Source: Eubacterium sp. (lineage in GTDB: Bacteria > Bacillota > Clostridia > Eubacteriales > Eubacteriaceae). From it: a stretch of 64,000 bases of DNA. The position numbers and the translations under genes are program-made. The stretch covers positions 32,319-96,318 of the forward strand of contig JAUNGS010000001.1 in NCBI GenBank assembly GCA_030524435.1, read 5' to 3'. The notes beneath the pieces are model-generated. The model did no database searches. It was given only the letters and a program-made list of their open reading frames with translations, and was not told the origin of the DNA. This document shows positions 1 to 64,000 of the stretch, in pieces (positions within the stretch are counted from its first letter, which is position 1; each line of letters starts with the position of its first letter).

Positions 1-2
1 AT

Positions 3-182
3 TTAGCCGAGCAGGTCGACTGGATCCGCTGTGAAAAAGAGGATCTGGAACCCGCCATGGGCTACATCAAAAACTACTGCGACTACTTTGATGTCTCCCT
101 GGAGGAAATCCTATCCAAGCCCTTCTACAAGCTGACCCCCAGCGGCGGCAATCCCTACAGCAGCCTGTACACCGCCTATTAA
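3..182 (+). CDS. 3' end of a probable glutamate synthase subunit (GXGXG/domain-3-like), truncated by window edge
   Basis: Open frame LAEQVDW...FYKLTPSGGNPYSSLYTAY* ends 10 nt before glnA; C-terminus resembles clostridial split glutamate synthase domain-3 proteins; nitrogen-assimilation context. Confidence 0.55.
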   Translation, partial: LAEQVDWIRCEKEDLEPAMGYIKNYCDYFDVSLEEILSKPFYKLTPSGGNPYSSLYTAY

Positions 183-192
183 AGGAGAAATC

Positions 193-1488
193 ATGGATAC
201 CGATACAAAAACACTGGAGGCTCTGTCCTTCATCGAAGAAAACGACGTAAAGTTCATTCGCCTGCAGTTCTGTGACCTGCAGGGACAGAGCAAAAACATC
301 GCCATCTCCGATCACCAGATCAGCAGAGCTTTGGCCGAGGGCATTCCCTTCGACGCCAGCTCCGTCACCGGCTGCGGCGGCACCGGCCGCTCTGAGCTGG
401 TGCTTTACCCTGATCTGTCCACCATCGAAATTCTTCCCTGGCGTCCCCAGCAGGGCCGGGTAGCCCGAATCCTCTGTGACGTCCGTCACCCCGACGGCCG
501 CCAGTTTGAGGGGGACAGCCGCTACATCTTAAAACGCCAGATCAAAAAAGCCCGGGATATGGGGCTGTTCTTGAACCTGGGCGCCGAATGCGAGTTCTTT
601 TTGTTCCACCTGGATGAGGACGGCAACCCCACCCGAACCCCGGTGGACGAGGCCAGCTATTTCGACCTGGCCCCCTTCGACAAGGGCGAAAACACCCGCC
701 GGGAGATTATTTTAACCCTGGAAAACATGGGCTTTGAAATCGAGAGCTCCCACCACGAGTCCGCCCCGGGACAGCACGAGATCGACTTTAAGCACAGCGA
801 TCCCCTGGGCTCCGCCGACAATATCATGACCTTTAAAACTGTGGTCAAAACCATCGCCCAGAGAAACGGGCTCCACGCCACCTTTATGCCCAAGCCCATT
901 ACCGATCAGCCCGGCAGCGGCATGCACATCAACCTGTCTTTGACCAGGGACGACAAAAATCTCTTTGCCGGCGCCGAGGGACAGCTCTCGGACATGGCAG
1001 CCCACTTCATGGCCGGCGTCCTCGCCCATATCCGAGGCATCACCGCCGTGGCCAATCCTCTGGTCAACTCCTACAAAAGACTCATCGGCGGCATGGAGGC
1101 CCCCCAGACCATCGGCTGGGATTACGCCTCCAGGCAGTCCCTAATTCGGATTCCCCAGGTTTCCGGGGATAAAAGACGCATGGAACTCAGAAGCCCCGAC
1201 CCCGCCTGTAATCCCTATCTGACCTATGCCCTGGTTTTGGCCGCCGGTCTTTCGGGCATCGAGAAAAATCTCCCCCTGCAAAAGCGCAATTCTGAAATTC
1301 CCCAGTCCGACAGCCTGCCCCTGACCCTGGCCGAGGCCATCGCCTGCATGGAAGCCGATCCCTTTATCGCAGCCACCCTGGGGCAGGAGACCGCCGACGC
1401 CTACATCTGCCTGAAAAAGCAGGAATGGCAGGACTATATCAGCACCGTCCACGACTGGGAGATCAGTCACTATCTGAAAACCGTCTGA
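193..1488 (+). CDS. glnA: Glutamine synthetase type I family protein
   Basis: Motifs FIRLQFCD, GAECEFF, HHESAPGQHEIDF, ATFMPKP, GSGMHIN, NSYKRL, ELRSPDP; RBS AAGGAG. Confidence 0.9.
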   Translation: MDTDTKTLEALSFIEENDVKFIRLQFCDLQGQSKNIAISDHQISRALAEGIPFDASSVTGCGGTGRSELVLYPDLSTIEILPWRPQQGRVARILCDVRHPDGRQFEGDSRYILKRQIKKARDMGLFLNLGAECEFFLFHLDEDGNPTRTPVDEASYFDLAPFDKGENTRREIILTLENMGFEIESSHHESAPGQHEIDFKHSDPLGSADNIMTFKTVVKTIAQRNGLHATFMPKPITDQPGSGMHINLSLTRDDKNLFAGAEGQLSDMAAHFMAGVLAHIRGITAVANPLVNSYKRLIGGMEAPQTIGWDYASRQSLIRIPQVSGDKRRMELRSPDPACNPYLTYALVLAAGLSGIEKNLPLQKRNSEIPQSDSLPLTLAEAIACMEADPFIAATLGQETADAYICLKKQEWQDYISTVHDWEISHYLKTV

Positions 1489-1508
1489 GTTAGATTGGAG
1501 AAAGGGGG

Positions 1509-2084
1509 ATGCCGATGCCAAGCGCACTCGTCATCAGTAAGCAACAGGAAACCGCCAGGGTTATCTCAGATACCCTGCGAACCCTGGATTTTTCTCTCAT
1601 CGACACAGCGGCCTCCGGCACCGAGGGGCGCAGGCGGCTCCAGGAAACGGGCTATGACATCGCCGTCGCCAACACGCCCTTAAGCGATGAATTCGGCGTC
1701 GATTTCGCTCTGGATACCACCGAAAGCTACGATACCGGCGTTATCCTCATCGTAAAAAATGATCTTCTGGATCAGGTGGAGGAACGGCTGACGGACTCCG
1801 GCGCCTTCGTCATCGCCAAGCCCATCAACAGACAGCTCCTTCTGCAAAATATTCGCTTCGTCCTCCGCGCCCAGGAGAAAATTCAGCGGCTCACCCTGGA
1901 GAATCAGAAGCTTCTCAAAAAAATGGAGGACCAGAAGCGCATCTTCCGGGCCAAGCTCTGTATTATGGCTTACCTGAATATCAGCGAGGAGGAAGCCCAT
2001 CGCTATATTCAAAAGCAGGCCATGGATCAAAGGCTGACACCGCGGCAGGTGGCCGACCGACTGATTAGGATGTATGAGAAATAA
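1509..2084 (+). CDS. ANTAR-domain antiterminator with receiver-like N-terminus (NitR/NasT-like)
   Basis: C-terminal RAK..M....SEEEAHRYIQKQAMD ANTAR signature; REC-like N-domain with KP motif; directly downstream of glnA. Confidence 0.88.
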   Translation: MPMPSALVISKQQETARVISDTLRTLDFSLIDTAASGTEGRRRLQETGYDIAVANTPLSDEFGVDFALDTTESYDTGVILIVKNDLLDQVEERLTDSGAFVIAKPINRQLLLQNIRFVLRAQEKIQRLTLENQKLLKKMEDQKRIFRAKLCIMAYLNISEEEAHRYIQKQAMDQRLTPRQVADRLIRMYEK

Positions 2085-2089
2085 AATGT

Positions 2090-2124
2090 GCAGATACTGC
2101 AGACACCGCAGTATCTGCTTTTTT
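2090..2124 (+). terminator. Rho-independent terminator
   Basis: GCAGATACTGC-7nt-GCAGTATCTGC followed by T6. Confidence 0.85.
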
Positions 2125-2295
2125 ATTGTAAATGCTAAAGACCCTCTGCTTTTTTTCAGGCACCTGCATATTTTTGATCTCCCATTGATTTTCTAAACCT
2201 CGCCCCCTATAATGAAATAGAGACGCCCTTTTCCGGCGCACACCCTTATTCAGAAGGCATTAACAAACTAATTTTAGATCCACAAGGAGCAGACC

Positions 2296-3171
2296 ATGAA
2301 TCGACAATCCCTCAACCGCACCCTGATCGACGATACCAAACGCCTGATGGTCATCGTCGTGGCCTCCATCATCATGGCAGTCAATCTTAAAAGCTTCGTC
2401 CACGCCGGCGGCCTTTTTCCCGGCGGCTTCAACGGACTGACCCTGCTGATTCAGCGCATCGCCGACCAATTCTTCGGCATTAAGCTCACCTTCTCGGCCA
2501 TCAACCTGCTTTTAAACGCCATCCCCGCCGTCATCAGCTACAAATTCATCGGCAAGCGCTTCACCATCCTCTCCTGCATCATGATTGCCTTAACAGGCTT
2601 CCTCACCGATATCATCCCCATCGGTCCCATCACCCAGGATGTGCTCTTAATCTGTATCTTTGGCGGCATGATCAACGGCTTTGCCATCAGCCTCTGCCTT
2701 TTTGCCCACGCCACCAGCGGCGGCACCGACTTTATCGCCGTGGCCCTCTCGGAGAAGCTCAACGTCGACGCCTGGAACTACATCCTTGCCGGCAACGCCC
2801 TGATGTTAGTGATCGCCGGCGTGCTGTTTGGCTGGGATAAGGCCCTGTACTCCATCATCTTCCAGTTTGCCTCCACCCAGGTGGTGCAGCTCTTAAATCT
2901 GCGCTACAAAAGACACACCCTGTTTATCATCTCCGATAAGGCTGAAGCCATCTATGAGGCCATCCGCAGCTGCACCCAGCACGGTGCCACCATGTTTCAG
3001 GGCATCGGCCTTTACCAGCACGAAACCCGGAAAATGATCTACTCCGTGGTCTCCAGCGATGAGGTGAAGGAGGTTTTAAAAACCGTCCGGGCCGTAGATG
3101 CCAATGCCTTTATCAACGTGGTTAAAACGGATCAGCTCAGCGGGCGCTTCCACAAAAGACCCAACGATTAG
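2296..3171 (+). CDS. YitT family membrane protein (DUF2179 C-terminus)
   Basis: GGFNG, SGGTDF, HGAT..G.G.Y, D.NAFI motifs; multiple TM segments. Confidence 0.9.
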   Translation: MNRQSLNRTLIDDTKRLMVIVVASIIMAVNLKSFVHAGGLFPGGFNGLTLLIQRIADQFFGIKLTFSAINLLLNAIPAVISYKFIGKRFTILSCIMIALTGFLTDIIPIGPITQDVLLICIFGGMINGFAISLCLFAHATSGGTDFIAVALSEKLNVDAWNYILAGNALMLVIAGVLFGWDKALYSIIFQFASTQVVQLLNLRYKRHTLFIISDKAEAIYEAIRSCTQHGATMFQGIGLYQHETRKMIYSVVSSDEVKEVLKTVRAVDANAFINVVKTDQLSGRFHKRPND

Positions 3172-3561
3172 GGATTTCAATGACAAACCAATGACAAATG
3201 AATGATGTAGACGACGGCGTCTTTTGCCTTTAGAATAGAGTTTAAGGAGATAAAATTTCGCTAAAACATCGAGAAATTTGGTGTGCTACATTTAAAAATT
3301 TGTTATGCTAAAAAATAAACTGCGGTGGATAAAGCCAACAGCGACACTGCGTGGAGGGAAAGCATGGGAACCTTTGAGATGCGATTGAGGGATTATCAGC
3401 GATTGGGACGAAAGGAAGGCATAAATACAGAGAAACGACAGACTGCCAAAAAGCTTCTTGAAGCAGGTCAGACCATTGGTTTTATCTCCCAGATTACGGG
3501 GATGACGGCGAAGGAAATTTTGGAGATTCAAGAAGATTTGAAGAAAAATGAAGGGTAGGGG
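3131..3561 (+). repeat. Long direct repeat, copy 1 (~430 bp)
   Basis: Highly similar to 4600-5039; comprises last ~13 codons of yitT, intergenic promoter region and the small Rpn-like ORF. Confidence 0.95.
3364..3558 (+). CDS. Small Rpn (PD-(D/E)XK nuclease/YhgA family) C-terminal-domain protein, RpnS-like, copy 1
   Basis: MGTFEMRLRDYQRLGRKEG...TAKKLLEAG....FISQITGMT..EI matches Rpn C-terminal helix+HTH; SD GGAGGG 5 nt before ATG 3364 (ORF track extends to GTG 3325). Confidence 0.7.
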   Translation: MGTFEMRLRDYQRLGRKEGINTEKRQTAKKLLEAGQTIGFISQITGMTAKEILEIQEDLKKNEG

Positions 3562-3626
3562 ATTGGCAAGAATAGCCTGCCTATATTTAACTCTGTGAAG
3601 CCGCTTGATTAAAAATAGCTGTAGGG

Positions 3627-3666
3627 GAGCTGTTGTAAGCCTATTTTTACAACAGCTTCTTTTTTG
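3627..3666 (+). terminator. Rho-independent terminator
   Basis: GGAGCTGTTGTAA...TTACAACAGCTTC followed by T-run. Confidence 0.8.
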
Positions 3667-3779
3667 TGTTCTCTTTTTGTCATACCTTTAGTGATAAGAT
3701 CTCCTTGTAAAAATAAAAATATGATGTTAGCCTATACGTAATAAGATTTATTTAAATCAAGAACTCAGGAGGTTTAAAA

Positions 3780-4511
3780 ATGGACAACATAAAAACCCTC
3801 AGCGAACTCTTCGACCTTTATTCAAAAACCCATGGTAATGAATGCCATACAGAAGATACCTTCCCCAGACATCCTAAAACTAAAGCCTACCCAGACGATC
3901 CAGAGGCCTTTAAAACAAGCTTTTGCTGGGACGGCGTCACCTCCATTACCGGTGGTGTAGACCAAAAAAATGTTGAACCAAAGATCAAGGTACTCTTTAT
4001 TTTAAAAGAGTCCAATAACGGTGGCATCGCCACGCCTTATGAGGATAAAGTCTTTTGGTTTAATGATAAACCAAAAGTCCCTGCAAGAATAAGATACCAG
4101 GAAAAACTGTCGCTTGTTCTTGATATACTTGACGTCAATACCAAAGCTAATTTTGGTTACATGAACCTAAATAAACGCGGCGGTTTTGGAAGCACAACCT
4201 ACAGGCAGTTAAAACAATATGTCCTCAACTATAAATCCTTTATTAAAAGACAAATCGAGCTCCACGATCCCGAGTACATTGTCTTTTGCGGCTGCTACTA
4301 CATGTTTGCATCATTAATTTTTAAAGATGAATTCCGCCTACAATCCGTACCAGTCAAGTGGCCCCATAAGCCTGTAGAAATAAATTTAAATGGACATACC
4401 ACCAAGCTATTACATGTCTACCATCCTGCTTATTCTAGGTTTAAAGAGTCGTTAAAATATCTTGAAAATAATCGATCATACATCAATTCCTGGCGAGGAG
4501 CATTCAAATAA
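3780..4511 (+). CDS. Hypothetical protein, uracil-DNA-glycosylase-like superfamily
   Basis: AT-rich ORF with RBS AGGAGG; order of motifs LFILKESN / YMNLNKRGG / PEYIVFCG / VYHPAY fits the UDG fold. Confidence 0.6.
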   Translation: MDNIKTLSELFDLYSKTHGNECHTEDTFPRHPKTKAYPDDPEAFKTSFCWDGVTSITGGVDQKNVEPKIKVLFILKESNNGGIATPYEDKVFWFNDKPKVPARIRYQEKLSLVLDILDVNTKANFGYMNLNKRGGFGSTTYRQLKQYVLNYKSFIKRQIELHDPEYIVFCGCYYMFASLIFKDEFRLQSVPVKWPHKPVEINLNGHTTKLLHVYHPAYSRFKESLKYLENNRSYINSWRGAFK

Positions 4512-4599
4512 TTTTCATGCAGACTTGGAAAATGCTCCCGTATCCATCTTTAGCGCAGAAGATATATACTTGTGTTGTAAACCATTTAGCAAATTTTAT

Positions 4600-5039
4600 A
4601 TCAGCTCAGCGGACGCTTCCACAAAAGACCCAACGATTAGGGATTTCAATGACAAACCGATGACAAATAAATGATGTAGACGACGCTGTCTTTTGCCTTT
4701 AGAATAGAGTTTAAGGAGATAGAATTTCGCTAAAACATAGAGAAATTTGGCGTGCTACATTTAAAAATTTGTTATACTAAAAAATAAACTGCGGTGAATA
4801 AAGCCAATAGCGACACTGCGTGGAGGGAAAGCATGGGAACCTTTGAGATGCGATTGAGGGATTATGAGAGACTTGGAAGAAGTTTGGGACGAAAAGAAGG
4901 CATAAATACAGAGAAACGACAGACTGCCAGAAAGCTTCTTGAGGCTGGGCAAACCGTCGACTTTATCTCCCAGATTACTGGAATGACGGCGGAGGAAATT
5001 TTGGAGATTCAAGAAGATTTGAAGAATGAGGGGTAGGGG
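4600..5039 (+). repeat. Long direct repeat, copy 2
   Basis: Highly similar to 3131-3561, with a 12-nt in-frame insertion in the small ORF. Confidence 0.95.
4833..5036 (+). CDS. Small Rpn C-terminal-domain protein, RpnS-like, copy 2
   Basis: Paralog of 3364-3558 with one extra 4-aa repeat (LGRS-LGRK); extended -10 TGTTATACT at ~4770-4778. Confidence 0.7.
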   Translation: MGTFEMRLRDYERLGRSLGRKEGINTEKRQTARKLLEAGQTVDFISQITGMTAEEILEIQEDLKNEG

Positions 5040-5115
5040 GCAATGCACGTCTATTCTGATGTGTGTCTAAAACAACACCAGCAACCCTTGATTTATGATG
5101 TATCAAATAGCTATT

Positions 5116-5135
5116 CACTAAAAAAGCAGCGGCCC
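5116..5135. repeat. 20-bp direct repeat, left end of McrBC/AAA island
   Basis: CACTAAAAAAGCAGCGGCCC identical to 10574-10593. Confidence 0.85.
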
Positions 5136-5384
5136 GAGGCCACTGCTAGTAAAACAATAATTCGTGATTTTGGGGAATAGGTATGATTTCTGTCATACCT
5201 ATTCGCTTTTATACACTATCTTCTTTATCAAGCCCAGCTCTTTTTCGTCTACAAAGAATTTAACCTATCTCGATCACTTTCGATTCCTGTTATCTGACAC
5301 TTGGATTCCTCTTTACTCTTGCAGATTATCTCTAATCAAATTTGGTCGATTGTTTAATATTCAGTTCTGTGAGTTTCTATGAAA

Positions 5385-6701
5385 TCACACAGAGAATATG
5401 CTTATAAATTCCTGCTCCTGAACTTTTATTCTTGTGATAAACTCTGAATAATCCTGCGCATCCATGGGGATTTTTAAACCATACTTGATAACGCTGATAT
5501 CATCATGCGGCATAACATTTGCTTCGTAGGTCAATCCACGATTCATCCATAATTTCTTGCTATCAGTACCCACTGCTTCCGGGTAAAGGTAATAGCCAGT
5601 CTTGGCATCAAAACGAAACATATAGGCAAGCACCTGCAAATAGTCCCGGTTTCCGATGTTGTCAATAGGCTTGTACTTGGCATCTGCAATAATCCGCCTC
5701 TCGCTATTCCGACTGATAAAATCGGGATATATCAATCCAATATTCCCATCAAACAATCTCTGAGCGCCTTTACCACCTTTATTCATTGGGTGATAGAAAA
5801 CATCCCCTATCAGTGAATTGATGTATTCCTCCCACAACCATGCGCCGTCAAATAGGATACCGTATATCTGCCTCGCTCCTGTACCGATTTGGTGTTTCTG
5901 ATGCCGAAGGATCAAGAGACACAGTCTCTGTAGAGCAAGATACTCTCTAAAATAAGCGTGGCGAATAGTATTCTTTTTATTCTGATCAATAATCTTTTGT
6001 CTGTCATACGGCTCATATCTTGAAGTCGCATCTATAACGCATTTTACCTCGTCTTTCACTTTGATGAGGAGTTTGTTTCCGTAAGGCTTTCTTTTGATAA
6101 ATTCTATGGTATGCCGCACCAGTTCCATTAGACTATTATCGTAAGAAAACTCACGCTGACTGTATGCAACGTTCCCTACAAATGGGGTGTTTTTCGCTAT
6201 ATGCCTTGCGACATCAATAGTACCTTTTACATTTTCATCATTATATCTGTGACAGATATAGTTTTTGAACAAACCCTTCCGCATAGCTGCTTTGAGGTAA
6301 TATGGGAACAGGAACAGCAGAAAATTGAACAGCCGATTGTCTTGATTGGCATCAGATTCCAAATTAACAATGCTCGGAAACTCCAAAACCTTGTCCAAAA
6401 GATACTGGAAAAAGTAATCCTCACCCTCTCCACAAAAACGGGACTCGATAATGAGCCGTTCATCACCATATCCAATAAAGCCCATCACATTACCAAAGCG
6501 ATAGGTGTCATTGACACTTTGAAGGATCATCTGATCCTGCGTAATATCTTCTGCGTCTTTTACGATTTCAGGGAATACGAACACACCTTCACGCTCAAGC
6601 TGCTTCAATGTTTTGTCGGCGATCTTGCCCGTCAGGTTTCTGATATGAGAAAAGGCGTCTTTTTTCTGCTGTGAGTTATCCTTGATCTTGAACAGCTTCA
6701 T
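5385..6701 (-). CDS. mcrC: McrC family restriction endonuclease subunit
   Basis: LWEEY, YPDF...IADAKYK and DYLQVLAY PD-(D/E)xK motifs; overlaps upstream mcrB. Confidence 0.88.
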   Translation of the reverse strand: MKLFKIKDNSQQKKDAFSHIRNLTGKIADKTLKQLEREGVFVFPEIVKDAEDITQDQMILQSVNDTYRFGNVMGFIGYGDERLIIESRFCGEGEDYFFQYLLDKVLEFPSIVNLESDANQDNRLFNFLLFLFPYYLKAAMRKGLFKNYICHRYNDENVKGTIDVARHIAKNTPFVGNVAYSQREFSYDNSLMELVRHTIEFIKRKPYGNKLLIKVKDEVKCVIDATSRYEPYDRQKIIDQNKKNTIRHAYFREYLALQRLCLLILRHQKHQIGTGARQIYGILFDGAWLWEEYINSLIGDVFYHPMNKGGKGAQRLFDGNIGLIYPDFISRNSERRIIADAKYKPIDNIGNRDYLQVLAYMFRFDAKTGYYLYPEAVGTDSKKLWMNRGLTYEANVMPHDDISVIKYGLKIPMDAQDYSEFITRIKVQEQEFISIFSV

Positions 6702-8772
6702 TCATATCACCTCGGACGGGTTTCTGATAGCCGTATGCCTTTGCAAAGCGATTCATAATCCCCTCCTCATCGTACATTCCCTGAATATATTCCTGTAGGA
6801 GCGGTTGCAGGTAATCGCTCCAAAGCTGGTCAAAATCAAGCGTTTTTAGTTTAAGGAAGTAGGCTGCACCAATTTGGTAATTCTCATTCAAGTCCTCAAT
6901 ATCTGCAATCTCTTTATTAAGCGCTGCCATTCTCTTGATCGCCTCAGCTTCCAATTCTTCATTGTCCAACGATGCGAGCATCTCAAGCTGCTCATCCGCT
7001 CTGAGTTCCACAAAACGGAATCGGCGACGCATAGCAAAGTCAAAGCTGTCCACAGAACGGTCGATATCGTTCATAGTTCCAATGATATAGACATTTTCAG
7101 GAATATAGAACTTTTCGTCAGGGTCAGAGTGCAGATTAGAATACTGCGTGGAGATCTCCCCAGCTTTACCGCGATAACCAGGGTCTATTGCAAAAAACAG
7201 TTCACCAAATATCTTTGAAATTTCGCCGCGGTTGATCTCATCAATGATAAATATATATTTTTTCAGTTCTTCCTGTTTTGCCCTTTTCTTTGAAGTCGTG
7301 ATTTTTTTATTTATGATGGCTTTGTAGATAGCAAAGTCGTAGGAGTACCCCTGTGTGGCAAAAGTCTTTCCGAAAAAGATCGTAACATCCTTTATTTTCT
7401 CGAACTTCTGTCCAGACTCCAACATCTTTCTAACTTCATCCAGATTTAGAGCAAGCTTATTGACAGTTGCATTTCCAGGAATAGAAATATTGATATGCCC
7501 GTCATCCACACCGGTAATGGTAAATTCATTTCCATTGATCGTCTTAAATGTATCAATGCCAAACTCAATATCGGAGAAAAACTCCGTCATGGATTCCTGA
7601 ACTGTGCCTTCCTTTTCCACCGTTTCTCTGGATTTTTGTGAGTCCTCATAGTTCTTTCTGGCACGAGCAATAAACTTTTTAAAAATACCATCCTGTAATT
7701 CAAAGCCCATCGTTCCATCATCATTGACCTTCGGCCTCAGGCCTTCAACAAAATCAGAGTAGTCATAACTCGGATGAAACTGGACAAACTCCACCTGTTT
7801 TTTCTGCTCGTCAGTAAGACAGCTGTAGTTGTCCTCATAACCATTGCTTATAATATCCGCGGCGATTTCCTTAGCGAGATAGGACTTTCCAGTACCGGGC
7901 GCACCTCTAAAAATCAGATTCTTTGATTCGATCAGCATAGAAGAGAATGGATTTCTATATCCCTTGAACTGTTGAACAAGCTCTTCCTGAACAGCGGCTT
8001 CCGTTTCTGCCGTTGCCGTTTCTTTCTCATCTTTTTCTCGGTATGTCAGAATAAACTGATCTCCCGGTTCGCCAAAGCGTTTTAAACACTCCTGAACAAA
8101 GATAACCGTAGAAAAAACATTCCAACAATAGATAACAAACTGACGCCCATTGTCATAGCTGTATGTCAGGTATTCTATCGTGTTACGATGCTTCTTGAAT
8201 TCGTCAACACTCGCAAAGATACCTCTGATTATGCCGCTGTTCGGAGTATATTTGCAGATAGGAAAATTCTCCTTGTCCTCAACGGATAAAGCGGCAAGCT
8301 GCTTCTCGAATACCTGAAAGGCAAGGCGAGGCATGGTCTGATTGGAATTTCTCCGCTCACCTTTGTTATAGGACCGCTTAATTACATCTCCATTTGCTTT
8401 CTTAAAACAGACGTCCAAAGGCTTATAGCCATCACCAAGATTTAGATCATCCATTGTAAAACGTTCATCCGTTGACTCCACGCTTTTAGCCGTAATGGAC
8501 AATTTGAATTTTTCCTGCTGTTTTGTTTCAATGGTGAAACCTTGGCTTTCCAGATAGTTTTTTGCGTCAATACTGTTAAAGGATTCTGTTGAAATATCTG
8601 TACCATTTACTAAATGGTCAGCAACAGCTATCACATACTTCGGCGGATACTTTTTTCCATCCTCAGACACAAGTATATATTTCATACTCACGTTATGTCC
8701 GGGAACTCCCTGCTCGTCGATGAATTTTAAAGCATCAATGATCTCCTGCTTTTTTAGCTTTGGTATAGCCAT
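6676..8772 (-). CDS. mcrB: McrB family AAA+ GTPase (type IV modification-dependent restriction)
   Basis: Walker A GAPGTGKS, VQFHPSYDYSDFVEG, Walker B IIDEINRG, MNDIDRS (NxxD) signature, FAMRRRF. Confidence 0.92.
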   Translation of the reverse strand: MAIPKLKKQEIIDALKFIDEQGVPGHNVSMKYILVSEDGKKYPPKYVIAVADHLVNGTDISTESFNSIDAKNYLESQGFTIETKQQEKFKLSITAKSVESTDERFTMDDLNLGDGYKPLDVCFKKANGDVIKRSYNKGERRNSNQTMPRLAFQVFEKQLAALSVEDKENFPICKYTPNSGIIRGIFASVDEFKKHRNTIEYLTYSYDNGRQFVIYCWNVFSTVIFVQECLKRFGEPGDQFILTYREKDEKETATAETEAAVQEELVQQFKGYRNPFSSMLIESKNLIFRGAPGTGKSYLAKEIAADIISNGYEDNYSCLTDEQKKQVEFVQFHPSYDYSDFVEGLRPKVNDDGTMGFELQDGIFKKFIARARKNYEDSQKSRETVEKEGTVQESMTEFFSDIEFGIDTFKTINGNEFTITGVDDGHINISIPGNATVNKLALNLDEVRKMLESGQKFEKIKDVTIFFGKTFATQGYSYDFAIYKAIINKKITTSKKRAKQEELKKYIFIIDEINRGEISKIFGELFFAIDPGYRGKAGEISTQYSNLHSDPDEKFYIPENVYIIGTMNDIDRSVDSFDFAMRRRFRFVELRADEQLEMLASLDNEELEAEAIKRMAALNKEIADIEDLNENYQIGAAYFLKLKTLDFDQLWSDYLQPLLQEYIQGMYDEEGIMNRFAKAYGYQKPVRGDMNEAVQDQG

Positions 8773-9022
8773 GCTGCACCTCCTTAATTATATGCATGTG
8801 AATGATAAAATAAAAATGTACAATCCGAGATATCATGCTATCGTATTCATAGGGGGGGGGATTACCCATGAACAAAGTATTAAAGACTCAACTCGAAATT
8901 CTCAAATTATGTAATATAAAACTAAACTTTTCATAACTCGCACAGTTCTATAGTCTGGATTGCAGAACTGTTAAAAAGTATTATGACAGATACGAAGGCA
9001 AAGCTACCCACAGAAAACACAA

Positions 9023-10324
9023 TTACAATATCTCCTTTACCTTTCCAGCAAGATAAAGCGGAATATTTGTAATAAAACCATCTCGTCTATATCCACGCTT
9101 TGAAAAACGGATGGCATGCTCCGGTTGATATTTTGTAATATAACGCTTAAAAGAGGTAGCTGCTTTATTCTCCCCGCCCTTTGCCTCCACAGGAATAATT
9201 TCCATACCATTTTGCAATACAAAATCGATCTCACTATGTTTGTCGGAAAAATAGCGTGGCGCATTGTCAAACTGTCCACAAAGCTGCTGTAAAACATAGT
9301 TTTCTGTAAGGGGACCTTTAAATTGATAATCGCTTTTTAATAAAATGGCACTATTATCAATACCCGCCATATGCTTAAGCAGTCCAGTGTCAAACAGAAA
9401 AAGCTTAAACTGATCAAGTTTATCAAAAGCAGAAAGGGGATGCTCCATTTTAGAAACATTATAAATACGATTAAGCATTCCTGCCGACACGAGCCACTCG
9501 ATAGCCTCCTCAAAATCTCGAGCTCTTCCTCCCTGCCTGACGGCGCCATAAATAAATTTCTCATTTGGTTTAGCAAGCTGAGAAGCAATACTTCGAAAAA
9601 CCATCAGAATACGTCCACTATTGACCTTTCCATTATGCTTTGAAAAATCATTTTCATATATTTCGATAAGTTCTCGCTGAATCTGGGAAATCCTCGCTGG
9701 ATCTTTATAATTTATCCACGATACAACACATTCCGGCATTCCGCCAATAATTAAATAATAATTGTAAACCTCTAAAAGACGGCTATGAAAAATTTCCTCA
9801 ATTTGCTGATCTTTTTGTATACTTTCATAGTAGCTGAAAAGTATTGGATCTGTTGCGTTGAGAAATTCCTCAAAAGAAAGGGGATAAAGATCCATCAGAT
9901 TAACCATCCCTACTGGATAAGATTTAGGCTGGGCAAGGAGGGTTCCAAGCAAACTTCCGGCCGCCATTACATGGTAATCATTCGCTTTCTCCTTAAAATA
10001 TTTAAGCGCATTCAGGGCCTCTGGACATTCTTGAATCTCATCAAAAATAATAAGCGTTTGATCTGGAATAATCTTTTCTCCAACAATCAAAGAAAGCAGT
10101 TCTATAATCCGCTGTGGGTTTTTATTCATCTTAAAAATAGAACTTAATGCATCATCCTCATCAAAGTTAAAGTAGACAAAATTATGATAATAGCTTTGCC
10201 CAAAAGCTTTCATCAGCCACGTCTTTCCTACTTGCCGTGCACCACGTATGATCAAAGGTTTACGCTCAGGATCTTTCTTCCATTTTATTAAACTTGAAAT
10301 AGCACTGCGTTTCACACTAATCAC
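9023..10324 (-). CDS. AAA_14 ATPase with DUF4143 C-terminal domain
   Basis: GARQVGKT, FDEIQ, GGMPE, FDTGLL, EIDF..IPVEAK. Confidence 0.9.
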   Translation of the reverse strand: MISVKRSAISSLIKWKKDPERKPLIIRGARQVGKTWLMKAFGQSYYHNFVYFNFDEDDALSSIFKMNKNPQRIIELLSLIVGEKIIPDQTLIIFDEIQECPEALNALKYFKEKANDYHVMAAGSLLGTLLAQPKSYPVGMVNLMDLYPLSFEEFLNATDPILFSYYESIQKDQQIEEIFHSRLLEVYNYYLIIGGMPECVVSWINYKDPARISQIQRELIEIYENDFSKHNGKVNSGRILMVFRSIASQLAKPNEKFIYGAVRQGGRARDFEEAIEWLVSAGMLNRIYNVSKMEHPLSAFDKLDQFKLFLFDTGLLKHMAGIDNSAILLKSDYQFKGPLTENYVLQQLCGQFDNAPRYFSDKHSEIDFVLQNGMEIIPVEAKGGENKAATSFKRYITKYQPEHAIRFSKRGYRRDGFITNIPLYLAGKVKEIL

Positions 10325-10354
10325 TACCCTTCCTCTTGATTAATCACAATATAA

Positions 10355-10431
10355 CACACTTTTCCGTGTTTTAAAAATTATTTTTCCACATTTTTCCTTG
10401 TTTTTATTGTTATTTTTCCACATTTTTCCTT
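10355..10431. promoter_or_regulatory. Three 32-bp-periodic direct repeats upstream of the AAA_14 gene (putative operator)
   Basis: TTATTTTTCCACATTTTTCCTT at 10378 and 10410; degenerate CACACTTTTCCGTGTTTT at 10355. Confidence 0.5.
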
Positions 10432-10573
10432 ATTAATATCTCAGCTTGTACCTGTCAAGAAAAGTAGACACAGAACGTATTTTTTAATGCCTTTCATTTT
10501 CAGAAGTAGACATATTCTCCGGATATGCCAATTTATAACATTTTGAACGAATTTCGGTACCTTTCACTTTGAC

Positions 10574-10608
10574 CACTAAAAAAGCAGCGGCCCCAACCGC
10601 TGCTTTTT
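10574..10608 (-). terminator. Terminator of tatD-DUF2148 operon; contains right copy of the 20-bp direct repeat
   Basis: AAAAAAGCAGCGG-CCCCAA-CCGCTGCTTTTT hairpin. Confidence 0.8.
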
Positions 10609-10611
10609 CCT

Positions 10612-11145
10612 TTACCCTCGATCAAAATAAGGTGATTTTCCCGTAGCCGACACGGGAATTCCCATAACGATGGACACGTCCTCGCCCAGAAAGCCCAGGG
10701 ATAGGCCGGCCTTGCCTGCGGAAAACATGATCCGGCTGTCCACTCGGTTGTCCGCCGCCACAGACACTGCCGAGCCCAGGGCGATGCCCAAATCCATGGG
10801 ATCATAGACACAGATGCCGTCAACTGCGGCGCAGGCAGCACAGTTTTCGTTATTACAATAGCCGCAGCCTTCATTAAGTCCCCGGCGGGCGCCGGTGACC
10901 CCCACCAGCACCACCGCCTCACTCTTTCTCACACAGCCGGCATCCCGGGTGAAAAAAGCGTAGTCCAGCTGCGCTGCCAGGCGTTCCATCTCCGCCGCCA
11001 GCTGCTCCCTATCCTCGCCTGTAACGATACAGGTCTTAATGTAGTCCATGCCCCGGGTTTTGGGGGCTGTTCTGGCCGCTGCACACATCTGGGCCGCCGT
11101 CTGCAGCACTGCATCTCTCTCCGCCATTTTGCCATCAATGATCAT
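10612..11145 (-). CDS. DUF2148 ferredoxin-domain / nitroreductase-like protein
   Basis: AARTAPK.RG.D, CGYC...C..C, DLGIALGSA, VDSRIMFSAG, GKSPYFDR; ATG 11145 with RBS AAGGAG. Confidence 0.85.
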   Translation of the reverse strand: MIIDGKMAERDAVLQTAAQMCAAARTAPKTRGMDYIKTCIVTGEDREQLAAEMERLAAQLDYAFFTRDAGCVRKSEAVVLVGVTGARRGLNEGCGYCNNENCAACAAVDGICVYDPMDLGIALGSAVSVAADNRVDSRIMFSAGKAGLSLGFLGEDVSIVMGIPVSATGKSPYFDRG

Positions 11146-11190
11146 TGTACCTTCTCCTTCTTTTATATCCCGGTGCACATGCCGGGACAA

Positions 11191-11961
11191 TTAAAATTTA
11201 AAAAGCCTGCGGCAGTTTTCCGCCGTGGCCGCCATCACCGCTTCCACGGACATTTCCTTAAGCTCAGCCACCTTTTCGGCCACGCAGCGCACATAGGCCG
11301 GCTCATTGCGCTTCCCCCTAAAGGGCACCGGGGCAAGGTAGGGACTGTCGGTTTCGATGAGCAGTCTGTCCATGGGCACATATTTCACCACATCCGGCGC
11401 CTTCCTGGAATTTTTGAAGGTCAAGGGGCCGCCGATGGAGATGTAGAGACCGAAATCCAAAAGCTCCCGGGCCATCTCCACGCTGCCGCTATAACAGTGA
11501 AAAACCCCGCCAGTTTCTGGCATAAGACAGGTCTTCACCATGGCCAGACAATCGCCGTGAGCGTCCCTGTCGTGGACGATAATAGGTTTTCCTACACGGT
11601 TGGCCAGGTCCATCTGAATCTCAAAAACCTTCTTTTGAAGCGCTTTTGGGGCACCGTCATCGTAATAATAGTCCAGTCCGATTTCCCCCACCGCCAGGGT
11701 CTTTTCCCGGGACAGCCACGTCTCTAACATGGGGATATGGGTATCCTCCTCAAAGGCCGCACAGTCCGAGGGGTGAAAGCCCACCGCCGCGTAAACCTCC
11801 TTCCAGGTCTCGCTGAGCTCTACGGCCCTGGCGCTGCTTTTTTCCTCGCAGCCGGGGTTTAAAATAAAGCCGATGCCCGCCGCCCGGGCATTTTCTATAA
11901 TCTGGGGCACCTCGCCCTCGAAGCGGGCGTCGTCCAGGTGCGCATGACTGTCTGTCAACAT
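11191..11961 (-). CDS. tatD: TatD family hydrolase/DNase
   Basis: DSHAH, GFHP, GEIGLDY, HDRDAH, HCYSG, ETDSPYLAP; ATG 11961 with RBS GGAGG. Confidence 0.93.
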   Translation of the reverse strand: MLTDSHAHLDDARFEGEVPQIIENARAAGIGFILNPGCEEKSSARAVELSETWKEVYAAVGFHPSDCAAFEEDTHIPMLETWLSREKTLAVGEIGLDYYYDDGAPKALQKKVFEIQMDLANRVGKPIIVHDRDAHGDCLAMVKTCLMPETGGVFHCYSGSVEMARELLDFGLYISIGGPLTFKNSRKAPDVVKYVPMDRLLIETDSPYLAPVPFRGKRNEPAYVRCVAEKVAELKEMSVEAVMAATAENCRRLFKF

Positions 11962-12120
11962 ATTTGCCTCCATTATATATAAATATCTTATTGTTTTCTG
12001 GCTTCTATTATAGTACAGGGAATTTTTGTAAGTCAAACCGTCTGAATATTTTGAAGGATACTTTCACAAATTTCAGCGGGCCTTTGGGTTTAGGAATGCT
12101 GAGGTTGGGAAAACTGTGAT

Positions 12121-12289
12121 AAAAAGAAAAGCCCTCCGGCGCAATAAGGGGAACACCGAAGGGCTCTCTATAGGGGAGAGGGGGGTAATATATGATTCTA
12201 TCCACCGTAAGGTACGAAGCTTACAGTGCAAACCAACAAATCCCATGTTGTGTGAAGCAGGGGGGCTTCCACAACGCTTTGTTGATTTG
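12121..12289 (-). ncRNA. Candidate small RNA (~170 nt)
   Basis: Own sigmaA promoter (TTGACT-16-TATACT, 12322-12295), two stem-loops, C-rich single strand, terminator hairpin with U-tail; no credible ORF. Confidence 0.55.
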
Positions 12290-12414
12290 ACTCTAGTATA
12301 CCCTCTTTTCGGGATAAGTCAATAGTGAAAAGCGTTGCATATTTGATGCAATAGATTTCAATTTGATGATGTTCGTTTTCGCTAACGACCGCCAAAAATA
12401 CATTTCAGGATTTC

Positions 12415-13314
12415 TTAAGATTTAGATTCCCGGTTCAGCTTATTCTGGCGATCCACCTCCATGACAATGCGCTTGTGGCGGATGTTTTCCAGCATTTCCT
12501 CCAGACCCTTTCTGTCCTCGGCGATGATCTTTGCCTTCATCTGAGCCATGCTGTCCTCAAATTTCTCGATCTGCTCCACCAAGGCCTCCTTGTTGCAGAT
12601 GAAGAGCTCCGACCACATGGGCGCATTGATCATGGCGATGCGGGTGAGATCTCCAAAGCTGCCGCCCTCGTAGTCGGTGATGTGGAGATCCTCCTCGCTG
12701 TCCACCAGGGCCCCGGCGATGACGTGACAGAGCTGGGAGGTGAAGGCGATCTTCTGATCGTGGATTTTTGCCGTGGTCTCCACGATATTGTTAAAACCCA
12801 ATCCCTTGACGATCTCTTTGATCCAAGTCAGATTTTCAGGTCTATTTTGGGGCTGGGGCACCAGGATATAATTTCTGTCCTTGAAGATGCCATCGTCGGC
12901 CTTGCCAAAGCCCTCCTTCTCGCTGCCGGCCATGGGATGACCGTAGATCATGTCCAGATCAGGTCTGAGCTTGTCCGCCAGGCCCTCCACCAAAAGGGTC
13001 TTGACGCCGGTGATATCGGTGATGACCGCCTTTTCCTTAAAATCGGCCATGTAGTCCTCCATGAAGGCCAGGGCCGCCCGGGGATAGAGGCAGAGCACCA
13101 CCAAATCGGAGATGCCCAAAATCTCGCGGATACCCTCGGGGGTGCTGACGCCGCAGTCGATGACGCCGGTGGTCAGGGCCTCCTCCAGCACCTCCTCGTT
13201 GATATCGAAGGCGCAGATTTTATCGGGCTCCTGCTTTCTCAGACCCATGGCCAGGGCCCCTCCCATGAGGCCCAGACCTACAAAGCTGACGGTTTTGTTT
13301 TTAAGGGGTGCCAT
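12415..13314 (-). CDS. tyrA: Prephenate dehydrogenase
   Basis: GLGLMGG Rossmann motif, DITGVK, HPMAGSE, HDQKIAFTSQLCH, DLTRIA. Confidence 0.92.
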   Translation of the reverse strand: MAPLKNKTVSFVGLGLMGGALAMGLRKQEPDKICAFDINEEVLEEALTTGVIDCGVSTPEGIREILGISDLVVLCLYPRAALAFMEDYMADFKEKAVITDITGVKTLLVEGLADKLRPDLDMIYGHPMAGSEKEGFGKADDGIFKDRNYILVPQPQNRPENLTWIKEIVKGLGFNNIVETTAKIHDQKIAFTSQLCHVIAGALVDSEEDLHITDYEGGSFGDLTRIAMINAPMWSELFICNKEALVEQIEKFEDSMAQMKAKIIAEDRKGLEEMLENIRHKRIVMEVDRQNKLNRESKS

Positions 13315-14324
13315 TAGATGGTCTTCCCTTCGATGTCTGCGTATTTTTTCAGGGTGTTCATGATGTGGTCAAATTCCGCCGGGGTGATGGCCTGATCGCC
13401 GTCACAGAGGGCTTCCTCGGGCTTATTGTGGACCTCGATCATCACGCCGTCGGCGCCGGCAGCCACCGCAGCCTTGGCCATGGATTCCACGGTCCAGTTG
13501 ATCCCTGTGGCGTGGCTGGGATCAATGATGACGGGCAGGTGGCTCTTTCTCTTGAGCACCGGCACGCAGCTGATATCCAGGGTGTTTCGGGTGGCTTTTT
13601 CAAAGGTTCTGATGCCGCGCTCGCAGAGAATAACCTTTTCGTTGCCGCCGGACATGATGTATTCCGCCGCCATCAGGAATTCGCTCATGGTAGCCGAGAG
13701 GCCGCGCTTTAAGAGAATGGGCTTGTCGATCTTGCCCAGCTCCTTGAGCATGATGAAGTTCTGCATATTTCTGGCGCCCACCTGGATGACGTCCACGTCC
13801 TCAAAGAGATCCAACTGGGAGAGATCCATGAGCTCGGTGACAATGGGCAGCCCCGTTTCCTTCTTGGCCAAAAGCAGCAGCTCCAGCCCTGTGGCGCCCA
13901 TGCCCTGGAAGGAGTAGGGGGAGGTTCTGGGCTTGAAGGCGCCGCCTCTTAAAAATTTGGCGCCGGAGGCCTTGACGGCTCTGGCGATTTCCACAATCTG
14001 TTCTTCACTTTCCACGGAGCAGGGGCCAGCGATGGCTGTGACGTAGCCCTCACCGATTTTATTGCCTGCCACGTCGATGATGGTATCCTCGGGGTGGAAC
14101 ATACGGTTGGCCTTTTTGTAGGGCTCCTGAACCCGGAGCACCTTCTCAACGATCTTATTGGAGCGCAGCTTGTGGGTATCGACGACCTGGGTATCGCCCA
14201 CGAGACCTAAAATCGTGGAGTTGATCCCCTGGGAGTAATGGATCTGAAGGCCCTGGCCCTCGATGAATTTGACAAGCTTCTGAATCTCTGCTTCCTCGGT
14301 GTGCGGTTTGATAACAACAATCAT
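13314..14324 (-). CDS. aroF: DAHP synthase (type I-beta, N-terminal regulatory domain)
   Basis: IAGPCSVES, GGAFKPRTSPYSFQG, GARNMQN, LCERGIRTF, DPSHATG. Confidence 0.95.
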   Translation of the reverse strand: MIVVIKPHTEEAEIQKLVKFIEGQGLQIHYSQGINSTILGLVGDTQVVDTHKLRSNKIVEKVLRVQEPYKKANRMFHPEDTIIDVAGNKIGEGYVTAIAGPCSVESEEQIVEIARAVKASGAKFLRGGAFKPRTSPYSFQGMGATGLELLLLAKKETGLPIVTELMDLSQLDLFEDVDVIQVGARNMQNFIMLKELGKIDKPILLKRGLSATMSEFLMAAEYIMSGGNEKVILCERGIRTFEKATRNTLDISCVPVLKRKSHLPVIIDPSHATGINWTVESMAKAAVAAGADGVMIEVHNKPEEALCDGDQAITPAEFDHIMNTLKKYADIEGKTI

Positions 14325-14390
14325 GTTTTTTTCTCCTTATGCTTTAATTTTTCTGGTGTCCTCGGCCCTTGGCCGGCAATCTTGCAAAAT

Positions 14391-14418
14391 AAAAAAGGGA
14401 GACTCTAGGAGTCTCCCC
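14391..14418 (-). terminator. Attenuator terminator upstream of aroF
   Basis: Minus strand GGGAGACTC-CTA-GAGTCTCCC followed by T6. Confidence 0.85.
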
Positions 14419-14447
14419 GTTTGGCAATGTAAAAGCGACAGCCCCAG

Positions 14448-14582
14448 CTATATCTGCGCTGAAGCCTGTCTCGAAAGACTCTCTGATAAACCTGTTTTTT
14501 TGTACGCAAAGTAACCGACGCCATAGTAGTAGCCCCGGCTAAAGTAATAATATGCGTTCAGGTTCATGTTTAAATCTTTCAT
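14448..14582 (-). CDS. Tyr/Phe-rich leader peptide (44 aa) of aroF-tyrA
   Basis: MKDLNMNLNAYYYFSRGYYYGVGYFAYKKTGLSESLSRQASAQI*; 8 Tyr + 2 Phe; AAGGA RBS; lies between consensus promoter and terminator. Confidence 0.85.
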   Translation of the reverse strand: MKDLNMNLNAYYYFSRGYYYGVGYFAYKKTGLSESLSRQASAQI

Positions 14583-14620
14583 TGCGTTTTCCTTTGCTTT
14601 ATTACTTTGAATTGATTCCT

Positions 14621-14649
14621 ATTATAGACCGCATCTTGGCGCCTGTCAA
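14621..14649 (-). promoter_or_regulatory. SigmaA promoter of leader-aroF-tyrA
   Basis: TTGACA-17-TATAAT perfect consensus on minus strand. Confidence 0.9.
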
Positions 14650-14700
14650 TGCGTTTTTTTAAATCCTTATGCCCTTTTAAAAATACATTGGCCGGAAGGA

Positions 14701-14729
14701 TTGACACTCCCGGCCCACAGTGATATATT
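14701..14729 (+). promoter_or_regulatory. SigmaA promoter of metY-cysK-metA
   Basis: TTGACA-17-TATATT with TG extension. Confidence 0.75.
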
Positions 14730-14795
14730 ACATATCAACTTAATAAGTTTTATTCAGCTTACCATAGATTTGTACTTTTGAAAGGAGATTTCCCC

Positions 14796-16079
14796 ATGAC
14801 AAAACCATTGAAATTTGAAACCCTCCAGCTCCACGCTGGCCAGACCCCGGATCCCACCACCCACGCCGTGGCGGTGCCCATCTACCAGACGACCTCCTAC
14901 GTCTTTGACAGCAGTGAGCACGCCGAAAACCTCTTCGGCCTCAAGGAGCCCGGCAACATCTACACCCGAATCATGAATCCCACCACCGCCGTTTTGGAGG
15001 ACCGCATGGCGGCCCTGGAGGGCGGCGTCGGCGCCCTGGCCACCGCCTCCGGCTCCGCAGCTATCACCCTGGCCATTTTAAACATCGCCGGCATGGGGGA
15101 TGAAATTGTGGCAGCCTCCACCCTCTACGGCGGCACCTTCAACCTTCTCAACACCACTCTGCCCAAGTACGGCATCACCACCACCTTTGTGGATCCCGAC
15201 GATCCTGCAAACTTCGAGGCCGCCATCACCGACAAGACCAAGGCCGTCTATCTGGAAACTCTGGGCAACCCCAGCATCAACATCGTGGACGTGGAGGCCG
15301 TGGCTAAAATCGCCCACAGCCACAAGGTACCGCTGATCATCGACAACACCTTCGCCACTCCCTATCTGTTCAGAGCCCTGGACTTCGGCGCTGACATCGT
15401 CGTCTATTCCGCCACGAAGTTCATCGGCGGCCACGGCACCAGCATCGGCGGCGTCATCGTCGACGGCGGCACCTTCGACTGGGCCAGCGGACGCTTCCCG
15501 GAATTCACCACCCCCGACGAAAGCTACCACGGCATGGTCTACACCAGAGACTGCGGCGACGCGGCCTTCATCACCAAGGCTCGGGTCCAGATGCTCAGAG
15601 ACATCGGCGCCTGCTTAAGCCCCTTCAACGCCTTCCTGCTGCTCCAGGGCTTAGAAACCCTGTCTCTGCGTCTGGAACGTCACGTGGAAAACAGCCGCAA
15701 AATCGTGGACTATTTGAAATCCAGCCCCTACGTCAGCTGGGTCAACTACCCCGAGCTTGAGGACAGCAAGTACCACGAGCTGGCCAAGAAGTACTTCCCC
15801 AGAGGCTGCGGCTCCATCTTCACCTTCGGCATCAAGGGCGGCATCGACGCGGCCAGAAAATTCATCGACAGCATTGAAATCTTCACCCACCTGGCCAACG
15901 TGGCCGACGCCAAGTCCCTGGTCATCCACCCGGCCACCACAACCCATCAGCAGCTCTCCGGCGACGAGCTTTTGGCCGCCGGCATCACCGAGGATATGAT
16001 CCGTCTCTCCATCGGTCTGGAAAATGCCGACGACTTAATCGACGCCCTGGATCACGCCTTAAAAAACAGCCAGGCCTAG
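14796..16079 (+). CDS. metY: O-acetylhomoserine aminocarboxypropyltransferase (sulfhydrylase)
   Basis: [28 protein letters not shown] (PLP Lys), [15 protein letters not shown]; ATG 14796 with AAGGAG. Confidence 0.93.
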
Positions 16080-16089
16080 GGATACTTTT

Positions 16090-17016
16090 ATGAATATTCA
16101 TCAGGAACTCACGGAGCTCATCGGCAAGACGCCGATGCTTGAGCTTAAGCACATCGAGGCCCAGGAGGGGATCACCGCCAAGCTCTGGGCAAAGCTGGAA
16201 TTCTTTAACCCCGCCGGCAGTGTCAAGGACAGAATCGCCCTGGCCATGATCGAGGACGCCGAGGCCAAAGGGCTGCTCAAGCCCGGCGGCACCATCATCG
16301 AGCCCACCAGCGGCAACACTGGCATCGGTCTGGCCATGATCGCCACCTTGAGGGGCTATCATCTGATACTCACCATGCCCGAAACCATGAGCATTGAACG
16401 GCGCAACCTGCTGGCCGCCTTCGGGGCGGAGATCGTCCTCACCGACGGCGATCTGGCCATGAACGGCGCCCTGAAAAAAGCCGAGGAATTAAAGGAAGCC
16501 ATCGACGGCGCCATCATCCTCGGTCAGTTTGACAACCCCGCCAACCCCGAGGCCCACGCCCGCACCACCGCCGAGGAAATCTGGGCGGACACCGACGGCC
16601 AGGTGGATATCTTCGTGGCCACCGTGGGCACCGGCGGCACCCTGGGCGGCACCGCCAAGGGGCTAAAGGCCCACAAGCCCGAGGTCACCGTCGTGGCGGT
16701 GGAGCCGGCCAGCTCCCAGGTATTGGCTGGCAAACCGGCGGGCCCCCACGCCATCCAGGGCATCGGCGCCAACTTTGTCCCCAGCGTGCTGGACATGGAG
16801 CTCATTGACGAGATCATCCCCGTCACCGACGCCGACGCCTTCGACTACGCCAGAAGACTGACAAAGCTTGAAGGCCTTTTGGTGGGCATCTCCTCCGGCG
16901 CCGCCTTAAAGGCCGCCCTAAAGCTGGCCCACCGCCCGGAAAATGTAGGAAAAAATATCGTTCTCCTGCTGCCGGACACCGGAGAGCGCTACCTCTCCAC
17001 ACCTTTATTCAACTAG
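16090..17016 (+). CDS. cysK: Cysteine synthase A
   Basis: [42 protein letters not shown]. Confidence 0.95.
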
Positions 17017-17025
17017 GAGGTCCCC

Positions 17026-17952
17026 ATGCCCATCAAAATCCCCAATAATCTCCCGGCCTTTTCGATTTTAGAAAAGGAAAATATCTTCGTGATGGACCAG
17101 CAGCGGGCCTCCACCCAGGATATCCGCCCCCTGAAAATCGTCATCATGAACCTGATGCCCACCAAGGTGGTCACCGAGACCCAGCTTTTACGACTCATCG
17201 GCAACACCCCCATCCAGGTGGACATCACCCTGCTTCAGTCGGCGACCCACGAATCGAAGAACACGGCCCAGAAGCATCTGGACACCTTCTACAAAACCTT
17301 CGACGATATCCGGGACGCCTATTTCGACGGCATGATCATCACCGGCGCCCCCATCGAGACCCTGCCCTTCGAGGAGGTGGACTACTGGCCGGAGCTAAAG
17401 GCCGTCATGTCCTGGTCCAAAACCCACGTTTTTTCAACCCTCCACATCTGCTGGGGGGCCCAGGCCGGGCTCTACTACCATTACGGCATTCCCAAGTACA
17501 ACCTGGATAAAAAATGCTTCGGTGTCTTTGAGCACCACCTGGACGCCGAGCTCATCCCCTTGTTCCAGGGCTTCGACGACGTCTTTTTTGCCCCCCATTC
17601 CAGACATTCCGAAATTAGACGGGAGGACATCGAAAAAAATCCCGAGCTGACCATCGCCGCCTCCTCCGACGATGCGGGGATCTACGCCGTCATGGCCCGG
17701 AAGGGACGACAGATTTTCATCACCGGCCACAGCGAGTACGATCCCGAAACCCTGGGGGATGAGTACTACCGGGATATCTCCGAGGGCAAGGCCATCGAGG
17801 TGCCTAGAAATTATTTCAAGGACGACAACCCCGACAATCCGCCGGTGGTGCGCTGGCGGGGTCACGCCAACCTTCTGTTTTTCAACTGGCTGAATTATTA
17901 CGTCTACCAGGCCACGCCCTACAATTTGGATCATGATCCGATTTTTGGCTAA
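17026..17952 (+). CDS. metA: Homoserine O-acyltransferase, MetA family (probably acetyl-specific)
   Basis: QDIRPL, NLMPTK, ITGAPIE (Glu indicates acetyl-CoA use), [14 protein letters not shown]. Confidence 0.93.
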
Positions 17953-18120
17953 AATACAGGGCTTGCCGGATATTGCAAAATATCGTGAAATATCGTAGTT
18001 TAATGGAAAATTGGCGTAAAAATAGCGTAAATATTATTTGTATGGCGTAAAGACGGTGTACTACCTCTGTTCAACAATTTATACTGTTTTGCATTCAATT
18101 TAATATTAATACTAGTAAAT

Positions 18121-18164
18121 AAAAAACCGATTACCTTTCATGTTCTAAAGATAATCGGTTTTTT
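18121..18164. terminator. Bidirectional terminator
   Basis: AAAAAACCGATTA...TAATCGGTTTTTT. Confidence 0.75.
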
Positions 18165-18222
18165 GTTTGCCATAAAGTAACATAAACAAGAGAACAGACA
18201 GCCGTCCCGCTATTCCGTAAAA

Positions 18223-18570
18223 TTAATATGTTTTTCCACTGTTCTCTGTTCCCCATTTACACATAATTTCCATAATAGGGAATAGAGAACGCCCTTTGTC
18301 TGAAAGGCTATACTCAACCTTCGGTGGTATTTGCGGGTATTCTTTACGAATAATAAGCCCATCTGCTTCCATTTCTTTTAATACTGTGCTTAAGGTTTTA
18401 TATGTGATTGTCCCAATTTTTCTCTGTAATTCGTTGAAACGAATGGTATCGTATTCAATAAGCCAATAGAGAATGACTAACCGCCATTTTCCACCAATCA
18501 TAGACAGTGTATAACCAAATGGGGTATCAGTTAGGGATATAATTCTTTTTTCAAATTTTTCCATGCTCAT
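18223..18570 (-). CDS. HxlR family winged-helix regulator
   Basis: IGGKWR..IL, RFNEL, YPQIPPKVEYSLS.KG; likely ATG 18570. Confidence 0.9.
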   Translation of the reverse strand: MSMEKFEKRIISLTDTPFGYTLSMIGGKWRLVILYWLIEYDTIRFNELQRKIGTITYKTLSTVLKEMEADGLIIRKEYPQIPPKVEYSLSDKGRSLFPIMEIMCKWGTENSGKTY

Positions 18571-18683
18571 ATATGTACTTTCCTTTTGGATAGTATTTGT
18601 CAAAAAAGTGCGTACTTGTGTTTTTGACATCATAAATATAGAATAACATAAAGCGGTAAAAAGAAAAAGGTGGTGCAAAATTC

Positions 18684-19298
18684 ATGAAAAAGATATTGAT
18701 TATCTTAGGTGGTGGACGGGCAAATGGCAACACAGCGCAATTAGTAAACGCATTTATGAAAGGAGCCAAAGAAGCCGGACACCATGTTGAACTGATAACA
18801 TTGAATAAATTGAAAGTAAATGGCTGCATAGGTTGCAATTCTTGCCGATACGGAAAACCCTGTGTTCAAAATGATGATTTTAATTCTATTGTTCCTAAAA
18901 TAAAAGAAGCAGATTTGCTTGTTTTGGCTTCCCCATTATATTTTTGGACTATATCATCTAAAATAAAGGCTTTCATCGAACGCTTTTATTGTATAGCAGA
19001 GGAAGATAGTACTCCGCCATTTGGCCGATATGAAAAGTATCCTGTACATGATTGTGCTTTACTTATGACATCTGCGGATAACTATTTCTGGACATTTGAA
19101 CAAGCCGTTTCTTACTATAATTTTGCTTTAATAAATTATATCGGTTTTCGTAATAAAGGTATGCTGTTGGCCGGTGGTTGCGGAGATACCAATGGAAAAC
19201 CACAAATTGAAAAAACAAATCATCTGACTGAAGGCTTTAAATTTGGAAACAGAATATACGCTGATGAGGAAAACGAAAAATGTGAGGAATTAACATGA
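18684..19298 (+). CDS. Flavodoxin-fold iron-sulfur flavoprotein / NADPH-dependent FMN reductase
   Basis: R..GNT, CIGCNSC....C..DD, ASPLYFW, KAFIER. Confidence 0.88.
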   Translation: MKKILIILGGGRANGNTAQLVNAFMKGAKEAGHHVELITLNKLKVNGCIGCNSCRYGKPCVQNDDFNSIVPKIKEADLLVLASPLYFWTISSKIKAFIERFYCIAEEDSTPPFGRYEKYPVHDCALLMTSADNYFWTFEQAVSYYNFALINYIGFRNKGMLLAGGCGDTNGKPQIEKTNHLTEGFKFGNRIYADEENEKCEELT

Positions 19299-19639
19299 GA
19301 AAAGTCAAAATTACTATTTTGAAAACAACATTAAACAAAAAACTTGCAGAGGAGTATGGAACGCCGGGATTAAGTGTTTGCCCGATGATGAAAGAGGGAG
19401 ATATTTTTTATGCTGATTATGCAAAACCAGATGGATTTTGTGATGAAGCATGGAAAGCTATTTATCAATACGTTTTTGCATTAGCACATGGGGCGGAAAA
19501 TGAACTTTTCTATTACGGTGACTGGATTAGAAAACCTGGAGTAGCCATTTGCAGTTGTAACGATGGATTGCGACCCGTAATAATGAAACTTGAAGCAACA
19601 AAAGAAGAAGCTGAACTCAATTATACACCAATCAGATAG
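19295..19639 (+). CDS. TIGR04076 family protein
   Basis: KVKIT, CP...GD.F, KPDGFCDEAW, CSCNDGLRPVI. Confidence 0.85.
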   Translation: MRKVKITILKTTLNKKLAEEYGTPGLSVCPMMKEGDIFYADYAKPDGFCDEAWKAIYQYVFALAHGAENELFYYGDWIRKPGVAICSCNDGLRPVIMKLEATKEEAELNYTPIR

Positions 19640-19783
19640 CAAAGCCATCCGAGCCAGCGGGTAGCAAGTAAACGGCTGCGCCGCTATTGACAGTCCCACC
19701 CGTCCCTGCTGGTGGGCAATCAAGGGGGAACAGCCTAAAGTGCTGCCGCCCCTCTCTATCATTCAAAGAAAGGGGGGAGTTCC

Positions 19784-19955
19784 GTGACCGAGGAAGAATG
19801 TCAGGAGTATATCCGGAGTACACATAATACCTACTGTAAAATCGTTATACGCCATGCGGCGATTGATAAAATTCTGAGTCTGCGCCAGCGTTGGGAACGG
19901 TACGTCCCTTTGATTATCTGATGGAGGAAAAGTTTGTCTAGTTTGCAGAGCAGTA
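19784..19955 (+). pseudogene. Frameshifted remnant of a conjugative-transposon sigma-70-like (Tn916 orf7-type) gene with its structured leader
   Basis: RBS AAAGGGGGG; reads EYIRSTHNTYCKIVIRHAAID...RWER, then shifted frame FDYLMEEKFV*; typical of Firmicute ICE regulators. Confidence 0.55.
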
Positions 19956-20116
19956 AAGCGGCGAGGGAGCAGTAAATCCGAAAAAGATTCACTGCTTTTT
20001 TGTGCTCATTTGGACCTATGTCAATATATTGGACATAAATTCACAACTGACTAAAATCTATAACAAAGAGGGTATCGCACCATCACCAAACGATGATTGT
20101 GCGATACCCTCTCTTT

Positions 20117-21496
20117 TTATGCCTCCGATACCGTCACCATCCTTCCCAGAGGCGCAATATCCTTTCTGTAAAATCTGAGCATCAGACCGAAGCCCACCGC
20201 CGCCGACAGCATGTCCGCCGCCGGTACCGAAAGCCAGACCATATTCAGGCTGCCCGTCAAAGATAAAAGCCAGGCCACCGGAATCAGCACCACATAGTTT
20301 CTCGACAAATCGATGAGCATGGCAGTAATACTGTGGCCCAGAGCCTGAAGGATACAATTGCTCATATTCCTCACCGCACAGAGCACGTAACAGCAGGTCA
20401 GCATCCGCATCCCCCAGATCCCGATCTCTATCATCTCATCGGTGGCGTTAAACATCCTGAGAAACCACTGGGGAAAACCCACAGAGAATACCGTGCCCAC
20501 CGCCATCATCACAGCAGCGTAGAGATAGCCATAGCGGATAGCTTCATCGATACGGCTTTTCTTTTTAGCCCCGTAATTGTAGGCGATGATAGGGATAGTG
20601 GCACTGCACAGGGCGTTTAGGATAGCGTAACAGAATCCCGTCACCCGACAGCAGACCCCAAAGGTGGCAACGGCGGTGCTGGAAAAACGATTCATGACGG
20701 CGTTATAATTGACCATCATCAAACTGGTTAAAGACATAATTAAAGCCGTGGGCATTCCCAGCACAAGGAGCTTTTGTATGGCTGAAAGGGGAGGCCGCCA
20801 GGCCGAAGCAAGCTGTACATCTCTGTTTTTTCTGATATTCAAAAACAGCGCGATGCAGGCTGCCGTCATCTGGCTGACCACCGTCGCCACCGCCGCTCCG
20901 GCAATGCCCATCGCAGGCGCTCCAAAATGGCCGAAAATTAAGATGTAGTCCAGAATAATATTCAGAATACCGCCGACGCCCTGGGAAATCATGCTGTACA
21001 TTGTCCTCCCTGTGGAGATCAGCATCCGCTCAAAGACCAGCTGGGCCATGGTCGCAATGCCCAGGCTAAGGTAAACCCTGAGGTACTGCACTCCTGCCCT
21101 TTGAATTGCCAATTGATCTGTCTGAAGAGCCATGTAGGGTGTCACCAGGAAGGCTGCTGCTAAAAAAGAGAGAATACCGCAGGCCAGCATAACCCACAGC
21201 GCCGCAGCAGCGGCATCGTTGACCTTCCGTTGATTTTTTTCACCAAGTCCCCGGGAGAGCATGGTATTCATTCCCACCGCAATGCCGCTGCCCACGGCAA
21301 TCAGCACCGTCACCAGAGGATTGGCAAAGGTGATGGCCGCCATGGCATCCTCGCTGATCTGAGAGACGAAGATACCGTCCGCCACATTATAAAGGGACTG
21401 CACCGCTGTGGAAAGCACCACAGGCAGAGCCATACTCAAAAGCAGAGACCAGACCGGCTGGGTTCCCATTTTATTTTCATCCATTTTTGCTGCCAT
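20117..21496 (-). CDS. MATE family efflux transporter
   Basis: MALP...SLYNVADGIFV, NIILDYILIFG..G.PAMGIAGAAVAT; ~12 TM. Confidence 0.92.
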   Translation of the reverse strand: MAAKMDENKMGTQPVWSLLLSMALPVVLSTAVQSLYNVADGIFVSQISEDAMAAITFANPLVTVLIAVGSGIAVGMNTMLSRGLGEKNQRKVNDAAAAALWVMLACGILSFLAAAFLVTPYMALQTDQLAIQRAGVQYLRVYLSLGIATMAQLVFERMLISTGRTMYSMISQGVGGILNIILDYILIFGHFGAPAMGIAGAAVATVVSQMTAACIALFLNIRKNRDVQLASAWRPPLSAIQKLLVLGMPTALIMSLTSLMMVNYNAVMNRFSSTAVATFGVCCRVTGFCYAILNALCSATIPIIAYNYGAKKKSRIDEAIRYGYLYAAVMMAVGTVFSVGFPQWFLRMFNATDEMIEIGIWGMRMLTCCYVLCAVRNMSNCILQALGHSITAMLIDLSRNYVVLIPVAWLLSLTGSLNMVWLSVPAADMLSAAVGFGLMLRFYRKDIAPLGRMVTVSEA

Positions 21497-21619
21497 TCTA
21501 CACCCTCACCTTCCTTAGCTCAATTGATGTCTTTATTATAATCCCACCGCTTTTGACGGGGAAGTTTCATTATGATACAATGGCAGAAACCTAAAGTTTA
21601 TGCATTTGGAGGTGTGTTT

Positions 21620-22501
21620 GTGTATAACAAAGATCTGGATACCTTTAAAATCGTCGCCGACAGCCACAGCTTCACCAAGGCCTCAGAACAGCTTTTTATC
21701 TCCCATACCGCCGTCATCAAGCAGATCAATCGGCTGGAAGCCCACCTGGGTGTCCAGCTCTTTCACCGCTCCAACCAGGGCGTTTCCCTGACCGCCGCCG
21801 GACAATGCCTTTATGCCAAACTTCCCGAAATCATCGCTTTTTCTCAAAAGATTTTCGACACGGTTTTAGACGTCCAGTCCACTGCCCCAAAAACCATCCG
21901 TGTTGGCGCCTCTCTGTTTTATCCCTGCCATATTTTCATGGACCTGTGGGATTCCATCAGCCTGCGATGTCCCCAATACCAGTTGAAAATCGTCTCTATC
22001 AAAGATGATGGTCAGCGCTTCTCCGGTCTGGGCGACGCCTACGATTTTTTAATTGGCCCCTACAATTCAGAGCTTCGGGGCACCGACTATCCCTTCATTC
22101 CCATCGGAGAATATCATTTTTGCATTTCACTGCCCAGAAGCCATCCTTTGACAAAAAGAAATGCCCTGACCTTTGAAGCTCTAAGGGGAGAGCCACTGAT
22201 GATGATGGTGTCTGGTACCAGCAGTGTCAACGACCGTATCCGCACCGAAATTGAACGAGACTATCCAGAAATCAGGCTAATCGATACCTCACCCAGCTAC
22301 AGTATCCGCACCTTCAATGACGCTGTAGAAAAAAAGCTTCCCCTGCTCAGCCTGGAATGCTGGCGAGAGGTTCACCCTGGCCTCATCACCATTCCTTTAG
22401 ATGAAGACTACACGCTGCCCTACGGGATTCTCACCGCCTGCAACACCAGTCCTCAGCTTAATGAATTTATCAATATTTTAAAAGAAGCACTTAAGCTCTA
22501 G
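21620..22501 (+). CDS. LysR family regulator, divergent from MATE
   Basis: SFTKASEQLFISHTAVIKQINRLEAHLGVQLF.R..GV.LT.AG HTH; GTG 21620 with GGAGG. Confidence 0.92.
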   Translation: MYNKDLDTFKIVADSHSFTKASEQLFISHTAVIKQINRLEAHLGVQLFHRSNQGVSLTAAGQCLYAKLPEIIAFSQKIFDTVLDVQSTAPKTIRVGASLFYPCHIFMDLWDSISLRCPQYQLKIVSIKDDGQRFSGLGDAYDFLIGPYNSELRGTDYPFIPIGEYHFCISLPRSHPLTKRNALTFEALRGEPLMMMVSGTSSVNDRIRTEIERDYPEIRLIDTSPSYSIRTFNDAVEKKLPLLSLECWREVHPGLITIPLDEDYTLPYGILTACNTSPQLNEFINILKEALKL

Positions 22502-22522
22502 CTTAACAGGGAAGGATACTGC

Positions 22523-22571
22523 AAAAAGCGCGCAGAAGAACGGTGTATTACCGCCATTCTGCGCGCTTTTT
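22523..22571. terminator. Bidirectional terminator hairpin (related copy at 23963-24008)
   Basis: AAAAAGCGCGCAGAA...TTCTGCGCGCTTTTT. Confidence 0.8.
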
Positions 22572-23778
22572 AATCTTCTCTCTGAAGAAGCCAATCCGCA
22601 ATATTACAAATCTCTATACCTTCATAGGTATATCTTGGATGCCTTGTTCTTGCAATAATTTTCTTTGAATAGGCATCCCGTATACTTAAGAGTGGAGTAA
22701 TCTCTCTTTTAAAGGTGTTCTCATCCGCAATATTGTCACTGACCTGGATATAGATCTTTTCACTGCCGCGCTGGGCCACAAAATCCACTTCCTTCTGGTA
22801 TAGCTTTCCCACATAGACATCAAAGCCTCTGCGCAGAAGCTCTATACAGACAATGTTTTCATAACTCCGTCCATAATCCATATTTCTGCTGCCCAAAACG
22901 GCATACCTGATCCCCAGGTCACACAGATAAAACTTATCTAAAGATTCCAGATATTTTTTTCCGCGAATATCGTAGCGTTTGACATCATAAAACACAAAGG
23001 CGTTACAGAGATAACGAATATATTTTCCAATGGTCGTGTGATTCGTCGGAATATTGTTGGCAGACAGGATACCACTCACTTTGTTGGGGGAGGTCAGATT
23101 ACTGACATTATCCATCAAAAATTCGCTGAGTCGCTGCAACACCATGGTATCTGAAAGATTGTATTTCTGCACAAGATCTCTGGTTACAATGGTTTCATAA
23201 ACCTCTTTAATATAATTCGACCGGTCTTTTTCCACTTGGTATTCATAAGACCCTGCCAAACCGCCGCTTATAGTATACGCATCAAAAAGCTGCTCTATAT
23301 CTCCGCTTCCGCTGTCTTTGTAGTAATCACAGTATTCTTCAAAGCTAAAAGGAAATACATGAAGGGAAATATATCTTCCGGTAAATAGGGTTGCCAAATC
23401 TGCACTTAATAAAAACGCATTTGAGCCTGTAATATAGATATCGTATTTACGTTTTGAATATAGGCTGTTAATTGCCAATTCAAAGTCCGGACACATCTGC
23501 ACTTCATCTACAAAAACATAATTTGCTACCCCCTCCAAATAATGTGCTTCCACATATGTATGCAGGGCGCGATACTCTTTAATTTTCTCAAAGTCCAGAT
23601 CCATATAATCGATATAAATAATATTCGCATTTTTAACATGCTTTCGAAGATACTCGATATAAGCCAGCATCAACTGGGATTTCCCAGAACGTCTAATTCC
23701 TGTAATGATCTTTATATCCGGCGTATCCTTTAAAGCGATGATTCGGTCCAAATATCTTTTTCGTACGATTGTTTTCAC
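22570..23778 (-). CDS. AAA_14 ATPase with DUF4143 domain
   Basis: GIRRSGKS, FVDEVQ, TGSNA.LLS, KFYLCDLG, EVDFVA..YIQVS. Confidence 0.9.
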   Translation of the reverse strand: MKTIVRKRYLDRIIALKDTPDIKIITGIRRSGKSQLMLAYIEYLRKHVKNANIIYIDYMDLDFEKIKEYRALHTYVEAHYLEGVANYVFVDEVQMCPDFELAINSLYSKRKYDIYITGSNAFLLSADLATLFTGRYISLHVFPFSFEEYCDYYKDSGSGDIEQLFDAYTISGGLAGSYEYQVEKDRSNYIKEVYETIVTRDLVQKYNLSDTMVLQRLSEFLMDNVSNLTSPNKVSGILSANNIPTNHTTIGKYIRYLCNAFVFYDVKRYDIRGKKYLESLDKFYLCDLGIRYAVLGSRNMDYGRSYENIVCIELLRRGFDVYVGKLYQKEVDFVAQRGSEKIYIQVSDNIADENTFKREITPLLSIRDAYSKKIIARTRHPRYTYEGIEICNIADWLLQRED

Positions 23779-23788
23779 GGCCCACCCA

Positions 23789-24039
23789 CTTTCAAAACTT
23801 TAAAATTTTTAGTTTTTTGAAATCAGTTGGATTATATCATTTCAATATCACAAGTTCAACGTCTCCACTTTCGAAACTTTAATTTTTTTTATTTTTCGAA
23901 AGTCATTTTTGCTCTATTTTTTATTTGCAGCATATTTCCTAAAGACTTCGGGGATACACTATAAAAATGCGCAGAAGCTCAGCATCCTGCTGAACCTCTG
24001 CGCGCTTTCGAAACTTTAAAATTTTTCATTTTTTGAAAG
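23789..24039. promoter_or_regulatory. Three ~35-bp imperfect palindromes (putative operators) around the AAA_14 gene promoter
   Basis: CTTTC(G/A)AAACTTTAA..TTTT...TTTT(C/T)GAAA at 23789, 23868, 24005; promoter TTGAAC-17-TATAAT at 23859-23831. Confidence 0.65.
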
Positions 24040-24121
24040 TCGCTTTGCTGCGACGTTTTTAATACTTTACTGCACAGCTCTCCTTGATTTTGTGGGTATA
24101 TCTATACAGCAGGTAATACAG

Positions 24122-24665
24122 CTAATCCTCAGGGTGGTCGATCAATGCCTGTTCCAGTTCACCCTCATATACATGAGTATCCGGCTGAATTTGCAAAAAT
24201 TCCATCACATAAGGGTCTTTGATTATTTTTTCATATTCAGCTTTGGGTTCCGTCGTTTGAATTTCCTTTAAAACAGCAGCCTTGTCCTGGCTTGCTAAAA
24301 TCCTCTGGTAGTACATTGTGTTGATCTGTCGTTCCAACTGTCGGACACTCCACGCAGACTTTACACATTCCTCCATATAAAAAATTCGTGCCTGCTCATC
24401 TGATACACGCATCAGAAGGCGATAATGCGACCAACTTAATTCAGGACACAGTGTGTCTCGAATTGGGAAAGTGCAATAAAACTGTCGCATCTTGCGAAGA
24501 TTCGATTTATCAAATCCTTTTCCAAATTCAGCAGTCAACTGATCTGAAAGATAGTCTAACAATTTTTTCCGTATGCGGCTCTGTCATTTTCTCCACAGGC
24601 TTTATAAATCTGTTCCCCAATTTCCAAATAAGTTATCACCATTGCGGAGTTCACCGCAGCGTTTA
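24122..24665 (-). pseudogene. DUF1016/YhcG (PDDEXK nuclease) pseudogene
   Basis: FGKGF..SNL..MRQFY, LSWSHY..L, WSVRQLERQI, IKDPYVMEFL; upstream frameshifted AVNSAMV..YW; C-terminal nuclease domain missing. Confidence 0.82.
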
Positions 24666-24754
24666 ACTTGTGGTGTGCTGATACAATATACCATGAAATC
24701 AAGAGAAACAAGTGATGTGTTTTTTACACCCCAGAGCATCTAAGGAAACGGTGA

Positions 24755-25705
24755 TTAAATCAACATCTCCTCAGATTGCTGTGAAAATGTCAGGCGCCCC
24801 AAAATCTCCCCAACATCCCCATCAATACAGATCGACCTGTCCTCGATCTCCTTGGGGGCATAGGCGTCACCGTAGTTGAGGCAGGCGTAGACAGCCTTGG
24901 GATTTTTGTCCGTCATCTGCCAGAAGGCATATTTTATGATGCCGGGCGTATTATATCCGACCCCCAGCTCCAAAAACAGTATTTTCATTCCTTCATGCCT
25001 TCGGATAAACTCTGAGTACCGCATGGCCGCCGTATGCCAGCCCTCGTCCTCCACAAAGGTATTGTCTGCCCGAAGATTCATTGTCATGGGAGCGCCACAT
25101 TTTGGACAGTGGGGGATAAGCGCCGTCGGAACGGCCATCTCAGGCTTTGTTCCCTCGGGCAAAAACAGCTGACCTGTCCCATCGATTTTATACCCCTGGG
25201 CCTCGACCATCGCTTTAATAATTTCCTCGTTGTCATAAGTTTCCTGATGACAGGGGACACTGCACTGAAAGAGTCCGTAATCCCCCTGGGTGTAGAACAG
25301 CCGGTGCTTGTCAAAGCCCGCCTTCTGGAAGCAGTGATCCACGTTGGTGGTCAGCACGAAATAATCCTTATCCTGAACGAGGTTGTAAAGCCTGTTGTAC
25401 ACGGGCTTCGGGGCGTCCATATAGCGATTGATATAGATATACCGGCTCCAATAGGCCCAGTGCTCCTCCAGGGTATCGTAGGGATAGAAGCCCCCGGAGT
25501 ACATATCCCTGAAGCCGTATTTATCCGCAAAATCGCCAAAATAGCGGCGGAAGCGCTCTCCGGTGTAGACGTAGCCCGCCGAGGTGGAAAGCCCTGCGCC
25601 AGCGCCGATAACAACGGCCTCCGCCGCTTCAAGGGACTCCTTTAAATGTCTTATTTTATCCGAGTAATTGTCTGTAAATTTCATAATCCGTTTCCTTGAA
25701 AACAT
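24755..25705 (-). CDS. Class M sirtuin (SirTM), NAD-dependent protein ADP-ribosyltransferase
   Basis: GAGAGLS, TTNVDH, YTQGDY (Gln in place of canonical His), CSVPC/CPKC zinc, NLR, LELGVG; overlaps macrodomain gene. Confidence 0.88.
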   Translation of the reverse strand: MFSRKRIMKFTDNYSDKIRHLKESLEAAEAVVIGAGAGLSTSAGYVYTGERFRRYFGDFADKYGFRDMYSGGFYPYDTLEEHWAYWSRYIYINRYMDAPKPVYNRLYNLVQDKDYFVLTTNVDHCFQKAGFDKHRLFYTQGDYGLFQCSVPCHQETYDNEEIIKAMVEAQGYKIDGTGQLFLPEGTKPEMAVPTALIPHCPKCGAPMTMNLRADNTFVEDEGWHTAAMRYSEFIRRHEGMKILFLELGVGYNTPGIIKYAFWQMTDKNPKAVYACLNYGDAYAPKEIEDRSICIDGDVGEILGRLTFSQQSEEMLI

Positions 25706-26429
25706 TAAAAATCACCTTCATCGCATCCTGGGTTTCCCTTTGATACGCCCTGACGGTCTCGACCGCAATCTCTGCCGCCCGGGCCCCTGGGAAGTGGAAT
25801 TCCCCTGTAGAGATACAGCAGAAGGCGATGCTCTCCAGCTGGTTTTTCTCTGCAATTTCCAGGCAGGAACGGTAGCAGGCGGCCAGCAGGTCTTCATCCC
25901 TCTGGGTCAGTCTGCCCTGGATGATGGGGCCGACGGTGTGAATCACATACCGGCAGGGAAGATTGTAGGCCGGCGTAATTTTGGCCCTGCCCGTCGCCTC
26001 CTCATGGCCCTGCTTTTCCATAATTTCGGCACAGGCCAGACGCAGCTGTACGCCGGAGAAGGTGTGGATGGCGTTGTCGATGCAGCCATGGTTGGGGCAG
26101 AAGCAGCCCAGCATCTGGCTGTTGGCGGCGTTGACGATGGCGTCGCATTTGAGGGTGGTGATGTCGCCCTGCCAGAGATAGATCCCCGGCTCCACGGGCT
26201 CGAGCGCCTTGTAATCTGTGATGCCCTTGGCGCTGGTTTCCGCCTGCAGATAGGCATCCTGAATTTTTAAAAATTCCTCATCTGCGGGCTGGGGCCCTCT
26301 GACATTGAACAGCGCCCGCAGCAAATGCTTTTGGTCCTGGCTGTTTTGGGGAATTTCCACGTCTGCATACTGGGGCTGCTCCTTTAAAAGTGCTCTAATT
26401 AAATAATTTCTTCTTTCACTCTGGGTCAT
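25656..26429 (-). CDS. Zn-macrodomain protein-ADP-ribose hydrolase
   Basis: WQGDIT, AIVNAAN, GCFCPNHGCIDNAIH (C-x-x-x-x-H-x-C zinc loop), HTVGP, CISTGEF.FP. Confidence 0.92.
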   Translation of the reverse strand: MTQSERRNYLIRALLKEQPQYADVEIPQNSQDQKHLLRALFNVRGPQPADEEFLKIQDAYLQAETSAKGITDYKALEPVEPGIYLWQGDITTLKCDAIVNAANSQMLGCFCPNHGCIDNAIHTFSGVQLRLACAEIMEKQGHEEATGRAKITPAYNLPCRYVIHTVGPIIQGRLTQRDEDLLAACYRSCLEIAEKNQLESIAFCCISTGEFHFPGARAAEIAVETVRAYQRETQDAMKVIFNVFKETDYEIYRQLLG

Positions 26430-26431
26430 TT

Positions 26432-27016
26432 TTACACCTCGCCTTCCACAATTTTAACCCGTCCAGGCTTTCTTGGCTTGGTATGGGGTTCTTCACCATC
26501 CAAATAGCCTAAAATCACAAAACAAATCGCCGAATAATTTTCGGGTACCTCCCATTGTCTGAGCAGGGCCTGGCCCGCATCGCTGGCGAAGGTTTCTTCC
26601 CCCCGGGAGATGATACAGGAGGCAATGCCCAGCTCCGTGGCCTGAAGAATCATATTCTCCGCACAGCAGAAGGCATCGGCAATTCGGAACATGAAATTGT
26701 TTTGTCCAAAGATGGCGATGACGGCGGGGGCGCCGTAAAAGCCATTTTTAATGGTCGGATCGTCGATGTTGCTGGGCTGCTCCTTGGACACATAGGACCC
26801 CGCCAGATTACTGCGGTCAAATGTCGCCAGGTTCATGATGCCGATTTTGGTAGTTAAAGCCTGATCTCTGACGCCCACCAGCATGCTTCGCTGGCCGCCG
26901 CCGGCGTTGGGGGCAAAATTGCCGGCCTCCAAAATCTTCTCTAGGTCCGCTCTGTCTATCTGTTTGTCCGTATATTTTCTAATTGAGTGTCTCGCTTTTA
27001 TAATATCCATTAACAT
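26432..27016 (-). CDS. Nitroreductase family flavoprotein
   Basis: RHSIRKY, AGNFAPNAGG.Q, AENMIL.A..LGI.SC. Confidence 0.9.
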   Translation of the reverse strand: MLMDIIKARHSIRKYTDKQIDRADLEKILEAGNFAPNAGGGQRSMLVGVRDQALTTKIGIMNLATFDRSNLAGSYVSKEQPSNIDDPTIKNGFYGAPAVIAIFGQNNFMFRIADAFCCAENMILQATELGIASCIISRGEETFASDAGQALLRQWEVPENYSAICFVILGYLDGEEPHTKPRKPGRVKIVEGEV

Positions 27017-27028
27017 GGCTTTTCCTCC

Positions 27029-28063
27029 TTAGCCTACTTCCTTCCAGCACTGGGGATCTGCGCTGTAGAAGTTTCCCGTCTTGCCGTTTGCCACCGCAGG
27101 GCAGCCCCGGCAGAAGGCCAGCAGCTCACATTTGCTGCATTTTTCAAATTTCGTGTAATCCCGGTAATTCTCCATCTGACAGGTCCAGACGTCCGCCAGG
27201 CGGTCGGTAAACACGTCTCCAACCCGGCTGTTCTGCACCCGCCGGCAGGCAAAGACCTCGCCGGTGGGCAAAATGGTCAGATGACAATTGCCGCAGTTGC
27301 ATCCGCCGTAGATCATGCCCTCCTCCACTGTATCGGGAAGCTTAAAGGTCCCGGTTTCGTATTCGTACAGGGTCCACAGATGATCCTTTTTATTAAAATA
27401 GGTATCACAGCCCGCCGCCTCGTAGGCCTTGAATTTCTTGTCACAGCGGGCCAAAAGCGCACGGTAATCGGTGGGAAAGATGGCTGTATCCTTTTCCTCG
27501 CTGGTGGGACAATACCGGGCAAAGGCAAAGACTTTTACCTTGTGGGCCACCACCGTATCGATGATGTCGGGGATCTCCTCGATATTGGTACCCGAAACCG
27601 TCGTCATGACCACGCTCTTGATGCCTGCGCGGTTGAGACAGCCAATCTTTTCCAGGGTGATGTCGAAGCTGCCCGGCTTTCTGAACCAGTCGTGGGTGTC
27701 GCGCATGCCGTCCAGAGACAGCTGGTATTTTTCACAGCCGAGGTCCTTTAATTTTTTGCACACCACATCGTCCAGATGAAAGGGATTGCCAAGGATCGTA
27801 AAGGGAATGGCGTGTTCTTTCATAAGTTCGAGGAGCCGCCAGAAATCCGGATGTAAAATGGGATCCCCGCCGGTGATGTAAAAATAGGGGAGACGGCCGT
27901 AGACCTCGCAGAAATCCAGGCAATTGTAGAAGGTCTCCTCCATCTGTGCCCAATTCATAGACACCAGCTTTTTGCAATTGTCCTCTGAAAAGATATAGCA
28001 GTGCTTGCACCGCTGGTCACAATCGTCAGTAATATGCCATTGAAAAGAAAAATACTGTTTCAT
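27029..28063 (-). CDS. Radical SAM/SPASM peptide maturase, ACGX system
   Basis: CDQRCKHC motif, ITGGDP, SLDG; SPASM cysteines CNCGNC..C..CSKC.....C.GC.....DPQC; adjacent ACGX peptide. Confidence 0.9.
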   Translation of the reverse strand: MKQYFSFQWHITDDCDQRCKHCYIFSEDNCKKLVSMNWAQMEETFYNCLDFCEVYGRLPYFYITGGDPILHPDFWRLLELMKEHAIPFTILGNPFHLDDVVCKKLKDLGCEKYQLSLDGMRDTHDWFRKPGSFDITLEKIGCLNRAGIKSVVMTTVSGTNIEEIPDIIDTVVAHKVKVFAFARYCPTSEEKDTAIFPTDYRALLARCDKKFKAYEAAGCDTYFNKKDHLWTLYEYETGTFKLPDTVEEGMIYGGCNCGNCHLTILPTGEVFACRRVQNSRVGDVFTDRLADVWTCQMENYRDYTKFEKCSKCELLAFCRGCPAVANGKTGNFYSADPQCWKEVG

Positions 28064-28116
28064 CTCATGTCCTCTTCATCTATATAAAATCGGTTTAACC
28101 GAGGGTATTTTCGTTT

Positions 28117-28144
28117 TTTCCGGCGGAATGGGTGCCGCCGGAAA
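28117..28144 (-). promoter_or_regulatory. GC-rich stem-loop between precursor and maturase
   Basis: TTTCCGGCGG-8nt-CCGCCGGAAA; followed by an A-run, not a U-run, on the transcribed strand. Confidence 0.6.
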
Positions 28145-28164
28145 GCTTTCTTACTGCGAAGCTC

Positions 28165-28350
28165 CTACTTGTCAGAAGCGCCACAGGCAGAACCACAGGC
28201 CGCCGGGGCTGCTTCCGGTTTGTCAGAAGTGCCGCAGGCAGAGCCACAGGCCGCCGGAGTTTCCTCGGGCTTATCCGAAGCGCCGCAGGCGGTACCACAG
28301 GCAGAAGCCTTTGTTTCTTTGTTCCATCCGAATAAATTTGAAAGTGACAT
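28165..28350 (-). CDS. ACGX-repeat RiPP precursor peptide (61 aa)
   Basis: Leader MSLSNLFGWN plus three ACG(T/S)ACG(A/T)SDK repeats, 6 Cys; RBS GGAGG. Confidence 0.9.
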   Translation of the reverse strand: MSLSNLFGWNKETKASACGTACGASDKPEETPAACGSACGTSDKPEAAPAACGSACGASDK

Positions 28351-28428
28351 TGTATTGACCTCCGTTAGGTTAATTCAGAAGACAGTATCGCCCTCTGTGA
28401 TTTCTATTTTACGGATTTTTCTGGCTGC

Positions 28429-28470
28429 CACAAGTACGCACAATTTTATTACCTAGTTACCTTTTTGTAA
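28429..28470. promoter_or_regulatory. Putative HxlR-family binding site
   Basis: CACAAGTACGCAC (reverse complement identical to 18608-18620) plus GTTAC-N5-GTAAC palindrome. Confidence 0.55.
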
Positions 28471-28585
28471 CCCTTAGCTTTCACCGCGCCGACGAAACAC
28501 CTTTTATTTGACAAAGGCCGCCGTTATGTCATATTATGATTATAGTACATTGCATTTAATGGCTTGCAAATTCAGGAGGTACCCC

Positions 28586-28906
28586 ATGCTGACCAAAGAA
28601 GAAATGCCCGCCTGCCCCGTTGCCACCACCGTGCAGATGATCGGCAGCAAGTGGAAGCTGCTGATCATGAGAAATTTGCTGGTCCGCCCCTGGCGCTTTA
28701 ACGAGCTTAAAAAGGATTTGGAGGGCATCAGCCAGAAGGTGTTGACTGACAGCCTGCGCTCCATGGAGGCCGACGGCATCATCACCCGCACCGTCTACCC
28801 CGAGGTGCCCCCCAGGGTAGAGTACGCCCTCAGCGAGCTGGGGGAATCTATGCGGCCCATCATCAAGGCCATGGAGAGCTGGGGCATCGCCTATAAAAAT
28901 CTATAA
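28586..28906 (+). CDS. HxlR/DUF24 regulator with N-terminal CP motif (possibly thiol-sensing)
   Basis: ACPV...IGSKWK..I, RFNEL, ISQKVLT..LR, YPEVPPRVEY.L; ATG 28586 with AGGAGG. Confidence 0.92.
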   Translation: MLTKEEMPACPVATTVQMIGSKWKLLIMRNLLVRPWRFNELKKDLEGISQKVLTDSLRSMEADGIITRTVYPEVPPRVEYALSELGESMRPIIKAMESWGIAYKNL

Positions 28907-28907
28907 A

Positions 28908-28956
28908 GCACAGGGCGCGCCGCCTATCCCTGACCCGGCGCGTCCTGTGCCTTTTT
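28908..28956. terminator. Terminator between convergent genes
   Basis: GCACAGGGCGCGCCG...CGGCGCGTCCTGTGC plus T-run. Confidence 0.75.
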
Positions 28957-29998
28957 ATTTGCCATACTGCTCCCTGTACTTTTTCGGCGTCATCCCGTAT
29001 TTCTCCTTAAACAGCCGGTAAAAATACCCCTTGTTGTGGTAGCCCGCCTCTCTTATGATCTCGTCGATGCCCCGGGGATCGGCAATCAGCAGCTCCCGGG
29101 CCATCTCCAGGCGAATGCTCTGGAGATAGGCGGAATAGGTCAGGCCCGTTTTGTTTCTGATGAGCCTGTTAAAATAGTCCTCCTGGAAGTGAAAGACCCT
29201 GGACAGCTCGCCTAAGGTAACTTCCTTATAGTGAGCCCTCATATAATCGGAAACCGACTCGAAGCGCATCCAGTTGACGGTTTTTCTGAGCTCCTTGGAC
29301 ACCGACAGCTCGTAATCTGTGCTGAGATAATCGAAAACTCTGAGCATCAGCCCCGTGCAGATTTCAACACAGCCCGTCCTTCTGGAGGCAAGCTCCCCCA
29401 GAAGATCCGCCATCAGCGCGGCCATTTTGCCATCCTCTTTATTCATCGGTTTGAAGTGAAGGTACTGGTAGATATTCTTTTGATTAAGCAACGCCGATCT
29501 CAGAAAGGTGAGGATCTTCACCCCCACCGCCTTCGAGACCTCGAGCTTTTCAAAGAGGGCAGGGGAGATCCCCAGAAACACCACCGTCGCAGCCTCCTCT
29601 CCCAGATAATCCTGGTGCAGGGAGTTCTTATCCACCAGACACAGCTCTCCCTCGGAGAAGACAACGTCCTTATCTAAAATCCGCTGCCTGAAGCGCCCCG
29701 ACACCACGTAGGCCAGCTCGATATAGTTGTGGGTGTGGCGCTGGGTCTTTTTAAGCTTCTCAAGCTCAAACACACACCGATAGGCCGTCTTGGCCGGAAA
29801 GATTGCAGCCTCCAGCCTTCCTTGCTCCAGGCGCCAGATCAATGCAAAAGCCGGCAGCCCCTCGGTTTTGGGGTAGGGCTTGATCTCGTCCTCCATCCCC
29901 GGAAGCTCCGGACACATGAGGCGCCTTAGGCGCTCCTGATCCGTCTTTTCCAGGGGAAGCCCTGTCATCAGCGCTTCAATGCCTTTCTCCAGTTTCAT
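28955..29998 (-). CDS. AraC family regulator with cupin sensor domain
   Basis: HTHNYIEL.YV.SG cupin; C-terminal GY.N..YFYR.FK..YGMTP..YR. Confidence 0.9.
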   Translation of the reverse strand: MKLEKGIEALMTGLPLEKTDQERLRRLMCPELPGMEDEIKPYPKTEGLPAFALIWRLEQGRLEAAIFPAKTAYRCVFELEKLKKTQRHTHNYIELAYVVSGRFRQRILDKDVVFSEGELCLVDKNSLHQDYLGEEAATVVFLGISPALFEKLEVSKAVGVKILTFLRSALLNQKNIYQYLHFKPMNKEDGKMAALMADLLGELASRRTGCVEICTGLMLRVFDYLSTDYELSVSKELRKTVNWMRFESVSDYMRAHYKEVTLGELSRVFHFQEDYFNRLIRNKTGLTYSAYLQSIRLEMARELLIADPRGIDEIIREAGYHNKGYFYRLFKEKYGMTPKKYREQYGK

Positions 29999-30188
29999 TG
30001 CACACCACCTTTTTTCCTTTATTTTATGTCGGATTGCTGAAATTTTCAAGCTGTATATCGGATAAGGTAACTTTTTGATCCAGCCTGCGGCCCTGTGAAA
30101 TTGTTTAACCTTCCATCAATGGCTATAATACCCTTAAAAAAGGGAGGCCCGGCGCTCCCTAGAAATCCACAACCTCAGGAGGAATTTT

Positions 30189-31793
30189 ATGGATCACCTA
30201 TCGCAGATTAAGCATACCATCGAGACCGGCCGCGCCATCCTTGGCATCGAGCTGGGCTCCACGAGAATCAAGGCCGTCCTCATCGACGAAAACCACGCCC
30301 CCATCGCTTCCGGCAGCTACGACTGGGAAAACCAGCTGGTGGACAATATCTGGACCTACGACATCGACCTGGTCTGGGAGGGTCTTAGACAGAGCTACGC
30401 CGCCATGGCCGCCGACGCCCTGGAAAAATACGGCGTTAAAATCGAAAGGCTGGCAGCCCTGGGCTTCTCGGCCATGATGCACGGCTACATGGTCTTCGAC
30501 GCAGAAAACAAACTGCTGGTGCCCTTTAGAACCTGGCGAAACACCATCACCGAGCAGGCCTCCACCGAGCTCACCGCCCTCTTTGGCTATCCTATTCCCC
30601 AGCGCTGGAGCATTGCCCACCTGTACCAGGCCATCCTAAACGGCGAAGCTCACACCAAGGACATCGCCTTCCAGACCACCCTGGCGGGCTACGTCCACTG
30701 GATGCTCACCGGGGAGAAGGTTCTGGGGGTCGGCGAAGCCTCGGGGATGTTCCCCATCGACACGGCCACCGGCCAATTTGACGCCAAGATGCTGGATCAG
30801 TTCGACGCCTTGATTGCAGACAAGGGCTTTGGCTGGAAAATCAGAGATATTCTGCCCGGCGTTCTTCCCGCCGGAGAAGCCGCCGGTACCCTTAGCGCCG
30901 AGGGTGCCAAGCTTTTGGACCCTACGGGCTGTCTAAAACCCGGCGCAGCCCTCTGTCCGCCGGAGGGTGACGCCGGCACCGGCATGGTCGCCACCAACAG
31001 CGTCGCCGTGAGAACCGGAAACGTCTCCGCCGGAACCTCAGTCTTCGCCATGATCACCCTGGAACGCCCCCTGAAAAAGCTGCACCCCGAGCTGGATCTC
31101 GTCACCACCCCCGACGGCAGCCTGGTGGCCATGGTTCACTGCAACAATTGCTCCTCGGATTTAGACGCCTGGGTCGGCCTCTTTAAGGAATTCTATGAAG
31201 CCATGGGCCTGGAGGTTTCAGACATGGGCAAGCTCTACGCCACCCTCTACAACAAGGCCCTGGAGGCCGACGTGGACTGCGGCGGCCTTCTGGCCTACAA
31301 CTACTTCTCCGGCGAGCACATCACCGGCTTCGAGGAGGGCCGCCCCCTGTTCGTCAGAAAGCCCGAGAGCAATTTCAACCTGGCCAACTTCATGCGCACC
31401 CACATCTTCACAGCCCTGGGGGCCCTGAAAACCGGGATGGATATCCTGATGACCGAGGACGTCAAGGTAGATAGGATCACCGGCCACGGCGGCCTCTTTA
31501 AAACTGAGGGCGTGGTTCAGAAATTTATGGCGGCAGCCATGAACGCCCCGGTCTCCGTGCTGGCAACCGCCGGGGAGGGCGGCGCCTGGGGGATTGCCCT
31601 GCTGGCGGCCTACAGCGTCCAGAAGGGCGAGTGTGAAACCCTGGCCGACTACCTGGACAACCGCGTCTTTGCCGGACAGCAGGGTGTCGCCATCAGCCCC
31701 GACCACGAAACCCAGGAAAGCTTCGCCCTGTTCATCGACCGCTACAAAAAAGGCCTGACCATCGAGCGGGCCGCTGTGGAAAATTTAAATTAA
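30189..31793 (+). CDS. FGGY family carbohydrate kinase (L-ribulokinase/AraB-like)
   Basis: [47 protein letters not shown]. Confidence 0.88.
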
Positions 31794-32162
31794 GCTTTTC
31801 TTCTCTGAATAGAAGTTTCTCTAAGACGATAACTTCCAACAATAGCGGTTTCAAATGGAATGGGTGCGTCGCTTGAACAGCATTCGCAGACGTGCATAGG
31901 AAATCATACTGACTGAACTTGTATATGCTTAATAGAAAAGTCCGCTGCAATATCAATGCCTTAGACAGCGGACTTTTCTGTATTTTAGATGAATTAATAA
32001 ATTTTTTTAATGTTGTAATATAGATACTCAAACGTATTCTGCTGCTTATCTTTTTTAATTTGCACTCCCGTATCATAAATATATTCCAGCCAAGATTTGA
32101 TAATATTTCATCTCAATTATTTCTACCTGAACAAAACATTGACATTATACTGCCATAAAATC

Positions 32163-33191
32163 TTATTTTTGATTGAGTTTTGTGTCAGCAATTAAACGGT
32201 CAAAATCACTCTGATATAAACGGTCTTGAATAATCCGGTACTGCTCAAATTCACTTTCTGCAAAGGCTTTGGCAATTGCGGCAGTAACCTTTCCCTTGTC
32301 CTGCAAAATTTCAGCATCATTGAATTGCAGAAATGCGTCCAGCTTGGAAGCCCATTCCTCCATTGTCATTGGAATATGCCGTCTCGCCTGCCTTGTGGCA
32401 TAGTCCAGATACATCGTAACAATCTCGTTTAGCTCCTGCATCTCATCAACGGACAAGTAGTTTTTTGCGATAGAAACATCGGCTTTTACAATCTTTCCAT
32501 TGGGAGAATTGCGCCATGAAGTCAATCCCATATGTTCCTTTGTGTGGTCAGCCCTCGCCACAATAACCTCCGCTGCGGTATTTCCGTGAACGGCATAATG
32601 CATTTTGTTTTGTACTGTCGCAAAAAAATCTTTCGTAATTTAACTGTCAACGGAATAATCAACGGCAGTGGCATAAATATCCGTGATTTTCTGGTAGAAG
32701 CGGCGCTCACTGGCCCTGATTTCCTGTATTTCGGAAATTAGATGATCAAAATAATCTTCGTCGAAAATTTGGCCGTTGATCAATCTGCTTTTATCTAAGA
32801 CATATCCCTGCTTGGCAAAGGTGTCCAGCACCCTTGTGGCCCATTGCCGGAATTGTGTTGCCCTGCCAGAGTTGACACGGTAGCCGACGGCAATAATAGC
32901 GGACAGCGAATAAAATTTGTATTGATAGGTTTTTCCGTTATCCGCAACTTGTGCAAAATTTGCACAAGTTGAATCTTCGGACAATTCGCCACTTTCATAA
33001 ATATTTTTAAGGTGCTTTGTAATAACGCTTCTGTCCACATCAAAAAGCTGGCCAATTGCCTTTTGTGTCAGCCATACGTCGTGATTCTGCACGCGGACTT
33101 CAATGCCATCCTCATGAGCGTCCTTTGTAAATACAAGGAAATCCACAGTGCTGTTTCGGATTTGCAGTTTGTTTTTTCTCTTTTTAACCAT
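32163..33191 (-). pseudogene. RhuM family protein interrupted by one in-frame TAA
   Basis: WLTQK....LF, AVGYRVNS..AT.FR.WAT, IRASERRFYQKITDIYA; TAA at 32642-32640 then in-frame ITKDFFATVQNKMHYAVHG...AKNYL. Confidence 0.85.
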
Positions 33192-33537
33192 TGTATGTCA
33201 TCATCCCATCAATCATCGTCCGATTTCTTTTTCTTTTCCCTACTCGTGCAAATATTGTGATTATTCTTGCACTGCGGGCTGCAAAACACTGCGCTCGGCC
33301 TGCTTGCGACAAAGACTTTTGTGCAGTGCCTGCAAAGACGGATCAGATTTTTACTATTATTTATAGTAGCCCAAATAACCTGAATTTATATTATCTATCA
33401 TACTGTTTCTTTTCCCTGTTATCAATCATCAATCTGTAATTTTTTAAACGCCTTGTCTGTAAGAGCGAAAATTATATTCTTTCTTGTTAGAATTACTTCT
33501 TTATGCGTGTCCTGCTTTAAATATTTTTGCTATGTTT

Positions 33538-34707
33538 TTATTTTTTCTCAAACACCTTAAAAATTTCTGCGACAAAGGCTCGATCGTTCATTTTCTGCGC
33601 TGCATAGCGATTAAAATTTTCTGTATCAATGGAACCATCCACAAAAATATCGCCGTAATTCGGATAGTTTTCCTCAATGGCTTCCCGCGTGACGGTGTAG
33701 CTGCTTCCGCTGAAATTGAAGGTGATATACTCGAGATTTTCAATCAACGCGAAGGCTGAAAGGGCATTGTACACCAGGGCCCTTTCCGTATATAAGCTTT
33801 CATTATCATACCAGTCTGTAAAATGATAGTCGATGGTTAGGCCACAGTTTTCGGCGTCGATCTCAAATACGAAACCATACTCGGAAAGCGGCAATGCGCC
33901 GATCAGCTGCCCTGTATTGCTGTTGTCTCCGATGTATTTACTTTGATACTGCATAAGTTTATCAATGGCACTGATATCCTGATTAAAGGGGCTTGTGGGC
34001 ACGGTATCAATCGTGTACTGCTTTTTACCGTCGATAAGATAATACTCATTTGGCGTGTCTGCATTGATTCGGTACACATTGTAGAACAGATTTCCGTATT
34101 CAATCAATTTATTATCTGTATCATCGAAAACCGTCGTAGTCTTATACCTGTAAATCGGCGGTTCTTTAAACTGCGTTACCCTGACATAATCTAAAACAAA
34201 GAAAACGCCCAAGAGCACCAAAAATACACCGGCAGACACCAATCCCCTTTGCCACAAAGACGAAAGCCGCAGCTCTCTGAAAACACCGGAAACCATCAGC
34301 AAAAGCCCTGCCAAAGAAAATATTTCTCCCCAGCTGCTCTCTGATGGGAAAACAGCAAAGGCGCAGATACATATCAGAATCCCCGCCCCCATGATAAAGG
34401 CAGATATTTTTCTATGTTCATTCTTAAGCTTTGTATCCGTATAGTCAATGGTACTGCGCAGGTTTTGTTCAGAATACGCAGCAGCATTTTCTTTCTCGAT
34501 TTCTTCCCCGGCCAAAAGCTCGTTTAAGGAGATTCCCAATGCTTTGCTGAGGGGTTCAAGCAAAGATAAATCGGGCATATAATTTCCGTTCTCCCACCTG
34601 GATACAGTCTTATTGCTTACGCCTAGCTTCTCTCCAAGCTGTGCCTGTGTCAATCCTTTTTTCTTACGGTTGGCAGCAATGAATGCGCCTATTTTTTTAC
34701 TGTCCAT
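33538..34707 (-). CDS. XRE-family HTH + transmembrane + DUF4825-like extracellular domain protein
   Basis: IGAFIA..RK..GLTQ..L..LGVS.KTVSRWE.G..PD; three TM helices; C-terminal KYIGDNS....LI..LP...FALIENL. Confidence 0.8.
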   Translation of the reverse strand: MDSKKIGAFIAANRKKKGLTQAQLGEKLGVSNKTVSRWENGNYMPDLSLLEPLSKALGISLNELLAGEEIEKENAAAYSEQNLRSTIDYTDTKLKNEHRKISAFIMGAGILICICAFAVFPSESSWGEIFSLAGLLLMVSGVFRELRLSSLWQRGLVSAGVFLVLLGVFFVLDYVRVTQFKEPPIYRYKTTTVFDDTDNKLIEYGNLFYNVYRINADTPNEYYLIDGKKQYTIDTVPTSPFNQDISAIDKLMQYQSKYIGDNSNTGQLIGALPLSEYGFVFEIDAENCGLTIDYHFTDWYDNESLYTERALVYNALSAFALIENLEYITFNFSGSSYTVTREAIEENYPNYGDIFVDGSIDTENFNRYAAQKMNDRAFVAEIFKVFEKK

Positions 34708-34910
34708 AGTATCAGCTCCCTTCGGAGAATATGGTACTGCTTTTACCCTAAATTGAACACCCCACAAATGGCGAATCGCCGATATCAGCGCTGTTTTTCT
34801 TCTCATGAGGACAATTCTTGTCATATTTTAAGCAAGCCTTGTTTTATCAAACAATAAAACCTCCCGAAAATACTCAGGAGGTTTCATTAAAATCGAAATA
34901 TTTTTACCCT

Positions 34911-37316
34911 CTATTTATTTCTTCGTTTGACAACCACGACAATCAGTAAAATCGCAACCACTGCGATGACCAGCACGATCCACACCACATTGCTCTGGGC
35001 GGCAATGCCTGTGCTGGCATTGTTTACCGCTGTGTTTGTGGTTGTTGTTGTGGTGGTTACCGTGGTCTGGTCTCCCTGACCCGAGGGTGTGGGTTCAGGG
35101 GTGGGCTGGGGTGTCGGCTGAGGCTCAGGGGTCTCTGGCATATACACATCTAATTCGTATTCCCGGGTGACCTCCTCACCGCGCTCCTCGCCGGAGAGTC
35201 TTAAGTAGATGCTGTGGTCTTGCAGCTTATCGACCTCCACGGGCTCACTGGCATCGTAGACAGTCTCGGTGTCGTTGACATCTACCAGCACCAGCTGGGC
35301 CTTGACACCGGTGTCATTGGCACAGAAGATCGTCTTTGTTCCCTCGGGCAGGTAAATGTTCTGATCCTGATCGATGGCTTCAAAGATCTCTAAAACGGTG
35401 CCCTCGGCGTCTAAGCAAACGATATCCACCTTGGCGGCCTCGGGGATGACGGTCATGGTATCGGTATCGATGGTTAAAGCCTTGATCGTCGCGTTGCCCA
35501 CCGTCATATTGCCAAGCAGCCCGCTATTCACATCAGTAATCGGAATGGCGAGGGTTTCCTGAAGCTCAGGGTCGGTGACATCCTGCCAGATGCCCTCGGC
35601 ATCGGGGTCGTCCAGGGTGTTGGCCCCGTAGATAAAGCTTTCGCCGGGCTGGGCCTTGACGGTGTATTCCATCTCGTAGCTCCCCAGGGAGTAGGTCCTG
35701 TCGAAGCCAAGCTCCACGGGCAGGGCCTGAAAGTCCTCACCGTTAAAGGTGTAGGTGACATGCTGAACGATGGAGTAGTACTCACCCGCCTCTAAGACCA
35801 CCGGCTCATCGAGGGCAATTCTGTCGTAAACCGCGTTTTCTATGGTGTCCGTCTGGATGGTGACCAGCTCGTCGCTGACGGGGGAGCTGTTGTCCGGCAG
35901 TCTGTATATTGCCGTTTCCACCGTCGACACGTTGCCTAAATTATTTCCAAGGCTCAGGCCCACGCCGGCCAGGGTCTCATTGTCCTCGGCCTTGAATACA
36001 TTGGCCACCTTGATGACCTGATCTTCAGATTCAAGGGCCTTGTTGATCATACTCTCCGCGCTCAGCGCTGCGCCATTTCTCATATTAGCGTAATCATAGG
36101 TATGGATCGTATCGTAATCCTGATAGCCCGCATCGTTGGCCACGTCCATTTCCATGGTGGCAAAGTAGCCGATGGTGGTATCATAATAGGACAGGTAGAA
36201 GTAACCGTCCTCGCCCCAGGTATCACTCCAGCTGTTCTTGACAATCCAGGCGCCGTCTTCCGGGGGCTGGTTCTTGGCGTTGAAGTTTTCCTTGGGGTAG
36301 GTGTCATCCCAGCCCACGATGCTGACCGCGTGGTTCATATCCGTACCCACCGGATCGTACTGGGCGTTGGTGTCAAAATTGTAGTAGTCGTAGCTGGGAT
36401 CCCTTTCATCCTCGGGGGTATCCAAATCCTCCGGGGTGGAGACCGGTGCGTGGAAAGCGATGAAGGCTGAGCCGGTATCGTAAATCATCTGCTTGGCCTG
36501 GGGGATAACCGAAGTTTCGACCGTGGTTTTATAGTCTATGGATGCATTGGACTGGGCATCTACAAAATACCCCTGATTCCCGTAGATAATATTGGAGGTG
36601 TCCAGGGTGTATTCGCCATCATAGAGGCCCTCGCCGTTCAGACTCCAATTACCCTTATCGCTGGGAAATTTTACGATTTCGGGATTGTCCTTCGTTCCGA
36701 TGTTCATATCCAGCCAATCAAGCTTTTCGGCATTATCGTAGGGCACTGCCTCCTCGGTGGCGGCGCCGTTGCCCGTCGTCATCTGACTCACCAGATCGTA
36801 GACGCTTCCGCCATTGTAGATGACCTGCTTTTCAATTTCTTTAGCCTTTTCAGCATCTGTATCACTGCTGTGGACAGTTTTTCCCTCTTTCAAGCTGTCG
36901 TCCATGCCTTCGCCAGTCTGAAGGGATGATACGTACCAAATCATGGCCTTCTCGGAGTAATCCTCCAGACCGCCGCCCTGTTTTAAAACATTGCTTTCGA
37001 CGCCGGAAAGGCCCGCAAAGGCCCAGCAGGCCCCCCAGGGATTCTGGAATTTCACCGGGCTCACGTCCCCTTCGTCTCTGCTGTCGTATTTTTCTGGCAG
37101 CAGAGCATTGGCTGCCGGTGCAGGCTCGGAGGATGTATCTGACAGAGTATCGGGATAGAAGGTATCTCTATTGTAGTAAAGCCCTCCCTCCTGAACCATC
37201 TCCACCTGAATCCCATCCGAGAGGGCGGAGGCGGCAGATACCGGCAGGGTCGTAAAGAACATTGCCGCCGATAAGCCTAAAACCGCGGCGCGTCTAAAAA
37301 ATCCTTGCTTTTTCAC
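34911..37316 (-). CDS. Secreted, cell-surface papain-family (C1A) cysteine peptidase with lectin-like domain
   Basis: Signal peptide; QNPWGACWAF (Cys), NHAVSIVGWDD (His), WIVKNSW (Asn); Pro/Thr linker; NASTG + TM + KRRNK tail. Confidence 0.88.
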   Translation of the reverse strand: MKKQGFFRRAAVLGLSAAMFFTTLPVSAASALSDGIQVEMVQEGGLYYNRDTFYPDTLSDTSSEPAPAANALLPEKYDSRDEGDVSPVKFQNPWGACWAFAGLSGVESNVLKQGGGLEDYSEKAMIWYVSSLQTGEGMDDSLKEGKTVHSSDTDAEKAKEIEKQVIYNGGSVYDLVSQMTTGNGAATEEAVPYDNAEKLDWLDMNIGTKDNPEIVKFPSDKGNWSLNGEGLYDGEYTLDTSNIIYGNQGYFVDAQSNASIDYKTTVETSVIPQAKQMIYDTGSAFIAFHAPVSTPEDLDTPEDERDPSYDYYNFDTNAQYDPVGTDMNHAVSIVGWDDTYPKENFNAKNQPPEDGAWIVKNSWSDTWGEDGYFYLSYYDTTIGYFATMEMDVANDAGYQDYDTIHTYDYANMRNGAALSAESMINKALESEDQVIKVANVFKAEDNETLAGVGLSLGNNLGNVSTVETAIYRLPDNSSPVSDELVTIQTDTIENAVYDRIALDEPVVLEAGEYYSIVQHVTYTFNGEDFQALPVELGFDRTYSLGSYEMEYTVKAQPGESFIYGANTLDDPDAEGIWQDVTDPELQETLAIPITDVNSGLLGNMTVGNATIKALTIDTDTMTVIPEAAKVDIVCLDAEGTVLEIFEAIDQDQNIYLPEGTKTIFCANDTGVKAQLVLVDVNDTETVYDASEPVEVDKLQDHSIYLRLSGEERGEEVTREYELDVYMPETPEPQPTPQPTPEPTPSGQGDQTTVTTTTTTTNTAVNNASTGIAAQSNVVWIVLVIAVVAILLIVVVVKRRNK

Positions 37317-37478
37317 CTTTCTTCTCCTTTTTGCTGTATAATTATACTTATTATACCATTTTCACCTCAGATTTAAAACGTTTTTAAAAGCTTTATTTGT
37401 GATTTTCACATCAATTATCTGCACCTTATAACTAAACTTGATGAGACGCATTTTTTGATGATGAAGTGTTTATCTGCC

Positions 37479-38087
37479 TTAAATTTCTAAAATTCCCGTC
37501 TCCGCCGCCTCAGAATCCTCCAGGGTCTCGGCGGATTTGTACTCCTCTAACGCCTTCTGGCAGAGATACGCCAGATCGAAGACGTTCACCCCGGGAATCC
37601 ACAGGGTGAGGATGATCAGCAGGCGTGTCTTGAGGTCGAGACGCCTGGAGGCCGCCAGGATCCTGATGGCGCCGTTTAAAAAGATCAGCAGGGTCATGGC
37701 TAAAGTCACGATGGTATCGCTGAATAAAATGGCCTCGGGCACGTCCACAAAGCCGTGGGGGCCCAGGTAAAAATAGGCCATGGCCGCCGCCTGAAGGATC
37801 AGGGCAAGGGCGCCGGCGATGATGATGGCCCGGGCCTCCACAAGAATCCGTATCCTCGGGACGGCCGTGCGGTACTTACTTGGCGGGAAGGCCGCAAACA
37901 AAACCCACAGCACCGCCATCAGACAGACCGCCGCGGAAATCAGAGCCATGCCGCCAAAGGCGCCAAAGATGCTTCTTAAAGTCAAAAGCCGCCACACGAT
38001 GATGACCACGTGGGGAAGCACCACATAGCTTCCCAGCATTAAAATCTGCAGCGCCCACAGCAGGGCGCGGCTTTCAATACGCTTCAT
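37479..38087 (-). CDS. Hypothetical multi-pass membrane protein
   Basis: About five hydrophobic helices; RBS AGGGGG; host-like codon usage. Confidence 0.7.
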   Translation of the reverse strand: MKRIESRALLWALQILMLGSYVVLPHVVIIVWRLLTLRSIFGAFGGMALISAAVCLMAVLWVLFAAFPPSKYRTAVPRIRILVEARAIIIAGALALILQAAAMAYFYLGPHGFVDVPEAILFSDTIVTLAMTLLIFLNGAIRILAASRRLDLKTRLLIILTLWIPGVNVFDLAYLCQKALEEYKSAETLEDSEAAETGILEI

Positions 38088-38112
38088 TGTTCCCCCTTAA
38101 ATAAAATCCTCG

Positions 38113-38814
38113 CTATTCCTGCCAGACACCCATCTTGGCCGCCTGGATAGCTTTGATATAATCCTCTTCGTTTTCAACGCCAAAAAAGGCCGATAAAATC
38201 AGGGCGTCGAGGCCCTTCTGATCTGCCTCTGCCAAAACCGCCTTTTCCCCCTTCTGCCTCAGGGTAATCGTCACCGCAATGGGGGAGGGCAGCGCCTCAG
38301 CCTCAGCCAAAGCCTCATTGAAGACCTCAGCCGCAGCAGCCCCCAGGGCCTCGGCGTCGTACTTCAGGCCGGGATTGGCCTCGCTTTCGGCGTAAATCGC
38401 CGTCGTCGCCTGCTTTAAGACCTCAGAAAAATTGAGGCCCGTCACCCCGAGATCTATCCTGACACTGCCGTCCCTCTCTGTTTTGGCCGCTGTGATCTCA
38501 TAGCTGGCATTGGCCGCAGCCGCCGCCTTGACGGCCTCGGCCAGCGCGGCACTCTGATCCTCAGACCAGGCGGCGCCGATGCTTTTTACAAAGCTGTCCA
38601 AAATGCCAAAGTACTCATCCTCCCGCTGGGCCACCAGGGCGTCAAGGGCATCAGCTTCGGCAAAGCTGTTCTCAAATTCCTCTGAAGGCTGACCACCAAC
38701 CACCCGTTCAAAAATCAACGCAGCCAGTTGATCGGTATCTAATTTTTGGGCGCTGCAGCCAGTGTACAGAAAAATAACTGCCAGCAGCACCGCCGTATAT
38801 CGTATAAATTTCAT
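38113..38814 (-). CDS. Putative lipoprotein
   Basis: Basic N-terminus, hydrophobic core and LYTGC lipobox-like motif; RBS GGAGG. Confidence 0.72.
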   Translation of the reverse strand: MKFIRYTAVLLAVIFLYTGCSAQKLDTDQLAALIFERVVGGQPSEEFENSFAEADALDALVAQREDEYFGILDSFVKSIGAAWSEDQSAALAEAVKAAAAANASYEITAAKTERDGSVRIDLGVTGLNFSEVLKQATTAIYAESEANPGLKYDAEALGAAAAEVFNEALAEAEALPSPIAVTITLRQKGEKAVLAEADQKGLDALILSAFFGVENEEDYIKAIQAAKMGVWQE

Positions 38815-39070
38815 CAGAATCCTCCATTTTCCCCTACACTATACCAAAAAAATTGAGGTCTTTGCAATAGTCCGCTTAAAACAATAGATTTTCTCATAAA
38901 AAAGGGCTGTCCAAGGCCGATTCCTTAAGACTTTTTGGGCCAATGGGCTTATTCAGGACAAAGACAGAAAAGTCTGTTATACTGATGTAAACGAATTCTT
39001 TTATTGAACACCGCCTCTAGCCCTCGTCTTTGGCCGCGGACATCCGAGGTAATTCCCACGGAGGTAAACC

Positions 39071-40825
39071 ATGTGTTCCAAGGAAAAAAGCACCGGCATA
39101 CAGGAAAATCCCTGGCAGGAGGCTCTGTCCATCCTCGATATGATTTTCTGCGGCGTCATCGTTCTGGACAGCCAGGGCTGCGTCAGACACTGCAACACCT
39201 CAGCTGCCGCTATTTTAAAAACGGATAAATCCCATATCGAGGGGGATCACTTTCTAAAGCATCCCTTTTTAGAGGAGCTCAACCACATCTCCGGCAATCT
39301 GCTTTTGGGCAGCGGCCGCCACAGCCTCAGAGACGGCAATGGGGAGATCATCTGCAACCTCAATCCCTGGATTTTTAACAAGGAGCGCCTGGGCACCGTG
39401 GTCATTTTCCACCAGTCCTACAACGCCAACTGCATCGCCCAGGAGCTCAGCGTCACCAACACCCTCCTGAAGGAAATCAATATCTTTATTGAATCCTCCT
39501 ACGACGGCTTTCTGGTGGCCGACAGTGCGGGCAAGATTATCCGGGTCAACAAGGCCCTGGAGACAGCCTTAGATATGAACCGCACCGAGCTGGTGGGGCA
39601 CAACGTCCGGGAGCTTGTGAAGCGGGGAGTCTACGAAAAATCCGCCGTCCTGGAGGTCTGCCGCAAAAAACGGATGGCCACCACCCTGCTCCGCCGGGGA
39701 GAGGAGGAGATGCTGGCCACGGGAATGCCCGTCTTTGGCAAGGATGGCCTTCTGGAATCGGTGGTGGTCAACCTGCGGGACGTGACGGAGCTCAACAGCC
39801 TGAAGAGCGAGGTGGAGCACCAGATGAAGCTGGCCAAGGGCTATTTTAAGCAGCTGACGGCCATCGCCCACAGGGCCAGCGGCAAGCAGGCCATCATCGC
39901 CGTCAGCAAGGCCATGCAGAACATCCTTCAAATCACAGACACCATCTCCGACGTGGACTCCACGGTGCTGATCACCGGGGAGTCGGGGACGGGGAAGGAG
40001 ATGGTGGTCAGCGAGATCTACAAAAAAAGCCGGCGCAGCGACGCCCCCATCATCAAAATCAATTGCAGCGCCATCCCCTCGGCCCTATTTGAATCGGAGC
40101 TCTTCGGCTACGAGGAGGGCTCCTTCACCGGCGCCAAGAAATCCGGGAAAATCGGCTTCTTCGAGCTGGCCGACGGCGGCACCTTATTTTTGGATGAAAT
40201 CGGCGAGCTGGACATGGAATCCCAGGCCAAGCTTTTGCGGGTCATCCAGGAGGGAGAAATTTACCGCGTCGGCGGCAGCCGGCCCGTCAAGGTGGACGTC
40301 CGCCTCATCGCCGCCACCAATGCGGATCTCTGGGAGCGCACCCGGGAGGGAAAATTCCGAAAGGATCTCTTTTACCGCCTCAACGTCATCAACATCGAGG
40401 TACCGCCCCTGAGGGAGCGCCGGGAGGACATCATCCCCCTAACCCTCCATTTTCTTGACCGCTACAACGCCCTCCACGGCCGCGATAAGCGCCTTTCCAT
40501 GGAGCTGGGACAGCGCCTCTACGCCATGGACTGGCCCGGCAATATCAGAGAGCTGGAGAATTTTGTGGAGAACCTGGTGGTTTTGACCAAGGATGATCTG
40601 CTCATGCCAGAGCACCTTCCCCTCAGGTACCAAAAGAGCCTCGAATCAGATGCCCAGATCAAGATAGAGGGGATCATGCCCCTGAAGGCTATGGTCCGCG
40701 AGGCGGAGCGCCAGCTCCTTCAAAACGCCCAGCAGCGCTGCGGCTCCACCCGGGAAATCGCCCGGGCCCTGGGGGTGGATCAGTCCACCATCTCCAGAAA
40801 ATTGCAGCAGCTCCTGCATAAGTGA
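39071..40825 (+). CDS. Sigma-54-dependent enhancer-binding protein (PAS-PAS-AAA+-HTH)
   Basis: GESGTGKE, ESELFGYEEGSFTGA, LFLDEIG, DLFYRLNV, WPGNIREL; C-terminal HTH. Confidence 0.93.
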   Translation: MCSKEKSTGIQENPWQEALSILDMIFCGVIVLDSQGCVRHCNTSAAAILKTDKSHIEGDHFLKHPFLEELNHISGNLLLGSGRHSLRDGNGEIICNLNPWIFNKERLGTVVIFHQSYNANCIAQELSVTNTLLKEINIFIESSYDGFLVADSAGKIIRVNKALETALDMNRTELVGHNVRELVKRGVYEKSAVLEVCRKKRMATTLLRRGEEEMLATGMPVFGKDGLLESVVVNLRDVTELNSLKSEVEHQMKLAKGYFKQLTAIAHRASGKQAIIAVSKAMQNILQITDTISDVDSTVLITGESGTGKEMVVSEIYKKSRRSDAPIIKINCSAIPSALFESELFGYEEGSFTGAKKSGKIGFFELADGGTLFLDEIGELDMESQAKLLRVIQEGEIYRVGGSRPVKVDVRLIAATNADLWERTREGKFRKDLFYRLNVINIEVPPLRERREDIIPLTLHFLDRYNALHGRDKRLSMELGQRLYAMDWPGNIRELENFVENLVVLTKDDLLMPEHLPLRYQKSLESDAQIKIEGIMPLKAMVREAERQLLQNAQQRCGSTREIARALGVDQSTISRKLQQLLHK

Positions 40826-40915
40826 TGTGCTTTTACATCACCCCCTAAAACCGATAGATACGCTGATAAACGATGTTTTTTTTAAAGTGCTGATGTCTTT
40901 TTGCATCAGCACTTT
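40823..40915. promoter_or_regulatory. Two upstream activator palindromes
   Basis: TGATGT-N6-ACATCA at 40823 and TGATGT-N6-GCATCA at 40891 (within a longer palindrome). Confidence 0.65.
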
Positions 40916-40946
40916 TTTAATTGTCCCTTCTGGGCGCAAAAAATTC

Positions 40947-40962
40947 TGGCATAAAACTTGCT
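40947..40962 (+). promoter_or_regulatory. Sigma-54 (-24/-12) promoter
   Basis: TGGCATAAAACTTGCT with correct GG-N10-GC spacing. Confidence 0.88.
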
Positions 40963-41016
40963 TTATTAAAAATATAAGCACAAGGACAAGCACAGCAAAG
41001 AAAGGAGGTGCTTCCT

Positions 41017-42318
41017 ATGAGTTTATGGGAAAAAATGTATCAGGACAAAAGGATGACGCCCGAGGAAGCCGCAGCGCTGTTTAAAAGCGGCGATGTCTGT
41101 GTCAGCAACGGTCAGGTCACCGAGCCCGTGGAGCTTCTGGAGGCCCTGGCAAAGCGCGCCCTGACGGAGGATCTCAGGGATATCCGCCACTATATCCTGC
41201 TGCCCCTGAGAAATCAAAGATACATGGCCGAGGAAATGCAGCCCCACCTGCACCACGTCTCCCACTTTGTCAGCGGCTTTGACAGAGAAGCCATCTGGGA
41301 GGGGCGGGCGGAATACCTGCCCTCCCACTACAGCCGCGTGCCCTCGGTTTGGAGGGATGTTTTGGGGGCGCCTGATGTGTTCTACTGCACCACCGCGCCC
41401 ATGGACCGCCACGGCTATTTCAGCTGCGGCACCGCCGCCGACCTCAGCGAAATCAGAAAGGGCGCCAAGAAAATCATCCTCGTGGTCAACAGCACCATGC
41501 CCAGAACCCTGGGCAGCCAGATCCACATCAGAGAAATCGACGGCTTCATCGAAAGCGCTGCCCCCATCACCGAGGTGGCGCCGCCGCCCATCACCGAGGA
41601 CGACAAGACCATCGGCGCGATGATCGCCGAACAGATTCCCGACGGCGCCACCCTGCAGCTGGGCATCGGGGGCATTCCCAATGCCGTGGCCCAGGCCCTG
41701 ATGGACAAAAAGGATCTCGGCGTCCACAGCGAAATGTTCTGCGACAGCATCGTCGATCTGACCCTGGCCGGGGTCATCACCAACGGCTGCAAAAATATCC
41801 ACCGCGATAAGAGCACCGTGACCTTCACCTTCGGCAGCCGCGCCACCTACGACTTCATCGACGACAACCCCTCAGTGGAATTTCTGCCGGTGGACTACGT
41901 CAACGACCCCAGGATCATCGCCCAGAACGACAAGGTCATCTCCATCAATTCCTGCATGGAGGTGGATCTCTTTGGCCAGGTCTGCGCCGAGACCATCGGC
42001 CCCAAAAACTTCAGCGGCGTCGGGGGACAGATGGACTTTATTAGAGGTGCGGCGGCCTCCAAGGGCGGGAAATCCTTCCTGGCCTTTAAGTCGTCGGCCA
42101 AGGGCGGCACCATCACCAAGATCAAGCCGGTGCTGACCCCGGGGGCCTGTGTCACCACCACCAGAAACGACGTGGATTTCATCGTCACGGAGTACGGCAT
42201 GGCACAGCTTCGGGGAAAAACCTGCGGCGAGCGGGCCAAGGCTCTCATCGCCATCGCCCACCCCAATTTCAGGGAGGAATTGACGGCCGAGGCGAAAAAA
42301 ATGCACCTTATTTTTTAA
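41017..42318 (+). CDS. Acetyl-CoA hydrolase/transferase family CoA-transferase (4-hydroxybutyrate CoA-transferase-like)
   Basis: DGATLQLGIGGIPNAV, LGVHSEM, SGVGGQMDF.RGA, VTEYG.A.L.GK, IAHP.FRE. Confidence 0.9.
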   Translation: MSLWEKMYQDKRMTPEEAAALFKSGDVCVSNGQVTEPVELLEALAKRALTEDLRDIRHYILLPLRNQRYMAEEMQPHLHHVSHFVSGFDREAIWEGRAEYLPSHYSRVPSVWRDVLGAPDVFYCTTAPMDRHGYFSCGTAADLSEIRKGAKKIILVVNSTMPRTLGSQIHIREIDGFIESAAPITEVAPPPITEDDKTIGAMIAEQIPDGATLQLGIGGIPNAVAQALMDKKDLGVHSEMFCDSIVDLTLAGVITNGCKNIHRDKSTVTFTFGSRATYDFIDDNPSVEFLPVDYVNDPRIIAQNDKVISINSCMEVDLFGQVCAETIGPKNFSGVGGQMDFIRGAAASKGGKSFLAFKSSAKGGTITKIKPVLTPGACVTTTRNDVDFIVTEYGMAQLRGKTCGERAKALIAIAHPNFREELTAEAKKMHLIF

Positions 42319-42363
42319 CCAGATTAAAAACAATTACCTAAGGGGGTAAATATCATAGCTATT

Positions 42364-43914
42364 ATGACCAAAGAAGAATATCAGAAAAGCATCCGGGCCA
42401 GAAGGCCCATGAATGTTTGGTTTTTAGGGGAGAAGATCGAGGATCTCACCACCTTCCCGCCGCTGGCGGCCAGCTTCAACGCCATCTCCAAGGTCTACGA
42501 CCTCCAGAGCGATCCCAAGTGGAGGGATCTTATCACTGTAAAGTCCCACCTAACCGGCGATCCCGTCAGCATCTACAACGCGCCCCTGCGCTCTCCCGAG
42601 GACGCCAACAATAAGACCCGGGCCGCCAGAGCCCTGGCTGAGGTCATCGGCTGCTGTACCCACCGCTGCACAGGCTCCGAGGCCTTTGCGGGTCTGGGGC
42701 CGGCCACCTACGACATGGATCAGGATCTGGGCACCCACTACTTTGAGCGCTTTATGAACTTCCTGAGATACGTCCAGGACAACGACCTCAGCTGCACCGT
42801 CACCGTCACCGACATCAAGGGCTTAAGAACCCTGCCGCCCCACAAGCAGCCCAACCGCGACAACTACGTCCACATCGACGAAATCAGAGACGACGGCATC
42901 GTCATCAGCGGCTACAAGGCCAATCAGACGGGGATATTGTTTGCCCACGAGGTCATCATCGTCCCCACCACCAACATGAAGCCCGAGGATAAGGACTTCG
43001 CCGTATCCTGCGCCATCCCTGCGGATTCGCCGGGCATCACCTTTGTCATGGGCAGAACACCCCAGGACAGACGCTTCTTCGAGGTGGGCGGCGACATCGA
43101 AGGCATCGATTTGGGCAAGCCCTACGCCGATCACCAGGCCCTGGTCTACTTTGACAAGGTCTTTGTCCCCAACGAAAGGGTTTTCCTGTGCGGCGAGACA
43201 GATTACGTCAGCAGATTATTGAGCTATTTTACCGCAGTGCACCGCCTGACCGCCGGCGGCTGCAAGGCCGGGGGCTGCTCAGCCCTGGCCGGTGCAGCCA
43301 GCCTCATCGCCGACATGATCGGCGTCCAGAAGGCGGGGCATATCCGCACCAAGCTCACGGAAATGGTCATGACCGCCGAGACGGTCTATGGCCTGTCCCT
43401 GGCCTCGGGGGTTGAGGGCTTTAAGCATCCCAGCGGCTTCTGGATTCCCAACCCGCTTTTGTCCCACACCTGCAAGTACACCTGTACCAAAATGCCCTTC
43501 GAGGCCATGCGAGTCGCCAGGGACATCATCGCCGGCACCGGCGAGACGGCGCCCTCGGAAATCGACATGCGCCACCCCGTCATCGGCGAGCTCTGTCAAA
43601 ACGAATTCAACCCCGGCAACCCGGATTACGACGCCTTTGACAGGCTCAGGGCCACCCGCTTCATCGAGCACATGGTCCGCGGCTCCAACTGGTCGGCCAT
43701 GGCCCTCCACGGCGGCGGAAATCAGGAGGCCTCCACGGTTATGGCCAGGGCCTTCACCGACTGGGGACATCTGAAAAATATCGTCAAGGTGGCCACCGGC
43801 ATCGAAAAGGACGAAGCCAAACGCGACGCCTTCATCGGCAGCATCGGCGAGAAGGCCGGGCGCATCTGCACCTTCCAGGACCTTCCCCAGGCCGAGGAGG
43901 ACAAAGAAAAGTAA
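42364..43914 (+). CDS. 4-hydroxybutyryl-CoA dehydratase (AbfD)/HpaB-fold FAD + 4Fe-4S protein, divergent
   Basis: C-THR-C and H-x6-CK cluster ligands, TDIKG.R, GYKANQTG, FDKVFVP.ERVFLCGE. Confidence 0.8.
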   Translation: MTKEEYQKSIRARRPMNVWFLGEKIEDLTTFPPLAASFNAISKVYDLQSDPKWRDLITVKSHLTGDPVSIYNAPLRSPEDANNKTRAARALAEVIGCCTHRCTGSEAFAGLGPATYDMDQDLGTHYFERFMNFLRYVQDNDLSCTVTVTDIKGLRTLPPHKQPNRDNYVHIDEIRDDGIVISGYKANQTGILFAHEVIIVPTTNMKPEDKDFAVSCAIPADSPGITFVMGRTPQDRRFFEVGGDIEGIDLGKPYADHQALVYFDKVFVPNERVFLCGETDYVSRLLSYFTAVHRLTAGGCKAGGCSALAGAASLIADMIGVQKAGHIRTKLTEMVMTAETVYGLSLASGVEGFKHPSGFWIPNPLLSHTCKYTCTKMPFEAMRVARDIIAGTGETAPSEIDMRHPVIGELCQNEFNPGNPDYDAFDRLRATRFIEHMVRGSNWSAMALHGGGNQEASTVMARAFTDWGHLKNIVKVATGIEKDEAKRDAFIGSIGEKAGRICTFQDLPQAEEDKEK

Positions 43915-43933
43915 GCGGCAAGCTTGAATTTAA

Positions 43934-43965
43934 ATGCAAAAGGTCCGGAATCTCCGGACCTTTTG
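43934..43965. repeat. 32-bp palindromic terminator, left direct-repeat copy
   Basis: ATGCAAAAGGTCCGGAATCTCCGGACCTTTTG identical to 45648-45679. Confidence 0.92.
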
Positions 43966-44158
43966 TGTTGGACTGTAACCCCCCAGGACTTGATACCTCC
44001 ATCTCATAAGAAAATCCCCCTCAGGGATACTACCGGTACGGAATAAATGAAATAACCACAAATTATCTTTTTGATGGGCTGCGGTTATTTTTATTTGTGT
44101 TCCATACATGCTAATCGACAGCTTCGTCAAAAAATAAATTTTTTCACTCTTGATTTAA

Positions 44159-44188
44159 TTCTAATCATTATTATAATAATGATTAGAA
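44159..44188. promoter_or_regulatory. Perfect 30-bp palindrome over the -10 box (putative operator)
   Basis: TTCTAATCATTATTA|TAATAATGATTAGAA, plus two further ATTAGAA repeats before the RBS. Confidence 0.65.
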
Positions 44189-44227
44189 CAATTATTAGAA
44201 GCGATTATTAGAATGGAGGTCGTTTTT

Positions 44228-45547
44228 ATGATTGAAAATAAAATTACCGAATTTAAGCGCGAGTATATCGATGATATCAAATACACAGTAGTTGCTTTTG
44301 CAAACACAGAAGGTGGAAAAATTTATGTTGGTATGAGTAATGACGGAAGTGTTTATGGTATAGAAAACACCGACGCAACCATGCTTCGCATTACTAATAT
44401 GATTCGCGATGCCATTCGTCCAGATGTCACTATGTTTACCGAATGTGCTGTTGAAGCTATTGAAGGAAAATCTGTTGTGGTTTTGACTGTGCAGAGAGGT
44501 ACTGCCCGTCCCTACTACCTGGCCGGAAAGGGTATCCGTCCAGAAGGTGTCTATGTACGACAAAATACCTCTTCCGTTCCGGCTTCGGAAACTGCTATAC
44601 TCAATATGATCAAAGAGACCAGTGGCGACAGTTATGAAAATGCTCGCTCTATTAATCAGCAACTGACTTTTGAGAAAGCGAAAAACTATTTTGCTAACCA
44701 TAATCTGCCTTTCGGAGATCAGCAAAAGCGCACATTAAATATTATTGGCTTGGATGGAACTTATACCAATCTTGGTATGTTGTTGTCTGACCAGTGCAGC
44801 CATACCATTAAACTAGCCGTATTTGATGGAAGCAAGAAAAGCGTATTTCGTGACAGAAGGGAATTAAGCGGCTCTTTGCTCACACAGTTAGAAGATGCCT
44901 ACTCCTACATTGATCAGTTTAACCATACCCGTGCAGAATTTGAAGGGCTGGATCGAATCGACAAGCGGGATTATCCCAGCGAGGCACTGCGCGAAGCACT
45001 GCTCAATGCCATTACTCACCGCGACTATAGCTTCAGCGGCTCCACACTGATCAGTATCTTTGATGATCGCATTGAGTTTGTGACCATTGGCGGTCTGGTT
45101 CGCGGCCTGACCTTCGATGATATCATGCTGGGTATATCTGCACTCCGCAATCAGAATTTAGCTAATGTGTTCTACCGGCTGAAGTTAATTGAGGCTTACG
45201 GTACAGGTATTTTGAAAATTAATGAGAGTTACGCAGAGTGTGCCGTAAAGCCGCAGTTTGAGGCCACAGATAACGCCTTCAAGATCACCCTCCCCAACAT
45301 CAACTATATAGGAGAGCACAAGGATGTAACAAGCACAACACCTTTGAAGGTTATTGATAAATCAAAGCGGCAAGAAATACTGCTCCATTTGGCTAAAAAA
45401 CAAGGATCCATCATTCGAAAGGATGTGGAGGCCGCGTTGAAGGTATCTCAGGCGACGGCTATTCTGGTTTTACGAGACATGGTCGAAAATGGACTTCTAA
45501 TTAAGGAGGGCTCTGGCAAACATCAAAAGTACCGAATTACAGAATAG
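44228..45547 (+). CDS. Schlafen/AlbA_2 domain + ATP-binding (RecG-C-like) + wHTH protein
   Basis: TEFK, VAFANTEGG.IY.G..DG...G, ALREALLNA..HRDY, RN..LA.VF..L.LIE..GTG; AT-rich. Confidence 0.85.
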   Translation: MIENKITEFKREYIDDIKYTVVAFANTEGGKIYVGMSNDGSVYGIENTDATMLRITNMIRDAIRPDVTMFTECAVEAIEGKSVVVLTVQRGTARPYYLAGKGIRPEGVYVRQNTSSVPASETAILNMIKETSGDSYENARSINQQLTFEKAKNYFANHNLPFGDQQKRTLNIIGLDGTYTNLGMLLSDQCSHTIKLAVFDGSKKSVFRDRRELSGSLLTQLEDAYSYIDQFNHTRAEFEGLDRIDKRDYPSEALREALLNAITHRDYSFSGSTLISIFDDRIEFVTIGGLVRGLTFDDIMLGISALRNQNLANVFYRLKLIEAYGTGILKINESYAECAVKPQFEATDNAFKITLPNINYIGEHKDVTSTTPLKVIDKSKRQEILLHLAKKQGSIIRKDVEAALKVSQATAILVLRDMVENGLLIKEGSGKHQKYRITE

Positions 45548-45647
45548 TACACATGCCGAAGTGGAGGTTAAGAGGTTGTTCCAAAACACAGCCTCCCTCC
45601 ACGGGAACAAATATTAAGTTACATAGGTAGTTTCATAAATGGTCTCT

Positions 45648-45679
45648 ATGCAAAAGGTCCGGAATCTCCGGACCTTTTG
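45648..45679. repeat. 32-bp palindromic terminator, right direct-repeat copy
   Basis: Identical to 43934-43965. Confidence 0.92.
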
Positions 45680-45729
45680 CACGACGTATAAAAAATCTCC
45701 GAAGCATTGAGCTCCGGAGATTTTTTTGC

Positions 45730-47004
45730 TTATATAATTTTGATCAGCTTATAATAATTCTTGGTAATTTTCTCGATGGTGTCTACCATAGCCTCGATGC
45801 TGTCAATTTCCTTTCGGTGCATGATTAAATACTGACCGATGGTCATGGCCAGACGACAGGCTTCGTTGCGCGCATCTCTGTCCTCGATGGTGTCGAGGTC
45901 GGGGAGGGGAACCAGGCCGCCCACCCGGCTGGTGATCTGGGTGCCGGTAAAGCCTGTGACCTCGTGGATGAAGCGGTCTAAAATATCCTGTCGGAAGTCG
46001 TCAAAATCCTTATAAGTGATTTTGGCATCCTGCTGCCAGCACTTGGTAAAGGTGTCGTTGTAGCTGTTGACGATGCGGCACATGAAGTCCAAAATATAGG
46101 CCCGGTAGTCCGCCTTGACGTCCTCGGGGGCGTCTGTGTAGAACCAGCGGATGTACTCGTAGAGCACTGATCCCAGAAGGTAGCCCATATCTGAGGAAAA
46201 GGCCCCCACAAAGCAGTACTCCTGGTCGATGATCTTCATGGCGTCATCTCCGGCCATGATATTCGAGGTGTGGAGGTCGCCGTGGACCAGGCACTCGGCG
46301 TGCTTCATGTGGATATCCCGCAGCTTGAGCATTTCCGTTCTAAAGGCCATGCTCTTCCAGGGGGCGTCGCCCATGGCCAGACGCTCTGGGTCGGCGTTGG
46401 GATCCAGGTGGGGATCCGGCGCGTCGATGGCGTGCTCGTCCTTTAAAAACAGACCGATCTCGAAGACCAGACGCTGCTGGGGATTCATGTATTTGCTTTG
46501 GAGCTCCTTAAAGATTGTGGCATCGAGGTAGTATTCGGAGGTGTAAAAGTTAGTTTTGGCGACGAATTCGCCGATTTTTTCGGGAAGCCCCGGAAATTTT
46601 CTGCCCTTCATGAGCTCGAAGCGCAGAATTTTTAAATCGCCGCAGTCCTCACAGAGATAGACGTGGTTGACGCGGTCGATATAGTAAACCTTGGGAATAT
46701 ACTCGGGCACAATGGCGCTTTTGATGGCCATGATTTCTGCCTCCATGGCATTTCTCTCCTGGACGAAGGGGCCTGCGCCCTCGTCGAAGGCCTTGAAATA
46801 GGTTTTGGCCTGCTTGACAATGACAGATTTGCCCTGTTCATCCCAGACGCGGTAGAGAAAGTTGATGAAGCCGTCGCCGTCCTCGTCGCCCTCGCCGATT
46901 TCGTAGACACTGAGGACAGCGTCTTTATCGAAATAATCGGTATGGCTTTTGAGGTAGTCAGCAATATTTTCTTTGGTGAGTTCTATATAATGTTTTGATG
47001 CCAT
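45730..47004 (-). CDS. mtnK: S-methyl-5-thioribose kinase-like phosphotransferase
   Basis: EIG..DG.IN...V, S.IVKQA, LVHGDLHTSNI, IIDQE; likely ATG 47004. Confidence 0.72.
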   Translation of the reverse strand: MASKHYIELTKENIADYLKSHTDYFDKDAVLSVYEIGEGDEDGDGFINFLYRVWDEQGKSVIVKQAKTYFKAFDEGAGPFVQERNAMEAEIMAIKSAIVPEYIPKVYYIDRVNHVYLCEDCGDLKILRFELMKGRKFPGLPEKIGEFVAKTNFYTSEYYLDATIFKELQSKYMNPQQRLVFEIGLFLKDEHAIDAPDPHLDPNADPERLAMGDAPWKSMAFRTEMLKLRDIHMKHAECLVHGDLHTSNIMAGDDAMKIIDQEYCFVGAFSSDMGYLLGSVLYEYIRWFYTDAPEDVKADYRAYILDFMCRIVNSYNDTFTKCWQQDAKITYKDFDDFRQDILDRFIHEVTGFTGTQITSRVGGLVPLPDLDTIEDRDARNEACRLAMTIGQYLIMHRKEIDSIEAMVDTIEKITKNYYKLIKII

Positions 47005-47166
47005 AGGTACACACTCCGGATATTTTAAACTTTTACTTATACAGTATAGCACTTTATGTAAACGGATTGCGTGGAATTTTATGTGAAGCTCGGGTAGTTT
47101 TTTATGGTCTTCCACAGTAAATTAAACAAAAAAAATGCCGCCGGAGGTCTTGGGCGGCATTGGGGA

Positions 47167-47556
47167 CTATTGGCCCCTGGTATAGGTATAGGTCATCCCC
47201 GTGTCCGTCTCGGTGACAGACAGGGTATCGTCGGCGTTAAAGACGTAGGTCATCACCTTCTCGGTGCCGCCGTAGGCCTGGGCGTAGTGCAGGGTGATGG
47301 TGCCCGCCGCATTGTCTGTGGTGTAGGTGGCCACGTCGCTGCCCTGGAGCTGAAAGACGCCGCCTGCTGTGTAGGTGACGTCGACGCCGGTGCTGGTGTC
47401 CACCCAGGTGCCCACCAGGGACTGCCCCGCCGGGGCATCTGCTTCCTTGGGATCTGAGCCAAAGGCCGCGCCGCTCAGGGTTATGGTCAAAAAGGCCAGC
47501 AGCGCGCCCACAACGAGGACCGCCGCAATGCCCAGGGGAATGATCTTTTTCTGCAT
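47167..47556 (-). CDS. Hypothetical exported protein
   Basis: N-terminal TM/signal, LVGTW beta-barrel-like motif; RBS AGGAG. Confidence 0.7.
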   Translation of the reverse strand: MQKKIIPLGIAAVLVVGALLAFLTITLSGAAFGSDPKEADAPAGQSLVGTWVDTSTGVDVTYTAGGVFQLQGSDVATYTTDNAAGTITLHYAQAYGGTEKVMTYVFNADDTLSVTETDTGMTYTYTRGQ

Positions 47557-47769
47557 CTTTCTTTTCTCCTAAAATTTTATGAATTTCTACTTTAAACGCA
47601 GGCTTTTTACCTTTTCTTAGAACATTATACCATAATCCCCGGGGCCTTGTGTGATTATTTTGTGAAGCCGCGAGATTTTAACCCCCTGTTTTTATGATTT
47701 TAACCAAAATTAAGAATAAAAAGCTATAATAGAAGGTATAGAAAAGGATAACCAAGGGAGGTAATCTCA

Positions 47770-48567
47770 ATGAACGAAAATTTAAAGGAAACCCTGAAGG
47801 ATATTAAGGGCTTCATCTGCGATATGGACGGTGTCATCTACCACGGCAACCGTCTTTTACCCGGCGTCCCGGAATTTGTGGACTGGCTCCAGAGGGAGGA
47901 CAAGAACTTCCTGTTTTTGACCAACTCCAGCGAGCGCTCTCCTCTAGAACTCAAGGAAAAGCTGCGCCGCCTGGGCCTTGACATCGACGAAAGTCACTTT
48001 TACACCAGCGCCCTGGCCACCGCAAAATTCTTAAGCAGCCAGGCCCCGGGGTGCTCCGCCTACGTCATCGGCGAGCCGGGCCTCATCAACGCCCTGTACA
48101 GCGCCGGCATCACCATGAATGACGTCAACCCCGACTACGTGGTGGTGGGGGAAAGCTACAACTACAACTACGACACCATCGTCAAGGCCGTGCGCTTCGT
48201 CTTAAAGGGCGCCAAGCTCATCGGCACCAACACCGACCTCACCGGCCCCACGGAAAATGGCATCGTCCCCGCCTGCCGGGCCTTTACCTCTCCCATCGAG
48301 CTGGCCACGGGCAAACAGGCCTACTTTGTGGGCAAGCCCAACCCGCTGATGGTCCGCACCGGCATCCGCCTGCTGGGGGTTCACTCCGAGGACGCCGTCA
48401 TCGTCGGCGACCGCATGGACACCGACATCGTCTCGGGCATCGAATCCGGCATGCACACCATCCTGGTGCTCTCGGGGGTTTCCACCCTAGAAACCGTCAA
48501 TCAATTCCCCTACCGGCCTCAGTTTATCCTAAACGGGGTGGGGGATATCGTCATGGACCTCGATTAA
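47770..48567 (+). CDS. HAD-IIA family phosphatase (NagD-like)
   Basis: DMDGV, LTNSS, GKPN, GDRMDTDI..G, LVLSGV. Confidence 0.92.
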   Translation: MNENLKETLKDIKGFICDMDGVIYHGNRLLPGVPEFVDWLQREDKNFLFLTNSSERSPLELKEKLRRLGLDIDESHFYTSALATAKFLSSQAPGCSAYVIGEPGLINALYSAGITMNDVNPDYVVVGESYNYNYDTIVKAVRFVLKGAKLIGTNTDLTGPTENGIVPACRAFTSPIELATGKQAYFVGKPNPLMVRTGIRLLGVHSEDAVIVGDRMDTDIVSGIESGMHTILVLSGVSTLETVNQFPYRPQFILNGVGDIVMDLD

Positions 48568-48672
48568 TTATACGGCCTATGGATGTTTTGAGGATTGCGG
48601 GAGCACTTTGTGCCAAGCAATCCGGTATCACAGCGTCCTGATCCCTGCATCATTATTATACGTTTTTTCACT

Positions 48673-48711
48673 AAAAAAGGTGAGCTGCGCTTTTGCACAG
48701 CTCACCTTTTT
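48673..48711. terminator. Bidirectional terminator
   Basis: AAAAAAGGTGAGCTG...CAGCTCACCTTTTT. Confidence 0.85.
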
Positions 48712-48722
48712 ATTCGTCTTTT

Positions 48723-49010
48723 TCAGGCTTTTTTTAGAATCGCCATGAGCTCCTCCGTGGTTTTTTGAAGATTGATGCCCGTGAGAAAGGCCCTGCCATT
48801 CATGACGGGGATATCGATATCCGCGTCGATCTGACAGGTGCAGACCACGATGTCGGGGCCAATCGCTGCGATTTTCTCCTTGACCTCCGAGGCCTTGGCC
48901 TGATAGGTCACGCAGTTCACCCCCTGATCTGCCGTCAGCTTCTCAATCTTTTTCGCCACCACCGTGGAGGTCGCCACGGCTGCGCCGCAGGCTACAAGCA
49001 CCCTTTTCAT
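48723..49010 (-). CDS. PTS IIB component (galactitol/Gat family)
   Basis: LVACG..VATST phosphorylatable Cys; FLTG motif. Confidence 0.85.
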   Translation of the reverse strand: MKRVLVACGAAVATSTVVAKKIEKLTADQGVNCVTYQAKASEVKEKIAAIGPDIVVCTCQIDADIDIPVMNGRAFLTGINLQKTTEELMAILKKA

Positions 49011-49666
49011 GCCTCGGCGCCCTCCATGATTGCTCTGAAACGATCTATATTTTCCTTCATGTCGCCGCCGAAGAGACAGGAGCCGGAGACGATGACGTCG
49101 GCGCCGGCTTCCACCACGGTGCTCAGGGTGTCAAAGTTGACGCCGCCATCCACCTCCAGGTGAACCTTGCGGTCGCCGATCATGGCTCTGAGGCCCTTTA
49201 GGCGCTGGGTGGTTTCGGGAATGTATTTCTGGCCGCCGAAGCCCGGGTAAACCCCCATGACGAGGATCATGGAGATGTCGTCTAAATAGGGGGCCGCCGC
49301 CTCGATGGGGGTGTCCGGAGACAGAACGATCCCGGCCTTGCAGTCCAGAGACTTAATCAAATCGATGCAGGCCTTGGTGTCGTCGTCGGCCTCGACGTGG
49401 ACGGTGATGATATCCGCCCCGGCCTTGACAAAGCGCTCGATGTATTTTAAGGGCTCGCTGATCATCAGGTGTACGTCGAAGGGCAGGGCGATGGTCTTCC
49501 TTAAGTTGGCCACCTGATCCGGGCCGATGGTGATATTGGGCACAAAATGTCCGTCCATGACGTCCACGTGGAGCCAGTCTGCGCCGCCGGCCTCCACCGA
49601 CTTCAGATCTCTCTCGAGGTTGGCGAAGTCTGCGCTGAGCATGGAGGGTGAAATTAATCTCTTCAT
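49007..49666 (-). CDS. rpe: Ribulose-phosphate 3-epimerase
   Basis: SPS.LSADF, HVDVMDGHFVPN, DVHLM, PGFGGQ, VDGG; ATGA overlaps on both sides. Confidence 0.9.
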   Translation of the reverse strand: MKRLISPSMLSADFANLERDLKSVEAGGADWLHVDVMDGHFVPNITIGPDQVANLRKTIALPFDVHLMISEPLKYIERFVKAGADIITVHVEADDDTKACIDLIKSLDCKAGIVLSPDTPIEAAAPYLDDISMILVMGVYPGFGGQKYIPETTQRLKGLRAMIGDRKVHLEVDGGVNFDTLSTVVEAGADVIVSGSCLFGGDMKENIDRFRAIMEGAEA

Positions 49667-50130
49667 TGGTTGCACTTCCTTTCATGGGTGAATTCCTTAA
49701 ACAGATTGTATACCTTTTCCGGTGTTTTTGCATGCATTATTTTATGTAAAACCATTTCATCTTGGATGATGGCCACCAGCTGCTGGAGGGTTTCCAGCTG
49801 GGCCTCGCCGTCTTTAATGGCCAAAAGAAACACAATGGACACCGGCACCTGCTCCTCGGGGGCGCCCATGGCCTGAAAGCTCACCGGCGCCTTGAGGGTG
49901 ACCATGGAGACGGCCTCCGAGAAAACCCCCTCGGGGGCAGCGTGGGGGATGGCCACCCCTACGGCAGTGGGCAGTCCCGTGGGGAAGGCTGCCTCCCGCT
50001 CAAGGACAGCCTTCAGGTAGGTCTGATCGATGCTTCGATTTTTTAAAAGCGGCGCCGCGGCGGCCGCAATGGCCTCGCCGCGGTCCGCCGCCGCAATCCC
50101 TGTTTGGATATAATCGATGTGAAGGCTCAT
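49663..50130 (-). CDS. PTS IIA component
   Basis: RE..FPTGL...VAIPH motif, PV.F..M. Confidence 0.88.
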   Translation of the reverse strand: MSLHIDYIQTGIAAADRGEAIAAAAAPLLKNRSIDQTYLKAVLEREAAFPTGLPTAVGVAIPHAAPEGVFSEAVSMVTLKAPVSFQAMGAPEEQVPVSIVFLLAIKDGEAQLETLQQLVAIIQDEMVLHKIMHAKTPEKVYNLFKEFTHERKCNQ

Positions 50131-50131
50131 C

Positions 50132-52636
50132 TTAGTTGTCGGTCATGGTCAGCTGTTCGTCTTCCTGAGCCTCGGCCTCATCCTTGTGGACCTTGGAGAT
50201 GGTGGCGATTTTTTCGCCGGTCTTGAGCTTCATCAGACGAACCCCCTGGGTGTTTCTGCCCACGATGGAGATGTCGCTGGCCTCGATCTTGATGACAACC
50301 CCTTGGTTGTTGATCATCATGATTTCGCCGTCCTCCCGGTCGATGACGCAGAAGCCGATGAGATCCCCGGTTTTCTTGGTGACCTTGTAGGTCTGAACGC
50401 CCTTGCCGCCGCGCTTCTGGGGTCTGTACTGATCCCCGGGGGTCAGCTTGCCGTAGCCCAGCTCGGAGACGCAGAGCACGTGGAGAGCGTCGGAGACGAT
50501 GTCCATGCCCACGACCACGTCGCCGTCCCTGAGATCGATACCCCGGACACCGATGGAGGTACGCTTCAGGGGACGCACTTCCTCGGAGGCAAAGCGGATG
50601 GCGCAGCCGTTTTTGGTGCCCATGACGATTTCGTCATCCTCGCCCACCAGGCGGACGTTGATGAGCTCGTCGTCCTCCCTTAAGTTGATGCCGATGATGC
50701 CGTTTTTCCTGGAGGAATCGTATTCCTGGAGGGCCGTCTTCTTGATGATCCCCTGGCGGGTGGCCATGATCAGGAATTTGTTTTCCTCGCTGAAATCCTT
50801 GATGGGAATCATGGTGGTGATGCTTTCATCGGGATCCAGCTGGAGGATGTTGACGATGGCCGTGCCCCTGGCGGTGCGGCCGCCCTCGGGAATCTCGAAG
50901 CCCTTGAGTCTGTAGACCTTGCCCTTGTTGCTGAAGAACAGCAGGTAGTGGTGGGTGGTGGTGGTGAACAGATGCTCAACAAAGTCGTTTTCCCTGGTGC
51001 TCAGGGCCGTGATGCCCTTGCCGCCGCGCTTCTGGGAGCGGTAGGTGTCGGCGGAGATCCGCTTGACGTAGCCGATGTGGGTCATGGTGATGACCACATC
51101 CTCCTCTTCGATGAGGTCCTCGATGTCGAAGTCCTCAACGTCGATGTCGAAGGAGGTCCGGCGATCGTCGCCGTATTTATTTTTGATTTCCGTCAGCTCG
51201 TCCTTAATGATGTTTAAAACCAGCTGCTCGTCGGCCAGGATGGCCTTGAGCTCGGCGATTAAGGCGATGAGCTGGGCGTATTCTTCCTCAATTTTTTCCC
51301 GCTCCAAGCCCGTCAGTCTCTGGAGACGCATGTCGAGAATGGCCTGGGCCTGGATTTCCGTTAAGGCAAAGCGTTCCATCAGCTGGGCCTTGGCCTCCTT
51401 GCCGTCCTTGGCGGCCCGGATTAAGGCGATGACCTCGTCGATGTTGTCCAAGGCGATGCGCAGACCCTCTAAAATATGGGCTCTGGCCTCGGCCTTCTTG
51501 AGATCGAAGATGGTTCTTCGGGTGATGATTTCCTTCTGGTGATTGACGTAGTGGTAAAGCACCTGCTTGAGGTTTAAGACCTTGGGCTCCAGCTTCTTGG
51601 GATCCTTTTCGCTGCCCACCAGGGCCAGCATGATGACGCCGAAGGTGTCCTGGAGCTGGGTGTGCTTGTAGAGCTGGTTTAAGATGATGGTCTCGTTGGC
51701 GTCACGCTTGAGCTCGATGACGATGCGGATCCCCTTCTTTAAGTCGGTTTCGTCCCTTAAGTCGGCGATGCCCTCAACCCGTTTTTCCTTGACCAGCTCG
51801 GCGATTTTTTCCACCAGCTTGGACTTGTTGACCATGTAGGGAATTTCGGTGATGACGATCTGCTTCTTGCCCTTTTTGGTGGTCTGGACGTCCACCTTGG
51901 AGCGCACCTTGATGCGGCCCCGGCCGGTGCTGTAGGCCTCGCGGATGCCGGCCTTGCCCAAAAGGATGCCGCCGGTGGGGAAGTCGGGTCCCTTGATGTG
52001 CTTCATCAGCTCGTCCACGGTGATTTCCGGGTTGTCGATGTAGGCGATGGTGCCGTCGATGACCTCACCTAAATTGTGGGGCGGAATATTGGTGGCCATA
52101 CCGACGGCGATGCCGGCGGAGCCGTTGACCAGCAGGTGGGGGAAGCGGGCCGGCAGTACCTCCGGCTCCATTTCCGATTCGTCAAAGTTGGGAATGTAGT
52201 CGACAGTGTCCTTGTTGATATCGCGAAGCATTTCCACGGCGATTTTGGACATCTTGGCCTCGGTGTAACGCATGGCCGCGGCGCCGTCGCCGTCGATGGA
52301 GCCAAAGTTTCCCTGGCCGTAAACCGTCATGTAGCGGGTGGAGAAGTCCTGGGCCATGCGCACCATGGCGTCGTAGACCGAGAAATCCCCGTGGGGGTGG
52401 TATTTACCCAAAACATCCCCGACGATACGGGCGGATTTACGGGTGGGCTTGTCCGGCGTCATCCCCAGCTCGTTCATGGCGTAGAGGATACGGCGGTGAA
52501 CCGGCTTTAAGCCGTCTCTGACATCGGGAAGGGCACGGCCGATGATGACGCTCATGGCGTAGTCGGTGTAGCAGGACTTCATCTCCTTCTCAATGTAGAC
52601 GTCCTTGATGCGATCGTATTCTAATATTTCATCCAT
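50132..52636 (-). CDS. gyrA: DNA gyrase subunit A
   Basis: [29 protein letters not shown], GyrA-box QKRGGKG. Confidence 0.98.
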
Positions 52637-52659
52637 TGATTCGTTCTCCTTGTCTTCGC

Positions 52660-54609
<1,950 letters not shown>

Positions 54610-54620
54610 TTATTCCAAGC

Positions 54621-55742
54621 TTATTTCAAATCACAGGGCGCCCCAAGTCTGCGGCCGCCCTGGATGTCGATGCGCCTCAGGGGCAGCCCCTTGAAATTTT
54701 CAATGAAGCTGCTGTCGGTGCAGGTGATAAAGGCCTGGGTATTCCCCAGGATGGACAAGATATTTTCCTGGCGCCTGGCGTCCAGCTCCGACAGGATATC
54801 GTCCAATAATACCACGGGGTAATCCCCGGTGTTTTCTTTGTAAATTTCAATCTGGGACAGCTTCAGGGCGATGGCCGCCGTCCGCTGCTGGCCCTGGGAG
54901 CCATACTTCTTGGCGTCGACGCCGTTTAAGTGGATGGCGATATCGTCCACGTGGGGACCGTAGGTGGTAGAACCCCGGTGAATATCTTCCTCATAGGAGG
55001 CCCTGAGCTTCTCCGTGAAGATGGCCTCGATACGCTCCAGCTCGCCGATGTGCTCCAGCACGTTGTTTTGATAAAACAGCGTCAGCGCTTCCAGATCCCC
55101 GCTGAGCTTTTTGTGCAGGGCCCGGGCCTTCTGGTTGAGGCTGTGGAGATAGGCCACCCGGTAGCGCATCAGGGATGCGCCGCTTTTAACCAGCTGCTCA
55201 TCCCACAAAGCCAGGGTGGGCTTGAGGGCCTTATCGTAGCGAATCTCCTTGAGCAGGGCGTTTCTCTGGTTTAAAATCTTGGTGTAGCCCTTGAGGACGT
55301 GACTGTAGTTGGGCTTAAAGCCCGAGAGCTCCGTGTTCATAAAGCGCCTTCTCTTTTCGGGGCCCTCCTTGACGATTTTGAGATCGTCGGGCTCAAAGAG
55401 GATGGTGCTCAGGGCCCTGGAGGTGCGCTCCCGGCCGGGATCCTTCTTGCCGTCGATGAGGACCTCCTTTTTTTTGCCCGAAAGCTTAAACTCCAGGCGA
55501 TGGGTGGTCTCCTGCCTGCAGACGGTTCCCTGCACAAAAAAACCGGCTTCATTAAAACCGATTAAATCCTGGAGGGTGCCCGCCTTGTGGGTGTAGCCCC
55601 GGGACAGCAGGTAGATGCTCTCCACCAGGTTCGTTTTGCCCTGGGCGTTTTTGCCGCGGATGACGTTGATGCCCGGGGAGAAGTCGAAGGTCTCGTCGGC
55701 GTAATTTCTGTAGTGGACGAGGCGCAGGCTCTTGACGATCAT
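54621..55742 (-). CDS. recF: DNA replication/repair protein RecF
   Basis: G.NAQGKTN, GPH.DD, GSQGQQR, LLDDILSELD. Confidence 0.96.
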   Translation of the reverse strand: MIVKSLRLVHYRNYADETFDFSPGINVIRGKNAQGKTNLVESIYLLSRGYTHKAGTLQDLIGFNEAGFFVQGTVCRQETTHRLEFKLSGKKKEVLIDGKKDPGRERTSRALSTILFEPDDLKIVKEGPEKRRRFMNTELSGFKPNYSHVLKGYTKILNQRNALLKEIRYDKALKPTLALWDEQLVKSGASLMRYRVAYLHSLNQKARALHKKLSGDLEALTLFYQNNVLEHIGELERIEAIFTEKLRASYEEDIHRGSTTYGPHVDDIAIHLNGVDAKKYGSQGQQRTAAIALKLSQIEIYKENTGDYPVVLLDDILSELDARRQENILSILGNTQAFITCTDSSFIENFKGLPLRRIDIQGGRRLGAPCDLK

Positions 55743-55957
55743 GGGGCCTGGACGACCTGAAGCTCGCAGGCGCCCTCCACCGCCACCCGATCCCCGGGGC
55801 GGATCTTTTTTCCCCGCTGGGTGCAGACCTCGCCGTTGAGGGTGACCATCCCCTCCTGGATCATGGCCTTGGCGTCTGAACCGCTCCCGGCGATCCCCGA
55901 AAATTTCAGCAGCTGATCGAGTTTAATGAATTCCGTGTTAATTTCGATATTTTCCAT
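55739..55957 (-). CDS. yaaA: S4-domain RNA-binding protein (YaaA)
   Basis: FIKLDQLLK, RGKKIRPGD; conserved position between dnaN and recF. Confidence 0.9.
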   Translation of the reverse strand: MENIEINTEFIKLDQLLKFSGIAGSGSDAKAMIQEGMVTLNGEVCTQRGKKIRPGDRVAVEGACELQVVQAP

Positions 55958-56140
55958 ATTATCCTCTCCCTTGGGGTATATCCTTTTCTGAAATGCTTTT
56001 CTTCCCGTTTTCCCCTTAAAATGGGTAAATAATTGAAAATTCGTGTAGATAAATACACACTTTAACTATTATAACATAAAAAAGAGGATTTCCATCATGA
56101 AAATCCTCTTTTTTGATCCAAATTTACGCAATTTAAAGGC

Positions 56141-57256
56141 CTAGGCTTCCTCGGCGATTCTGACGGGCAGAATCAGGTAAATAAAGGCGTCTGAGCCGCC
56201 CTCGGGGACGATGACCGCCGGGCCCACCGAGGTGGTCAGGCAGATTTCGATGTCGTCCTGCTCGATGACCTTGAGGGCGTCGATGAAAAACTTGGAGTTA
56301 AAGGCGATGCGGATGGCTTCGCCGCTGTTTTCGATGGGGATGACCTCAAAGACGTCGCCGATCTCCGCGTTGGAGGTGATGATCAGCTGGTCGGCGTTGT
56401 AGTCCATTTTGATCAGGTTGTTTTTGCCCTCCCTGGCCAACAGGGCCGCCCGCTCGCTGCTGGCCAACAGCAGCCGTCTGGAGACCTTGACCCTGGTGGT
56501 CTGCTCCTTGGGGATGATATTTCTGTAGTTGATGAACTCGCCCTCCAGAAGCCTTGAGGTGAACTGGGTTTCGCCCATCTCAAAGAAGATCTGGGTCTTG
56601 GAGAATTTGACCACCACCTCGTCGTTGTAGCCCGAGAGCAGCTTTAGAAGCTCGTTCATGCTCTTGCCGGGGATGATCACCGAGAGCTCGCCGTCCCCGG
56701 GGGTTTTTAAGGCGCCCTGGCGCAGTGACAGGCGGTAGCCGTCCAAGGCGATGAGCCTGAGCATCTCCTTGTCGATTTCCATTTTAAGCCCCGTCAAAAC
56801 CGGGATGTTTTCGCTGACGGCCACCGAGAACAGGGTGCCCCTGATCATCTCTCTGAGCACCGGCGCCTCCATGGAGAAGCTGTGCTCCTCGATGATCTCC
56901 GGGAACTCCGGAAATTCGTCGGTGGGGTAGCCCTTGATTTTAAAATTGGACAGCAGACAGTCGATTTTAATCTGGTTGCCCTCCTCCTTATCAAAGAAGA
57001 CCTCGTCGCCGGAGAGCTTTCTGATGACCTCCAGAATTAAGTTGGAGGACAGGATGATCTCCCCGTCGGTGTCGACGTTGGCGGGGATGCTGGTCTGAAC
57101 GCCAATTTCTAAGTCTGTGGCGGTCAGCACTAATTGATTATTGTATACCTGAAACATGATCCCTTCCAGGATAGGCATCGTACTTCTGTTCGACACCCCC
57201 TTCTGGGCAATAGATAAAGCGTTAATTAACTGGTCGCGGGAGCAGCTGAATTTCAT
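56141..57256 (-). CDS. dnaN: DNA polymerase III beta clamp
   Basis: PIL.G, ATDLE, LDGYRL, SRLLEG.F, LILPVR. Confidence 0.97.
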   Translation of the reverse strand: MKFSCSRDQLINALSIAQKGVSNRSTMPILEGIMFQVYNNQLVLTATDLEIGVQTSIPANVDTDGEIILSSNLILEVIRKLSGDEVFFDKEEGNQIKIDCLLSNFKIKGYPTDEFPEFPEIIEEHSFSMEAPVLREMIRGTLFSVAVSENIPVLTGLKMEIDKEMLRLIALDGYRLSLRQGALKTPGDGELSVIIPGKSMNELLKLLSGYNDEVVVKFSKTQIFFEMGETQFTSRLLEGEFINYRNIIPKEQTTRVKVSRRLLLASSERAALLAREGKNNLIKMDYNADQLIITSNAEIGDVFEVIPIENSGEAIRIAFNSKFFIDALKVIEQDDIEICLTTSVGPAVIVPEGGSDAFIYLILPVRIAEEA

Positions 57257-57289
57257 AAAAACACCTCCTTGAATGATAGGCGAGCTAAC

Positions 57290-57470
57290 GCCTCTGATTA
57301 TATATATTAGTATAGTATAAATAGCAATAATAGTAATAGGGACTGTGGGCTCTGTGGATAACCCGGGAAAGGGGCAAAACCCCTCAAAAAGGCCCCTGGA
57401 TAAGCGTCAAGAAGCTGTGGATAAGTCGGCAGATAAGCTGTGGGTACTGAAAGGCTTGTCCACAGGCCGC
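57290..57470. other. oriC: unwinding element, DnaA-trios and DnaA boxes in the dnaA-dnaN gap
   Basis: AT-rich tract with TAG/TAA trinucleotide repeats (57301-57339) next to TGTGGATAA boxes at 57353 and 57416, plus degenerate boxes. Confidence 0.88.
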
Positions 57471-57473
57471 TTT

Positions 57474-58832
57474 TTAGTTGTCCTTGGTGATCTCGGTCTG
57501 GATGCGGACGATGAGATTTTTAAAGTCGGTGTTGGCTTCCATCTCCTCGGTGATCTTCTGGCAGGCGTGGATGACCGTGGAGTGGTCCCGGCCGCCGAAG
57601 TCCTCGCCGATTTTTGGGAGGGACAGGTCCGTGAGATTTCTGGTGAGGTACATGGCCACCTGGCGGGGCAGGGCAATGGCCTTGGTGCGCTTCTTGGAGT
57701 CCATGTCCTCCACGGTGACGTTGAAGTACTTGGCGGTCATCTCCTTGATGTAATTGCTGTCGATGACGATGTTCTCCTTGGCCTTGAAGATGTCCTTGAG
57801 GGCGTTTTTGGCGATGGGCAGGGTGATGCTCTCGCCGTAGAGCTTGGCGTAGGCCACCACGGTGGTCAGGGCCCCCTCCAGCTCACGGATGTTGGAGTGG
57901 ATGTTGTCGGCGATGAAGCTTAAAACATCGTTGGGGATCTCCTCCTTGTAAGACTCGGCCTTCTTCCTTAAAATGGCGATTCTAGTCTCAAAATTTGGGG
58001 TGGAGATATCGGTGATGAGCCCCATCTCGAAGCGGGAGCGCAGCCTGTCCTCCAGCTTGGGGATCTCCTTGGGAGGCCGGTCCGAGCTGATGACGATCTG
58101 CTTGTTTTCCTCGTGGAGGGCGTTGAAGGTATGGAAGAATTCCTCCTGGGTTCCCTCCTTGCCGGTGAGGAACTGGATATCGTCGATTAAGAGGATATCC
58201 ACCTTTCTGTACTTATTTCTAAAGGCGATGTTGTTCTTGTTTTTGATGGAGTCGATGAACTCGTTGGTGAATTTTTCACAGGAGACGTAGACCACCTTTT
58301 TGTTGGGGGCGTAGGACAGGATGTAGTTGCCGATGGCCTGCATGAGGTGGGTTTTTCCCAGACCGACGCCGCCGTAGATGAACAGCGGGTTGTAGCGCTC
58401 CGAGGGGGCCTCGGAGACGGCCACGCAGGCGGCGTGGGCAAAGCGGTTGTTCTCGCCGATGACGAACTTGTCGAAGGTGTACTTGGGATTCATGCTGCCC
58501 TGGGACTTGGCGCCCTCGGCCTTGGCCTCAGGGGCGTTTGTCATCGGGGCGGCGGGCATGGCCTCATCCTGGGGAAGATCGGCTTCGGAGGAGAGGATGT
58601 GCAGGGTGTACTCCTTTTCGGTGACCTGGGCGACGGCGTTGGTGATGAGGGCGGCGTATCTGGATTCCAGCATTCCCCGCTCAAAATCATTGTCGGACAG
58701 GATATAGAAGCTGTCGTCTATGATTTTTAAGGGATTAATATTGAGAAACCAGGTTTTGTAGCTGATATCTGTAAGCTCTTCCTTGACGATGGTGAGCACC
58801 TCGTCCCAGATTTGGCTGATTGCGTTGTCCAC
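57474..58832 (-). CDS. dnaA: Chromosomal replication initiator DnaA
   Basis: YNPLFIYGGVGLGKTHL, LLIDDIQF, RLRSRF, GGRDHSTV; GTG start with GGAGG. Confidence 0.98.
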   Translation of the reverse strand: MDNAISQIWDEVLTIVKEELTDISYKTWFLNINPLKIIDDSFYILSDNDFERGMLESRYAALITNAVAQVTEKEYTLHILSSEADLPQDEAMPAAPMTNAPEAKAEGAKSQGSMNPKYTFDKFVIGENNRFAHAACVAVSEAPSERYNPLFIYGGVGLGKTHLMQAIGNYILSYAPNKKVVYVSCEKFTNEFIDSIKNKNNIAFRNKYRKVDILLIDDIQFLTGKEGTQEEFFHTFNALHEENKQIVISSDRPPKEIPKLEDRLRSRFEMGLITDISTPNFETRIAILRKKAESYKEEIPNDVLSFIADNIHSNIRELEGALTTVVAYAKLYGESITLPIAKNALKDIFKAKENIVIDSNYIKEMTAKYFNVTVEDMDSKKRTKAIALPRQVAMYLTRNLTDLSLPKIGEDFGGRDHSTVIHACQKITEEMEANTDFKNLIVRIQTEITKDN

Positions 58833-58889
58833 AGGTGAACCTCCGAATTCTAGAAATTAAAAACCCAAGCGCCCGCCTTTGGGCGTTTG

Positions 58890-59105
58890 GTATAAGGTGT
58901 GCATAAGTTATTTTCACGACAGGTATTAACAAAGCTGTGCAGAGAAAAATCCGGCTTATCCCCGGAAAAAACCGCAGAATAAAGCGGGTTTTAGGGCCTG
59001 TCCACAAATTATTCAGGGGTAATGCACAAAAAGGCGCACCCTGTGGAAATTGTGGATTCTTTGTTAACAGTACAGTTAAGTATATCAAAAGCCTGTGGAC
59101 AATTC
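58890..59105. promoter_or_regulatory. DnaA-box cluster upstream of dnaA (bipartite origin / autoregulation)
   Basis: Several near-consensus boxes: TGTGCATAA, TGTCCACAA, TGTGGAAAT, TGTGGATTC, TGTGGACAA. Confidence 0.75.
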
Positions 59106-59158
59106 AATACTATTGACGGGAAAGTAAAAAGAAAAAAATATCTTTTTTTAGAAAAATC

Positions 59159-59187
59159 TTGACAAGAAATGGGTAAAATTATATAAT
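59159..59187 (+). promoter_or_regulatory. SigmaA promoter of rpmH operon
   Basis: TTGACA-17-TATAAT. Confidence 0.88.
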
Positions 59188-59261
59188 CCTAAAGTAAAAG
59201 TCTAATATGCTTAGTAATATCAAAAAGATGATAAATAACAAATGTCAGGGGGTGCTTGTCG

Positions 59262-59396
59262 ATGAAAAGAACTTTTCAGCCTAAAGTAAGACAGCGTAAA
59301 AAAGAACATGGTTTCAGAAAAAGAATGTCTGCTAAAAGCGGTCGTTTAATCTTAAAGAAAAGAAGACAAAAAGGTAGAGCAAAATTATCTGCATAG
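59262..59396 (+). CDS. rpmH: 50S ribosomal protein L34 (absent from the ORF track)
   Basis: [44 protein letters not shown]. Confidence 0.98.
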
Positions 59397-59554
59397 ACTT
59401 AATTTCAGGGCCGTTTTTACAAACGGTCTTTTGTTTATCAGAAGAACTCAAAGTCCGGCGGGGAACTTCTCCCCGGTCTGTGCCGCGATAACAGCCAGGC
59501 CTTGGGCCCGGCCGTTTACCTGCGATTTTTAAAATAAAATTCAGGAGAATTTGT

Positions 59555-59902
59555 TTGGCAAAAATTTTTACACTTAAAAAGCAGAAAGACTTTCAGCAGC
59601 TATACCAAAAAGGAAAGGTTTTTGGAAACCGCAACCTTGTGATCTACTATTTAAAGAATGGGAAGGATACCAATCGTCTGGGTATCGTGGTGAGCAAGAA
59701 GATCTCCAACCGCGCCGTGGTGAGAAATAAAATCCGGCGTCAGATCAAGGAGGCTTACCGTCAAAATGCATCTGGTTTTTCACAGGGCTACGACCTTATT
59801 TTAATCGCCAAGGCCAGCTGTAAGGAGGCGCCCTACCAGGTCATCGAGAAATCCCTGGGACACCTCTTTTACAAGCAGCGGCTCCTTAAGGAAAAAAGAT
59901 GA
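59555..59902 (+). CDS. rnpA: Ribonuclease P protein component
   Basis: [17 protein letters not shown] motif. Confidence 0.95.
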
Positions 59903-60111
59903 TCAAGGCGTTTTTGTTAAAGCTCATCCGGGGCTACCAGAAATACATCTCCCCGGGACTGCCGAAATCCTGTCGGTTTACGCCGACCTGCTCGGAGTAC
60001 TGCTACCAGGCCATCTTAAAATACGGTGTTTTCAAGGGACTTTTCCTCGGCATCAAAAGAATTTTAAAATGTCATCCCTTTCATCCGGGAGGCTACGATC
60101 CTCTTCCTTAA
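59899..60111 (+). CDS. yidD: Membrane protein insertion efficiency factor
   Basis: YQKYISP...[10 protein letters not shown]...[12 protein letters not shown]. Confidence 0.95.
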
Positions 60112-60138
60112 TAAGGAAGCGTTTAAAGGAGTTAATCC

Positions 60139-61053
60139 ATGAGCATTTTATACCGAGCCTTCGGCTTCGTGTTATTTCAAATTTACAATTTCGTTCAGAA
60201 CTACGGCGTGGCCATCATCCTGTTCACACTGTTAGTCAATGTTTGTTTATTGCCCCTGGCGATCAAACAGACAAAGTCGATGAAGGAAATGCAGGCTCTT
60301 AGACCAGAACTGCAAAAGCTTCAAAAGAAGTACAAGAACAATCCGGAAAAGCTGAACCAGGAGACCATGAAGCTCTACAAGCTTTACAACGTCAGCCCCA
60401 TGGCCGGCTGTCTGCCGCTGCTGATCCAGCTGCCCATCATCTACGCCCTCTTCGGGGCCCTGAGAGATCCGGCGCGCTGGGTGTTCACCTCGGGGAGTAC
60501 CGAGGCCGTCAGCCAGAGCTTCGCCTGGATTCCAAATATGAGCGAGCCTGATCCCTTTGTGATCCTGCCCCTGCTCTGTATCGTCTTCACCTTCATCACC
60601 CAGAAGTTTACCATGTCGGCCCAGAAGGGCACCATGGATCCCTCGGCGGAAAAATCCCAGCAGATCATGCTGTACATCATGCCCGTCATGATCGGTGTGG
60701 CGGCCTGGCAGATGCCCGCCGGTGTGGCTCTGTACTGGGTGGTTAGAAATATCTTCACCTTTATCCAGCAGGTTATCATGCTGCGCAAGCCCGCTGCGGT
60801 CATCGATCCCAGGGAGGCTGAGAGAAAGGTAGAGGAAGCCAAGCGCGAGGAAATCAAGCGCAAGAAGGAAGAGCGCAGACAGCAGAGCGAGGCCAGAGCC
60901 GACGCCATGGCCGCCCAGATGGGAAAACCGGTTAAGAAAAAGGAAGCGCCCGAAGATAAAAAACCCTTGACCCGCCCGGCCTCAGGCAAGAAGGTCAAGC
61001 GCAAAACCATCACCAAGATTCCCCAGCGGGATGACCATTTCGATAAAAAATAG
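60139..61053 (+). CDS. yidC: YidC/Oxa1 membrane insertase
   Basis: NYG.AII.FT, GCLPLLIQLPI, PAG.ALYW; long basic C-tail. Confidence 0.95.
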   Translation: MSILYRAFGFVLFQIYNFVQNYGVAIILFTLLVNVCLLPLAIKQTKSMKEMQALRPELQKLQKKYKNNPEKLNQETMKLYKLYNVSPMAGCLPLLIQLPIIYALFGALRDPARWVFTSGSTEAVSQSFAWIPNMSEPDPFVILPLLCIVFTFITQKFTMSAQKGTMDPSAEKSQQIMLYIMPVMIGVAAWQMPAGVALYWVVRNIFTFIQQVIMLRKPAAVIDPREAERKVEEAKREEIKRKKEERRQQSEARADAMAAQMGKPVKKKEAPEDKKPLTRPASGKKVKRKTITKIPQRDDHFDKK

Positions 61054-61098
61054 CTGATGGTTTAGGTTTTTCAGGCAGAGATACCAAGGAGAAAGCAA

Positions 61099-61725
61099 AT
61101 GAATAAAGTTGTAGAGGGCAGAGGAAAAACCATCGAGGAAGCCATTAACAACGGCCTCCTTCAGCTGGGGGTAACCCAGGAGCAGGTGGAGACGGAGGTC
61201 ATTCAGGTGCCGGAGTCCGGCGTCTTCGGCATCTTTGGCAAAAAAGAAGCCGTCGTCGAGGTCAGGCTCTTGAATACGGCGGCTCGCCGGGCCGAGGAAT
61301 TCCTCGGGGAAATGCTGGCGGCCATGGAGATCCCCTGTACCATCGAGAGCCATCAGGAGGACAACAACCTCTTTATCGAGCTCAAGGGCGAGGACATGGG
61401 CATCCTCATCGGACGCCGGGGTCAGACCCTAGATTCCCTGCAGTACCTGGTGAGCCTGGTGGTCAACCGCAGCGGTGACCACTACATCAGAGTCATTTTA
61501 GATACGGAAAATTACCGGGATAAGCGTCAGAAAACCCTGGAGGCCCTGGCGGATAAAATGGCCTCCAAGACGGTGCGCTACGGCAGAAAGATGTCCTTAG
61601 AGCCCATGAATCCCTCGGAGCGCCGCATCATCCACGCGAGACTCCAGAAGGACGATCGGGTATTCACCTTCAGCGAGGGCGACGAGCCCTACCGTCACGT
61701 GGTTATTCAGCTCAAGGAAAGATAG
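61099..61725 (+). CDS. jag: Jag/KhpB (EloR) RNA-binding protein
   Basis: Jag_N, KH motif IGRRGQTLDSLQ, R3H motif ERRIIH. Confidence 0.95.
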   Translation: MNKVVEGRGKTIEEAINNGLLQLGVTQEQVETEVIQVPESGVFGIFGKKEAVVEVRLLNTAARRAEEFLGEMLAAMEIPCTIESHQEDNNLFIELKGEDMGILIGRRGQTLDSLQYLVSLVVNRSGDHYIRVILDTENYRDKRQKTLEALADKMASKTVRYGRKMSLEPMNPSERRIIHARLQKDDRVFTFSEGDEPYRHVVIQLKER

Positions 61726-61883
61726 AGCTCAAATCACAATCATAGACCTCGACCGGGGTGCTTATGTCATGCTTCAAATACCTGCGGGTATTTTCAAGGG
61801 AGAGGACGGGCGCCCCGGTTTTTAATTGTAAAAATAGATTTAAAAAATCCAGACTTGTCTGGTTTTTTGGAAAGGTGAAGAAA

Positions 61884-63260
61884 GTGAACAAGTCTTTGTT
61901 TAGGGAGGATACCATCGCGGCCATCGCCACGGGCATCGGCGGCGCAGGCATCGGGATCATCAGGGTCAGCGGCCCCGAGGCTGTGGCTCTGGCAGAGCCC
62001 CTGTTTAAAAACCCCGCCGGAAAAACCCTGAAGGACGCCGAGAGCCACAAGCTGCTCTACGGACATATCGTGGATCCCGAGGGCGGCCGGGTGGTGGACG
62101 AGGTGCTCGTCTCCAAGATGACCGGCCCCTTTTCCTACACCGCCGAGGACGTGGTGGAAATCAATTGTCACGGGGGCATCGTCTCCTTAAAGAAGATTCT
62201 GGGGCTTTTGCTCGCGGCCGGGGTGCGGCTGGCCGAGCCCGGGGAGTTTACCAAGCGGGCCTTTTTAAACGGCCGCATCGACCTCACCCAGGCCGAGGCC
62301 GTCATGGACATCATCTCGGCCAAGACGGAAAAAAGCATGGAGAACTCCGTGGGTCAGCTGGAGGGCCGGCTGTCTGAGCGCATCGACGCCATCGACGACC
62401 GCCTGGTGGACATGCTTTCGGACATGGAGGCCAACATCGACTACCCCGAGTACGACATCGAGGAGGAGACCACGGCGGCTTTGGAGGAAAATATTACCCG
62501 GGTAATAGAAATGATCGACGCCCTGCTGCAGTCCGCCCAGACCGGCAGGATCTACAGGGAGGGGATTACCACGGCGATTCTGGGTGAGCCCAACGTGGGC
62601 AAGTCCTCTCTGCTAAACGCCCTGCTCATGGAGAACAAGGCCATCGTCACCGATATCCCCGGTACCACCAGAGACGTCATCGAGGAGTACGTCCACATCC
62701 AGGGCATTCCCTTTAAGATCATCGACACGGCGGGGATTCGGGAAACCGATAATCTGGTGGAAAAAATCGGCGTGGAAAAATCCAGGCAGCTCATCAAAAA
62801 CACGAGCCTGGTGCTCTTTCTCACCGACGTCACCAGGCCCTTTTCCGAGGCGGAGAAAGCCCTGCTCAAGGAGTTAAACCCCGCCAAGACCATCTTCGTG
62901 GCCAACAAGATGGACGCGGTGGACTCCCTGCCCGAGCTTCCAGGACAATGGCTGCCGGTGTCCATCAAGACCGAGGCCGGGGTGGAGGCCCTAAAGGAGC
63001 GGATGGTGGCTGTGGTCATGGGGGGCGAGGTGGACCAGGAGGCGGACTATTTGGTCAACAATGTGCGCCATATCCAGCTTTTAAAGGAAGCCAAGGCCTG
63101 TCTTGGGGCGGGGCTTGAAACCATCGCCATGGCCATGCCCCTGGAGCTTGTGTCCATCGATTTAAAAAACGCTTTAGAGAAGCTTCGGGAGATCACCGGC
63201 AGAGCCGTGGGCGAGGACATCGTCGACCGGATTTTTTCAAAGTTTTGTATTGGAAAGTAG
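61884..63260 (+). CDS. mnmE: tRNA modification GTPase MnmE
   Basis: DTIAAIAT, GEFTKRAFLNG, G.PNVGKSS, GTTRD, DTAG, FCIGK; probable GTG start 61884. Confidence 0.96.
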   Translation: MNKSLFREDTIAAIATGIGGAGIGIIRVSGPEAVALAEPLFKNPAGKTLKDAESHKLLYGHIVDPEGGRVVDEVLVSKMTGPFSYTAEDVVEINCHGGIVSLKKILGLLLAAGVRLAEPGEFTKRAFLNGRIDLTQAEAVMDIISAKTEKSMENSVGQLEGRLSERIDAIDDRLVDMLSDMEANIDYPEYDIEEETTAALEENITRVIEMIDALLQSAQTGRIYREGITTAILGEPNVGKSSLLNALLMENKAIVTDIPGTTRDVIEEYVHIQGIPFKIIDTAGIRETDNLVEKIGVEKSRQLIKNTSLVLFLTDVTRPFSEAEKALLKELNPAKTIFVANKMDAVDSLPELPGQWLPVSIKTEAGVEALKERMVAVVMGGEVDQEADYLVNNVRHIQLLKEAKACLGAGLETIAMAMPLELVSIDLKNALEKLREITGRAVGEDIVDRIFSKFCIGK

Positions 63261-63269
63261 AGGAGAACC

Positions 63270-64000
63270 ATGCAGTATTCAGGAGGAGCTTTTGATATCA
63301 TCGTCATCGGGGCGGGCCACGCCGGCGCCGAGGCGGCTTTGGCCTCGGCAAGGCTGGGCATGAAGACCCTGCTTCTGACCATCAATTTAGATTCGGTGGC
63401 CATGATGCCCTGCAACCCCTCCATCGGGGGCACGGGCAAGGGCCACCTGGTCAGAGAGATCGACGCCTTGGGCGGGGAGATGGGCAAGAACATCGACGCC
63501 ACCATGATCCAGTGCCGGATGCTCAACACCGGCAAGGGGCCGGCGGTCCACTCCCTCAGAGCCCAGGCCGACAAGAAAAAATACCAGTTTCGGATGAAGC
63601 GGGTCATCGAGGAACAGGAAAACCTGTTGTTGAAGCAGCAGGAGGCCACCAGGCTGATTGTCGAGGATGGAAAAATCACCGGGGTCGAGGTTCAGACCGG
63701 CGCCGTTTACCACTGCAGGGCCTGCGTCATCTGCACCGGCACCTACTTAAAGGGCAGGATTTTCATCGGCGACGTCCAGTACGACAGCGGCCCCAACGGC
63801 CTCTTTCCCGCCATGCAGCTCTCGGACAGCCTTAGGGAGGCGGGAATTGACCTTCAGCGCTTTAAGACGGGAACCCCGGCCCGGGTGGACAGCAAAACCG
63901 TGGATTACTCCAAGATGGAAATTCAGCACGGCGATGAGAAGATCACCCCCTTCTCCTTCGAGACTGAGGCCATCGACATCGACCAGGTGCCCTGCTACTT
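63270..64000 (+). CDS. mnmG: tRNA modification enzyme MnmG (GidA), truncated by window edge
   Basis: [45 protein letters not shown]. Confidence 0.96.

Follow-up and report, generated by a model that had tools for sequence, protein, structure and literature searches.

A small operon in a Eubacterium sp. genome joins an ACGX-repeat peptide (AcgA) and its radical SAM (rSAM) maturase (AcgM) to a class M sirtuin (SirTM) and a Zn-macrodomain protein, raising the question of what the ADP-ribosylation pair acts upon and what the peptide is for. To our knowledge, the only known SirTM target is GcvH-L. An earlier note on this DNA had proposed that the peptide takes the place of GcvH-L. At somewhat less than even confidence, we favor a different reading: a conserved thiol/electrophile-stress operon of anaerobic Bacillota, in which an HxlR switch would control a peptide converted by AcgM into a thiooxazole scavenger, along with a co-regulated SirTM/Zn-macro pair that would not target the peptide.

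Gene content of the locus

In the window (the whole 64-kb stretch of Eubacterium sp. DNA analyzed), five minus-strand ORFs and a divergent HxlR gene are real and intact (Table 1). Their order and families confirm the earlier description of five co-directional genes, ACGX peptide first, divergent from a CP-motif HxlR gene. From the peptide gene on, the intergenic gaps are 101, 12, and 2 nt, followed by a 50-nt overlap of the sirtuin and macrodomain ORFs. As had also been stated, the operon holds no exporter or protease ORF. A MATE gene at 20117-21496 was considered as exporter and rejected, having its own LysR neighbor and no recurrence with the cassette.

Table 1 Features of the ACGX-SirTM locus (window coordinates).
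Feature	Position	Strand	Evidence
SirTM (class M sirtuin), predicted ADP-ribosyltransferase	24755..25705	-	solved 5a3a, E 8.5e-65; QG motif replaces catalytic HG; RBS before ATG 25705
Zn-macrodomain, predicted ADP-ribose hydrolase	25656..26429	-	PRK04143 (protein-ADP-ribose hydrolase family) 380 bits, cut-off 272; C-x4-H-x-C; 5kiv/8rsi, E about 1e-78
Nitroreductase-family flavoenzyme, swappable reductase slot	26432..27016	-	PF00881
AcgM radical SAM/SPASM maturase	27029..28063	-	TIGR04340 604.9 bits, cut-off 400; no N-terminal RRE; seven conserved SPASM Cys (alignment)
Stem-loop 3' of peptide gene, likely mRNA-stabilizing	28116..28145	-	no U tract on transcribed strand
AcgA ACGX-repeat precursor, 61 aa	28165..28350	-	TIGR04341 60.3 bits, cut-off 28; 3 x 51-nt repeat; alignment
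Sigma-70-like promoter match facing peptide gene	28443..28471	-	9/12 matches
Inverted repeat GTTAC-N6-GTAAC, likely HxlR operator	28456..28471	.	overlaps -35 match
HxlR (MarR/DUF24-type) regulator, N-terminal Cys-Pro	28586..28906	+	PF01638; RBS

The maturase and its peptide

After its own family, AcgM is closest to SbtM (TIGR04082, 157.5 bits), all other families scoring 105.6 bits or less (PapB, 54.3). SbtM is likewise the next-best family for 35 of the 38 AcgM relatives scanned. The nearest characterized family is therefore SbtM, which converts Cys to 5-thiooxazole (-4 Da), and not the thioether makers, as judged from profiles. This likeness rests on scores below the SbtM cut-off of 350 (the PapB cut-off being 340), and AcgM covers SbtM profile positions 198-515 only rather than the full length. 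The predicted AcgM model (pLDDT 95) begins at barrel strand 1 and has no RRE; a fold search returned generic SPASM maturases (SuiB, SkfB, anSME, CteB) and does not discriminate between the candidate chemistries.

AcgA consists of a short leader and three 17-aa repeats, each with A-C-G-S/T-A-C-G-x-x-D-K, giving 6 Cys and three SDK sites; by eye, no hydrophobic stretch is visible at its N-terminus. Among 579 peptide Cys, Gly follows in 577 cases and Ala precedes in 548, so Ala-Cys-Gly is near invariant, whereas Cys-X3-Asp can be lost. The A-C-G of ACGX peptides may be compared with the SbtM substrate, described as Gly-Cys within a GGUG motif (PMC9204691), and with the EGKCG repeats of captophorins, for which EAACG is reported among the variants tested (PMC12668002); one relative (L239) carries GGCG. 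These features suggest that the peptide is likely matured to a cytoplasmic thiooxazole, a thiol-bearing stress scavenger, making the -2 Da per crosslink foreseen by the earlier note less likely than -4 Da.

AcgM might instead be a ranthipeptide maturase forming PapB-type C-X3-D thioethers between the second Cys of each repeat and Asp (-2 Da each, first Cys free), with the operon and SirTM otherwise as in our main reading; we put this at about one chance in four. PapB is described as acting on the C-X3-D motif (PMC9413430), which occurs three times in the window peptide, using 3 of its 6 Cys. The seven conserved SPASM Cys would leave room for a substrate thiol to bind, and Asp at +4 is present in 109 of 112 loci, an observation that also weighs against the thiooxazole reading. 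The PapB score, however, is far below that of SbtM, and three loci (L165, L224, and L225) combine an rSAM 60-68% identical to AcgM with a peptide without Asp at +4. Moreover, Ala and Gly are near invariant around every Cys, even those without an Asp partner. Such a thioether would consume the Asp, which could then not accept ADP-ribose. More distant rSAM relatives (L218 and L219, 48-50% identity) adjoin unlike peptides, so the chemistry of the clade may vary; among the papers listed by our literature searches on ACGX and radical SAM, none treats ACGX chemistry.

Linkage of the peptide with SirTM

Gut anaerobes commonly carry the ACGX system, with about 690 matching stretches stored in the species collection, and RefSeq annotates the same acgA/acgM order in Roseburia sp. 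831b. The co-occurrence survey suggested in the earlier note revealed an ACGX-SirTM association conserved far above chance and shared with other genomes. Of 25 ACGX-bearing genomes in evenly drawn samples, 15 have SirTM immediately downstream, as do 30 of the 46 close ACGX loci that have full flank; the background is 19 SirTM-bearing genomes among 400 of the phylum. Outside one family, it adjoins ACGX in 14 of 15 evenly drawn genomes, the last being unclear. The linkage reappears in a distant SirTM clade (only 40-46% identical) and survives gene-order changes, as at 59% rSAM and 41% SirTM identity. Among the papers listed by literature searches on ACGX, SirTM, and radical SAM, none describes the ACGX-SirTM/Zn-macro link.

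One might suspect that unrelated genes came together by chance on a mobile island, given that the rSAM is found on five plasmid records and on two viral contigs and has an archaeal copy, that low-GC flanks with gene remnants surround the cassette, and that six same-genus genomes gave no DNA match to the rSAM or the peptide. This idea is largely refuted, and very improbable, in view of the shared operator, the tight spacing, and the recurrence at such divergence with changed order. Distance correlations (rSAM-SirTM, 0.31 over 45 loci and 0.56 over 26 common loci; rSAM-HxlR, 0.34, and 0.42 over the common loci; SirTM-Macro, 0.49 and 0.55, likewise) show genes inherited as a block, with no pair singled out.

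Each module also occurs alone. Neither SirTM nor the macrodomain is found in 16 of the 46 full-flank ACGX loci; of the 39 SirTM-anchored loci that extend 6 kb or more upstream, 6 have the rSAM and 33 lack it, and the rSAM/peptide cassette accompanies SirTM in 3 of 19 SirTM genomes of one family and in none of 14 further SirTM loci. Among SirTM loci lacking the peptide, several (including L098, L110, and L134) retain gene fragments and look like recent deletions; if so, they would weigh against treating peptide and SirTM as independent modules, as does a linkage (14 of 15, with deep-clade recurrence) tighter than loose co-regulation needs.

Candidate targets of SirTM

The QG motif is kept in all 123 homologs of the SirTM tree set and the zinc motif in all 97 macrodomain homologs; the window macrodomain also has the N-terminal helical extension, and the overlapping ORFs provide the genetic linkage to a macrodomain that characterizes class M. 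Neither GcvH nor LplA is encoded in the operon, as previously noted; both are encoded elsewhere in the genome, the sole LplA on another contig. The genome's GcvH is canonical, matching canonical H proteins at E 1e-26 and 5a35 at 2e-5. We found no GcvH or LplA match in 180 related loci (L003-L182), in agreement with the proposed mutual exclusion with gcvH-L/lplA2; this result is nonetheless uninformative, because SirTM loci without the peptide lack both genes too. Replacement of GcvH-L by the peptide gains little from these data, since most clostridial SirTM/Zn-macro operons have neither. GcvH-L of S. aureus is described as a protected lipoate donor (PMC12440151), a role that the peptide would be unable to copy.

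The matured peptide could still be a SirTM substrate, ADP-ribose on a repeat Asp or a ring thiol forming a reversible protective cap that the Zn-macrodomain removes. Besides the linkage described above, known SirTM is reported to need a pre-modified substrate (PMC4518038), and Zn-macrodomains are described as cleaving S-glycosidic bonds, those of lone pairs being unable to demodify GcvH-L (PMC11490716, which states the targets of pairs outside GcvH-L operons to be unknown). Asp was lost in none of 61 SirTM loci and in 3 of 26 SirTM-less loci (Fisher p 0.025, the loci being non-independent), and this confinement of all three losses is also at odds with independent modules. Against a peptide substrate, Asp is kept in the other 23 SirTM-less loci, including three from 99-100% complete genomes without a SirTM match. 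Most SirTM loci of the same clades have no peptide, and in the known system SirTM acts on a folded lipoyl carrier with a role in lipoate transfer, as described in PMC12440151. No specialization is evident either: ACGX-linked and unlinked sequences interleave in the SirTM tree, where the label changes 20 times and starred branches force at least 7 of these changes, with linked/unlinked pairs as close as 92-97% identity, and no SirTM or macrodomain residue among the columns listed tracks linkage, the top Fisher columns vanishing on 7 independent pairs. SirTM is also intact without a neighboring macrodomain in 10 of the 11 such ACGX loci listed, which likewise makes a toxin-antitoxin reading unlikely. 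A predicted complex of SirTM, NAD, Zn, and unmodified peptide scored 0.00 and bears neither way. On balance, we consider the peptide an unlikely substrate. The fuller version, in which AcgM makes a cytoplasmic poly-thiooxazole peptide without oxygen, SirTM adds ADP-ribose to this peptide as a cap, and the Zn-macrodomain takes the cap off under stress, would in our estimate be improbable as well.

A further candidate is a flavoprotein encoded in operons of this type, the PNPOx-like or PNPOx-ferredoxin protein being the most plausible, with the peptide cassette as a passenger. PNPOx-type genes adjoin SirTM in 52 of 80 SirTM-anchored loci and occur in 26 of 36 SirTM-positive against 4 of 18 SirTM-negative ACGX loci (p 0.001, partly a gene-order effect), and homologs are encoded elsewhere in this Eubacterium sp. 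genome. However, neither this operon nor any of the deep-clade loci L212, L229, L238, and L239 contains such a gene, and we found no biochemical precedent; we give this proposal roughly one chance in ten. The SirTM/Zn-macro pair is likely a co-regulated module, with the peptide a minority candidate target.

Regulation and proposed mechanism

The regulator carries a PACP motif and shows the features of HxlR/DUF24 Cys sensors, namely the HxlR domain, the N-terminal Cys-Pro, and an inverted repeat in the divergent spacer. It scores 115.7 bits against the RrpB model, below the cut-off of 175; RrpA and RrpB, the nearest named regulators, are described as using a Cys switch to control divergent reductases (PMC8765430). 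Of 112 HxlR upstream regions, 55 contain the repeat GTTAC-N6-GTAAC with 9 or more of 10 matches (about 1 in shuffles): 25 ACGX+SirTM, 15 ACGX-only, and 15 SirTM/Macro-only loci, with fewer than 1 each in shuffles. At 8 or more matches, the figures are 36/42, 24/31, and 33/39, respectively. Regulator and candidate operator are therefore common to loci with and without SirTM linkage. The promoter match is weak alone, because the scan gave 5 sites against 3.7 in shuffles.

Peptide-rSAM spacers contain a stem of at least 8 bp in 46 of 79 cases, with a U-rich tail in 1 of the 46. A terminator on the coding strand was rejected for want of a U tract; the conserved hairpin is likely mRNA-stabilizing. 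A reductase lies directly 3' of the rSAM in 101 of 105 loci, the slot being occupied by a nitroreductase in 68, a zinc-type dehydrogenase/quinone reductase in 30, and PNPOx-ferredoxin in 3. Recycling of the peptide by the nitroreductase, as once suggested, fits poorly with this replacement in 30 loci.

Alongside the observed gene content, families, linkage, operator-like repeat, hairpin, and module independence, we infer the following course of events for the stress operon. HxlR would sense stress through its Cys-Pro and act at the inverted repeat. The hairpin would raise peptide mRNA above enzyme mRNA, so that the peptide acts in bulk. The substrate thiol may bind to an open auxiliary cluster of AcgM, which would then perform SbtM-type chemistry on each Ala-Cys-Gly, with -4 Da per Cys, the free thiol kept, and absorbance at ~305 nm, an oxygen-independent counterpart to the MNIO chemistry of bufferins and captophorins. 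The matured peptide would serve as a cytoplasmic thiol/metal scavenger, and the reductase slot could feed electrons to AcgM or clear quinones and nitro compounds. Under the same stress, SirTM would ADP-ribosylate some cellular protein, and the Zn-macrodomain would reverse this. A modular thiol-stress operon with a probable cytoplasmic thiooxazole peptide is our best reading of the sequences.

Comparison with known systems

Both genes of the cassette are above the curated cut-offs of the ACGX system (TIGR04341 acgA, TIGR04340 acgM), models that define only the peptide/rSAM pair; SirTM and the Zn-macrodomain are extra here, and the nearness to SbtM, the near-invariant Ala-Cys-Gly, the conserved non-terminator hairpin, and the swappable reductase are new. 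The extended SirTM operon of Staphylococcaceae and Lactobacillales (GcvH-L, Zn-Macro, SirTM, LplA2, OYE/LLM) shares the QG SirTM, the Zn-macrodomain, flavin oxidoreductase neighbors, and a stress context, whereas our locus has no GcvH-L or LplA2 and no lipoate to protect or transfer, and carries the peptide/rSAM cassette and HxlR instead. Lone SirTM/Zn-Macro pairs, as described by Rack 2015 and Ariza 2024, likewise stand without GcvH-L; here HxlR, the operator, and variable redox genes accompany the pair in most loci examined, indicating that HxlR control is the rule for the clostridial pairs. The operon thereby offers a short list of candidate SirTM targets, the matured peptide and PNPOx-type flavoproteins. 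Were the peptide capped by SirTM, it would be the first RiPP known to undergo reversible ADP-ribosylation, as well as the first known SirTM target outside the GcvH-L operon.

PapB/freyrasin resembles the present pair in its C-X3-D motifs and differs in its profile, in the missing RRE of AcgM, and in an Asp that is dispensable in three loci. SbtM, the next-best family, has in common a SPASM domain, and its GGUG substrate motif may parallel the A-C-G of the peptide as an x-Cys/Sec-Gly; AcgM lacks its ~200-residue N-terminal part, and the peptide has Cys repeats and no selenocysteine. Bufferins, oxazolin, and captophorins, 5-thiooxazole metallophores, also have repeated x-Cys-Gly in a small precursor and a metal or oxidative stress context. 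They are made by MNIO enzymes, mostly in Pseudomonadota, with Sec export in bufferins, whereas the present system has an rSAM, belongs to anaerobes, shows no visible signal peptide, and has no ORF for an MNIO (DUF692) enzyme or DUF2063 partner in the operon. If AcgM is SbtM-like, the ACGX system would be the equivalent, in anaerobes and inside the cell, of the bufferin and captophorin metallophores.

Conservation of the ACGX-SirTM operon

The five same-direction genes and the divergent hxlR gene are present in the window as the earlier note described. Profile searches placed the peptide and rSAM above the ACGX cut-offs and the macrodomain, which carries the zinc motif, above the PRK04143 cut-off; the sirtuin has the class M QG motif. 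The juxtaposition also holds beyond this genome: among 25 non-self genomes with an ACGX peptide and its rSAM, taken from evenly drawn samples, 15 had SirTM next to this pair, 8 (each from family f37) did not, and 2 were unclear. Left out of the 25 were two loci (L218 and L219) whose rSAM is above the cut-off with other peptides alongside, and four genomes below it; no SirTM was found near the rSAM in these six.

In an rSAM survey of the species collection (best 80 of 578 confirmed loci, close relatives with 73-87% identity), SirTM lay downstream in 42. With a flank of at least 6.9 kb, SirTM was downstream in 30 of 46 rSAM loci, 24 of which also had the macrodomain, and 16 had neither; of the 68 loci with sufficient upstream sequence, 66 carried the peptide and 64 carried HxlR. 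SirTM occurred in 19 of 400 phylum genomes. Linkage to ACGX is kept with SirTMs only 40-46% identical, which form their own supported clade with an altered gene order. We conclude that the operon type is real, conserved and assembled from catalogued parts. It is apparently unpublished; a search of the open-licence literature yielded no paper that links SirTM to radical SAM or reports on the ACGX system.

The host genome (G000, 81% complete) encodes one copy each of SirTM, Zn-macrodomain, rSAM and peptide. Its single canonical GcvH, adjoining lipoamide dehydrogenase, and its single LplA are on contigs other than that of the operon.

Dependence of SirTM on the peptide

The earlier note proposed that the rSAM-matured peptide replaces lipoyl-GcvH-L as thiol carrier and ADP-ribose acceptor. 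Per the locus data, SirTM mostly does not depend on the peptide. Among SirTM-anchored loci (best 80 of 586 metagenome loci), 10 had an rSAM; where 6 kb of upstream sequence was present, rSAM was found in 6, HxlR in 30, and the macrodomain in 37 of 39. One family had SirTM in 19 and ACGX in 3 of 189 scored genomes, and 14 further SirTM loci (13 from the same family, two from the deep clade) gave no ACGX, GcvH or LplA match, with a divergent HxlR in 11. On a FastTree phylogeny of 123 SirTMs, the ACGX-linkage label changed 20 times (shuffled mean 41), at least 7 being forced. Linked and unlinked SirTMs are up to 92-97% identical, although some unlinked loci have the look of recent deletions; no alignment column tracked linkage in independent pairs. 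It is improbable that the matured peptide is the reversibly ADP-ribosylated substrate of SirTM.

The commonest extra SirTM partner was a PNPOx-like protein, alone or ferredoxin-fused (52 of the same best 80 of 586). None is encoded in the window operon; homologues lie on G000 contigs C53 and C70, in clusters whose gene sets occur beside SirTM in other genomes. DUF1848 repeatedly adjoins SirTM or the macrodomain (L226, L229, L239, L033, others), DUF5131 and glycine-betaine-type ABC genes being rarer recurrent neighbours in these operons. Locus L247 has a two-gene SirTM-like tandem adjoining HxlR; near the L167 tandem, no macrodomain match was found.

Coordinates of features in the window, its genome (G000) and loci from other genomes (L)
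Feature	Location	Observation
Perfect inverted repeat	window 28456-28471	Overlap with a weak -35 match that points towards the peptide gene
Three imperfect AT-rich 42-nt repeats	window 23775-24053	Partly palindromic; at the island's low-GC edge; flanked by AAA-ATPase gene and YhcG/DUF1016 fragment
Second HxlR (59%)	G000:C53:33641-35433	Divergent from reductase-like gene and PNPOx gene
Separate PNPOx / PNPOx-ferredoxin cluster	G000:C70:28453-30334	
Three divergent SirTM-like genes in tandem	L167:5495-8212 (G221:C28; also G246, G271)	30-38% to window SirTM
ACGX-like rSAM (48%)	L219:1108-7017	Above TIGR04340 cut-off; among eight similar double-glycine-leader peptides, seven with Cys close to core start
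ACGX-like rSAM (50%)	L218:3047-4401	Different Cys/Ser-rich peptide; methyltransferase-looking gene
DGC-domain/GcvH fusion and more DGC genes	L197:4316-7093; also L199 (same-genus G404, G403)	About 1 kb upstream of SirTM

Reductase slot and regulator

In 105 loci with enough sequence 3' of the rSAM, the next gene most often encodes a nitroreductase (68 loci); a zinc-type dehydrogenase takes this place in 30 and PNPOx-ferredoxin in 3. The reductase, rather than SirTM, is therefore the constant partner of the cassette.

An inverted repeat, GT(T/C)AC-N6-GT(A/G)AC, upstream of HxlR is common to all three locus types. At least 9 of 10 positions matched in 25 of 42 ACGX+SirTM, 15 of 31 ACGX-only, and 15 of 39 SirTM/Macro-only loci, with fewer than one match per type expected from base shuffles. 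We infer both HxlR binding to this repeat and the direction of control. The nearest named regulators, RrpA/RrpB, are described as using a cysteine switch and controlling divergent reductases (PMC8765430).

Peptide and maturase chemistry

Across 86 loci, Gly follows 577 and Ala precedes 548 of 579 peptide cysteines. The +4 position is Asp in 171 and Cys in 157 of 336 cases in SirTM loci, with similar shares (46 and 35 of 91) without SirTM. In an enlarged set, C-X3-D occurred in 61 of 61 SirTM-adjacent, 23 of 26 SirTM-less, and 25 of 25 loci of unclear status. The three peptides lacking it (L165, L224, L225) show that the rSAM does not need Asp; all being SirTM-less, they mildly favor the peptide as acceptor. 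Three nearly complete genomes (G110, G898, G950) keep Asp with no SirTM match in a one-query search. L225, on a Methanosphaera plasmid (NZ_CP118754.2), is an archaeal copy of the cassette that adjoins BREX genes; it consists of the regulator and peptide genes, an rSAM gene that is split, and a zinc-type dehydrogenase gene.

Of 79 spacers 3' of the peptide gene, 46 contain a stem of at least 8 bp, in unrelated sequences, and just one of these 46 has a U-rich tail; folding against base shuffles gave z < -2 in 57 (window spacer, -1.8). Differential mRNA stability, with the peptide produced in bulk, is probable.

After its own family, the rSAM (AcgM) scored best with SbtM (157.5 bits), ahead of heme-synthesis rSAMs (at most 105.6); SbtM was second-best for 35 of 38 relatives scanned (of 150 listed). 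SbtM is reported to convert the Cys of a GG-U/C-G motif to thio(seleno)oxazole, with loss of 4 Da and the thiol kept (PMC9204691). By profile scores and match to the motif, the only criteria applied, a thiooxazole would be the leading candidate product, at about even odds. A C-X3-D thioether (chemistry in PMC9413430) would fit the motif and is less likely, thioether makers scoring far lower (PapB, 54.3 bits); other chemistry seems less probable still. Seven SPASM cysteines are conserved in the alignment of relatives, and no RRE was found in the AcgM structure model. Copper binding and ties to metal or oxidative stress are described for 5-thiooxazole peptides with repeated K-C-G units (PMC12668002, PMC11626156, PMC12538549).

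Among distant relatives, ACGX-like rSAMs (35-38%) in L220-L223 lie immediately 5' of genes that by eye resemble AgrB and a kinase. Two long proteins (P0065, P0046) have a C-terminal ACGX-like rSAM domain; the N-terminal half of P0065 scores as PapB-like, making it a two-maturase fusion.

Comparison with known SirTM systems

In the extended operon, SirTM reportedly targets Asp27 of lipoylated GcvH-L (PMC4518038), a modification described as protecting lipoate and regulating its transfer (PMC12440151). In the same-genus loci L197 and L199, SirTM has no adjacent macrodomain, which lies elsewhere beside HxlR (L198, L186); their DGC-domain/GcvH fusion is a possible lipoyl-carrier target in the window's genus. 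Lone SirTM/Zn-macrodomain pairs are known; PMC11490716 gives them no known targets and reports that their Zn-macrodomains cannot demodify GcvH-L. The same source describes Zn-macrodomains as able to cleave S-glycosidic bonds, so a peptide thiol might carry an ADP-ribose cap.
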